A DNA stretch of 64,000 nt from NCBI RefSeq assembly GCF_006345805.1, contig NC_043004.1:81344001-81408000 (forward strand). Direction: 5' to 3'. Below the pieces are notes generated by a model. That model was not told the origin of the DNA. It made no database searches and worked only from the letters and a program-made list of their open reading frames with translations. Position numbers and translations under genes: made by a program. The number at the start of each line of letters is the position of its first letter. The first letter of the stretch is position 1. Origin of the DNA: Octopus sinensis (lineage: Eukaryota). Below are positions 1 through 64,000 of the stretch, in pieces.

Positions 1-826
1 GCATAAAAATATTTTTTAATTGAATTAGACATTTGCAAATACTATTAAATTTCATTCAACTCTAAAAAACAGGTAAAATTGGACAGAACTGATTGGATGA
101 CTTGATATATATAATCTATGATATTCTAGTAAGTTTCAAGTTTATAACACCTTGATATCTCATGTTATCTCATTTTATATGCCTAAGACGTTTATTTTCT
201 ATTCTGGTTTTTATATATTTCTATACATTATATTTGTATCTATAATTTATTTTAAGCCGAAACATAATACGATCCTTGTACAAACGAAAGAACAAGAATG
301 TCCTCTGGAACGTTTATCTTCCACCGGCGTTTGTAATCGATGGTGACATGTGCGATGATTTTGCGACTATCTTATATTTTACAGAGAAATTGGAAGCCCC
401 GAATGTAAGTCAGCGCTTTATGCATAATTCAATATTCATAGTTCTCTATTTCTAACAGAAATTCTGTCCTCAATAACTATAGATCTATTTCTAAATGTAT
501 TTCTTTTTCTTTTCCTTCATGCACTCCCGTCTGTCTCTTGACAAAGCTTTCTTTCTCCAGCGTTCACCACGTCACCTCGTTAGGGTTAAACAGGCCTTAG
601 CGAAAATTTTGACTGTCCTGATTTTGTTAGCAGCTTTGACGTTCCACGTATCTCAAATTTTATCTAATTTGGTTTGGGGGAGCAATTGCTTTGACGAAGA
701 CACATCTTGTTGCAATGCGGAGCAAGTAAAATTGCCAACATCTGAGGAAGAGTTGTTTGTGTTTTTATTTTCTGCCTTCACGCTATAGTTCTCTATGTAA
801 TTAAGATTCTTCTTCCTCTCCTTCAA

Positions 827-1062
827 GAGCCGAGCCGAGCCGAGCCGAGCCGAGCCGAGCCGAGCCGAGCCGAGCCGAGCCGAGCCGGGCCGGGCCGGGC
901 CGGGCCGAGCCGAGCCGAGCCGAGCGTAAAATTTGAATGAAATTGGTTGTGTAGTTCTCAAGTTATAGGGATTCACACAGACAGACAGATACACATTCTT
1001 AGTTTCATATATATCGATATACTAGCATTATGACCCGGTCGTTGCCGGGTCATAGTGCTAGT
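827..1062 (-). mobile_element. (GCCGA/GCCGG)n tract, Helitron-like 5' end and CTAG-bounded hairpin
   Basis: Pentamer repeat at 827-925; 926-1020 is homologous to 10720-10820; 1021-1062 reads actagca-ttatgacccgg-tcgttg-ccgggtcatag-tgctagt. Confidence 0.55.
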
Positions 1063-1399
1063 CAATGTATATATGAGTATATATATGTGTTCATATTACA
1101 TGTACATATATATATATATATATACATTTACACATAAAATACAAAGTACAATGTTATATCTTGATATCGCTAGTGATAACAATACTCAAAATATATAACA
1201 GACTGGAATTGTAGGCCCGTCTCTTGCAATTTCGACCAATTGTATTTTGTCCTCCCTCTGGTGTAGAAGTGTGGCTACAATCCAGCCTACCTCTACTTCT
1301 GCGGGGATATCTTTCATAGTCGCACCAAGACACTTTTCAATGGAGCTTTCCTCCAGGTGTTCAAATCTTCTTTTTCTCTCTACATTGTATGCTTTATAG

Positions 1400-4300
1400 A
1401 CAATTGTATATATGCAAATTGTATATAGGTATGTAAATATATGCAAATTGTATATAGGTATGCAAATATATGCAAATTGTATATAGGTATGTAAATATAT
1501 GCAAATTGTATATAGGTATGTAAATATATGCAAATTGTATATAGGTATGTAAATATATGCAAATTGTATATAGGTATGTAAATATATGCAAATTGCATAT
1601 AGGTATGTAAATATATGTAAATTGCATATAGGTATGTAAATATATGCAAATTGCATATAGGTATGTAAATATAGGCAAATTGCATATAGGTATGTAAATA
1701 TATGCAAATTGCATATAGGTATGTAAATATATGCAAATTGCATATAGGTATGTAAATATATGCAAATTGCATATAGGTATGTAAATATATGCAAATTGCA
1801 TATAGGTATGTAAATATATACAAATTGCATATAGGTATGTAAATATATACAAATTGCATATAGGTATGTAAATTTATACAAATTGCATATAGGTATGTAA
1901 ATATATACAAATTGCTTATATGTATGTAAATATATACAAACTGCATATATGTATGTAAATATATACAAACTGCATATATGTATGTAAATATATACAAACC
2001 GCATATATGCATGTAAATATATACAAACCGTATATATGCATGTAAATATATACAAATCATATATTGCATGTAACTATATACAAATTATATATATGCATAC
2101 AATATATATATGTATATAAACGTATACAAATATATATATGTATATGAACGTACACAATTATATACATGTATATAACGTACAGAAATTATATATATATATA
2201 AATGTATACAAATTATATTTTATATAAATATATACAAAATATATATAATATATATATAATTTGTATATATTTATATACATATATATAAATATATACAAAT
2301 TATATATATGTATATAAATATATACAAATTATATATATGTATATAAATATATACAAATTATATATTTATATATGAATATACCAAATTATATATATGTGCA
2401 TGAATATATACAAATTATATATATGTATATGAATATATATACAACTTATATATGTATATGAATATATACAGATTATATATATGTATATGAATATATACAA
2501 ATTATATATATGTATATGAATATATAAAATTATTATAATGTATATGAATATATAAAAATTATATATATATGTATATGAATATATAAAATTATATATATGT
2601 ATATGAATATACAAATTATATATATGTATATGAATATATAAAAATTATATATATGTATATGAATATATACAAATTATATATGTATATGAAATATACAAAT
2701 TTATATATGTATATGAATATATACAAATTATATATATGTATATGAATATATACAAATTATATATATGTATATGAATATATACAAATTATATATATGTATA
2801 TGAATATATATACAAATTATATATATGTATATGAATATATACAAATTATATATATGTATATGAATATATACAAATTATATATATGTATATGAATATATAC
2901 AAATTATATATATGTATATGAATATATACAAATTATATATATGTATATGAATATATACAAATTATATATATGTATATGAATATATACAAATTATATATAT
3001 GTATATGAATATATACAAATTATATATATGTATATGAATATATACAAATTATATATATGTATATGAATATATACAAATTATATATATGTATATGAATATA
3101 TACAATTTATATATATGTATATGAATATATACAAATTATATATATGTATATGAATATATACAAATTATATATATGTATATGAATATATACAAATTATATA
3201 TATGTATATGAATATATACAAATTATATATATGTATATGAATATATACAAATTATATATATGTATATGAATATATACAAATTATATATATGTATATGAAT
3301 ATATACAAATTATATATATGTATATGAATATATATTTTTTTTATATATTTGTATATGAATATATACAAATTATATATATGTATATGAATATATATTTTTT
3401 TTATATATTTGTATATGAATATATATTTTTTTTATATATTTGTATATGAATATATACAAATTATATATATGTATATGAATATATACAAATTATATATATG
3501 TATATGAAGATATACAAATTATATATATGTATATGAAGATATACAAATTATATAGATGTATATGAAGATATACAAATTATATAGATGTATATGAAAATAT
3601 ACAAATTATATAGATGTATATGAAGATATACAAATTATATATATGTATATGAATATATACAAATTGTATACATGTATATGAAGATGTACAAATTATATAC
3701 ATGTATATGAATATATACAAATTATATACATGTATATGAATATATACAAATTATATACATGTATATGAATATATACAAATTATATACATGTATATGAATA
3801 TATACAAATTATATACATGTATATGAATATATACAAATTATGTACATGTATATGAATATATACAAATTATGTACATGTATATGAATATATACAAATTATG
3901 TACATGTATATGAATATATACAAATTACGTACATGTATATGAATATATACAAATTATGTACATGTATATGAATATATACAAATTATGTACATGTATATGA
4001 ATATATACAAATTATGTACATGTATATGAATATATACAAATTATGTACATGTATATGAATATATACAAATTATGTACATGTATATGAATATATACAAATT
4101 ATGTATATGTATATGAATATATACAAATTATGTATATGTATATGAATATATACAAATTATATATATGTATATGAATATATACAAATTATGTATATGTATA
4201 TGAATATATACAAATTATATATATGTATATGAATATATACAAATTATATATATGTATATGAATATATACAAATTATATATATGTATATGAATATATACAA

Positions 4301-7300
4301 ATTATATATATGTATATGAATATATACAAATTATATATACGAATTATGTATATGTATATGAATATATACGAATTATGTATATGTATATGAATATATACAA
4401 ATTATGTATATGTATATGAATATATACAAATTATGTATATGTATATGAATATATACAAATTATGTATATGTATATGAATATATACAATTATGTATATGTA
4501 TATGAATATATACCAATTATGTATATGTATATGAATATATACAAATTATGTATATGTATATGAATATATACAAATTATGTATATGTATATGAATATATAC
4601 AAATTATGTATATGTATATGAATATATACAAATTATGTATATGTATATGAATATATACAAATTATGTATATGTATATGAATATATACAAATTATGTATAT
4701 GTATATGAATATATACAAATTATGTATATGTATATGAATATATACAAATTATGTATATGTATATGAATATATACAAATTATGTATATGAATATATACAAA
4801 TTATGTATATGTATATGAATATATAAAAATTAAATATATGTATATAAATATGTACAAATTATATATATGTATATAAATATACATAAATTATATATATCTA
4901 CATAAATATATAGAAATTATATATATCTACATAAATATATAGAAATTATATATATCTACATAAATATATAGAAATTATATATATCTACATAAATATATAG
5001 AAATTATATATATCTACATAAATATATAGAAATTATATATATCTACATAAATATATAGAAATTATAAATATGTATGCAAATATATACAAATTTTATTTAT
5101 GTATACAAATTATATATATCTACATAAATATACAAACCGCATATATGCATGTAAATATATACAAACCGTATATATGCATGTAAATATATACAAATCATAT
5201 ATATGCATGTAACTATATACAAATTATATATATGCATACAAATTATATATATGTATATAAACGTATACAAATTATATATATGTATATGAACGTACACAAA
5301 TTATATACATGTATATAAACGTACAGAAATTATATATATATATATAAATGTATACAAATTATATATTTATATATAATATATACAAAATATATATAATTAT
5401 ATATATAATTTGTATATATTATATACATATATATAAATATATACAAATTATATATATGTATATAATATATACAAATTATATTATGTATAAAATATATACA
5501 AATTATATATTTATATATGAATATACCAATTATATATATGTGCATGAATATATACAAATTATATATATGTATATGAATATATATACAACTTATATATGTA
5601 TATGAATATATACAGATTATATATATGTATATGAATATATACAAATTATATATATGTATATGAATATATAAAAATTATATATATGTATATGAATATATAA
5701 AAATTATATATATATGTATATGAATATATAAAAATTATATATATGTATATGAATATATACAAATTATATATATGTATATGAATATATAAAAATTATATAT
5801 ATGTATATGAATATATACAAATTATATATATGTATATGAATATATACAAATTATATATATGTATATGAATATATACAAATTATATATATGTATATGAATA
5901 TACAAATTATATATATGTATATGAATATATACAAATTATATATATGTATATGAATATATACAAATTATATATATGTATATGAATATATACAAATTATATA
6001 TATGTATATGAATATATACAAATTATATATATGTTAATGAATATATACAAATTATATATATGTATATGAATATATACAATATATATATGTATATGAATAT
6101 ATACAATTATATATATGTATATGAATATATACAAATTATATATATGTAATATGAATATATACAAATTATATATATGTATATGATATATACAAATTATATA
6201 TATGTATGAATATATACAAATTATATATATGTATATGATGAATATATACAAATTATATATATGTTATGAATATATACAATTTATATATATGTATATGAAT
6301 ATATACAAATATATATATGTATATGAATATATACAAAATTATATATTGTATATGAATATATACAAATTATTATATGTATATGAATATATACAAATTATAT
6401 ATATGTATATGAATATATACAAATTATATATATGTATATGAAATATATCAAACATTATTATAATATGTATACATATTATAAAAATGTATAATATGTATAA
6501 TAAATATATTTATTATATATATTTGTATATATAATTATAATACAATTTATATATGTATATGAATATATATTTTTTTTTATATATTTGTATATGAATATAT
6601 ATTTTTTTTATATATTTTATATGATATATACAAATTATATATATGTATATGAATATATACAAATTATATATATGTATATGAAGATATACAAATTATATAT
6701 ATGTATATGAAGATATACAAATTATATAGATGTATATGAAGATATACAAATTATATAGATGTATATGAAAATATACAAATTATATAGATGTATATGAAGA
6801 TATACAAATTATATATATGTATATGAATATATACAAATTGTATACATGTATATGAAGATGTACAAATTATATACATGTATATGAATATATACAAATTATA
6901 TACATGTATATGAATATATACAAATTATATACATGTATATGAATATACAAATTTATACATGTATATGAATATATACAATTATATACATATAATAATATAT
7001 ACAAATTATGTACATGTATATGATATATACAAATTATATACATGTATATGAATATATACAAATTATGTACATGTATATGAATATATACAATTACGTACAT
7101 GTATGATATGAATATGAAAATATATACAAAATATGTACATGTAATGATCATTATATAAACAACATATACAAAATATATAAATGAAATAATACAAATTATG
7201 TACATGTATATGATATATACAAATTATGTACATGTATATGAATATATACAAATTATGTACATGTATATGAATATATACAAATTATGTACATGTATATGAA

Positions 7301-9030
7301 TTATACAAATTATGTATATGTATATGAATATATACAAATTATGTATATGTATATGAATATATACAAATTATGTATATGTATAATGAATATATACAAATTA
7401 TGTATATGGTATATGAATATATACAAATTATGTATATGTATATGAATATATACGAATTATGTATATGTATATGAATATATACGAATTATGTATATTATAT
7501 GAATATCACAATTAGTATATGTATATGAATATATACAATTATGTATATGTATATGAATATATACAAATTATGTATATGTATGTGAATATATACAAATTAT
7601 GTATATGTATGTGAATATATACAAATTATGTATATGTATGTGAATAGATACAAATTATGTATATGTATGTGAATAGATACAAATTATGTATATGTATGTG
7701 AATAGATACAAATTATGTATATGTATGTGAATAGATACAAATTATGTATATGTATGTGAATAGATACAAATTATGTATATGTATATGAATATATACAAAT
7801 TATGTATATGTATATGAATATATACAATTATGTATATGTATAATATATACAAATTATGTATATGAATATATACAAATTATGTATATGTATATGAATATAT
7901 AAAATAAATATATGTATATAAATATGTACAAATTATATATATGTATATAATATACATAAATTATATATATCTACATAAATATATAGAAATTATATATATC
8001 TACATAAATATATAGAAATTATATATATCTACATAATATATAGAATTTATATATCTACATAAATATATATAATTATATATATCTACATAAATATATAGAA
8101 ATTATATATATCTACATATATATATAGAAATTATAAATATGTATGCAATATATACAAATTTTATTTATGTATACAAATTATATATATCTACATAAATATA
8201 TACAAATTATATATATGTATGCAAATATATACAAATTATATATATGTATATAAATGTATACAAATTATATATATGTATACAAATATATACAAATTATATA
8301 TATGTATGCAAATATATACAAATTATATATATGTATGCAAATATATACAAATTATATATATGTATACAAATTATATATATGTATATAAACGTATACAAAT
8401 TGTATATATGTATATAAACTTATACAAATTATATATATGTATATAAATATATACAAATTATATATATGTATATAAATGTATACAAATTATATATATGTAT
8501 ATAAACGTATACAAATTATATATATGTATATAAACGTATACAAATTATATATATGTATATAAACGTATACAAATTATATATATGTATGCAAATTATATAT
8601 ATGTATATAAATATATACAAATTATATATATGTATATAAATATATACAAATTATATATATGTATATAAATGTATACAAATTATATATATGTATATAAACG
8701 TATACAAATTATATATATGTATATAAATTATATATATGTATATAATATATACAAATTATATATATGTATATAATATATACAAATTATATATATGTATGTA
8801 AATATATACAAATTATATATATGTATATAAACGTATACAAATATATATATGTATATATATATAAATATAAAATGTATACAAATTATATATATTTATATAT
8901 ATATAAATGCATACAAATTATATATATTTATATATATATACATATATATATATATACATATTATATATATATATATATAAATGTATACAAATTATATTAT
9001 ATATATATATATATAAATGTATACAATGTA
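1400..9030. repeat. AT-rich 29-bp minisatellite array (gtatatgaatatatacaaattatatatat)n with variant blocks
   Basis: The 29-nt period is directly visible (e.g. 3001, 3030). The array produces the spurious I/Y-rich ORFs. Confidence 0.97.
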
Positions 9031-10103
9031 TACACTGTCCAACCCTTGCTATCACGGAAAACGGACTTTAAACGATGATGATGATGATGATTCTCCATAT
9101 TTGTTTCTCTCTCCTTTCTTTCTCACTTTCCCACTCTCTTAGTTTTCTTATCTCTCGGACTCTTCCTCGCTTTCTCTTACTCTCTGTCTCTATCTATCTC
9201 TCTCCCATTTATAAACAACAGAAGATCTTGAGTAAGTTGAGAAATAAAATATTTAGAAAGATCAATCAGAAATATGAGGCAGTGATAATGGAAAAGTCTG
9301 CCTCAAGGCAGACAGCAAAATGCTAACATTTAAAAGGGACAGACGGACTTGCGAGCTGAAGAAAAATAATAAAATATTGGAAACCAAAGTTTGAAGGGAT
9401 AGAATCTGAGGATAGTAGAGTCACCATGGCTGACATTTCTTAACGACGGACAGCAACGTAGTGACAGTTTAACGACTGGCGTAAAATTTTCAACTTGATG
9501 TAAAAGAAAATTCGTAAACACCAAGTTTTGAAGTGATTCTTCTCACGACAGTAGGGACTCACCATGGACTCTTTATCATGGACTCTTTATCATGGACGGC
9601 AACACATTGACGATTAAAAGGCTGGCGCAATTTTATAAGATGAGGATTTTGTCCTAGAGGTGACGCCTTTCATTTGAGGGAAAAAATATGTGTGTCATGC
9701 AAACTTGCCAGCACTTTTACATGGTATGCATATTTTCAGCTGAATCGACCGCCTACGTAATGCACACATTAGATATATTATATATATATATTATATTTGG
9801 TGTGTGTGTGTGCACGCATTATATACACAAAAACATTAAAAAAATATATAATATAGAAAATATAGAAAATATAAAATTGAAAAATTTAAATTATTTAAAT
9901 TGAAAATAAAATTATTAAATTATATTTTAATTTTTAAAAATATATATAACTATGAAAAAGTATGAAAAAGTTTAATATACATAAATAAAGATATATACAC
10001 TTTGTATATGTACATTTATAGACATATTTTATATATAGAACACACACACATACATTATTATATATCATATTATATAAGAACACACACATACATTATATAT
10101 ACA

Positions 10104-10820
10104 TTCTATAATATATAAAACTGTAGTTGTGTGAGTGTCTGCCTCTACGATTTAGATTCCTAACTACTCCCACATTTTGTGCGGTGCAGTTTAACCAAAT
10201 TCGGGTATCTTATAGTCGTGATTCATATCGAGCCCGTCTGTGTATTAGCGGGCGCGCTACGATGAGTCTACGATTTTAAAAATAATTTAACATCATTTTT
10301 TTCCATTTTAACGCATATTTTTTCGTGTGTCGATGGCGGCGGAGTTGGCGTCCATGCTCACGCCTGCACCTGTGTTGCTTCTCCCCCTTCTTCCCTCCCT
10401 CGTGAAGCTGTGCGACCAGAGCGAGCTCTGTCGCATAGCGCTCACTGTGGTAATCGTAGCCGTGGACAGTGAGCCCAATGGCGCCCAGAGCGAGCTCTGG
10501 TCGCCATAGCGCTCACTGTGGTCTCTAGCCGTGGACAGTGAGCCAATGGCGCCACCCCAGAGCGAGCTCTGGTCGCCATAGCGCTCACTGTGGTCTCGTA
10601 GCCGTGGACAGTGAGCCCAATGCGCCCAGAGCGAGCTCTGGTCGCCATAGCGCTCACTGTGGTCTGTAATGCCGTGGACAGTAAGCCCAATGGCGCCCAG
10701 AGCCCAGCTCACACACTCCTTATACCCTAAGTAAGTCATGTGTAAAATTTGAATGAAATTGGTTGTGTAGTTCTCAAGTTTTAGGGAAACACACAGACAG
10801 ACAGACACACATTCTCAGAT
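10104..10820. mobile_element. Helitron-like 5' ends in opposite orientations enclosing a GC-rich minisatellite
   Basis: 10104-10325 matches 46966-47160; 10720-10820 matches 926-1020 (aaatttgaatgaaattggttgtgtagttctcaag...cacagacagacaga). Confidence 0.6.
10413..10710. repeat. GC-rich minisatellite, about 70-bp unit, about 4.3 copies
   Basis: ccagagcgagctctggtcgccatagcgctcactgtggtct..agccgtggacagtgagcccaatggcgc repeated. Confidence 0.9.
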
Positions 10821-11193
10821 ACATAAAAGAATGAGAGTGGGTGATGTTTGTTTTTGGACCAATGTATTATGGTAGTATTGTTTTATTGTTTTAAAACGAA
10901 AGAGGCAATGTGTTCGTTTCAAAAATAAAAAAGACAAACGTCCGCCAATGGGAAGACAGTTCATATTCGATTAGAGCACTCTGGGTATAATCATAAAAGT
11001 GAAAAATGGAATGTTTAGGCAATCAAACAGTGAAACCAAAAACAAAACGTTAAAAAAATATAATATAGAAAATATAAAATTGAAAATTTAAATTAATTGA
11101 AAATAAAAATTATTAAATTATATTTATAATTTGTTTAAAAATATATATAACTATGAAAAAGTATGAGAAAGTTTAATATACATAACTACAGAT

Positions 11194-11293
11194 ANNNNNN
11201 NNNNNNNNNNNNNNNNNNNNNNNNNNNNNNNNNNNNNNNNNNNNNNNNNNNNNNNNNNNNNNNNNNNNNNNNNNNNNNNNNNNNNNNNNNNNN
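11194..11293. other. Assembly gap (100 N)
   Basis: Run of n. The left flank 11050-11190 duplicates 9835-9985. Confidence 0.99.
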
Positions 11294-12662
11294 NGTGTGT
11301 GTGTGTGTGGTGTGTTGTGTGTGTGTGTGTTTGTGTGTGTGTGTATTTCGCAGGTGTAAGCATAGAAATATAAATTTTAAAAAAGCAGGGGGAAAAATTG
11401 AAGTAATCTATATATGATCACTTAATTAAAGTTGTAACAAAATGCAGAATTGGAAGTTGTATTTTTATCTGCTGGAATTTATTACACACACACACACACG
11501 CACACACACACTCATACATACACATATACATTCAGACAACACACACACACACACGTACGTACATATACACACAGACATACGCAAGTACACACACACACAC
11601 ATACACGCACTTGTACACGAATATATATATACTCACGCACACTCAGACAAACATATACACACGTACGCACGCACACATACACACACACACTCATATATGC
11701 ACACATGCACGCAGACACACATATACGCCCATAGAGTCAAGCTCACGTATACACATACACACATACACTGACACACATAGACATATACACATACATACAT
11801 ACATACATTGATTTTTTTTTAGATTAAGAATTAAATGAAAACAACAAATTTGGAAACGGTAAAATACGTTTGGAGCTATTGGCCTGTAGTTTTTCTTCAA
11901 AACATCCCCTCCGTTTTAAATCCTATAAATTTTATTATATTATTTCCTATTTTCGTAATTAAATCTTTTAAAGATTAAGATTGAAGAGAAGGCATTTTTT
12001 AAAGAATAATTTTGTGTTTTGTTATTATTTCAAATACGTAGCCATTATGCTTTAGAGCAAAAAAAAAAGAAGAAAAAGGGAGAGAGAACAGCAATATCGA
12101 CAACAAGAACATCGACAATAATTATTATTTCTAGTGTAAAACATTTATTTTTTTCCCCTTTATTCATTACAAATATTTAAAACACAGAATTGAGATAAAT
12201 TGAAAAGAATATTGTTATTATTTACCCCCACCACTACCACCACAATCACCACCGCTGTCCTATCCCACTCCAGCGCGTATTTCTTTCAAAACAAAAAGAT
12301 ATTACATTTCAGGATCGGAATATATTGAATCCCCAAAAGCACCAGAATCCAAATTCATCACAGAAATTGCATTCTTGAAAAAAGAAAAAAAAATTATAAT
12401 AATAATAATAATAATAATAATTATCTGAAACAAAGTTAATGTAAACGTAGCAAGCATCATGTGACTTCATTAAGCAGACGTTCAAATAATGAAAACAAGC
12501 GACGATTGATGTCCACAAAGGAATGTGCGTAAACATGTATTAGGTCTTCGCTATATTAATCGTTTTATTGTGTGTGTATGTGTGTATCTATTCAAACACA
12601 CACATACACACACACACACACACACATATTATATGTTTGCATAAATGTGTGGGTTTGGTATG

Positions 12663-13100
12663 TGTCAGGTCGCTCTTGTGTTACTGGTAACATGTAACCC
12701 AGTCGAACATGTCGAGCGGTCGGGCCGTCGGCGACTAAATGGCCAACCCTAATCAAGCCTGCTTAGTAAGAAGGATGTTTTCGTTGGACACCTTTCAGGA
12801 TTAAAAAAAAAACCTGTCAAAGGTTGTTTAAACTCAGTAGAATCGACAGCTGTCCAACTGCTGAGAATAAAAGACACTTAGTCTTTACTTAGACATATCT
12901 CTAGGAGAAGGAAATTCCTCTAGAAGGAAACAATGTCTCTCATTTCAACATCTGAATTCTTTGGTTTTGTAGTTGAAAATCTTAGCGGTGTTGTGCAAAA
13001 TGTTATTGACTTTAAATTTCAGAAGAGCCAATGTCTTTAACAATCAAGGAAAGCATAATTTGTCAGAGATGGTCATACTTGTCTACAAGTTTCCAGCCAC
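12663..13100 (+). mobile_element. Diverged relative of the 14185-14738 element
   Basis: Shares the 5' 170 bp and the 3' end cagccacca(tgta)n. Confidence 0.55.
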
Positions 13101-13199
13101 CATGTATGTATGTATGTATGTATGTATGTATGTATGTATGTAGTATGTATGTATGTATGTATGTATGCATGCATGCATGTATGTATGTATGTATGTATG

Positions 13200-14070
13200 T
13201 AATTGTCCAGTTTTTTTCAAGATTTTTTGCCAATAGAGAAAGAACCGGTTTCTAACCTAGGTCCAAGGCTCCTTCACTGGAATTTCAACATCAACAACAG
13301 GATATTTTTGTATGTATGTATGTATGTATGTATGTATGCATGTATGTATGTGTGCAGATTTGTATGTTTTGCTTTATGTGTGTATTCTCATGCATATAGC
13401 TGCATATCTAGACATGCTCATATATATTTAAATGATAAACTTCTGGAAAGTTTTACAGATTCTTACAGTTCCAGTGATAGACTGGATCTGTAGTCTTTGA
13501 ATTAGCTTTCTCCTTTCTGGTTTTGAGAAGCCTAATTTCTCACGATTTGTATTTAGGCAGTGTGTTACATATCCCAGGGCTCCAGTATTTACAGGTATAA
13601 ACCCGAACTTGTAATCTGGATAGAGTAACTGCAGATTTCTCAATAGTTCAGTATAGGTGTTAACATCCGCTGGGCAGCTAATTTCCACAGATGTGCACAG
13701 TTCCTCTTCTCTGTACCAAATCATTATATCAGGTCTGTTGTGCTTACATTTTATTGAGGTCTTCGCTGGAACATTCCACCAGTACTCCTTTTTATTATGA
13801 GTGGCTATGGCTTCTACCATACTGTGGGTTCTTATTTCTTTGTTCTCGGGATTACCTTTCCGGCGGATTTCATTATAGAATGCCCTAGCTACAGCATCAT
13901 GTCTCATCGGTAGATAATACCCTGATGACATTTTTGGACAACTACTTATGATGTGGGTAATATCTTCGGTTTGAACTCCACAAAGTCTGCATCGGTTGTC
14001 ACATTTTACAGCTTTTCCCGCATTTCTGTCCCTTTTGAGCATCAGATACTTGGTTGATATTTCCTGTTCT
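13200..14070 (-). mobile_element. 5'-truncated R4/Dong-type non-LTR retrotransposon (zinc knuckle plus restriction-like endonuclease)
   Basis: ORF 13428-14042: CRLCG...HIISSC (CCHC), RHDAVA, RPDIMI..EISCP (PD-(D/E)xK type). The 3' UTR has an internal (CATA)n, and the element is flanked by (TATG)n. Confidence 0.85.
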
Positions 14071-14139
14071 TAGATTGCAAATGCATGTATGTATGTATGT
14101 ATGTATGTATGTATGTATGTATGTATGTATATATGCATG

Positions 14140-14173
<34 letters not shown>

Positions 14174-14184
14174 TGTATGTTTCA

Positions 14185-14738
14185 GTCAGGTCACTTTCGA
14201 GTGCTACTGGTAACATGTAACCCAGTACAACCTGTTGTATGGTCGGGTCGTCGGCGACTAAACGGGCAACCCCACCAAGCTTACTTGGTGAGGAGGGTGT
14301 TTATTGGACACCCTGCGGGATGAAAAACAAAACCCGTCAAAGGGCGGAGGAACTCTTGTGAGTCAACGGCCATCCAATAAATGTCTTAAGGCTGTATCAT
14401 GCGCGGGGACATAGAAATAATCGGACTGAATACCCGATCGCGCGGTTTAACCATTGGGAGTGAAGGACTCCTAGCCTTTGTTAGGGCATCCTTCAAAGAG
14501 AAGGTAACTCAGGTAACTGGGATAACTCCGACATAAAACCTGCGGCTCAGTGGTTACCGATGATGTTGACTTGTTCTTCTTTTCGGATTATCGCTGCTGT
14601 TGCTTAGTGAGTGGGATTGACTCAGTGCACAGCCTTTCCTCACTTTAAAAAAAATCATCTTGCACAGGCATTGCACGATAACAACATTGATTAAGCTTCG
14701 CGCAATGGACATACTCGATAACGAGGGGGCAGCCACCA
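14185..14738 (+). mobile_element. Non-coding interspersed element in (TATG)n, probably RTE-derived and non-autonomous; second copy at 12663-13100
   Basis: Both copies start gtcaggtc..ctggtaacatgtaacccagt..gtcggcgactaaa and end agccaccatgtatgtatg. Confidence 0.55.
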
Positions 14739-14964
14739 TGTATGTATGTATGCATGTATGTATGTATGTATGTATGTATGTATGTATATATTATGTATGG
14801 ACGGATGAGTGAATAGATGGATATACTGAGTAAGAGGTTGACTTAACCTCTTTACGTAATGGAGACTTCTTGACCTCGATTGGTCAGTTCGGATCACTTT
14901 GGAAAAGAGATAACTCATCGACAAATACTGCATGGAAGCCCTCCACGCGTTAGAGCGGGTAGGA

Positions 14965-15008
<44 letters not shown>

Positions 15009-15053
15009 GCATCATCATCATCATCATAATCATCATCTTCATCATCATCATCG

Positions 15054-15095
<42 letters not shown>

Positions 15096-15107
15096 CCACC
15101 ACCATCA

Positions 15108-15156
<49 letters not shown>

Positions 15157-15173
15157 CATCATCATCATCATCA

Positions 15174-15216
<43 letters not shown>

Positions 15217-15230
15217 CACCACCACCATCA

Positions 15231-15282
<52 letters not shown>

Positions 15283-15296
15283 CACCACCACCATCA

Positions 15297-15356
<60 letters not shown>

Positions 15357-15370
15357 CACCACCACCATCA

Positions 15371-15439
<69 letters not shown>

Positions 15440-15524
15440 CCACCACCATCATCATTATTATTATATTATTATTATTATTATTATATTATTATTATTATTA
15501 TTATTATTATCACCACTACCATCA

Positions 15525-15576
<52 letters not shown>

Positions 15577-15599
15577 CATCATCATCATCATTATTATTA

Positions 15600-15666
<67 letters not shown>

Positions 15667-15970
15667 CTTTCGCACTGGCCATTCCAGCATTAGAAGAATG
15701 GCCAGTGTTAAAGGACCAATTCTGAGCGTGCACCTGTAATAGGGGAATCAAAGGAGAAGGGCTCTTGCCCTGTTTTTCAGGCACCCGTGGTTTTTTGTGG
15801 GTTTTTCCACGGGGACCTTAAAGCGCCTCCCCTATTGGGAGTTTTAATTTGTTCAATTTTTATTGTTATTATATTGTGTACATGTGCAAAAACCCATTGT
15901 ATAGTCCTGTTTTTATATTCCATGTCATTTAATGTTTTTGTATGTGAAACCTTGTGATTAATAAAAGAAT

Positions 15971-16006
<36 letters not shown>

Positions 16007-16041
16007 CCATCACGACCATCACCACCATCACCACCACCACC

Positions 16042-16087
<46 letters not shown>

Positions 16088-16113
16088 CCATCATCACCAT
16101 CACCACCATCACC
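14965..16113. repeat. Compound (TAT)n/(CAT)n/(CAC)n microsatellite field with a 300-bp insert (15665-15975)
   Basis: Directly visible trinucleotide runs. Confidence 0.95.
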
Positions 16114-16949
16114 ATATATATATATATATATACACGCCACCATTACAACTATTACGTAATTCCAAGCCCCCAGAAACAGCTGTCGGATCTGAAATACCAT
16201 GCCTTCTCCCCTTAGTTTTCTGCAATTCTTGAACTGCATTTAAATTTGTTCTGTGAATATATACTTATATGCTTAGACACGAGTGTTCGTCTTCTGAATA
16301 TTTTCAGTTTTTCTTTCTCTATATATACATATATCCCTAATCATATTTACATGTGTATACGTATGTATGTATATTTTGTATATAAAGCCTAAGCCTGTTT
16401 ATTTACATCACTATCTGTGTGTGTGTGTGTGCGGAGAGAGGAAGAGAGGGGGAGGGGGAGAGATAGCCAGAGGAGGAAAACAGTCGATTAATCAACCTTT
16501 ATGTATTATCGATAATTTTTTAAACTGTACAATATCGGGGAAGATTTAAATGAGAACAGTAAATTATCGAAGAAGATATACTGAAGGATCCACTCGGGCG
16601 ATCTTAATGAATTATTGAGAGGCGAAATAACAAACATCCAAATATCAGGTTTACTACAATGGTTCTCTGTGTTCTAAGTGTCAGTTATGTTCAAGGACCT
16701 TAGCCATGCGGCAGTTTTGAACTATGAATTGTATAGCTTATATCTCCACCCAACCATCCATCTATCCATCCATTCATCTATTCATCGATCCATCCATCTT
16801 CTCTGTCCAATATTCCTGTGAAGATCGTGAAGGTAGGGCCCTCACGCTCCTCAATGGGTTAGAAGCATTTGTCATTGCAACTTCCGGTTGGAGTCCAAGA
16901 ATGGCCAATTGAGACTAGGGATGTTATCCAACCGACTCGTAATGCGTCT

Positions 16950-17856
<907 letters not shown>

Positions 17857-18025
17857 GAAGTGACTAACTTTTTCATAACACTTTAATAATAATTCCGTAA
17901 ATTTATGAGGAAAACTTATCATTTCATCTCTAAAATTGTCTACGTGTTTTTTTTTAAGAAAAATACTTCATTTTAAGAGAGGAGAGGAAGAAAGTGAGAG
18001 AGAAAGAGAGAGAGTAAGTGTGTAT

Positions 18026-18057
<32 letters not shown>

Positions 18058-18535
18058 TGGAATGGGTGAGGAAGAATGGTGACTCACGTCAAAGAAGCAT
18101 AAAATAATTGTATGAATTCATCATTATATAACAACAACACTTGAATCGCGAAAATATAATCAACTCCGATAATTGAAAAAGCAAATATGCCATATCAAAA
18201 AAATAAATTGTAAAAATGGTAAAAAAAAAAAGTGGAGGAAGGGGAAAACATGACGAAAACTCATCTGAAGAATTCCTTGAAAGGGTGTGGATAAAATAGA
18301 TGTAGGATAATCTGACGAAATGGTCCGATATGTTTGGGAGGAATTTTCGGCAGATTAAAAGAGAAAAGAAAAAATTAAATACGGTAAAAGAATTCAAATT
18401 CTAGAAAATATATTCTTCATCACAAAAATTGAATAACTGCATTGGTTATTCCGTTTTGTTCTAATGAGAATTAGAGCAGTTATTTTTGATATAGTTGCGC
18501 CAACTAGTACTCTTGGCAATATTTCGGCCAGAATA

Positions 18536-19450
18536 AGGCGGCGAGCTGGCAGAATCGTTAGCACACCGGGCGAAATGCTTAGCGGTATTTCGTTTGTCTT
18601 TACTTCTGAGTTCAAATTCCACCGACGTCGATTTTGCCTTTCATCCTTTCGGGGTCGATTAAATAAGTACCAGTTTCACAATGAAGTCGATGTAATCGAC
18701 TTAATTCTTCTGTCTGTCTTTGTTTGTCCCTTCTATGTTTAGCCCCCGGTGGGCAATAAAGAAATGAATATTTCGGCCAGCATAAGGCGGCAAGCTGGCA
18801 GAATCGTTAGCACGCTGGAGGAAATATTTAACGGTATTTCGCCAGACGGCGAGCTGGCAGAACCGTTAGCACGCCGGGCGAAATGCTAAGCGGTATTTCG
18901 TCTGCCGCTACGTTCTGAGTTCAAATTCTGCCGAGGTCGACTTTGCCTTTCATCCTTTCGGGGTCGATTAAATAAGTACCAGTTACGCACTGGGGTCGAT
19001 ATAATCGACTTAATCCATTTGTCTGTCCTTGTTTGTCCTCTCTGTGTTTATCCCCTTGTGGGTAGTAAAGAAACAGGTATTTCGCCTGACGTTACGTTTT
19101 GAGCTCAAATTCCGCCGAGGTCGGCTTTGCCTTTCATCCTTTCGGAGTCGATAAATTAAGTACTAGTTGTGTACTAGGGTCGATCTAATCGACTGGCCCC
19201 CTATCCAAAAATTTAGGGCCTTGTGCCTAGACTAGAAAGAATATTTTGGCCAGCATAAAGGCGGCGAGCTGGCAGAATCGTTAGCACGCCGGGTAAAATG
19301 CTTAGCGGTATTTCGCCTGCCTTTACAATCTGAGTTCAAATTCCGCCGAGGTTGACCGTGCCTTTCATTTGTTTCAGGGTCAATAAAATAAGTACCAGTT
19401 AGACACTCATTCCCTCCTCCGAAAATGGTAACCTTGTGCCAAATCTGGGA
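18536..19450 (+). mobile_element. Cluster of tandem tRNA-derived SINEs (family starting GGCGGCGAGCTGGCAGAA)
   Basis: Head GGCGGCGAGCTGGCAGAATCGTTAGCACGCCGGGCG...GAGTTCAAATTCCGCC, body GGTCGACTTTGCCTTTCATCCTTTCGGGGTCGATAAATTAAGTACCAG. Other copies at about 32220-32500, 37968-38580, 40095-40665, 41798-42030, 43915-44415, 48443-48600, 51058-51233, 51805-52035 and 53335-53500. Confidence 0.85.
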
Positions 19451-21802
19451 CCAATATTTCGACCAGTATGTCAACAGGGTCATCAATATTACTTACCTGC
19501 AATAATCGGCACGAAACCGATGGTAATATTCCGACTCGGTACATGCCATAACTAGGGACGGATTGTTCGACGATATATAAATAGACATACATACATACAA
19601 GCATGCAAACGTGTGTGTGTGTGTGTGTGTAAAGGCGAATGGTCTAGTGCTAAGGGTGTTTGCATGCACGATGGCATGATCTTTGAGCGAGGGAGGGAGG
19701 GAGGGAGGAGGGATGGAAGGAGGGAGGGAGTGAAGGAGGAAAGGAAGTGAGTGAGTGAGTGAGTGAGTGAGTGAATCAGTCGCTTTATCAGTTGAAATAC
19801 TGGCGGTTTCCCCCCCCTCCCAGTGTCCATGTGTAAAATACCTGACTTTAAAAATGGATCAGTCCATCTAGTTGTAAATAACTGAAGTGGTACAGGTTGA
19901 GCCTATAGTCATTGGAACGATCAATAATCGACAAGAATTTCCGAAACTTACCGTGCACAGTTCGAACCCTGCCGTGGCTGTAGCTTAATAAGCACCAGTT
20001 TAACACTGGGGTCGATGAAATTGACTTATACCTCCTCCGAAATGCAGGTCTTGTACCAAAATCTGATGCCAATATTTCGGCCAGCATGTCTTAAAGGGTC
20101 TTTAATATTGCTTTGCTGTAAAAGTCGGCACGAAACCGACGGTAACATTCCGACCAGTTATTTACTACAAGACTGAACTAGTTTTAAATCCATTACACGA
20201 AGTTGAAGCTCTTAAATGAGGCCCTTACAGATCATTGGATTAAATGGCTTTGCTTATTTAGAAGTGTTATAAAGTAGTGTTAAGTCTCATAACAAGCTGA
20301 ACTTAGGACTGGATTAAATTTCTTGGTTGACGCCACTTCACTTACGTCATCGTTAATGTCGCTGGAGGAAACGGAATGACTGTTTCTTTTTCTATGGATC
20401 CGCTTTTCCCCCCAATCCATCGCCATTTTGTCGACGGCCCCACCGTTTTTAGCAATTCACTGCTCTCGGTTTTTATAATTTTTAGTTATTTTGTTATCAA
20501 CCTTCCCGAGATCGTCCCAGCTTCTAGGATTCAAAAATTGTTCGTTTTAAAATGTTCATATTTATTGCCATCTCTGTATTATGTATATGTTCAGCGTATA
20601 TACACCGTTGAGAGGCCAGTTGTAATGGATTTTTGCCCGAGATATAAATCTCTTTATAGTCATGATGTGTTAAAAACACTATATCATATCGGAACGAGAC
20701 GAAAAACTGACCCAGCAGTTATTCATGAAAACACCGGATACATTTCGGCGTTCTTAGGGCTTTTCAATGACGTATACTCGCTATTAACAAGCCCAGATGA
20801 AATCTGTCCTCTCCGATATAAAGGAAATAGTAGATTCACTGATATTCCGAATAGCCGGTGAGCTGAATAAAAACTCTATGTACGCAATTGAAACAACATT
20901 AAATTAAAATAGCCAGTATGTCTATGGAGAGATTTTCTCAGACGAAAATCGCAGTAACTTGCCTGTCACCGGTATTTATACGTTAATTATGATACACGGG
21001 TAGCTATTTTAATCTAATGCTATTTCAATCGCGTTCACTTAGTTTGTATTTATATTAAAACTTTCCATCACAAGAATTTTTTTCTTTCAGATTCTTTCCC
21101 AAACACTGTCTTCATAATCAATGACATCATTCATTTTATTAAATTCTTCCAAATTCTTGATTATTTTCAAAAATTAATTGAAACACATTTCATCAGATGC
21201 GTGGCAACAAAGGGGATTAATGACAATAAAGAGACGCAGCTGGTTGAGTCAATAGGGTGGTAGCCGATACATCACGCATCGCTGGTTCGTATTTTTCCAA
21301 AGTCGATGTAGTGTAACTCCGTTCCTTTACATCATCACAATGTCAGTCTGCTTACTTTTAAGCTGGTTGCTATAACAGCTGTTTAACCCCAGGTCACTTC
21401 TAATCCAGTAGACCGGCAATCAAAAATATTCCAGCTGTGATCATACCATTTTCTGTCTCCTAGGTACAGTATATTTAGGACTGATTAACCCAAAGCATCC
21501 CTAATTTAATTTTAAAGAGAATGGGGTGTACCCTGGGTAGGACTTGGAACTGTATCCAGGTATATAGATATTTTATCTTTTACTTGTTTCAGTCATTAGA
21601 CTGCGGTAATACTGGGGCAGTTAACCAAATCGACTTTAGTACTTATTTTTCTTAAACCCGGTACCGTTACTTATTCTATCGGCTTCTTTTGCCAAAGCGC
21701 TAAGTTTTGTGGACGCAAACAAATAGCTACTGGTTGTCAAGTGGTGGTGAGAAGCAAACAAAAAGGCACACACACGTATCCACATATATATATATATATA
21801 TA

Positions 21803-21869
<67 letters not shown>

Positions 21870-21874
<5 letters not shown>

Positions 21875-22124
21875 ATTTAGGGTAAAAATTGATATTTATC
21901 AATTAGAACCAGTGGTCTAGCATATTAAAGAAAGAATCCGAAGATTAAAATATTTATATATACCAATTAAGGACTGAACACGAAAAGTGGACAGTCAACA
22001 TGCTAGATATAGACGTCAAATCGCCATTCTCCACAAAGAGAACATAGGCTTTTTGTGGAGAATGGCGATTTGACGTCTATATCTAGCATGTTGACTGTCC
22101 ACTTTTCGTGTTCAGTCCTTAATT

Positions 22125-22128
<4 letters not shown>
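21870..22128. repeat. (TA)n-embedded element ending in a perfect 77-bp-arm hairpin (21961-22128)
   Basis: Arms 21961-22037 and 22052-22128 are exact reverse complements. The upstream part resembles 30250-30440. Confidence 0.85.
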
Positions 22129-22187
<59 letters not shown>

Positions 22188-22189
<2 letters not shown>

Positions 22190-22344
22190 CGCATGGTTGT
22201 ATGGTAAGTAGCTTGCTTGCTAACCACATGGCTCCGGGTTCAGTCAAACTACGTGGCAAATTGGGCGTCTTCTACTATAGCCTCGGACCGACCAAAGCCT
22301 TGTGAGTGGATTTGGTTGACGGAAACTTAAAGAAGCCCATCGTA

Positions 22345-22375
<31 letters not shown>

Positions 22376-22635
22376 GTGCGTGTGTGTGTGTGTGTATGTG
22401 TGTGTGTGTGTATGTGTGTGTGTGTGTGTGTGTGTGTTTGCCTGTTTGTCCCCCCAACATCGCTTGACAACCGATGCTGGTGTGTTTACGTCCCCGTAAC
22501 TTAGTGGTTCGGCAAAATACACCGATAGAATAAGTACTTGGCTTACAAAGAATAAGTCCTGGGGTCGATTTGATCGACTAAAGGTGGTGCTTCAGCATGG
22601 CCACAGTCACATGACTGAAACAAGTAAAAGAATAA
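22188..22635 (+). mobile_element. Full-length CORE-type tRNA-derived SINE (octopus OR-like)
   Basis: Head GG(C/T)TGTGTGGTAAG..CCGGGTTCAGTCC, CORE-like ACCTTGGGCAAGT in most copies, internal (TA)(TG) tract, tail GACTGAAACAAGTAAAAG. Many copies: about 21575-21770, 24865-25030, 27025-27260, 31535-31670, 35365-35560, 36778-36930, 38605-38820, 41445-42085, 45465-46870, 52313-52650 and 62280-62415. Confidence 0.8.
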
Positions 22636-22663
22636 AAAAAAGTATAAAAAGAGTATATATATG

Positions 22664-22708
<45 letters not shown>

Positions 22709-22939
22709 TACACACATGTATGTGTGTATATACGATGAGCTTCCTCACAGTTTCCCTCTACAAAATTCAGTTACAAGATATTGGTTAACCTGGAGCTATG
22801 TAGAAAACATTTGCCCCAGATGCAGTGCAGCAGTGGGACTGAACCCAAAACTACGTGGTTGCAAAACAAGATTCTTAACCACACAGCTATGCCTGCAACT
22901 ATACACGTCCATCCATCCATCCATACATGCATACATACA

Positions 22940-23121
22940 TATCCAGATTACAAGTTTAGGTTTATACCTGTAATTATTAGGGCCCTGGGATATATAACAC
23001 ACTGCCTAAATAACAATCTTGAGAAATTAGGCTTCTCAAAACCAGAAAGAAGAAAGCTGATTCGAAGTCTACAGATCGAATCCATCACTGGAACTGTAAA
23101 AATCTGTAAAACTTTCCAGAA

Positions 23122-23165
<44 letters not shown>

Positions 23166-23532
23166 CATGTCTAGATATGCAGCTATATGCATGAGAATAC
23201 ATACAAATCTGCACACATACATACATACCTACATACATACATACATACATACATACATACATACATACATACATAAAAAAAATACCCTGTTGTTGATGTT
23301 GAAATTCCAATAAAGGTGTCTTGGGTCTTGGTTAGAAACCAGCTCTTTCTGTTGGTAATAAATCTTGAAATAAAATTGAATAATGACATACATACATACA
23401 AACAAACAAACAAACAAAAATACCCTGTTGTTGATGTTGAAATTCCAATGAAGGGGCCTTGAATCTAGGTTAGAAACCGGTTCTTTCTCTATTGGCAAGA
23501 AATCCTGAAATAAAACTGAACAATGACATATG
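22940..23532 (+). mobile_element. 3' end of the same R4/Dong-type family with a duplicated terminal module
   Basis: YPDYKFRFIPVIIRALGYITHCL...KICKTFQKF is near-identical to the end of ORF 13428-14042. The terminal UTR module occurs twice (about 23276-23390 and 23415-23530). Confidence 0.85.
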
Positions 23533-23534
23533 TA

Positions 23535-23925
23535 TAATGGAAGCACTCCGTCGGTTACGACGACGAGGGTTCCGGTTGATCCGAATCAACGGAACAGCCT
23601 GCTCGTGAAATTAATGTGTAAGTGGCTGAGCACTCCACAGACACGTGTACCCTTAACGCAGTTCTCGGGGATATTCAGCGTGACACAGAGAGTGACAAGG
23701 CCGGCCCTTTGAAATACAGGTACAACAGAAACAGGAAGTAAGAGTGAGAGAAAGTTGTGGTGAAAGAGTACAGCAGGGACCACCACCATCCCTGCCAGAG
23801 CCTCGTGGAGCTTTTTTAGGTGTTTTCGCTCAATAAACACTCACAACGCCCGGTCTGGGAATCGAAACCGCGATCCTACGACCGCGAGTCTGCTGCCCTA
23901 ATCACTGGGCCATTGCGCCTCCACA
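23535..23925 (-). mobile_element. tRNA-derived SINE of a third family
   Basis: Minus strand GGAGGCGCAATGGCCCAGTGATTAGGGCAGCAGACTCGCGGTCGTAGGATCGCGGTTTCGATTCCC (A and B boxes) plus a unique body. A degraded similar head lies at about 48990-49125. Confidence 0.7.
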
Positions 23926-24539
23926 TACGTATAAATATATATAAGGACTGTACAATTACGCATTGTGCTGTGTGTTTACGTAACCTTCAAGAATTTGTAT
24001 AGTTTGCCGTGTTACATCCAGATCTTCCTGTTTTAAAATGTACGCAGGAAATGGAAGGGTCGGCATACTCCTGATACTCTGCCGAGTGACGAAGACTCCA
24101 AGAATGCAAATGCCATGACCCAACACATTATAAGTCATGATCAATCATTCTTTGTAATTATTTTAATTCCATTTTCCACCAACAGACATTTTAAACCGAT
24201 GACGTAATAATGCCGTTTCCTCTTCTATTTACCGATTTCTTCAAGAATTCTTTTCCCTTTGACTGTGGATTATTTCAGACGTCTGTTCTACAGAAACGTG
24301 ATAAGACTCGACTTCCGTCATTTGGTTATCGCTCCAAAGTTCTTATACTGGAAAATTTTTAAATATCTTTCTCGTTTCGGTGAATGTCGAAGTCATATTA
24401 CCCGAGAGTCAACAAGGAAATCGTTCGTAAGGTCAAAATTAAAAGCTGTTTCTTGTTGTTGTTGTTGTTGTTATTATTTCGCCCTTGTGGCAAATAAATT
24501 ATTTCGCCCTTGTGGCAAATAAATCGAATCATCGTCATC

Positions 24540-24592
<53 letters not shown>

Positions 24593-25351
24593 CATCATCA
24601 TCATCATCATCATCATGAGTCGATAAAATGAGTACCAGTGAGACACTGGGATCGAGGTAATCTCCCTCAAAACTGCTACCCTTGTGGCAAAATTTAAAAC
24701 CCTTATTATTATTATTATTGTTGTTATTATTATTATTATTATTTGATAGTTTCGTGAAAATTTCCACTGCATTACCTGTTACCTCCGTGATGAAATTCTT
24801 CATGCAAAAATCTTCATTTATCCAAAGCCAAATAGATTAACGCATTTTATTTTCTCAAGAATAATCTCGGAGCCACGTGTGTGTTAAGAAGCTCGCTTTG
24901 AACCTCGTGGTTTTGGGTTCAATTCTGCTGCTCGGTACATTGGCCAAGTGTCTTCTAGTATAGCCCCGGGCCAACCAATGTCTTGTGAGTGAATTTGGTT
25001 GATGGAAACTGCGTGGAAGCCTTCGTACGCACACACACACATACGTTGACATGCGCATGTGCCTACAGGTGTGTGTTTGTGCACGCATGAGCTTTTTTTT
25101 TATACATCTAAGACAGTAAAATCCGATTTCAGATAAAATTTAACTTCTATTTCTAGCTGGTCAAATAACCACACTCACACCTACCCGTTAGCCTTCACAT
25201 CGCACATCGATGTGTGTGTGCGCGCGCGCGTGTGTGTGTGATTGTGTCCTTGCATTGTATTGTGGCATCGAACGAACCAGCGATTAAAGGCCTTAAATCC
25301 TTTAAAATGTTTCAGCCCGAAGGCTGCGGCCATGCTGGGGCACCACCGTCG

Positions 25352-25357
25352 AAAAAA
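25352..25357 (-). terminator. RNA polymerase III terminator (T6) downstream of the tRNA-Lys-like gene
   Basis: TTTTTT on the minus strand starting 7 nt after the discriminator base. Confidence 0.65.
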
Positions 25358-25363
25358 TGCGTA

Positions 25364-25455
25364 CGCCCGCAGAGAGACTCGAACCCGCGATCTTCAGATT
25401 ACTTCTAATGTAGAACTATAAAGGTCTGATGTTCTACCGACTGATCTATGCGGGC
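25364..25455 (-). tRNA. tRNA-Lys(UUU)-like gene with a 19-nt intron (25400-25418) at the canonical 37/38 position; possibly a pseudogene
   Basis: Minus strand GCCCGCATAGATCAGTCGGTAGAACATCAGACC-TTT-A[tagttctacattagaagta]ATCTGAAGATCGCGGGTTCGAGTCTCTCTGCGGGCG (73+19 nt). Perfect acceptor stem GCCCGCA/TGCGGGC, anticodon stem TCAGA/TCTGA, A and B boxes present. One mismatch each in the D and T stems, and C at position 33. Confidence 0.8.
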
Positions 25456-26528
25456 GGACATGTTAACTCTGTCCATCTTATGTATATCTATGATTCATAT
25501 CATTTAATGAGTCCTTCCACTTTGTTTAGCTGCTTTTTCTAGCAGGTCAAATAAACCGCATTGAAACTCATCCATTCGGCTTACGCATATACACACAGAT
25601 ATATGTGCATATCGGTGTATATGCGTGTGTATGCATGTGTGTGCGCGTGCGTGTGTGTGTGTGTGTGTGTGCGTGTGAGTGTGTGTGCATGTGTGTGTGT
25701 GTGCGTGTCTGTGTGCGTATCTGCGTGCGTGTATGTGTGCTGTGTGGTGGGTGTGTGTGTGCGTCTGTGTGTGGTGCGGTGTGCGTGTGTGTGTATGTGT
25801 GCGTGTGTGTGTGTGTGTGTGAGTGTGTGTGGCATGTGTGTGTGAGTGGTGTGCGTGTGTGTGTGCTGGTGTGTGTGTGGGTCTGTGTGCGTGTATGTGT
25901 CGTTTTGTCGGTCTGTGCGTGTATGTGTGAGTGTGTGTGCTGTGTGTGTGTGTGTGTGCTTGTGTGTGTGTGTGTGCCGTTTGTGCTACTTTTAGGCGGT
26001 AGTGACTTGCAGCACAATGAAAGACAGAACCAAAGTGCCATTGTTTGGATTCAAAGATGTCATTGTAACGCACCAAGCTCTTGTATTTGATAAATTCCAC
26101 TGATATCCACAATAAATTCTTCAACGGCTCCATTCTGCACCAAAATTCTATCATGGTAACAGCCAAAGTCTCGAAGACTTCATTCATTTCTTTTATTCTT
26201 AGCGCTCGTTCCTCTATTTCCAGTTATGAATGAAGACTGTAGAAAGATTAATGGTTTTTGTATAATGGTACAGCACTGTAACAGTTAGTGAATAACATTG
26301 ATTCATGATTGATAAGTCTATGCGATTCTATTTTATCAATCTTAACATTGAAATCATTTCGTTGATAACGTTATATCTATCTATCTAGCTACCTAGCTAG
26401 CTAGCTATTTATCTGCTTGTCTGCACTCACACCACACACACACACACTGATAGCTAAATAGATAGATAGATAGATAGATAGATACATACATACATACATA
26501 CATACATACATACATACATGGATAAATG

Positions 26529-26773
<245 letters not shown>

Positions 26774-27265
26774 CAGACGGACGGGCGGACGGAAGGACAG
26801 ACAGAAAGACGGACGGACAGACAGAAAAACAGACAGATAGACAGACAGACAGGCATTCGGACGGACAGACGGAGGGATGGAGGGATAAAGGACGGACGGA
26901 CACACAGACAGACAAATAGATAGATAGATAGATAGATAGATAGAGAGAGAGAGGGAGAGAGACAGACAGACAGACAGACAGAGACAGACAGGCAGACAGA
27001 CAGACAGACTGACGGATGGATAGATATTCTTTTATTCTTTTGCTTGTTTCAGTCATTTGACTGCGGCCAAGCTGGAGCACCGCCTTTAATCGAGCAAATC
27101 GACACCAGGACTTATTCTTTCTAAGCCTAGTACTTTCTCTATCGGTCTCTTTTGCCGAACCGCTAAGTTACGGGGGACGTAAACACACCAACAGTTACAC
27201 ACACACACAACACACACACATATATACATTTCAGTTTCCGTCTACCAAATCCGCTCACAATGCTA

Positions 27266-27332
27266 CCTACTGACGAAGACTAGCCTCAGTAAATATGTTT
27301 TTACTGGAATTAGTCAGAAACCATGGTCTAGG
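27266..27332 (+). ncRNA. Minimal type-I hammerhead ribozyme motif
   Basis: ccta-CTGACGA-a-gacta...tagtc-a-GAAAC-catg-GTC-tagg. Helix I ccta/tagg, helix II gacta/tagtc, palindromic helix III ACCATGGT, GUC cleavage triplet. Confidence 0.8.
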
Positions 27333-27736
27333 AACTAAATTAGATGGTAAACGTTTTTAATTTTCAATCTTTTCGGGAATTTATCCATAATTAGTGGTTT
27401 GAGTTTTCTACTGCTCTTTCTAGCACAAGGCTTTCCTATTTGGAAGCCTCTTTATGTATTCTAATGCACACGATATTTTTATGTGAATAATATATAGTCT
27501 ATTGACTATTTTTTTCTGCTAGGCAACTGGTAATAATAATTTCTATAATTCTTATTACCCTAATATTATTTATTATGTTTAAATATTTTTTGATAGATTT
27601 GTTCGGAATTTTACCGGCATCCTCTCTGTCGCCGGAAATAAACTGCATCGACGCGGTTGTTTTGAAAACTTAGGATATACAGGCAACTAGTTTACATACG
27701 AATCTAGTTGTGAGTATATTTGAAATCTAAAGGCTC

Positions 27737-27803
27737 CCTACTGACGCAAACTAGCCTCAGTAGATATTTTTTTACTGGAACGAGTTAGAAACCATGGTCT
27801 AGG
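27737..27803 (+). ncRNA. Second, degenerate copy of the hammerhead motif (core CTGACGC)
   Basis: ccta-CTGACGC...GAAAC-catg-GTC-tagg, 471 bp after the first copy in a tandem duplication. Confidence 0.6.
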
Positions 27804-28040
27804 AACTAAAATTGGTGGTAAACGTTTTTAATTTTCAATCCTTTCGAGAATTTATCCATAATTAGTGGTTTGAGTTTTCTACTGCTCTTTCTAGCACAAG
27901 GCTTTCCTATTTGGAAACCTCTTAATGTGTTCTAATGTACACGATATTTTTATGTGAATAATATATAGTCTATTGACTATTTTTTGTGTGCTAGGCCACT
28001 GATAATAATAATTTCTATAATTCTTATTACCCTAATATTA

Positions 28041-28088
<48 letters not shown>

Positions 28089-28316
28089 AACCACAAAATT
28101 AGGGATAGAATCCGACAGGAACGAAATGAAAAAACAAAAACTTTTACCATCTTGTTTGAATCCCGCGAGTGGATTCCTAATGTGTTTAAATGTACACTGT
28201 ATTTTATGAGTAATACATAGTCTTTGGGGTAAATTTTTACACGCTAGGCCACTGGAAGTGAAAATTTCTATTAAGTTCCATTTCCCTTCGATATGATTAA
28301 GTATTGTGTGTGTGTA

Positions 28317-28359
<43 letters not shown>

Positions 28360-28546
28360 ATATATATATATACAATATATTATATATATACATATACATA
28401 TATATATATACATATATATATACATATATATATATATACATATATATATGCATATATTATACAATATACATATATATATAGATATATGTATATGTATATG
28501 TATATATATATGTATTATATCATATACATATACATACATTATATAT

Positions 28547-28632
<86 letters not shown>

Positions 28633-28639
28633 GTTGTTA

Positions 28640-29762
28640 AAACATGTTGTAGTTGAAGGGGTAAAATCAAGCCCAGCCAAAGTCAGTAGTGGCGTTCCGC
28701 AAGGCACTGTGCTGGGCCCACTTCTTTTCATCATTTACATTAATGACATTAATGACATCATCAAGCACAGCAACATAAAAATCTTTGCAGATGACTCCAA
28801 GCTACAGAAGGTCATAAACGAGGCGAGTGACCGGACATGCCTTCAGTCAGATCTACTGGCTGTTATCCAATGGGCAGAAAAAACAATATGCTGCTGAACG
28901 AGGATAAATTTGAGCTAATCCACTTTGGAAAAGAGGATGCCCTGAAACTCCCATACCACCTTCCTTCAGGTGAAACTCTCGCGGCGTCCAACAACATCAG
29001 AGACTTGGGAGTAATTGTGGACAACAACGTAAGCTGGGCCACTCATATAAACACCAAAGTTGACATGGCCCACAGAATGTGTTCCTGGATTCTCAGAACT
29101 TTCCAGTCGAGAGATATCCACACCATTATCCTTCTCTTCTCCACTTTCCCGACCCCACCTTGAATACTGTTGTCCACTGTGGTCTCCCCACACAATACAA
29201 GGTATCATAAAAGTTGAAGCACACTCAAAGGGCAATCACAAAAAAGATAGATGGCATGACAGGCCTCGACTATTGGGGTCGGCTAGAAAAGCTAAAACTC
29301 TATTCTCTCCAACGTCGTCGTGAGCGCTACATCATCTGCATGATGTGGAAAATATTCCATCAGCATTGCCCAAATGATGTTGGCATCACCTTTAGGTACA
29401 TCCAAGACTTGGCGCCCGTGCCATCCGCCCAAAACAAAAAATCGCACTCTCATCTCATAACAACAATACGGCACAATTATTTCACCTCAATTGGCCCCGC
29501 TCTCTTTAACATTACACCAAAACACATTAAAACAGAAACTGACCCTATAGGGTTCAAGAAGTCTTTGGACAGATTCCTTCAAGAAATCCCGGATAAACCC
29601 CCTACACCCGGATATGTCTCTGTAAACAATAACTCTCTACTTGAGTGGGCCATAGTGCCCAAATTCTGACTTGAAAGACTTCACCAGGTGGTGCTATTAA
29701 GTTAGACATGGCCTGGGCCAATAATGGCCGAAACCTATCAAAGTATCAAAGTATCAAAGTAT
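28640..29762 (+). mobile_element. 5'-truncated CR1-group (CR1/L2/Daphne-like) LINE, frameshifted RT C-terminus
   Basis: [20 protein letters not shown]...IFADDSKL, DLGVIVD, RPHLEYCCPLWSPH, LYSLQRRRER across three frames; (TATCAAAG)n tail; inserted in (TA)n. Confidence 0.9.
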
Positions 29763-29774
29763 ATATATATATAT

Positions 29775-30220
29775 AATAAATATTAGGGAATAAATCCAAT
29801 GTTACAGGGAAAAATCAGATTTAGGATTGAATCCAATTTTATAGTAAAATATTATATTATATTAAATTAGAGATAAAACCACTATTAGGCAAATCATGCA
29901 ATGAAAAACTTAAGCCAATACATAAGATTATTTAATTTATATTATTTAAATATATAACAAAATTATTAAAAAAATATAATTAATGTAACACTACGATCGT
30001 TTCCTCGCCAAGTTAAATATTTAAACCACCTGATGAATGACTGTAACTCGAAAATTTAAAGAAATTAACAGCCATGAAACGATCGTAGTGTTATATTAAT
30101 CATATTTTTTTTATAATTTTGTTATATATTTAAATAATATAAATTAAATAATCTTATGTATTGGCTTCAGTTTTTCATTGTATGATTTGCCTAATAGTGG
30201 TTTATCTCTAATTTAATATA
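29775..30220. mobile_element. Fold-back (inverted pseudo-LTR-like) element inserted in (TA)n
   Basis: About 145-bp inverted arms at 29858-30003 and 30076-30220, with the hammerhead spanning the spacer and right arm; flanked by TA repeats. Confidence 0.65.
30027..30090 (+). ncRNA. Minimal type-I hammerhead ribozyme motif inside a fold-back repeat
   Basis: cac-CTGATGA-atgactgt...acagccat-GAAAC-gatc-GTA-gtg. Palindromic helix III ACGATCGT, GUA triplet. Confidence 0.7.
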
Positions 30221-30249
30221 TATTATATATATATATAATATATATATAT

Positions 30250-30438
30250 ATAATGAGGGAGATAAATTGAATATTAATTTAATTAATATCAATTTAAAAC
30301 CAGTAGCCTAGCATACAAAAATCAGAAAAATCAGCGAAAGTTCTAATACATGTGTATATTTTAAGGGCTAAAAACCACTATGTGGACAGCATCTATTCTA
30401 GTATATGGCTGTCCACATAGTGGTTTTTAGCCCTTAAT

Positions 30439-30440
<2 letters not shown>
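30250..30440. repeat. Related (TA)n-embedded element with a shorter terminal hairpin
   Basis: ttaagggctaaaaaccactatgtggacagc ... gctgtccacatagtggtttttagcccttaa. Shares aattga..tatcaatt..aaccagt..ctagcata with 21870-21960. Confidence 0.7.
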
Positions 30441-30469
<29 letters not shown>

Positions 30470-30489
30470 CATATACATATACATAGGCA

Positions 30490-30640
<151 letters not shown>

Positions 30641-30864
30641 CATACATACATAATATAATTATATGCATCCCATCTGGCTCCGATAAAAAATGCAGCATCT
30701 TGCCTTTTGATAGTGTATATACGTTGAGTATGGTACACAGGTAACTATTTCTCTATTGTTTCTGCAACGCACCTGTCTTGTTACGACATCTATGTCATTA
30801 CTAGAAAGTGATCGATAAATTCGAGGCCTTTGTGCTAATGTTAGAAATCAATAGATATGATTTT

Positions 30865-31235
30865 TCGACTTCTTCTTCTTCTTTTCTTCTTCTTTTCTTC
30901 CTCTTTTCTTCTTCTTCTTCTTCTTCTTTTTCTTCTTCTTCTTCTTCTCTTCCTTTTCTCTTCCTTCCTCTTCTCCTCCTTCCTCTTCTCCGTCCTCCTC
31001 TTCTCCTCTTTCTTCTCCTCCTCAACTTATCCGCGTCCTCTTCATGCTCTTCATCCTCCTCATCATCTTCTCCTTTTCCTTCTCTTTCATCCTCCTCATC
31101 ATCTTCTTCTCTACCTCCTTCTCCTCCTTCCCCTCCTCCTTCTCCAACATCATCATCATCATCATCATCTTCTTCTTCTCCGTGTTCTTCAAATTCGTCT
31201 CCTCTGCCTCATCCTCCTCCTCCTTCTCTGTTCTC
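30865..31235. repeat. (CTT)/(CCT)/(CAT) low-complexity tract
   Basis: Directly visible; a similar tract lies at 43300-43550. Confidence 0.9.
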
Positions 31236-31693
31236 ATCCAGATAACCCAGATTCTACGCAGTCATCTTTGCAGTTTCCAATGTAGACAACGGTATTCAAT
31301 GAGTTCCAAAGACTGGAATTTTCTATGTGATTGGTTTCTCCGAACGTGTTTGGCAACAACTCAAGCACCGAACGCTTTGCCCAGCCGCTCGATTTAATTG
31401 CAACTGAATAAAGCTACCTTAAAATACAAACTAAATTAATTACACACAAACTTCCACCTAATTAAGATGTTGCATGCTTTGTTAAAAGACCGTAGTGTTC
31501 TTATCGTTATTCCTTTGAAAGAATATTGGATAAGAGCAGGCGTGGCTGTGTGGTAAGCTTGCTTCCGAACCACATTGACTCGGGTTCAGTCCCACTGCGT
31601 GGCACCTTGGCCAAGTGGCTTCTACTATAGCCTTGGGCAGACCAAGGAAACTGAAAGAAGTCCGTCATATATACATATATATAAAAAATAATA

Positions 31694-31764
<71 letters not shown>

Positions 31765-32156
31765 TTGTTTTGTCTTGGTATAAAAGATGGGCTACAGCAA
31801 ATATTCTGCTCAATACCACAGATTTGCTTGTCAGTTGTTTGACCATAACCAGTTGAGCATGTCCCTTAGTAGCAGACGATATGTGCATCTCTGATTACGA
31901 GCAGAAGTAGAAGGGGGGCATCATAGCCATGTGTTGAGAGGGATTCTTTGGGGTTTGAATAATTCACCTTCTAACTGGGCCCCACCTGCAAGGTCATGTG
32001 CTGTTTATCTTGATATGAGATCACCATGTCGCGCACATATGGTTGTGATGCATATGCCTGGTGTACCCTTATCAGACGGGTAGTCATGATGGATATACTG
32101 GGCTTCGTATATTTTACCCCAATGTCACTTGGATGGCATGCACTGCTCTCTCACTC

Positions 32157-32218
<62 letters not shown>

Positions 32219-33023
32219 TCTCAAATTTTGTCACGGGATCAGCAACTCTGGGAGAGGGGATGAGTCGATTACATTGACCCCAGTGTTCAACTGGTACGTA
32301 TTTTATCGATCCACTAACGGATGAATGGTAAAGTCGACCTCGGTGAAATTTGAACCCACAACGCTGCGACAGCCGAAATACCTATTTCTTTACTACCCAC
32401 AAGGGGCTAAACACACAGAGGACAAACAAGGACAGACAAAGGGATTAAGTCGATTATATCGACCCCAGTGCGTAACTGGTACTTAATCTATCGACCCCGA
32501 AACCTGACGCAATACCAGGCACTCGCTCTCATGGTTCTGATCTTAACTGATTGGAAGTGTTATCATGTACATTGTTTTGTCTTCGTATTAAAGATGGGCT
32601 ACAGCAAATATTCTGCTCAATACCACAGATTTGCTTGTCAGTTGTTTGACCTTAACCAGTTGAGCATGTCCCTTAGTGGCTGACGATATGTGCATCTCTG
32701 ATCACGAGCAGAAGTAGTGGGGGAGTATCATAAACATATGTTGAGAGGGATTCTTTGGGGTTTGGATAATTCACCTCTGGAAACATGGGTGTTTCGTTCA
32801 ACATCTTTAAACAACCCTTATTCAGGGACGTTTTGAGCGGGATGGGCTACTCAACCTGAAGAAAATTCTAACTGGGCCCCACAAGTCATTCGCTGTTTAT
32901 CTTATTATATAACGCGAACATATGGTTGCATCACAACCACACACACACACGCACACACACACACACACATACACACACACACACACATACACACACACCA
33001 CAACACACACACACACCACACAC

Positions 33024-33068
<45 letters not shown>

Positions 33069-33156
33069 GGAAAGTTTACGAAAAAAACAAAAGACGAAGA
33101 CAGGTGATGCACAAAACAAACAGATGTATTAGTATAACGCTCAGGAATAGAAAAAG

Positions 33157-33194
33157 TCTTTTACGTTTCGAGCCTATGCTCTTCTACAGAAAGA
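33157..33194 (-). ncRNA. Hammerhead-like motif with variant core (CUGUAGA)
   Basis: Minus strand tcttt-CTGTAGA-a-gagc-atag-gctc-GAAAC-GTA-aaaga; helices I and II are perfect. Confidence 0.55.
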
Positions 33195-34119
33195 GACACA
33201 GAAAAAACAAGGGGAGAAACAAGGAGAGAAAAAAATGTGTGTAGTGGCTAACGATCTATCATCTATATATATATATATGGTTGTCGATTTGTTCAACTAA
33301 AGGCGGTGCTCCAGCTTGGCCGCAGTCAACTGACTGAAACGAATAAAAAAAATAGGTGTACATACATTGTTGTTAAAGCAATTAACACGCACACACACAC
33401 TGGTCCTTTATATCTCTGAAGATGGCCAGATTAACAACTCTGCTCTTTGTTCGTCCTGAGATGATTTATTAGGGCCGGTATTGGCATAAAATCCAGAGTT
33501 ACGGTGGGGGCACTTAATAGCAGAATCAGGACCGAGTGCGTCCCTTACTTTCCGTGGAATCCTCGTCTCCGAGTTTTTTTTTCTGATTATTTCTGAGATA
33601 ACACACACAAAAGGCATGCGTCCTTCGTTACCATACAAAGAACTTTCTTCCCGCTCTCTCTCCCCTCGTCTCTCACTCTCTCTCTATCTCTCTCTCTCTC
33701 TCTCACTCTCTCTCTCACTCTCTCACTCTCTCTCTCTCTCACTCTCTCTCTATCTCTCACTCTCTCTCACACTCTCTCTCACTCTCTCTCTCTCTTACTC
33801 TCTTCCTCACGATATTGTTTTACACTCATTTAGTAATCAGCCTGTCACACACACATAGATTCATTATGCAAAAACACAACCACATACATGTACACAATCA
33901 CACACACACACACACATATGCACACACATAGCACTCACATGTGAACGCACAGACAGCAGGAGGAGGAGGAGGAGAAGGGGTGTAAAGCAGTTCCATTGTA
34001 TTGAATTCGGTTATCTTAATCGGTCAGACTTTTTGAGATTGCTCCACTGAGAAGACTCAGCGGTAGTTTGATCTACAAGAAAAAGTAGCCAACTGCCTCT
34101 CAAGCTATATACTACTCTT

Positions 34120-34186
<67 letters not shown>

Positions 34187-34198
34187 ATAGACAGACAG

Positions 34199-34264
<66 letters not shown>

Positions 34265-34619
34265 GGACGGAAAGCAGACAGACAGACGGACGGACTGATG
34301 GATGGACAGACAGACAAACAGATAGATAGATAGACAGACACACGGATGGATGGACGGACGAACGGACGGACAGCAGACAGTCAGACGGACGGACGGATGA
34401 ATAGATGGATGGATGGATGGATGGATGGAAGGATGGATGGATGGATGGAAGGATGGATAGATGGATGGATGGATGAACGGACGGACAGACAAACAGATAG
34501 ACAGATAGATAGATACATAGATACATAAATAGATAGGCAGAGAGAAGATAGACAGACAGACAGACAGAGATCGATGGATGGATGGATGGATGGATGACGG
34601 ATGGATGGAGAGAGAGCGA

Positions 34620-35345
34620 TGAACTACACAGAACAGGGGGAGACACGTGGCATGTAGAGTTGTTGAAGAGGTCACAGATCGTGTGACGAAAGACCAACTT
34701 CACATGTGCTTCCAAGAACCTTATCTATGTCCTAACCTGCTCAGATTGTGGCCACTATTATGTGGGCCAAACGAGCCTTACTTTGAGACGCAGAGTTGTG
34801 CTGCATAAAGAACAGATTCGTTTTCCTCAATACAGGCAGATAGCCCTGAGCGAACATATCGATAGATGCGCAAGAAATAAAATGCCGAATTTCCATATAT
34901 TTCCATTAGACCAATGCAAAGATTCAATCTTCTTACAAGAACGCCTAAACAAAACCTGTTCATATAAAAGTACAGATCACACCTTGATATACAAATTGGA
35001 CTACTTGATCCTTATACATTCCTATTTCAAGAATTATACTGAGGAGTTAGTTGTCCCCCTTGCCACCTATTGCCTCCCTTTGTCCACTCTCTAGACTCAT
35101 TCTTACTTTTCAAGTAACCAAAGTGGCAAGACTTCTTTTTCACAAGAAATGATTACTTCACAATAACCCTTCAAAAGCTAATTTAAATAGCGAAAACCGG
35201 TTAGATATCACGACATCTATAATATATATATATAAAATTTCTTTATAAAAAGATATTAAACTATGTGAAACGAAGGTATTTCTCTTCCACTTTTTATATA
35301 TAGCCACGTGGTGTTTACTGATTCTCCAGCATCTTTCCTCCTTTC
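34620..35345 (+). mobile_element. Penelope-like element 3' fragment: GIY-YIG endonuclease remnant plus 3' UTR
   Basis: Frame from 34687 reads [45 protein letters not shown]...LSEH (C..N.IY...C..C...YVGQT..R..H, the PLE GIY-YIG pattern). A stop lies just upstream; a degenerate hammerhead-like gcta/tagc-GAAAACCGGTT lies at about 35168-35205. Confidence 0.8.
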
Positions 35346-35585
35346 ATATATATATATATATAATCTTTTATCCTTTACTTGTTTCAGTCATGTGATTACG
35401 GCCATGACGGGGCACCGCCCTGAAAGGTTTTAATCGAATAAATCTACCCCCAGGATTCACTTTTTTAAGCTCGGTACTTATTCTTTCGGTTCTCTTTTGC
35501 CGAACCGCTAAGTTATGGCGACGTAAACACACCAACACCGGTTGTCAAACGGTAGTGAGGTATATATATAAATATATATATATAT

Positions 35586-36623
35586 AAGGTTAATCCAAAC
35601 GGGAAAACAGAAAAAACAACAACACGTGGAACAATTACAGTATTATTATTATTAGGCGCTCAGGAAAATGGAAGAAGGAGGGTATGACGTTTCGAGCGGA
35701 GCTCTTCGTCGGAAACATAGGAGAAAGAAAGATCCCGAGACGGGAGGACAGAGGAAAAAAAATTGCAGGTAGTCTTCACGAGGTCACATACTAAAAAGAC
35801 GGAAGTGGTAAAAAAGGAGGAAAATGTTTTTTAAAAACAGGAGAGCTGAATCAAAGAGGGAATGGTAAAAAAGGTGTGCGAGATGACAAGGGTGTGTGTG
35901 TGAGTGTGTGTATGTGTGTGTATGGTGGACAATGGCTAGTAGCAAGCAGTAGTAGAATTAAAGGAGTGGTGTGGGGGTACCCTAGCAAGTCAGAAAAGCA
36001 GATCAGAAACAGGGAGGTATGTGTGTGTGCGTGTGTATGTATGTGTGAGTGTGTGCGTGTGCGTGCGTGTGTGTATGTGTGTGTGAGGCGAGATAAAAAA
36101 ACAAAAAATATGTATATGTTAGTGCGTGCAGGGCGAACAGATGACATAGCAAGTCTCAAGTGAGTGGTCAGTGGTAAAAAAAGGAGGAAGGAGGGAAGAA
36201 TGGAAGGAGGGAAAGGGTGGGGGCGTATGTAACGTGCCAGTGTGTGTGTTGAGTGGTAGTGTGTGTGTGTCCAGTGTGCGTAGTTGTGTGTATGGCAAGT
36301 AAATTTGAAGTGTGTGTAAGTGTAATGTATATATATATGCAAATGTGTGTGTGTGAGTGGGTGTGTGTATGTGTGTACAAAAAGGGGGGTTAAGGAAAAA
36401 AAACTGCAGCGGAGGGGGGGAGGAGGGACGGAAGATGGAAGAGTGGTCCCGCGGCGACAGGCGTGGGAGAACCCAAAGACACGCGCCGGCCCCAGATACG
36501 AACAGGAGATCTAGTCGGTACCCACGAGCGTGGTGCATGCATGCGTGTATGCGTGCGCGAACGTGCACAAGCGTGTATGTGCGCGCGCCTGCGAGTGTGT
36601 GTGTGTAAGTATGTATGTGTGTG

Positions 36624-36655
<32 letters not shown>

Positions 36656-36694
36656 TATATATATAATATAGTATTATTGGACGCTCAGGAAAGA
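35586..36694 (-). mobile_element. Non-autonomous Penelope-type element with direct terminal repeats and a hammerhead
   Basis: tattatt(a/g)g(g/a)cgctcaggaaa at about 35648-35668 and 36672-36692; hammerhead at 35682-35716; flanked by (TA)n. A related fragment lies at 33066-33262. Confidence 0.5.
35682..35716 (-). ncRNA. Hammerhead-like motif with variant core (CCGACGA)
   Basis: Minus strand gttt-CCGACGA-a-gagc-tcc-gctc-GAAAC-GTC-atac. Confidence 0.55.
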
Positions 36695-36697
36695 TAC

Positions 36698-36779
<82 letters not shown>

Positions 36780-37967
36780 GATAAGCTTCTTTCAGTTTCC
36801 GTCTACCAAATCCACTCACAAGGCTTTGATCGGCCCGAAGCTATAGTAGAAGACACTTGCCCAAGGTGCCACGCAGTGGGACTGAACCGGAACCATGTGG
36901 TTGGGAAGCAAGCTTCTTGCCACACAGTTACGCCCGGTATTTTCTCACGCACGCAATGCACTTTCACTTTCCCCTCTTCCCATCACTGATGTTTATGCAA
37001 GGGGCCACCGCTACAAGGGGCCCGATACAACCTAGCGCCAGAAGACGTTGCAAGCGGTGCTGTGAAAACGCAAAAGACCCGGAACATATCACCGCAAAGC
37101 GTCTTTCTAGTAAATCTATGAATCCCTCGCCTTGGAACTTGGCAGTTTTTGGGGGTTTGGGGGGTCTTTTTTCGTTGGGCTTTTATCTACCTCGAAAGTA
37201 TAAGTAAAGTTCACCTGGCGAAATTTGAACCTAGAGCACGTGGCATTCTCACCAATGCTCTGATGTTTCTGCTAATTCGCCCGAGATACACTATTCTTGA
37301 AAATATAACGATATGGTCATGGCTAGAACGCGGTGCTAAGCAACAACAGTCGGTTTTATTAACATCATATGCGGTGTTACGAAGTTCATTGCGTTCCAAA
37401 AGTACACAAACATCAGAAAAAAAAAATGGCACCAAACTGAAATTGAAACTGCGTCGTCGTGGAATCGGTCTACCTCCGAATATGTTTCCACACGATACGG
37501 TGCCAGGCTGTCTTCACATTTGATAAGAAGCACTGTTATTTCTTTAGAAAAAGTATTGGAAAGTTTACATTATATCAATAAGTCGAAAATAAATCTGTTT
37601 TGTCCGAATTGTTATACCATACATTAGAAAATATTGTATTAGTTTGGACAAAAGGAAATAGATTGATATAGACAGTACTTATTCGTTATTGAATTTGAAA
37701 CCAAATAAGAAAGAAAAAAAGAATTAGCACGGTGGGGTGGGGAGAGAAAATAGCTGTGTCTAATTTAAAGCATATAACTGATGTGCATTTTATTGATTCT
37801 AGCAGGATTTGAACTCAGAACGTAAAGAGTAGTAACTGCATGCCTTAAAGCGTTGTGTCTAGCTCCTTTGCCGCTTCAACAACTCTTGTCGCTGTCTACG
37901 GAAAACGTTTTCATCGGTGCTAGTCTTCTGCTCACCTTCTGCACATTTAATACTCAACTATCTGAGA

Positions 37968-38580
37968 CGGCGAGCTGGCAGAAACGTTAGTGCGCTGGGC
38001 GAAATGCCTAGCGGTATTTCGTCTGCCGTTACGTTTCTGAGTTCAAATTCCGCCGAAGTCGACTTTGCCTTTCATCCTTTCAAGGTCGATTAAATAAGTA
38101 CCAGTTACGCACTGGGGTCGATGCAATCAGCTTAATCCCTTTGTATGTTCCTGATTGTCCCCTCTATGTTTAGCCCCTTGTGGACAATAATGAAATAAGA
38201 AACGTTAACACGCCGGGCGAAATGCTTAGCGGTATTTCGTCTGCCGCTACGTTCTGAGTTCAAATTCTGCCGAGGTCGACTTTCCCTTTCATCCTTTTGG
38301 GCTCGATAAATTAAGGACCAGTTACGCACTGGGATCGATATAATCGACTTAATCCCTTTGTCTGTCCTTGTTTGTCCTCTGTGTGTTTAGCCCCTTGTGG
38401 GTAGTAAAGAAATAGGTATTTCGTCTGTCTTTACGTTCCGTGTTCAAATTCCGCTGAGGTCGACTTTGCCTTTCATCGTTTCGGGGTCGATAAATTAAAA
38501 TACCATTTGCATACTGGGGTCGATCTAATCGACTGGACCCTTCCCCAAAATTTCGGGCCTTGTGCCTAGAGTAGAAGAGA
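37968..38580 (+). mobile_element. Multimeric copy of the GGCGGCGAGCTGG SINE family
   Basis: Three head-to-tail partial units. Confidence 0.85.
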
Positions 38581-39309
38581 ATACTCGTCTATCTTGCCTT
38601 GTTATCTTTTACTTGTTTCAGTAATTAGACGGCGGCCATGCTGGAGCACCGTCTTGAAGACGTTTTAGTCGAATAAATCTACCCCAGTACATATTTTGCT
38701 TTGTTTTTTTTTAAGCCTGGTAGTTATTCTATCGGGTTGTCTTTGCCGAACCGCTAAGTGACGGGGATATAAACACACCAGCACCGGTTGTCAAGCGGTG
38801 TTGAGGGACAAACACAAAGCGCACACACTTACATACACATACATATACATCGTTGCTGCTGCTGTTGTTTCGATGGTTGTTACTGCTGCTGAAGCTGTCA
38901 CGGACTTTTCAATTTGGCTGTTCTGTTGTGCGGTTAACTGGCTGTTCTTTTAAGCGGACGAGGATTTAGAGCCAAAATGGAGGAGAGTGTTAGACTAAAC
39001 AAATTCTAATGTAACCCTTAAGGGCTGCAAATAAAGATAAAACTAACCAGCCCCCTAAGGTCCTAGTTAGTTTATTTATATAACGATAACAATTGTACAA
39101 AATATAACTTGTGTAACAATATAGATAACAATAAAATTACTGGAGCGATGTGCAATACGTGTCGACAGACGAACAGCAAGAAAATTAGTCTCAAATTTTT
39201 TCACACAAGACCAGCAATTTCAAGGGAGCAGGTAAGTCGATTACATCAAACCCAGTACACAACTGGTACTTATTTTATCGATCCCGAAAGGATGAAAAGC
39301 AAAGTTGAA

Positions 39310-40065
39310 GATAAACCTCTGCATGGTCAATTTTGAACAGCCACTGAAGATGTATATGGGATTGGTTATTAAAAATTGTAGCAGCCCAGGATCAAGCGAT
39401 AAAGACAAACAACTTGAGGGAAAATGTATTTGTGTCGGAAAAAATGTAGAAATTGTGGAATTTGGAATGAGATAGTGGCACACATTGTTGCAGAATGTCC
39501 CAAGTTGATACATGAAGAATATAAGAGGAAGCTTTGCCAAAAATGTGGGTTTGAAGCTGGAGACATAGTATGAACATCAGGTCGAAAGAATGCTGGAGTT
39601 GAAGAAATATAAGATTCTGTGGAAGTTTCCTTTTCAAACGGACAAGAAGCTAGAAAATAACAGACCAGACATAACAATAATAAACAAGGAAAAGTGAAGT
39701 TGGCTTACTAAGTAATCCAACATGTCTGTTTGATTTCAGGATCGTAAAGAAAGAAGAGGAAAAACAAAGCAAAAGAAATACAACCCCTTAAAATTTTAAA
39801 TTGCAAGAATTTGGAATATGGAAACTGCAAAGGTGGTGACTATAATAAATTGGTGCATTGGAAACTGTAAATAAAGATGTAAACAAATGGTTGGAGGAGA
39901 TTGGAATAGAATGTCCTGCAGAGCCTCTACAGAAAGTTTACCTCTTAGGGTCAGGAAGGATTATCAGGAGAGTTTTAGGCACTTGAAAGACTATTAAAAG
40001 ATTGCGTATACCTCAGGTATACCACATAAATTCTAACAGGAATAAGAACAAACCTGGGTCAAATC
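39310..40065 (+). mobile_element. Degenerate R4/Dong-type LINE 3' region ending in (TAA)n
   Basis: Frameshifted peptides VAAQDQAIKTN, CRNCG..HIVAECP, ILWKFPFQTDKKLENNRPDI, GALETV..EEIGIEC..LQKVYLLG; (TAA)n follows at 40066. Confidence 0.75.
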
Positions 40066-40267
40066 AATAATAATGATAATAATAATAATAATAATAATAA
40101 TAAACCTTTTCATTGTAGACGCAACACCTAATATTTGAGAGAGGGAGCTAGTCGTTTAGATCGACCCCAGTACTCAACTGGTACTTCTTTTATCGAAATG
40201 CTACACATTTCGCCCGACGTGCTCACGATTCTGCCAGCTCGCCGCCTTGTAAATATTTATTAATAAT

Positions 40268-40665
40268 CCTTTCTACTATAGACACAAGGCCTGGATTTTG
40301 TAGGGAGGGGGACAGCCGATTAGATCGACTCCAGTGTGTAACTGGTACTTGATTTATTCACCCCGAAACGATGAAAAGTCAAGTCGTCCTCGGCGGAATT
40401 TGAACTCAGAACGTAAAGACGGACGAAATACCTATTTCTTTACTACTCACAAGGGGCTAAACACAGAGAGGACAAACAAGGACAGACAAACGGATTAAGT
40501 CGATTATATCAACCCCAGTGTGTAACTGGTACTTATTTAATCGACCCCGAAAGGATGAAAGGCAAAGTCGACCTCAGCGGAACTTGAACTCACAATGTAG
40601 CGGCAGACGAAATACCGCTAAGCATTTAGCCCGGCGTGCTAACGATTCTGCCAACTCGCCGCCTT
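40268..40665 (-). mobile_element. SINE (GGCGGCGAG family) with a target-site duplication of about 20 bp
   Basis: gtaaatatttattaataat at about 40248-40267 and 40667-40685. Confidence 0.8.
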
Positions 40666-41069
40666 GTAAATATTTATTAATAATGACATTCATAATGACA
40701 CAGCCATCGACAAGCTTTGATGTCTTTGTGAGACTTACAACAACAACAACAACAACATCAACAAAAGAAAGAAACTTCATTGGTTAAGTTAATATTTCTT
40801 TCATTTGTCCAAACACACGGCCTTTTGGCTTTTCTGTTACAGACGATATAATCGATTGGACAAAACCTCTATGTATTACGATTGCTAATTTTTATTGATC
40901 CTGTGTTGGTAAGAAAAGGCAATGCTGATTCCGATGAGATTGTGAGCTTTGAATCCAGAAATAATAAGTATGAGTAGGAGACGATTTGGCACAGCCATTC
41001 TGGCGCCACCTTTTTTGGCGTCACTGATTCCATGCTATATTGTTCGACGTCAAATGTTTTAATATTTTA

Positions 41070-41144
<75 letters not shown>

Positions 41145-42265
41145 ACTCCCTTTCTTTCTCTCTCTCTCTTTCTCTCTCTCTCATCTCTCTCTCTAGCTCT
41201 ATCTATCTATCCTTCTTTCTTTCTTTCTCTCTCACTCTCTCTTTCTCATTCTCTCCCTCTTTCTCTCCTTCTCTCTGCCCCCTCTCAATCTCTTCCTCTC
41301 TTCCTCCCGCCCTCTCTCCCTCTCTCCCTCTCTTTCTCTCTCTCTCTTTCTCTCTCCCCCTCTCTCTCCTTCTTTCCCCCACTTTCTCTCTCCCTCACTC
41401 TTTCTATATTTCTCTATGTACATATCTGTGTTTGTGTTATTCTTTATTCATTTACTTGTTTCTGTCATTTGACTGCGGCCATGCTGGAGCACCACCTTGA
41501 AGAGCTCTTTAGTCGAACAAATCGACCCCAGAACTTATTTTTAAGCCTAGTACTTATTCCATCTGTCTCTTTTACCAACCGCTAAGCTACGAGGACGTTA
41601 ACACACCAGCACCGGTTGTCAAGCGGTGATGAGGGAACAAATACAGACACAAAGACACACATGCAAATATATATATATATACGACGGGCTTCTTTCTGTT
41701 TCCGTCTACCAAATCCACTAACAAGGCTTTGGTCGGCCCGAGGCTATAGTAGGAGACACTTGCCCATGGTGCCACGCAGTGGGACTGAACCCAAAACCTA
41801 TTTCTGTATTACCCACAAGGGGCTAAACATATAGGGGACAAACAAGGACAGATATAGGTATTAAGTCGATTACATCGACCCCGGTGCGTAACTGGTACTT
41901 AATTTATCGACCCCGGAAGGATGAAAGGCAAAGTCGACCTCGGCGGAATTTGAACTCAGAACGTAACGGCAGACGAAATACCGCTAAGCATTTCGCCCGG
42001 CGTGCTAACGTTTCTGCCAACTCGCCGCCTTATTGGGACTGAACCCCAAACCATTTGGTTCTTACCACACAGCCACGCCTGCGCCTATATACATTCTTCT
42101 CTTACTGCTTATGTGTGTAAGCATATTTTTCTATATGCTCATGAGGAGAGGGAAAACGACATGTCAATCGTTGCTTAATTAATAAACTGTAATCTCTCTC
42201 TCTCTCACTCACTTTCCCACCCTCTCTTTCTCTCACTCGCTCCATTTGTGCATATTTCTCTCACT

Positions 42266-42378
<113 letters not shown>

Positions 42379-42379
42379 T

Positions 42380-43292
42380 GTTTTTTTATTAGCCACACAG
42401 GGCTGCACACAGATAGAACAAATTACAAAGTAGAGCTTTTCTTTTGAAGGTAAAAAAAAAGGGGGGGTGTTCGATCAAAAGGGATCGTAAAAGGAGAGAG
42501 AGAGGACAAAAGGGGGGGGTTAAAAAAGGGGGAGAGGAAAAAAATTGATCAATAGGGATCGTTATCACAGAAATGTCAATATGAAGTATAAAGGGGAGGA
42601 CAGGTGAGGTTTACCCGTGGAAAGAAAAGCCTACGGAAAAGACCACGGTAACCTCGGTCAATGAAGTCACATGTTATATTTCTTTCTTTTATTTTTTTTT
42701 TTTTGCAAATAAGCAACTCTCTGTATTAATTTTTATGGTTCATAGAATCATAGTCAAGGTGGCTACATTCACCCATCTTTTTTTAAAACATTCGCTAGAC
42801 AAAACTTGCCTCTCTACTCTCACTTTCCTTTTCAAGTGGTACTTGAAGAAGTTGATGAGAGATTGACCAGAGAGGAAAGTGTTTGTCTCTAATCCTTTCA
42901 GGCGCGTCCACCAGATACATTCTTTCGCCATAGCCACAAGTATGATAAAAATAGCTCTTCCTTCCCGTTTGAAGGAAGGAGGCGTGACGATATTAACGAT
43001 AGACTCGGCTGATAAACCGACACGTCCCACACGTGACAGCAGTCGTTCGACATAAGCCCACAGGTCGGAAATTGCTGGACACTGCACGATTGCGTGCAGA
43101 GCGGTTTCGTCGCTCTGCCCGCATCTCGGGCAGGTCGGCCCCGTGTTTCTCGAGCCATGCCTATAGAGCTTATCCCGAACGGATAGCGCTTCTCGGTAGC
43201 ACCGCCAGGCCAGGGATCTCTGGAAGTTGTCCATAGGTCCCGGGCCGAAAGTCGTTTGAAACAGGCGGGTCAGGTATTCCTCGTCGACGCCT
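42380..43292 (-). mobile_element. 5'-truncated L1/Tx1-type LINE (RT-associated zinc finger and 3' UTR)
   Basis: WRCYREALSVRDKL...CPRCGQSDETALHAIVQCP...IWWTR; AATAAA at the 3' end followed by (TATC)n. Confidence 0.8.
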
Positions 43293-43520
43293 AGGATAGA
43301 TAGGAGGAAGGAGGGGGAGCCGGGGAGGATGAGGAGGGGGAGCCGGGGAGGAGGAGGAGGAGGAAGAAGAATAGGAATGGGGGGTGGGGAGGAGGAGGAG
43401 GAGGAGGAGGAGGAGGAGGAGGAGGAGGAGGAGAAGGAGGAGAAAAAGAAGAAGAAGAAGAAGAAGAAGAAGAAGAAGAAGAAGAAAAAGAAGAAGGAGG
43501 AAGAGAAGAAGAAGAAGAAG

Positions 43521-43552
<32 letters not shown>

Positions 43553-44735
43553 TCTACTCTGCACTGGACTGGTACTTTATTCGATCGGCTCCAAAAGGAT
43601 GAAAAGCAAAACAGACCACGTTTAGATTTGAACTCAGAGAGGAGAGAACCAGAAGGGCCATACCACAACCTCTTGCGATAATGAAAACTGCTTGTTGGCG
43701 GATACAAAGCAAAAGCTAGATATATTAGAAATTGAACGTCGTGTCTAATGACTCACCTGTTTGCACCTGGATACCCTCGATCTGTCACATCAAAACTGAT
43801 CAGGTGTTAACAACAACAACGCTTTTATTTCCATTTATTTTTTGCAGCTTGTGCTTTGCAGAGAATCTTCACATTTTAAAGTCAAAGCTTCGGTAATCCT
43901 TTTTGAAGTATTGATTTCAAATTTTGCCACAAAGCCAGCAGTTTTAGGGGAGGAGTAAATCGATTGCATTGATCCCAGTGCTCAACTTGTATTTGTTTTA
44001 GTGACTCCGAAAAGTTGAAAGGCAAAGTCGACCTTAGCGGAATTTGAACTCAGAGCGTACATACGGACTAAAATGCTGCTAAGCATTTTTCCTTGCGTGC
44101 TAACGATTCTGATAGCTCGCAGCATTGTCCTTTTTGAGATATTAAACAGCATTTGCCTCCCTGTTGTAAACTCAAGAGGTATTTTATAGACCATGAAGCG
44201 GCGAGCTGGCAGAAACGTTAGCACGCCGGGCGAAATGCATAGCCGTATTTCGTCTGCTGTTACGTTCTGAGTTCAAATTTCGCCGAGGTCGACTTTGCCT
44301 TTCATCCTTTCGGGGTCGATAAATAAAGTACCAGTTACACACTGGAGTCGATATAATCGACTTGATCCGTTTGTCTGTCCTCTCTGTGTTTAGCCCGTTG
44401 TAGGTAGTAAAGAAAGAAACCATTTTTTTAATAGACATTGTATAGAAACAAGATTCTGTGGATCAATTTTTTGTAGATAATTTATAAAAGTGGAATTACA
44501 TCAATTATATAAGCATAAATTATTCTATCCACTGTCTCAGATTTTCCCAAGACTTGTTGCTATTGTTGTTGTGAACTACAATCAACTTTCATCAGTCGGA
44601 TGCGTTCCTGTCACAACCATCTCTCTTTCTGAACATATCCAATACGTATCCCTCTTTCTTTCTTTCCCTTTTTCTTTCTCTCTTCCTTCTTCCTTCCTGT
44701 CTTTTCCATTTTTTTTAAATTTTTATTTTTTGTAG

Positions 44736-45180
44736 GACGTCTACGTGTGAGCTGAAGGACTTGGCTGCTGTCTCTAGCATACCGAGTGACTGCGTGTAAA
44801 AGCAGCTTCGTTCGTAAGCAGACTCGTTAGAAAACATTTATCTGCAGTCCCTCTTTCTTGTAAGACGTTTACGTGTGAGCAGAAGGATTTTGCTGCTATC
44901 TTTAGCACATCAAATGACTGCGTGTAAAACCTGCCTCGTTCGTAAGCAGATTCTTTAGAAATCTGACGTTTACGTGTGAGCTGAAGAATTTGGCTGCTAT
45001 CTTTAGCACATCGAATGATTGCGTGTAAAACCTGCCTCGTTCGTAAGCAGACTCGTTAGAAATCAGACGTTTACGTGAGAGCTGAAGAATTTGGCTGCTA
45101 TTTTAGCACATCGAATGACTACGTATGAAAGCTGCCTTATTCTTAAGCAGACTTGTTACAAATTACTTATCTGCCGTCCC
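44736..45180. repeat. Tandem repeat, 4 copies of a 101-128-bp unit
   Basis: gacgtttacgtgtgagctgaag..ttggctgctat..tagcacatcgaatgactgcgtgtaaaac..cctcgttcgtaagcagactcgttagaaa at 44736, 44864, 44965 and 45066. Confidence 0.9.
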
Positions 45181-46071
45181 AAGAGCGCCATAAAAAACAA
45201 TCTTATCGTATCTGACACAACTTGTCAGGTTTATTTACTTGTTGTTAGCTCTAGAAAATAAATAGATTTGCTTTCATTTTCGCAAAAAACTACTCAAAAT
45301 AAATTCGTAGAAGATGCACATTTTCTGGCTGCACATTTTCTTAAAATTCATATTTATTCAGAGAAAGTTCTCGAAAAAACGATTTGTGTCCCAGCCGTGG
45401 AATTCATTGCTGTTCTTCTATCTGCCCCACCACGATAACAACCACACACAAGTAAAAATAATACATGTGGTTGTGTGGTAAGAAGCTTGCTTTTCAACCA
45501 CTTTGATCTGGGTTCAATCTCTCCGCGCGGCACCTTGGGCAAGTGCCTCGGGCCGACCAAAGCCCTGTAAGTGGATTGTTTTTGGTAGATGGAAACTGAA
45601 AGAAGCCTATCATATATATATATATATATACATATATATTTTCTTTTATTCTTTTGATTCAGTCATTTGGCTGCAGCCATGCTGGAGCACTGCCTTTAGT
45701 TGAACAAATCGACCACAGGACTTATTCTTTATAAGTCTACTAATTATTCTATCGTTCTCTTTGGCCGAACCGCGAAATTACGGGGACGTAAACACACCGA
45801 TATCGGTTGCCAAGTGATTGTGGGAGGGACAAACACAGGTACATACATACATACATACATACATACATACATACATAAACACACACACACACGTGTGTAT
45901 GTGTATACGACGTGCTTCTTTCAGTTTCCGTCTACCAAATCCACTCGGAAGGCTTTGGTAGGCCCGAGGCTATAGTAGAAGAAACTTGCCCAAGGTGCCA
46001 GGCAGTGGGACTGAACCTGCAACCATGTGGTTGGTAAGCAAACTTCTTACCATACAGCGACGCCTGTGTAA

Positions 46072-46121
<50 letters not shown>

Positions 46122-46344
46122 TGTGTGTGTGTGTTGTGTGAGTGAGTGTGTGTGTGTGTGTGTATACAGGCATGGCTGTGTGGTTAGGAAGCTGAGTTTG
46201 CAGCTATGTGGTTTCGTGTTCAGTCCCACGGCACGGCACTTTGGGCCAGTGCCTTCTAATATAGCACCAATTCGACTAATATCTTGAGAATAAGTTTAGT
46301 AGACGCAAAACTGCGTGGAAGCCCTTCGTACAGGTGTGTGAGTG

Positions 46345-46603
46345 TGTGTACCTTATGAAAAGTAGGAGAGTCCAGTTTGCTGGACATTGTTGGAGAGCTG
46401 AAAAAGAAGTAATTTCTACTCTTCTCCTCTGGAAGCCATCTACTCGCAATACCAGAGGGCGCACATTCTCCTACCCTGATGTAATCTCCAGGGATACAGG
46501 CATCCAGCAACAGGACCTCCGTAATGCCATGATGGACCGTGAAGTCTGGCGTAGCATGGTAAATTCCATTGTCTCGACCACGATCGAACAATGATGATGA
46601 TGA
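46345..46603 (+). mobile_element. RTE-type LINE 3' end
   Basis: RRVQFAGHCWR...RGR..SYPD...MMDREVWRSMV* (RTE C-terminal R.W.GH..R / DR..WR pattern) with a (TGA)n tail. Confidence 0.75.
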
Positions 46604-46644
46604 TACATACATATACATGTAGATGTATTTATATTATGTGTATA

Positions 46645-46675
<31 letters not shown>

Positions 46676-46878
46676 TCTTTTACTTGTTTCAGTCATTTGA
46701 CTGTAGCAATGCTGGAGTACCGACTTTAGGCAAACTAATCGACCCCAGGACGAATTCTTTGTAAGCCTAGTATTTATTCTATCGGTATCTTTTGCCGAAC
46801 CGCTAAATTACGGGAACGTAAACACATCAGCATCTATTGTCAAGCGATGTTGGGGGAGGCAGACAGACACACACACAC

Positions 46879-46962
<84 letters not shown>

Positions 46963-46965
46963 ATA

Positions 46966-47340
46966 TCTTATATATAAATGTGAAGTTGTGTGTCTGTCTC
47001 CTACGATTTAGATTCCTAACTACTCCCACATTTTGCGGTGCAGTGTAACCAAAAGCAGGTATCTTATAGTCGTGATTCATATCGAGCTCTTCTGGGTATT
47101 AGGGCGTGTCTACGATTTAAAAAAAATTTTACCATAATTTTTTCCCATTTTTAATGCATTTTTTTGCTATTATATAAGGGAAGTAACTCTCTAAAAATGT
47201 ATTATTAAATCTCAGAACGTAAAAAGCTACAGTAACACCCCGCTTTGTGGTTAGCCATATTGAGATGGCTATTATACTTTACATCTCCAAAAATGGTTAC
47301 ATAGTTATTTCCCTTACAAACCCGAGCAACGCCGGGCGAT
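46966..47340 (+). mobile_element. Non-autonomous Helitron-like element
   Basis: Starts with TC; ends atttcccttacaaacccgagcaacgccgggcgat (same 3' end as 56435-56480). The 5' half is shared with 10104-10325. Confidence 0.7.
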
Positions 47341-47367
47341 ATATATATATAGTATATATTATATATA

Positions 47368-47440
<73 letters not shown>

Positions 47441-47981
47441 GTTTATTTATATGTGTGTGTGTATGGAGGGGGTATATGTGTAAGTGTATGTGTATGTAAG
47501 CGTTTGTTCCCCCTCCACCGCATGTCAACCGGTGTTGTTTTGTTTATGGCCCCCGTAAATGTGCGGTTTGGTTAAATAATCGATAGAATAGGTACCAGAC
47601 TTGATATAAGCAGAAATAGATAAATAAATGAATAAATAAATAAATAAATCTGCCGAGTCTCTTATTTGACGACGAACAAATCCCAAAAGGAGAGAAATAT
47701 TTAAGTTATCTCCCTTGCACACTTTACGTTTATTGACAAAACGTTGTGGTTTACGTTCATAGCGAAATGTTGGATTAACGATTGGAATAAATGTTTCTAA
47801 ATTTGATAGAAGGACAGTAATTTAGGGGTGGACATCGGCCCTACTATTCGACTGGTACTTTATTTTCTCGACTTCTGCCCCGAAAGGATGGAAGACAAAG
47901 ATGAACTCAGTAGAATTTGAACACAGAAATGTAAAGACGGATAAAATGGTGTTAAACATTTTTGTCCGCCATGTTAACGAC

Positions 47982-48049
<68 letters not shown>

Positions 48050-48050
<1 letters not shown>

Positions 48051-48362
48051 GCAAAAGGGGCTGATTGCTACCTAACTCAGATACCAGGAAACCCCAAAAT
48101 GGCAGAAATTCAGAAGATAGTGCTCATGGGAACTGCTCATATCCTACGCAAAATACTCTCTATGTAATCTCAAGTTTTAAAACACATAATTTTCGTATGG
48201 TTTTTTTTTTAGAGATTCACTAGTACAACACTAAGTACAAAACCAAATATATGGCACACTAGGCATAACACCAACATGAACTTCCAACTTGTTGTCTCTT
48301 GAGGTCTCTGGGTGAGACTTGGAGCCAACTTGTACAAATGTAAAGCAAAAGTCAAACATAGA
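48050..48362 (+). mobile_element. 3' end of another R4/Dong-type LINE inserted in (TAA)n
   Basis: AKGADCYLTQIPGNPKMAEIQKIVLMGTAHILRKILSM* plus UTR, with (TAA)n on both sides. Confidence 0.7.
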
Positions 48363-48384
48363 ATGATGATGATAATAATAATAA

Positions 48385-48445
<61 letters not shown>

Positions 48446-48685
48446 CCTTTCTGCTATAGGCACAAGGCCTGAAATTTTGGAGTAAGTGGATTATCGACTA
48501 CACTGACCCCCAGTTTTCGGTTGATACTTATTTCATTGACCCCGAAAGGATAAAAGGCTAAGCTGACCTCGGTGGAATTTGAACGCAGACAATAAACATA
48601 ACCTAAATGCCCAAATCACAAAATTTAGGGGAAGGAGGAAGAGGAGCAGTCGATTACATTGACCCCTACTACTACTAGTAGTAAC

Positions 48686-48759
<74 letters not shown>

Positions 48760-49825
48760 AGTATGGTGGTAGCATGCGCTGTAACTACGCGTCACTGCAT
48801 CCACCATTTGTTGGGGACTCCCTGGCGGATGACACCTTAGCGCCACTCAGGCGACAACTCTCCAACCCATGGGTCTGTTTGGGGAGTCATTGCTGGCAAA
48901 GTTGTTTTTTTTACAAGGCTGGAGTGCAAATCCTACCTCAAGCGCTTTCTGTCGTCCTTTTTTTTTTTTTAACGACAGCCCGAAGAAATCCCGATCCCCA
49001 CTCGGTACAGGAGCAATTGTGATCTGAAGTGTTTTTCTCAAGAACACAATACACCACCCAGTCCAGGAATCGAATACACGATCTGCCGATCGTAAGTGCA
49101 ACGCCCTAAGCACTAGGCCACACGCCTTAATCGACCCCAAAAGAATAAACATCACACCTCACTTCAACAGTATTTGATCTCAGAACGTCAAGAGATGAGG
49201 TAAAAAAATCGACTCTAACAATTATAATAAAACTTACAAAAAAAAAAAATTCTACATGTAATTTCTCTAAATATTTTCAAATCAGAGTTTATACACAAAA
49301 TAAATATATTTCTCTCTCAATAAACCAAAATAATGCTTTGTAAATTACATTTATCATTATCTCTTTTTTTTATTTCATTCTGTTAATGTAATATTTAGAA
49401 TTGGTAAATCGAATTTATTAACCTGCAAGTTGTGTTATCTTTTCCTTTTAGTGACGTAAACGATGTAAGAAAGATAACTCTGGTAAACTTCGCAGTAAAA
49501 CGTTTTGATGAAACACGAATATTTGACGTCTCAAACATTTCACACCGGATCCTACATGCAAAACTTGGGTCCATATCACATGTGTTGATGCCTAAAATAT
49601 GCGCTAGTTGTATTTTCTCCCGTTTGATAGGGGTTTTTCATTCTCTTTTTTTTTTTTTTCACCACAACCTTGCTCCCTTTGAAGAAGCCTTTTATGAAAG
49701 TATTTTGAAAATTTAAGAACCTCCCCCCACCACACACACACATCCCCACACACCCACCCACCGTTTTTTTGCACTACATACATAAAAACTATGGGAGAAG
49801 ACTTGTCGATGAAGAAAGAAAATTA

Positions 49826-49988
49826 GGCGTGGGAGTGGCTGTGTGGTATGTAGCTTGCTTGCGAACCACATGGTTCCGGGTTCAGTCCCACCGCGCGGCA
49901 CCTTGGGCAAGTGTCTTCTACTCTAGCCTCGGGCCGACCAATGCCTTGTGAGTGGATTTGGTAGACGGAAACTGAAAGAAGCCCGTCG

Positions 49989-50027
<39 letters not shown>

Positions 50028-50215
50028 ATGTCCCCCCCACAACATCGCTTGACAACCGATGCTGGTGTGCTTAAGTACTCGTAACTTAGCGGTTCGGCAA
50101 AAGGATCCGATAGAATAAGTACTAGGCTTACAAAGAATAAGTTCTGGGGTCGATTTGATCGACTAAAGGCGGTGCTCCAGCATGGCCAGTCACATGACTG
50201 AAACAAGTAAAAGAG
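49826..50215 (+). mobile_element. Full-length CORE-type SINE copy
   Basis: ggcgtgggagtggctgtgtgg...cggcaccttgggcaagtgtcttcta...gactgaaacaagtaaaag. Confidence 0.85.
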
Positions 50216-50747
50216 TAAATCGTCGATCACCCTTATAATTCCTTTATTTTCAAGCAGAAAGTGAAAACAATTTTAAATAGTGAGATTAAAAAAATTTTTT
50301 TCAGTAACATACATAAATGTGTGTGTGTTGCTGCCTCCTTCTCTTGACATCACATGATAGTCGTAAATAAGTGTGACCTACATACAAGCGGTGTCCTTCG
50401 TTTTCAGTCTTCTGTGAAAAAGCTCTCGTCATAGAGTATTATTCCATTGCTTGGCAACAAGTTAGGGTTGGTGACAGTTAAAGGATCCGACTGTAGAAAA
50501 TTGGCCTCAGCAAATTTCTTTCAACCTATGTGGCATCAACAAGACTTTGGTTGACCAGAAGCAAGAGTAGAAGACATTTGTCCAAAGTGCCACACAGCGG
50601 GACTGAACCTGGAACCATGCGGCTGGGAAACGAACCTCTTAACCACACAGCCTTACTTATAAAAGTCCCCAAACGTTTCATTGTTTCTTTAGAATAAAAG
50701 AAGACGTGGCCTCCAGGTTACTGTCCAAGCGTCGCCGTATATGTATA

Positions 50748-50795
<48 letters not shown>

Positions 50796-51021
50796 CAGAC
50801 AGACATCATTTAACGTCCACTTTTCTGTGTTTGCATGAGTTGGATAGAATTTGTTGAGGCAGGATTTCAATGGTCAGATGCCTTTCCTGCTGCCAACCTT
50901 CACCGATTTCCAAGCAAGATAAATATTCCCTACCACCAGACATGTTTACATGAAAAGCACACTGCCAGCATAACAGTAACATTCATTTACAACTATCACA
51001 CGAAGTTGAGGCGAGAAGACA

Positions 51022-51056
<35 letters not shown>

Positions 51057-53697
51057 GTACCCACAAGGGGCTAAAAATAGAGGGGACAAACAAGGACACG
51101 GCGATTAAGTCAATTACATTGACCCCAGTGCGTAACTGGTACTTTTTCATCGACCCTGAAAGGATTAAAGGCAAAGTCGACCTCGGCGGAATTTGAACTC
51201 AGAACAAAATACCGCTACGCATTTCGCCCGGCGTGAGAGGCTGCGCCAGGCCCCAACCTGATTTGGCAGGGTTTCTTCTACAGCTGGATGCCCTTCCTAA
51301 CATCAACCACTCCAAGACCGGCACAAGAGCCAGTCAGGCAGCACTGGCATCAGTCATGCTCGAATGGTACTTTCTACGTGCCACCAGAAAAGGTGCCAGT
51401 CAGGCGGCACTGGCATCAGCTATGGCTACAGTTTCATTCGGTTCAATACACACACACAATGGGCTTCTTTCAGTTTCCATCTACCAAATCCACTCACAAG
51501 GCTTTGCTCAGGCATGGAGCGTCAGAAACACTTGCCAAAGGTGCCACCCACAACCAAGTGGTTGAGAGCCAGGCCTCCACAATATAACATACACACACAC
51601 AAACACTCTGAAGTGGTTGGTATCAGGGAGAGCATCCAGCTGTAGAAACCTTGCCAGAACAGACAACGGAGCCTAGTGTAGCCCCTGGCTTTAACAGCTT
51701 CGGCCAAACCATCCAACCCATGCCAGCATGGAAAACGGACGTTAAACATCATCATCATCGTTTAACGTCTGCTTTCCATGCTGGCATGGTTGGACGGTTT
51801 GACAAGGCGGTGAGCTGGCAGAAACGTTAGCACGCCGGGCAAAATGCTTTGCAGTATTTCGTCTGCCGTTACGTTGTGAGTTCAAATTCCGCCAAGGTCA
51901 ACTTTGCCTTTCATCCTTTCGGGGTCGATAAATTAAGTACCAGTTACGCACTGGGGTCGATGTAATCGACTTAATACCTATGTCTGTCCTTGTTTGTTCC
52001 CTCTGTTTAGCCCCTTGTGGGTAATAAAGAAATAGGTTTGACTAAGGTCTGGCAAGCCAGAAGGCTGCACCAGGCTCCAATCTGTTATGGTGAAGTTTCT
52101 ACAGCTGGATGCCCTTCCTAACGCCAACGACTTAAGAGTGTAGTGGATGCTTTTTACGTGCCACCGGATATTTATATCACAGTTCCGTTATAGATAGAAC
52201 CAACAAAAATAGTATATCATCCACTGGGAGATAAATATAAATTCTACACACAACCGAAAGAGTTATAGTTTCATGCTTTAAGATACATTAAATTTATATA
52301 ACAAGACAGAGTGTGCAGGAGTGGTAAGAAGCTGGTTTCCCAGTCACATGGTCCAGGTTCAGTTCCACTGTGTGGGACCTTGGGCAAGTGTCTTCTCGGA
52401 GCAACCAAAGCCTTGTGAATGGATTTGGTAGATGGAAACTGAAAAAAGGCCATCATATGTGTGTGTGTGTGTGTGTCTGTCTCTCAATGTTGGTGTGTTT
52501 ATATCCCTGTAACTTAGCAGTTCGGCAAAAGGCTTCAATAGAATAAGTACTTGGATTACAAAGAATAAGTCTTGGGGTCAATTTGTTTGACTAAAAGTGG
52601 TGCTCTAGTATGGGCAGAGTCAAATGATTGTAACAAATAGCAGAATAAAAAGAAAACCATGTGTCTCCGTGTAATCTTCCAGTGCCATCATCATCGCCGT
52701 TTAACGTCCGCTTTCCATACTGGCATGGGTTGGACGGTTTGACTGAGAACTGGCAAGCTAGAAGGCTGCACCAGGCTCCAATCTGATCTGGCAAATTTCT
52801 ACAGCTGGATGCCCTTCCTTACGCCAACCACTCCTCCGAGATTGTAGTGGATGATTTTATGTGCCACCAATATGACGGCCAGTCAGGCAGTGCTGGCAAT
52901 GACCATACTCAAAAGGTGCTCGAATGGTGCTTTTTACGTGCCACCAGCACGGGAACCAGTTAGCAACCCTGGCAATGACCACACTTGGTGCTTTTAACGT
53001 TCCACTGGCACGAGTGCCACTCGTGTGGTACTGTCATCGACCACGTCAGTGATTTAGATTTCACTACCTCAGCAGGTCTTTGCAAGCCAAGTTTATTGCT
53101 ACATGTATTTAAAAACCAGGATGCTGGTCTATGAAAAATTATTAGAAAAAACAAGGTTGATGTAAAAAGTGGAACCTTGTTTTATGAATCTATTTCATTA
53201 CTGAAGGCCTTTCGTCACCAGAAATCTTCATAAACTGGACCTATTTTTTCCCCACAGAAAATTCATGAGGAGGCATGGCGAATTCAAGCGGGGATGTGCA
53301 CTGAACGAGAGTTAGCTCACTGCTTTAATAACAATCCTATCTGTTACAGGCACAGAGACTGAAATTTGGTGGGGAGGGGCCTAATTGATTATACCAACCC
53401 CAGTGCACAACTGGTACTTTATTTTATCAACCTGAAAAGAATGAAAGGCAAAGCTGACCTCAGTGGAATTTGAGCTCAGAATGTAAAGAACCAGAATGGA
53501 TCCACAAATTTCACAATGCAGACTGTTGACAAAATGTGATATAAAATTTAAAAAGGAAAAAAGTGACTGTGTGGGTTGAGACACTTGCTTTCCAACAAAG
53601 CAGTTGTGTGTTCAATCCCACCACATAGCACCTTGGACAAGAGTCTTCTACAAAAGACCAGTTGTCAAGCTGTGCTGAGAGATACACCACACATGTA

Positions 53698-54563
53698 TTG
53701 GGTCATCCCATAAATAATGCAGTTTTTTTCAGTTACATGAACAAAAAGTTGGAAGGGGACTTGCCTTGTCCTTATTCTTAGTGCAAGTTTTGAAGAGTGC
53801 AGTTCGATTTTAAAAGTTACTTTTTCAAAGCTATAATGGAAGTGACAAAGGAGAATTGCTTTACAAGTTCAATAAAGGCAACAACGCAATGGAAAGTGTG
53901 AGGAATATTAATGCAGTATATAGGGAACAGACAATAAGCATAAGCCAGTGTCAACGGTGGTTCCAGAAATTCCGAGCTGGAAACTACAGCCTAGAAGGCA
54001 AGCCACATCCTGGAAGAGCTGTAGAGCTCAACGAGGACATCATGCAAACCATGGGGGAACAACATGCCATCATAACTGTTGAGGAACTAGCAGAGAAGTT
54101 TGGATTTGGTAATTCAACTAGTCATTCAAGCCAGCACTAGAAGATAAACAACCATCTTTGGTTTCAAGACGAAAAGTGTTCGTCCATCAGGATAATGCTC
54201 AGCCACATACAGCAAGAATGACATTCCAAACGCTGGAGCAGTTTCAATGGGAAATGATGCCCCACCCACCATATTTGTCGGACATTTCCTCATCTGATTA
54301 TCATTTATTCTGTAATCTTTAAAATCATTCGGATGGAAAAAATATGAATTTTGTAGACGAGGTCAGAACAGTACTGGAGAAATACTTTTCATCACGGACA
54401 AGTAAATTTTGGAAGAGGGGCCTTGCAAATCTACCAGATAGATGGAAGAGCATTGTAGAAAATGAAGGAGAGTATATTTTTGATTAAAAAAGAACTTTGT
54501 TTATCTTAATTTTGAAAAATAAAAGAAGTATAGAAGAACCCCATTATTTATGGGATGACCCAA
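53698..54563 (+). mobile_element. Internally deleted mariner (DD34D-type) DNA transposon
   Basis: TIRs ttgggtcatcccataaataatg / cattatttatgggatgacccaa with TA target duplications (53696-97, 54564-65). Transposase remnants QRWFQKFRAGNYSLE..PGR (HTH) and HQDNAQPH...HPPYLSDISSSDYHLF. Confidence 0.92.
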
Positions 54564-55078
54564 TAAATACGTACATACATACAACAGGCTTCTTTCAATT
54601 TTCATTTACCAAATTCACTTACAAGGCTTTAGTCAGCCTGGGGTTATAGCAGAAGATACTTGCTCAAGCTGTCATGTTGCGGGACTGAACCCAGGATCCT
54701 GTGGTTGGGAAGCAAGCTTCTTACCACACAGCCCTAGGCATGTGATTGTCGTAAATGACTATCGACATCATCACCATACAAGCGATGTTGTTCGTTTCCA
54801 GTCTTCCCTGAAAAGCATGTCTGTCCATGGATAAATATTACCTTATTTGGAAACAATTGAGTGTTCGCAAGGGGGCGGACATCCAGCCTTAGAAAATCCA
54901 CTTCAATGAATTCTGTCCAATCCATGGAAGCATGAAAAGTGGACATTAAATGATTATGATGATGATGATGATGTGTGTAATGAAGACAAAACTGCCAAAA
55001 ATTCTGAATATATAATATTTTTATACAAAAAAAAAATCAAAAAGTAAAACAAGAGTGAAGAAAAAGAAGGAAAAAAAT

Positions 55079-55289
55079 TTAAACAAATGTGATTCTGTTG
55101 CGAGCTGCATTAATGTGCCAGACATTGAGTTCTTCATATTCTTCAATGCAAGCATCAACGGTGTCAGGCTTGTGGCCCTTTGCCATACACAATTCCATCA
55201 CATCAGCAACCTTCAGGGATTTACTTCCATGTGTCGAAGCAGCCATGTCTTTGATGATGGAGAATATCTGGTCAGTCACATTGGTACTC
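55079..55289 (-). CDS. MCM7: MCM7 last coding exon, C-terminal winged helix: STNVTDQIFSIIKDM...EEYEELNVWHINAARNRITFV*
   Basis: cattctag acceptor. Ends EYEELNVW..N..R.RITFV-stop, the characteristic MCM7 C-terminus. Confidence 0.96.
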
Positions 55290-56434
55290 CTAGAATGAAG
55301 AATGAACGGAGATTTTTAAAATGGTAAATATGAGAGGATACAGAGGATAAAGATTGTTTGCCAACATAACATGGCAGTCCAGGTTTAGGACAAATGTTAG
55401 TTATTTAGCCCCAGGAGACATTGTCTCCAGTTGGCTATACAACACGATCTGTCTCCTGGGGCTTAATAACAGTAACATTTGTCCTAAACCAAGACTGTGG
55501 TATGTGGTGTGGCGTGTATGTGATGTGTGTGGCGTGTATGTGATGTGTGTGGTGTGTGATGTGTGTGCATGCGGTGTGTGTGGTGTTTGTGTGCATGTGG
55601 TGTGTGCATGCAGCCCTATTTTGCCACTGGTTGTTGTAAATGAGCATCACTGTCATACAAGCAAAGTTGTTTGTTTCTAATCTTCCACGGAGAACCTGCC
55701 TGGGCATGGGGAGGTGGGAGGAATGTTACCTTGCTTGGAAACAGGTGAGGGTTCACTGACGGGGCAGGGTCATCCAGATGTAGAAAAGCTATCTCAGCTA
55801 ATTCCATCTGACCCATGCAAGTATGGCAAACAAACATGGACGTTGAGACAATAGCAGCAGTGATGATGAGGTGCTGAGAGGATCATCATCATTATCATCA
55901 TCGTTGTTTAACGTCCGCTTTCCATGCTAGCATAGGTTGGACGATTTAACTGGGGTCTGGGAAGCCAGAAGGCTGCACCAGGCCCAGTCTGATCTGGCAG
56001 TGTTTCCCACAGCTGGATGCCCTTCATAACACCAACCACTCCAAGAGTGTAGTGGGTGCTTTTTATGTGCCAGACGAGGCTGGCAAACGGCCACGATCGG
56101 ATGGTGCTTTTTACGTGCCACCGGCACAGAGAGCAGACGAGGCTGGCATCGGCCACAATCGGATGGATATACTTGGAAAATCGGTTTGAGTGAGCGAGTC
56201 TAAGTAAATGAGAAATGAGGAAGCGAGGTGGAGGGGAAGAGATATGGAGAGGGAGGGAGAGGACGAGAAAGAGATATGGAGAGAGAGAGAGAGAGAGAGA
56301 GATAAATATTAACACTTCAACAAAATGTCAGGAGGAGCAACATTTTTATAATTATCAAAAAAAAAAAAAAAAAAAAAAATCAAGAAATTGGTTTTAAGCA
56401 AATAATAATAATTATTATTATTATTATTAGACTA

Positions 56435-56812
56435 CTAGCAGTATCGCCCGGCGTTGCTCAGGTTTGTAAGGGAAATAGCTATAAAGCATTTTTAGAGAGT
56501 TATAGCAAAAAAATGGAAAAAAAAAATGATGGTAAATTTTTTTTTGAGAGTAAAAAAAGGTTGAGTTGCGTCCCCTAGACAGTCTGTGGTTTGTTTTTTT
56601 TTATTCTCGACCCCATGTCGAATTTATCGATTTTTTTCAGAACTGGGGCAACTTTTCAAAATTTTCGCTGCGTTAGTTTTGAATTATGACATTGGGCTAT
56701 GTGTGTGTCAAGTTTCATCAGAATCGGTTGAAAGCCATGGTCAGGGTGAGGGTACGAGAAAACAGACACACAGAAACACGCACAGACAAACTGCCGTTTA
56801 TATAGAGAGAGA
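56435..56812 (-). mobile_element. Complete short non-autonomous Helitron-like element in an MCM7 intron
   Basis: Minus strand begins A|TC, has an internal tgtctg tract, and ends with the subterminal hairpin cctgagcaacgccggg and CTAG|T. Confidence 0.75.
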
Positions 56813-57740
56813 TGAAAAAGATGAAGCATGCAATGACGAAAGCAAAGGGTGTTGATGGAAAGGGGAGGGGTGGACAGTTATGATAAAAAGGAAGGAATTT
56901 AAGGACATTTGACAGGATAAATTGATTTTCAAAGCTGTACAGCACCCAGATGAAGAAAGAAAAACAAAAAAAAGCCATTTATATTTAACCTCTTTCACAC
57001 AAATTCACAAAACAAATTCTGCCCAGCATTATTAGAATGAAGTTATTAGATCAGAGAAAATAGACATGTTGCTAGGCAACAGTCTGATGATGGTGCCAAT
57101 TTTGGTGCAGATTCTTTGATCTTTAAGCCTAGTTAAATAATCAGACCTTTATGTTACGTTGTAGAGTTCAGAGGTTTAATATCATAAACGACTTCCTTGT
57201 TGCCTCTTTTCTATCGAGAGAAACATTAGTTATGGAACTTTGACATATACTACAGGGTCGCTAACTTCATTTTAAGTAAATTAAAGTCAAAGTGTGTGTG
57301 TGTGTGCGTATACACACACATGTATATACACGCATTCACACCTATGCATGCAGAGAAGATGGACGTTAAACGATGATGATACACACTAATATATATATAC
57401 ATTTCCTTTCATACATTTCAGCCCTGAGGCCGTGGCCATGCTGGAGCACCTCTAGTATCATCATCTTTGCAACAGTCATTCTTATGCAATTGGCTTTTGG
57501 AGGGAGTTCAACACACACACACACACACATTACATATATACACATACACACACATATTCCTAAACGCACACGTAGACAAACACACATATGCACACAATAT
57601 ATGCATATACACACACACACACACACACACTATATGCATAAAAACATACATACACAAAATATATGCATAAACACACCACACACACACACAATATATGCAT
57701 ACACACACACATATATATATGCATAAACACACACACACAC

Positions 57741-57775
<35 letters not shown>

Positions 57776-57789
57776 GAGTGTGTGAGTGA

Positions 57790-57836
<47 letters not shown>

Positions 57837-58934
57837 TGTGTGTGAGTGTGTGTGAGTGTGTGTGTGAGTGTGTGTGTGTGTGTGTGTGTGAGTGTGTGTG
57901 TGAGTGTGTGTGAGTGTGTGTGTGTGAGTGTGAGTGTGTGTGTGTGTGTGAGTGTGAGTGTGTGTGTGTGTGTGTGTGTTAAGGTACATACTCTTTGCCT
58001 CAAACGATAATGTTAGCATTTGCAACTTTATATCAACAGTTATGACTGTGAGAAATAAAAACTTAACCCTAGAATTTAATAATAGATTCTTAGAAAACTA
58101 TTACACCATTAAAAACAAAAGTTTTGCAGAACACTGGACAGGAAAAGACATGGAGGGGGGGAAACGCAACACAGGGTAATAATATTTATTATCTTAAACG
58201 ATTTCCTTTCAGCCGTTTTGAGTGAATTCACAGAAAGGAGAACAAACGAAAACTAAACTACAATTTAGAGAAGGAGAGCAAAGAGGACGAAGATGATGGG
58301 GAAATGGAGGGAGAAAACGGAGACGGTGACGAACGGTTTAATCAGGGGAAACAACTCTTGCACAATGATTTTTTTTCCCCCCTTCACCATCCAATTTTTT
58401 TGATCTTGCAAATTAAGTACAGGACGTGTCTGTGTAATTCAATTTATTTAGAATCTAGATTTTTCTGGTTCCAGTGCCACTAAGTGGCGTCTTTGGCGAG
58501 TCCTTTCTACTATAGCCTCAGAATTTCGCGTGTGTAGGGCAGCCAGCTGTGGAAACACTGCCAGATCAGAGTGGAGCCTGGTGCAGCTTCCTGGCTTCCC
58601 AGACCCCGGTCGAACCGTCCAACCCATGATAGCATGGAAAACGGACGTTAAACGATGATGATATATATTTTTTCTTTCCCCCCCCCTCCAGTTTATTTCT
58701 GTGTTCCTTTCTGTCGAAGAGCATAGGTTCTTTTGCTCAACACACACACATGCATGCACCCCAAGAATTTAGCATACTCATCATCTTCCTTTAACGTCTA
58801 TTCTCCATGCTGGTGTGGATGCAAAATAGAGATTGATAGTTAAGTACAAGACTTCAAGATGCAAGTACAAGGGAAGCGTGGCCCAGCATGGCCATATCCC
58901 AATGTTTGACACCGTTAACGGAACAACAACTGAC

Positions 58935-59044
58935 CTGGTGTACATATCGTATTGTGGATTGAGAGAGTCTTTGGACATTTCCATCAGTCTCATAGCTTCA
59001 TTCACATCTTCCTTTTCAACAACATCTGCAAGTCGAAGGCGAGC
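58935..59044 (-). CDS. MCM7: MCM7 exon (110 nt): [36 protein letters not shown](R)
   Basis: ttcttccag acceptor and gtcagt donor. Near-identical to MCM7 [25 protein letters not shown]; phases join both flanking exons. Confidence 0.97.
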
Positions 59045-59181
59045 CTGGAAGAAATAAAATGCAAGATTAAACAAATTCATCAAGATGCTATTAACGAGGA
59101 TTAATATTGGCGTTACTTGGGATATATTTCCAAAACCAAGGCAATACCAGATTCTAAATTGAATTTACCATTAATAGTCAA

Positions 59182-59510
59182 TCATCATCATCATCATTTA
59201 ACGTCCGCTTTCCATGCTAGCATGGGTTGGACGGTTCAACTGGGGTCTGGGGAGCCCGAAGGCTGCACCAGGCCAGTCAGATCTGGCAGTGTTTCTACAG
59301 CTGGATGCCCTTCCTAACGCCAACCACTCCGAGAGTGTAGTGGGTGATTTTATGTGCCACCGACACAGGTGCCAGACGAGGCTGGCGAACGGCCACGCTC
59401 GGATGGTGTTTTTTATGTGCCACTGACACAGGTGCCAGACGAGGCTGGCAGACGGCCACGCTCGGATGGTGTTTTTATGTGCCACCGACACAGGTGCCAG
59501 ATGAGGCTGG
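59182..59510 (-). mobile_element. SINE/RTE-tail repeat ending in (GAT)n (GGAAGGGCATCCAGCTGTAGAAA family)
   Basis: Shared gagtggttggcgttaggaagggcatccagctgtagaaac...ccaacccatgctagcatggaaagcggacgttaaa(tga)n. Copies at about 9030-9090, 50805-51010, 51235-52170, 52690-53090, 54735-54970, 55630-56165, 58540-58660, 61027-61315, 61790-62050 and 63778-63960. Confidence 0.8.
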
Positions 59511-59732
59511 TTAGAAATATTGAATTTCTAAATATCTCAAAGAGACATGAGCGGTGGTGGAGTGATAGAGTGGTTGTATACTGTCAACTTAACGTGACAG
59601 TCCCGTAAAAGGAATCACACCACCGCTATTTAGCCCTAGGAAGCATCGACACTTCCTGTCGGTTTTGACACGTTTCCTGTGTCCTTATATTTGCGATGGG
59701 GAGACAAGCACCCCCACTAGCTAGGGCCCGCA

Positions 59733-59778
59733 CCTAGAGACATGCATGCTTCTGAATCTTGCTCGTCATCAGTCTAGG
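59733..59778 (-). ncRNA. Degenerate hammerhead motif in an MCM7 intron (sense strand)
   Basis: Minus strand cctaga-CTGATGA-cgagcaagattca-GAAGC-atgcat-GTC-tctagg. Six-bp helix I; GAAA is mutated to GAAG. Confidence 0.55.
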
Positions 59779-60407
59779 GTAGCAAGGCCTGCTAGTTGAG
59801 ATGTTTGTCAAGGCAACAAATCACAAGTGTTGTGTGGGAATCGGCAAATCAAAGAATAGACCCATTGTTTTCTTTTCATGTCGGTGGTTAAAGTAGGATT
59901 TGCATCTGGCTTCGTAAAACTGTCACCAGCAACGACTACCCCAAAATAGAGTTGCTGCCTGAAAGGTGCAAAGGTGTTATCCTTCAGGACTAGAAGGAAA
60001 TCACCACACAGTGCATGCCCCCATAATTCTACTAATATTGCAGCCAACAACCATTTTTGAGTTTGTCTTAGAGAGAATGAAATCTTTACCGTTTCCAACT
60101 TTTAACAGACATCAACCCTACAACGCTAACATTACCAATATGTATTTAAATAAAATTTATTTATTAGACTTTTTCACCTTATTTAAGAGATGGAGAGTCT
60201 GACAAATTAAATTAACGTAAATCTTGGATAACTGGGTTTTTTTACCTTTTTGTCAAATAAAGCCTCATGGTCAAGTGAATTTAGTACAAAGAAAAAGGTC
60301 ACAAACCCATCATGTGTGTGTGTGTGTGTGTGTGTGTATCCTATTCATGAGGAATCATTTACATTATTTACATTTGACGGATATTTGTGCTCATCTTGTT
60401 TGTTGTT

Positions 60408-60453
60408 AACACAACGTTTCGGCTGATATACCCTCCAGCCTTCATCAGGTGTC
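60408..60453 (-). ncRNA. Minimal hammerhead motif, left arm of palindrome (sense to the MCM7 pre-mRNA)
   Basis: Minus strand gacac-CTGATGA-a-ggctg-gagggtatat-cagcc-GAAAC-GTT-gtgtt. Confidence 0.7.
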
Positions 60454-60520
60454 TTGAGGAAATTTTGAACCTGGGTTCTCATTCCGAAGGCATGAGAACC
60501 CAGGTTTGAAATTTCCCCAA

Positions 60521-60566
60521 GACACCTGATGAAGGCTGGAGGGTATATCAGCCGAAACGTTGTGTT
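60521..60566 (+). ncRNA. Minimal hammerhead motif, right arm of palindrome
   Basis: gacac-CTGATGA-a-ggctg...cagcc-GAAAC-GTT-gtgtt; palindromic AACGTT helix III. Confidence 0.7.
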
Positions 60567-60721
60567 AACAACAAACAAGATGAGCACAAATATCCGTCAA
60601 ATGTAAATAATGTAAACTATTTACATAGAAACAAGTGAAATCCACCAAGAGAATTATGGTGAATCAATACAGGTTTGATAACAATAAGGAACTGAAGTTC
60701 CATGGTAGTGAAAATACTAAC

Positions 60722-60890
60722 CAAAGCCGTGGAAAGTCGGAGGATAGCAAGCAGTGTCCTAGCAGAGGTGAAAGTTGTGTCTTTACTGTTACGAGATTCT
60801 TTGCGCATTTCAACATAAGCTCCAGTAATATAATCAGAAAGATTTTCAGGAATAACTGGTTGTTTTGATTGGCATAAGGAAATATAACGC
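60722..60890 (-). CDS. MCM7: MCM7 exon (169 nt): [56 protein letters not shown]
   Basis: ttattttcag acceptor and gttagt donor. [16 protein letters not shown] is the MCM7 AAA+ lid/sensor-2 region. Confidence 0.97.
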
Positions 60891-62584
60891 CTGAAAATAA
60901 AAGAGGGAAATTAAAACTCAGTATTTTCTTATAAAAATGAAAGTAGGAGGAAAAGAAATATGGTTTAAAAATATGTAAACTAATACTGCAGGTAAGTGGA
61001 GGTTTTCTAGATTATGGAGGATATTCATCATCATCATTTAACGTCCGTTTTTCATGCTAGCATGGTTTGGCTGGGGTCTGTGAAGCCAGGAGGCTGCACC
61101 AGGCTCCAGTTCGATCTGGCAGTGTTTTTACAGCTGGATGCCCTTCCTAATGCCAACCACTCAGTGAGTGTAGTGCATGCTTTTTACGTGCCACTGGCAC
61201 AGGTGCCAGGGTGGGCTGGCAACGACCACGATCAGTTGGTGGTTTTTACGTGCCACCGGCACGGAAGCCAGCCAAGGTGGTGCTGGCATCAGCCACATAC
61301 GGATGGTGCTTCTTAAAGGTAATATTTGAGGATAACTACGAGGGTTTTAGGTTAGTCCCACAGTGTGGCACCTTGGTTAAATGTCTTTTTCTTTAACATT
61401 TGGCCAATTAGAGAGCCTTGCAAGTGGATCTGGTTGACAGAAACTTAATGTATACACATATATATAAGTAAATATACTTTATACATGTTGAGTGTGTGTG
61501 TTATAATTGAGAACAAACAGTAAGAGTTTCAAATGTCGAAGCACAGAGCTACAATGCATTCTCGTCAGCTATTAACATCACTGAAAAACCGTTGAACAAA
61601 AGGGAAAAAAATACATAAGAAATACAAGCAACTATATTCTCACATTTGAAACTGAGTTCTATAATGGCAGCCTTTTACTTTTTGTCCTAAATTATGACAT
61701 ATATAAATAATTCTCTATTTCTCTAATATCTTTTTTTGTTACTTTATATTATTTTATGTGTGGCACATAAAACGCGCCAGTTGTGCATGGTTGATGTCAG
61801 TGCAGCCTGACTGGCTCCCATGCCGGTGGCATGTAAAAACCACCATTCGAGCGTGATCAATGCCAGTGCCACCTGACTGGCCCCCATGCTGGTGGCACGT
61901 AAAAAGCCCTCGCTACACACTCAGAGTGGTTGGCATTAGGAAGGGCATCCAGCTGTAGAAATCTTGCCAGATCAGATTGGAGCCTGGTACAGTCAAACCA
62001 TCCAACCCATGCCAGCATGGATAGCAGACGTTAAACAATGATGATGGTGATGATATATATATACACAATACACACCACACATACATCATAAATATATGAT
62101 CATAGAAGTCATCCAACATGGCAGATTTCCTGTAGTCAATCCTCTTGCTTCCAAGCAAGGTAATAATATATTCCCATGGTCAGATACGTTTCTGCAGAAT
62201 ATCTGAAATGAATAACACTGCTTGTGACAGATAATTTTAGAATTATCCCTTGATATCAAGACAAACACACACATTTATGACAGGATTCTTTCAGTTTCCA
62301 TCTGACAAATCCAATAAGGTTTCAGGTCAGCCCTAGGCCTATAGCAGTAGCCATGCTGTGGGATTGAACTCAAAACTACATGGTTGGGAAGCAAACTTCT
62401 TAACCACACAACCACGACAGTGCCTAATACTAATGTGAACACAAAATACTTTTAATTCAGAAAATTTAAAGCAAATGGAGTTTGCTGTTTTAAAACTATT
62501 CCCCTCGGCATAAAATCTGAAGCAAAATAAAATAAAATGAAGTCGAAACTAAACATAGATGTTTAAGAGAGAAAAATTATCAAC

Positions 62585-62668
62585 CTCATTAATTTCATGT
62601 CGAGTGGAGTGAACTGTGCTGGAGGTTGGGTGTTATGTTGGTGAACGTATGTTATGTGTTGGGCCAAC
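62585..62668 (-). CDS. MCM7: MCM7 internal exon (84 nt, phase 2-2): (R)[27 protein letters not shown](R)
   Basis: Minus strand ttttgcag|G TTG GCC CAA...ATG AG|gttg. The peptide matches the MCM7 segment [25 protein letters not shown], and the frame continues into the next exon. Confidence 0.95.
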
Positions 62669-62879
62669 CTGCAAAATAACAAAAGACAATATAATCAAAA
62701 TAATTATCGTACTCAATCAACATTCAGAAATATAGAAGAAACTAACGAGACAAAAACTAGAATCTTACAAAAGACACGTTGTTAAGACAAACCTCAAACC
62801 TATTCCGAGATGCACAAAAGTTATCTGCCCCTAGATAATGATTACCTCCCCTTTGTTACTGTATGTTGAAATCTATAAA

Positions 62880-63470
62880 GCCTTTGAAATAACGAAGAAT
62901 TTAATACAATAACTGTCATTAGCAAGCTGGTGTTTCGAAAATGAATTAAAATGAAAATTTGATGGAAGGTTTTAATTTAGATCACTTTATTCTTTTTATT
63001 ACCATATTTTCGTTGAAATACACAGCTTCTGTTTTAATTAATTTTAAAAATAATTTAAAACAACTGTCATTATTAATCTGGGGTTTGGAATGCAAAGAGA
63101 GAAAGTTTTGATAGAAGTTTCAATTCCGATCACTTAAAAACAGGAGGCTAGCATACAGAACTAGAGGTGGTCTCAAGCGGTTTGGTATCAAAAGATTTAA
63201 ATACAGCAAGGAATTTGATGAGGGAGATTTAGCTGTTGACCACATAGAAGCTCTCTCACTGACTAACACACTCCATGGGTGAAAAACACTTTTGTTATAT
63301 TTCTGTTGAAATACACTATTTCCATTTCAATTTATTTTGAAAATAACGAACAATTTATTAAAATAACTTCTCTTTATTAAGCTGGTGTTCAGCAATTAAA
63401 TTTACAAATAGGATTTAATTTAGATCCCAGTAACCTTTTTGTTACATTTCTATTAAAATACACTGCATTA
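62880..63470. repeat. Degenerate tandem repeat / MITE-like remnant in an MCM7 intron
   Basis: Recurrent tttgaaaataacgaa..aataact..attaagctggtgtt..ttttaatttagatcac..gttgaaatacac blocks, about 3 copies. Confidence 0.55.
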
Positions 63471-63768
63471 CTTACATTTGATGGATATTTGTCCTCATCT
63501 TGTTTGTTAACACATTTCAGCTGATATACTCTCCAGCCTTCATCAGGTGTCTTTGGGAAATTTCGAACCTAGGTTCTCATTCCTAAGGTATTTTTCGATA
63601 TTATTGTTATTATTATTATTATTATTTCAGGTCACTGTTTGGAATCGAACTCGGAATCTTGGGGTTATTAGCCCACGCTCTTAACCACTATGCCATAAGC
63701 CTGTAAGCACAGTGGTTAAGAACGTGGGCTACTAACCCCAAGATTCTGAGTTCGATTCCAGGCAGTGA
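63470..63768 (-). mobile_element. tRNA-headed SINE-like element with a hammerhead-containing tail and an inverted duplicate of its head
   Basis: Minus strand: A box TGGCATAGTGG, B box GAGTTCGATTCC, (TAA)n linker, then the same sequence as the 60358-60616 arm (degenerate hammerhead at 63509-63551). The head (63632-63694) is repeated inverted at 63707-63768. Confidence 0.7.
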
Positions 63769-64000
63769 ATCACAATCATCATCATCGTTTAACGTCCGTT
63801 CTCCATGCTAGCATGGGTTGGACGGTTCGACCGGGGATCTGGGAAGCCAGAAGGCTGCACCAGGCTCCAGTCTTATCTGGCAATGTTTCAACAGCTGGAT
63901 GCCCTTCCTAACGCCAACCACTCCGTGAGTGTAGTGGGTGCTTTTTACGTGCCACCTGCAATAATAATCAACAACAACATCAGCATCATCATTGAAAAAT

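Follow-up and report, generated by a model that had tools for sequence, protein, structure and literature searches.

The question raised by this locus is whether a near-perfect palindrome that carries the same hammerhead motif on both strands, and lies within an intron of the replication gene MCM7, is a device for silencing a ribozyme in that gene or has a more general origin. The window analysed was a 64,000-nt stretch of the Octopus sinensis genome (NC_043004.1, positions 81,344,001 to 81,408,000, forward strand); coordinates below are those of the window, and published systems are described from the available parts of the papers cited. The palindrome quite probably represents two 5'-truncated copies of a dispersed repeat that inserted together, head to head. 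A Penelope-like element (PLE) likely mobilised this repeat in trans, and the hammerheads are likely inert passengers; the hairpin of the palindrome is probably a by-product of transposition and not a gene-specific switch.

The inverted repeat occupied nt 60353–60485 and 60489–60621, with arms 95% complementary and a loop of 3 nt (Table 1). Within nt 60358–60616 the arms were 128 nt each (60358–60485/60489–60616) and had 4 mismatches, every one within 32 nt of the centre, two of which represented one CpG decayed on opposite strands; the outer 99 nt matched perfectly. An identical hammerhead motif, of 46 nt, was present on each strand, as an earlier note, made from the letters alone, had described for these near-perfect arms. 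The predicted MFE of the palindrome as RNA was -228.6 kcal/mol (z -31.8), which was equalled by 0 of 100 shuffles, and its centre was situated at a short natural quasi-palindrome of the repeat body (positions about 11–23). The placement in an MCM7 intron given in the same note also held, since the exon preceding the intron encoded the MCM lid, three exons (62586–62669, 60722–60891, and from 59044, minus strand) joined in frame, and 105 nt separated the donor GT at 60721 from the palindrome edge at 60616. More exons with MCM motifs were located just outside the window.

Table 1. Coordinates of the palindrome, its hammerheads, the host gene parts and the second insertion in the window
Feature	Position (nt)	Strand	Remarks
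Left arm	60347..60485	-	5'-truncated repeat body; reads as sense in the MCM7 pre-mRNA; 3' side enters partial tail, body position 157 of 177
Right arm	60489..60614	+	5'-truncated repeat body; antisense in the pre-mRNA, transcribed first; 3' side stops at position 144, the inner of the two 3' ends of the family, tail absent
Centre	60483..60493	.	3-nt loop joining two truncated copies
Minimal type I hammerhead	60521..60566	+	46 nt; predicted cut after GUU at 60561
Identical minimal hammerhead	60408..60453	-	pre-mRNA strand; predicted cut after 60413
MCM7 exon (AAA lid)	60722..60891	-	Pfam MCM_lid, E 4.5e-13; donor GT at 60721
MCM7 host intron	59045..60721	-	1,677 nt; following exon starts at 59044
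Second head-to-head insertion, same family	63466..64000 (to about 64165)	.	preceding MCM7 intron, longer
Antisense body of second insertion	63466-63595		part of the preceding-intron pair
tRNA-like heads of second insertion	63628-63704	-
tRNA-like heads of second insertion	63707-63768	+

The second pair, in the preceding MCM7 intron, was split by another repeat, and its tailed right body ended about 165 nt past the window. An abundant repeat that starts with CAT runs and has internal 62–66-nt tandem units was also observed in and near the MCM7 introns, with five copies in both orientations (58536–58818, 59178–59510, 61018–61315, 61760–62058 and 63769–63960) that give further long intronic duplexes, one pair being 667 nt apart. 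Elsewhere in the window, ORF fragments were found at 13428–14069 (-), 28628–29669 (+), 42740–43576 (-) and 53814–54140 (+), which, judging by their motifs, may be remnants of LINE and mariner elements.

The hammerhead motif consisted of a 5-bp helix I, CUGAUGA, one extra A, a helix II of 5–6 bp, GAAA, and a palindromic ACGU. The core residues C3-U4-G5-A6-N7-G8-A9 and G12-A13-A14 were present; helix II was closed by G10.1-C11.1, preceded by a single unpaired base, the frame having a predicted energy of -11.2 kcal/mol, and the NUH triplet was GUU. Helix III was absent, and the ACGU palindrome would permit dimer formation through an intermolecular duplex predicted at -5.7 kcal/mol. Judged by these features, the motif is assigned to the minimal type I form described for PLEs (PMC4209133), in which helix II is often 7–8 bp. 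The canonical three-helix structure was lacking, and no Rfam hammerhead family was matched at the window locus, which is to be expected of a motif with no helix III. At about nt 35685–35712 (-), as well as in loci L134 and L148, a different hammerhead-like motif of the minimal kind was seen; its helix II is short, and it apparently belongs to another dispersed family.

The minimal PLE-type motif is reported to be built for dimers, with no detectable in vitro cleavage by the single motif and little by dimers (PMC4209133, available part), and the hammerhead of the lizard element PAc was cleaved only with protein and was dispensable for in vitro insertion (PMC11167929, available part). Since helix III is lacking and a single motif of this kind remained uncleaved in the former study, a sense copy on its own, with the antisense arm removed, would still likely show no activity. 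The earlier note had proposed that the antisense arm, being transcribed first, sequesters the sense hammerhead in a duplex and silences it. The order of transcription was right, and burial agreed with the predicted folds, the pre-mRNA hairpin being favoured over the sense-hammerhead fold by 82.5 kcal/mol; the silencing itself is doubtful, as there is likely little to silence at this locus even though the duplex would bury the motif. Nor does the antisense-first order point to a design for silencing, since it is true of any head-to-head pair on either strand and arises family-wide at insertion, the high-copy mobile element having been overlooked in that proposal.

Each arm of the window palindrome was found to be a 5'-truncated copy of a dispersed repeat of about 320 nt, the full unit of which comprised an 83-nt head, an (AAT)n linker, a 177-nt hammerhead body and an optional tail of about 30 nt. 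A search with one arm as the query gave 41 scored matches with 93% to 100% identity; the exact 46-nt core occurred at 761 places in the genome, and an intact-core pattern recovered 3,512 copies as compared to 0 for the reversed-pattern control. Because only 5 of 37 unselected partner arms retained the core pattern (the exact core was retained in 0/37), a rough extrapolation suggests some 26,000 hammerhead-bearing arms in the genome; none was present in 364 kb of loci chosen for other reasons. The copies, including their cores, decay neutrally.

For a survey of arrangement, 57 loci were sampled in order of position (30 + 27, three duplicate loci dropped), together with a best-hit set of 28 loci from which the window's own two were dropped. 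Many copies were solo, and tandem direct copies were rare (2 of 57 position-sampled loci), so that the family lacks the tandem hammerhead units of retrozymes. Being dispersed, non-coding, within 100–600 nt and of high copy number, it resembles a SINE; judged by the 3' ends of the bodies, which fell at two fixed internal sites (144–150 and 172–177), it does not have the LINE-derived end with a simple-repeat or poly(A) tail. It is not an autonomous PLE, the unit being non-coding and thus without an ORF for reverse transcriptase plus GIY-YIG endonuclease. In three loci (L002, L031 and L042), one and the same repeat, unrelated to the family and terminated by an (AAT)n run, preceded the hammerhead body, which suggests either preferred insertion into the tail of another element or a chimeric subfamily.

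The head possessed A and B boxes 45 nt apart and lacked TTTT; among the 57 position-sampled loci, 28 had a head upstream of the body at a distance of no more than 350 nt. Its best alignments with the tRNAs of this genome had z values of 5–8 against shuffles, as the best of 27, with no one isotype singled out. No tRNA match was given by Rfam for the solo head; ARAGORN called a tRNA in 0/7 loci by default and, when relaxed, in 3/7 loci with differing isotypes, and gave nothing for the majority head sequence. Matches of the paired head to miRNA families in Rfam were dismissed, as they were under their cut-offs and reflect the hairpin only. Apart from this family, a tRNA match at nt 25364–25455 (-) contained a 22-nt insert in the anticodon loop and is possibly an intron-containing tRNA.

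Head-to-head pairs with two hammerheads were a habit of the family, being observed in 9/30 and 9/27 position-ordered loci (18/57) and in 13/28 best hits, while tail-to-tail pairs were found in 0 of 85 loci; an upstream inverted piece was present in 30/57 position-sampled loci. Flanks shared a string of at least 8 nt in 18/31 pairs versus 13/930 mismatched-flank controls, and with such a target duplication around the two arms each pair represents one insertion. The tail was attached to exactly one arm in 27/32 pairs, the other 5 being ambiguous and none having both or neither; in a second set of 20 loci selected by their centres, both bodies were present in 11, of which 10 had a one-sided tail and one had both. 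These marks correspond to those of PLE insertions, for which an inverted 5'-truncated copy, a 30–40-bp tail at just one of the ends, a palindromic sequence where the inverted copies join and duplications of 8–10 bp are described (PMC8557442 and PMC3846280, in the parts available). Dual minimal hammerheads on opposite strands, 100–700 bp apart, are likewise reported for Schistosoma (PMC4209133), and a one-sided tail can be accounted for by reverse transcription of the PAc type, which has two internal start sites and an ATT preference (PMC11167929).

Whether the arm is doubled at each insertion, or the transposing unit is the whole 350–600-bp palindrome, in the manner of a MITE or a palindromic master, was judged from the centres and the arms. 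One stereotyped full-length centre was common to 220 loci, a single target duplication surrounds the pair, and non-CpG variants were shared by both arms in 5 cases against about 1 expected, all of which would suit transposition of a whole palindrome. Such a unit is nevertheless improbable, since the ends were not terminal inverted repeats of fixed length, the centres of truncated pairs varied widely (gap -5 to 794), the arms differed at 11 variant sites, many copies were solo, and the side of the tail was not tied to centre orientation (7 versus 3, plus one with both tails, among 11 two-armed pairs). The last observation also led us to reject strict snap-back from a fixed first strand as the sole model, because centre orientation does not set which arm is tailed. 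For the window pair itself, an artefact of assembly or polishing was considered, whether for the whole palindrome or just for how perfectly its outer arms match; an assembly fold-back was among the outcomes that, according to the earlier note, would undo its reading. The centre was spanned by no contig among those listed from public runs, which is uninformative either way, a masked GT run adjoins the left junction, and the perfect outer 99 nt are atypical. Yet a fold-back is unlikely because the mirror ends at the repeat's own two 3' ends (157 and 144, typical of the family) and the flanking intron was not copied, and because the four inner differences include the CpG decayed on opposite strands; other short-loop pairs exist in the genome with an arm divergence of 5–19%. 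Furthermore, the right-hand junction recurred in contigs from public runs with three organism labels, one from another study (X5, organism C), which extended 33 letters into the repeat; contigs X1 and X3 (organisms A and B) extended only 24 letters, under the 31-letter bar. No empty allele was seen among the joints listed. An artefact is therefore very improbable.

The window arms were the most identical of about 40 pairs, with 1/99 differences in the compared body segment versus 2–21, for which P was about 0.003 (post hoc) at the family rate of 7.9% (102/1,290 in other pairs). The locus had no clear target duplication (a 5-nt candidate) and only a partial tail (157/144). Such identity is not predicted by plain neutral decay unless the insertion is young or homogenised; general homogenisation of short-loop pairs was looked for and not seen. 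The cause could be youth or local conversion between the arms, both of which are favoured, or else polishing or selection. Selection would mean a co-opted copy, in which the duplex near the donor regulates splicing or turnover of MCM7 via ADAR binding or a shut hammerhead. Besides the arm identity, both window cores are exact as compared to 0/37 unselected arms, the right junction is common to three organism labels, and hyper-editing in octopus as well as editing of palindromic repeats and of a lizard Penelope is documented (PMC5625713, available part). However, equivalent pairs number in the hundreds to thousands, and the one in the adjacent MCM7 intron is interrupted by another repeat; 3 pairs with two exact cores were present among the first 100 exact-core places listed; the monomeric minimal hammerhead is reported inactive in vitro (PMC4209133); and youth or arm-to-arm conversion accounts for the identity with selection unneeded. 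Co-option is therefore decidedly improbable. ADAR editing of the window duplex is plausible as the default expectation for an octopus intronic hairpin (PMC5625713). The alternative suggestion of the earlier note, that the duplex would be a Dicer substrate, found no support, and neither did an effect on splicing. An editing imprint in genomic copies, scored on the sense strand as A>G versus T>C, was not significant for the body (P 0.06), and for head copies P was 0.19 with the opposite direction.

Insertion by a PLE in trans, the preferred reading, could proceed as follows. RNA polymerase III would transcribe a full copy from the A and B boxes of the head and, with no T4 terminator, would read through into the flank; the ragged 3' end would be immaterial because PLE reverse transcription starts internally. 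The PLE protein, with its reverse transcriptase and GIY-YIG endonuclease, would bind the hammerhead-tail region and cut both strands of AT-rich DNA, and cDNA synthesis would begin at two internal sites of the RNA, separated by about 30 nt, so that one target end may be joined at the tail site and the other at the inner site. The junction of the arms would lie at a microhomology or a hairpin, for which the head offers its 5'-terminal hairpin and the body, at the window locus, its quasi-palindrome; the arms would be joined by annealing of two cDNAs or by cDNA snap-back as described for R2 (PMC11371274, available part). The observations on these two routes point both ways, the arms sharing variants beyond chance and yet differing at 11 such sites. 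Cleaved RNA as the template was considered and rejected, as 5' ends did not pile up at the cut site (2/141 matches). Once transcribed as part of the MCM7 pre-mRNA, the two arms would pair into a duplex of 128 bp, which is likely subject to hyper-editing by ADAR and to removal together with the intron.

The genome was rich in PLE copies of the GIY-YIG type, and in some of these there were ORFs of close to 780 aa as well as hammerhead-like motifs of their own. From 5,029 GIY-YIG candidates, 150 were scored and 80 loci, of about eight families, were compared; none of these 80 was an autonomous PLE with the body or tail of the repeat. Family and protein searches with GIY-YIG sequences in this genome plus 20 regions gave other hammerhead-like motifs and no shared body or tail, and the partner alignment score exceeded the shuffle maximum in 2/13 regions. 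Among the PLEs themselves, a truncated fragment of a GIY-YIG endonuclease was located at nt 34687–35091 (+) of the window (Pfam E 1.6e-5) and resembled the L151/L079 family. Two abundant families (L068, L077, L080–L090; and L122–L150) carried a U3-A8 variant of the hammerhead core 0.5–1.2 kb past the ORF, and one of them was young, with several open frames of at least 780 aa.

Classical SINEs have a 3' end in common with a LINE and a simple-repeat terminus, and are understood as LINE parasites. Octopus tRNA-derived SINEs, with the names OK and OR1, were reportedly described by Ohshima and Okada in 1994. Compared by description, the present family resembles the latter in its tRNA-like head, body and high copy number, and identity with a named family is possible; it differs from classical SINEs in ending at two fixed internal sites.

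With PLEs, as presented in the available parts of PMC4209133, PMC3846280, PMC8557442 and PMC11167929, the family shares the minimal hammerhead of the pLTR, including the extra base before helix II and the palindromic 15.2–16.2, the inverted 5'-truncated copy placed head to head, the tail of about 30 nt on one end, the junction palindrome, target duplications of 8–13 nt, and AT-rich and (AAT)n surroundings. Unlike PLEs, it has no ORF, the place of the pLTR promoter is taken at the 5' side by the tRNA-like head and its A and B boxes, and tandem direct copies are rare. Sm-alpha and Sj-alpha of Schistosoma (PMC2770079 and PMC6765202, available parts) are also non-coding and of high copy number, with a hammerhead and tRNA-related or Pol III features, but these are tandem, their ribozyme frees monomers and the promoter is 3' in the cleaved unit, whereas the octopus family is dispersed, has its head first, is mostly solo or inverted and bears the minimal hammerhead. 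The non-LTR retrozymes of animals, for which an origin from PLEs is proposed, are similarly non-autonomous units of about 300 nt with type I hammerheads (PMC7229834 and bioRxiv 10.64898/2026.07.22.740005, available parts); their definition includes circular RNA and an arrangement in tandem units, a tandem habit that the octopus family lacks, and no tRNA head is mentioned in those parts. Chlamys derivatives such as MRC1 (PMC8557442, available part) are short non-coding elements moved by PLE enzymes as well, but are algal, form head-to-tail arrays, have similarity at the 3' end to a known partner, and belong to a clade described as having no canonical hammerheads. The palindromic Harbinger repeats of Xenopus, which are ADAR substrates (PMC5625713, available part), resemble the octopus pairs in self-folding across a short loop with no distant partner, and differ in being DNA transposons with no ribozyme and with editing demonstrated.

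In the literature compared, with repeat databases and supplements outside the comparison, no description was found of a tRNA-headed element with PLE insertion marks; the available parts of PMC13282606, PMC8967140, PMC4758252, PMC10886601, PMC2770079, PMC6765202, PMC7229834 and bioRxiv 10.64898/2026.07.22.740005 contain no such element. Repeat libraries in supplements may already include the family under some label. The nearest precedents are Sm-alpha and the retrozymes, both tandem. The window locus is ordinary, and novelty is probable at the level of the family, which, bearing a tRNA-like head, may represent a type of SINE not described before. A broader proposal is put forward tentatively, as somewhat short of an even chance: that this is the first tRNA-headed SINE parasitising PLEs and not LINEs, combining a Pol III head with a PLE hammerhead-tail module; that each arm begins at one start site, as a dimeric protein with two RNAs would produce; and that its thousands of double-hammerhead hairpins of 130–300 bp form part of the octopus excess of dsRNA and hyper-editing.

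If true, the union of a Pol III head with a PLE module would give SINEs a new class of partner. How PLEs make inverted structures is stated to be open in PMC8557442 (available part); with this family, whose template is 320 nt and whose scored outcomes, namely two 3' ends, one per arm, number in the thousands, PLE inversion would become testable in an in vitro system of the PAc type. Octopus is also unusually rich in long near-perfect dsRNA, the source of which is unnamed in the available part of PMC5625713, and this family would be a concrete candidate for part of it.
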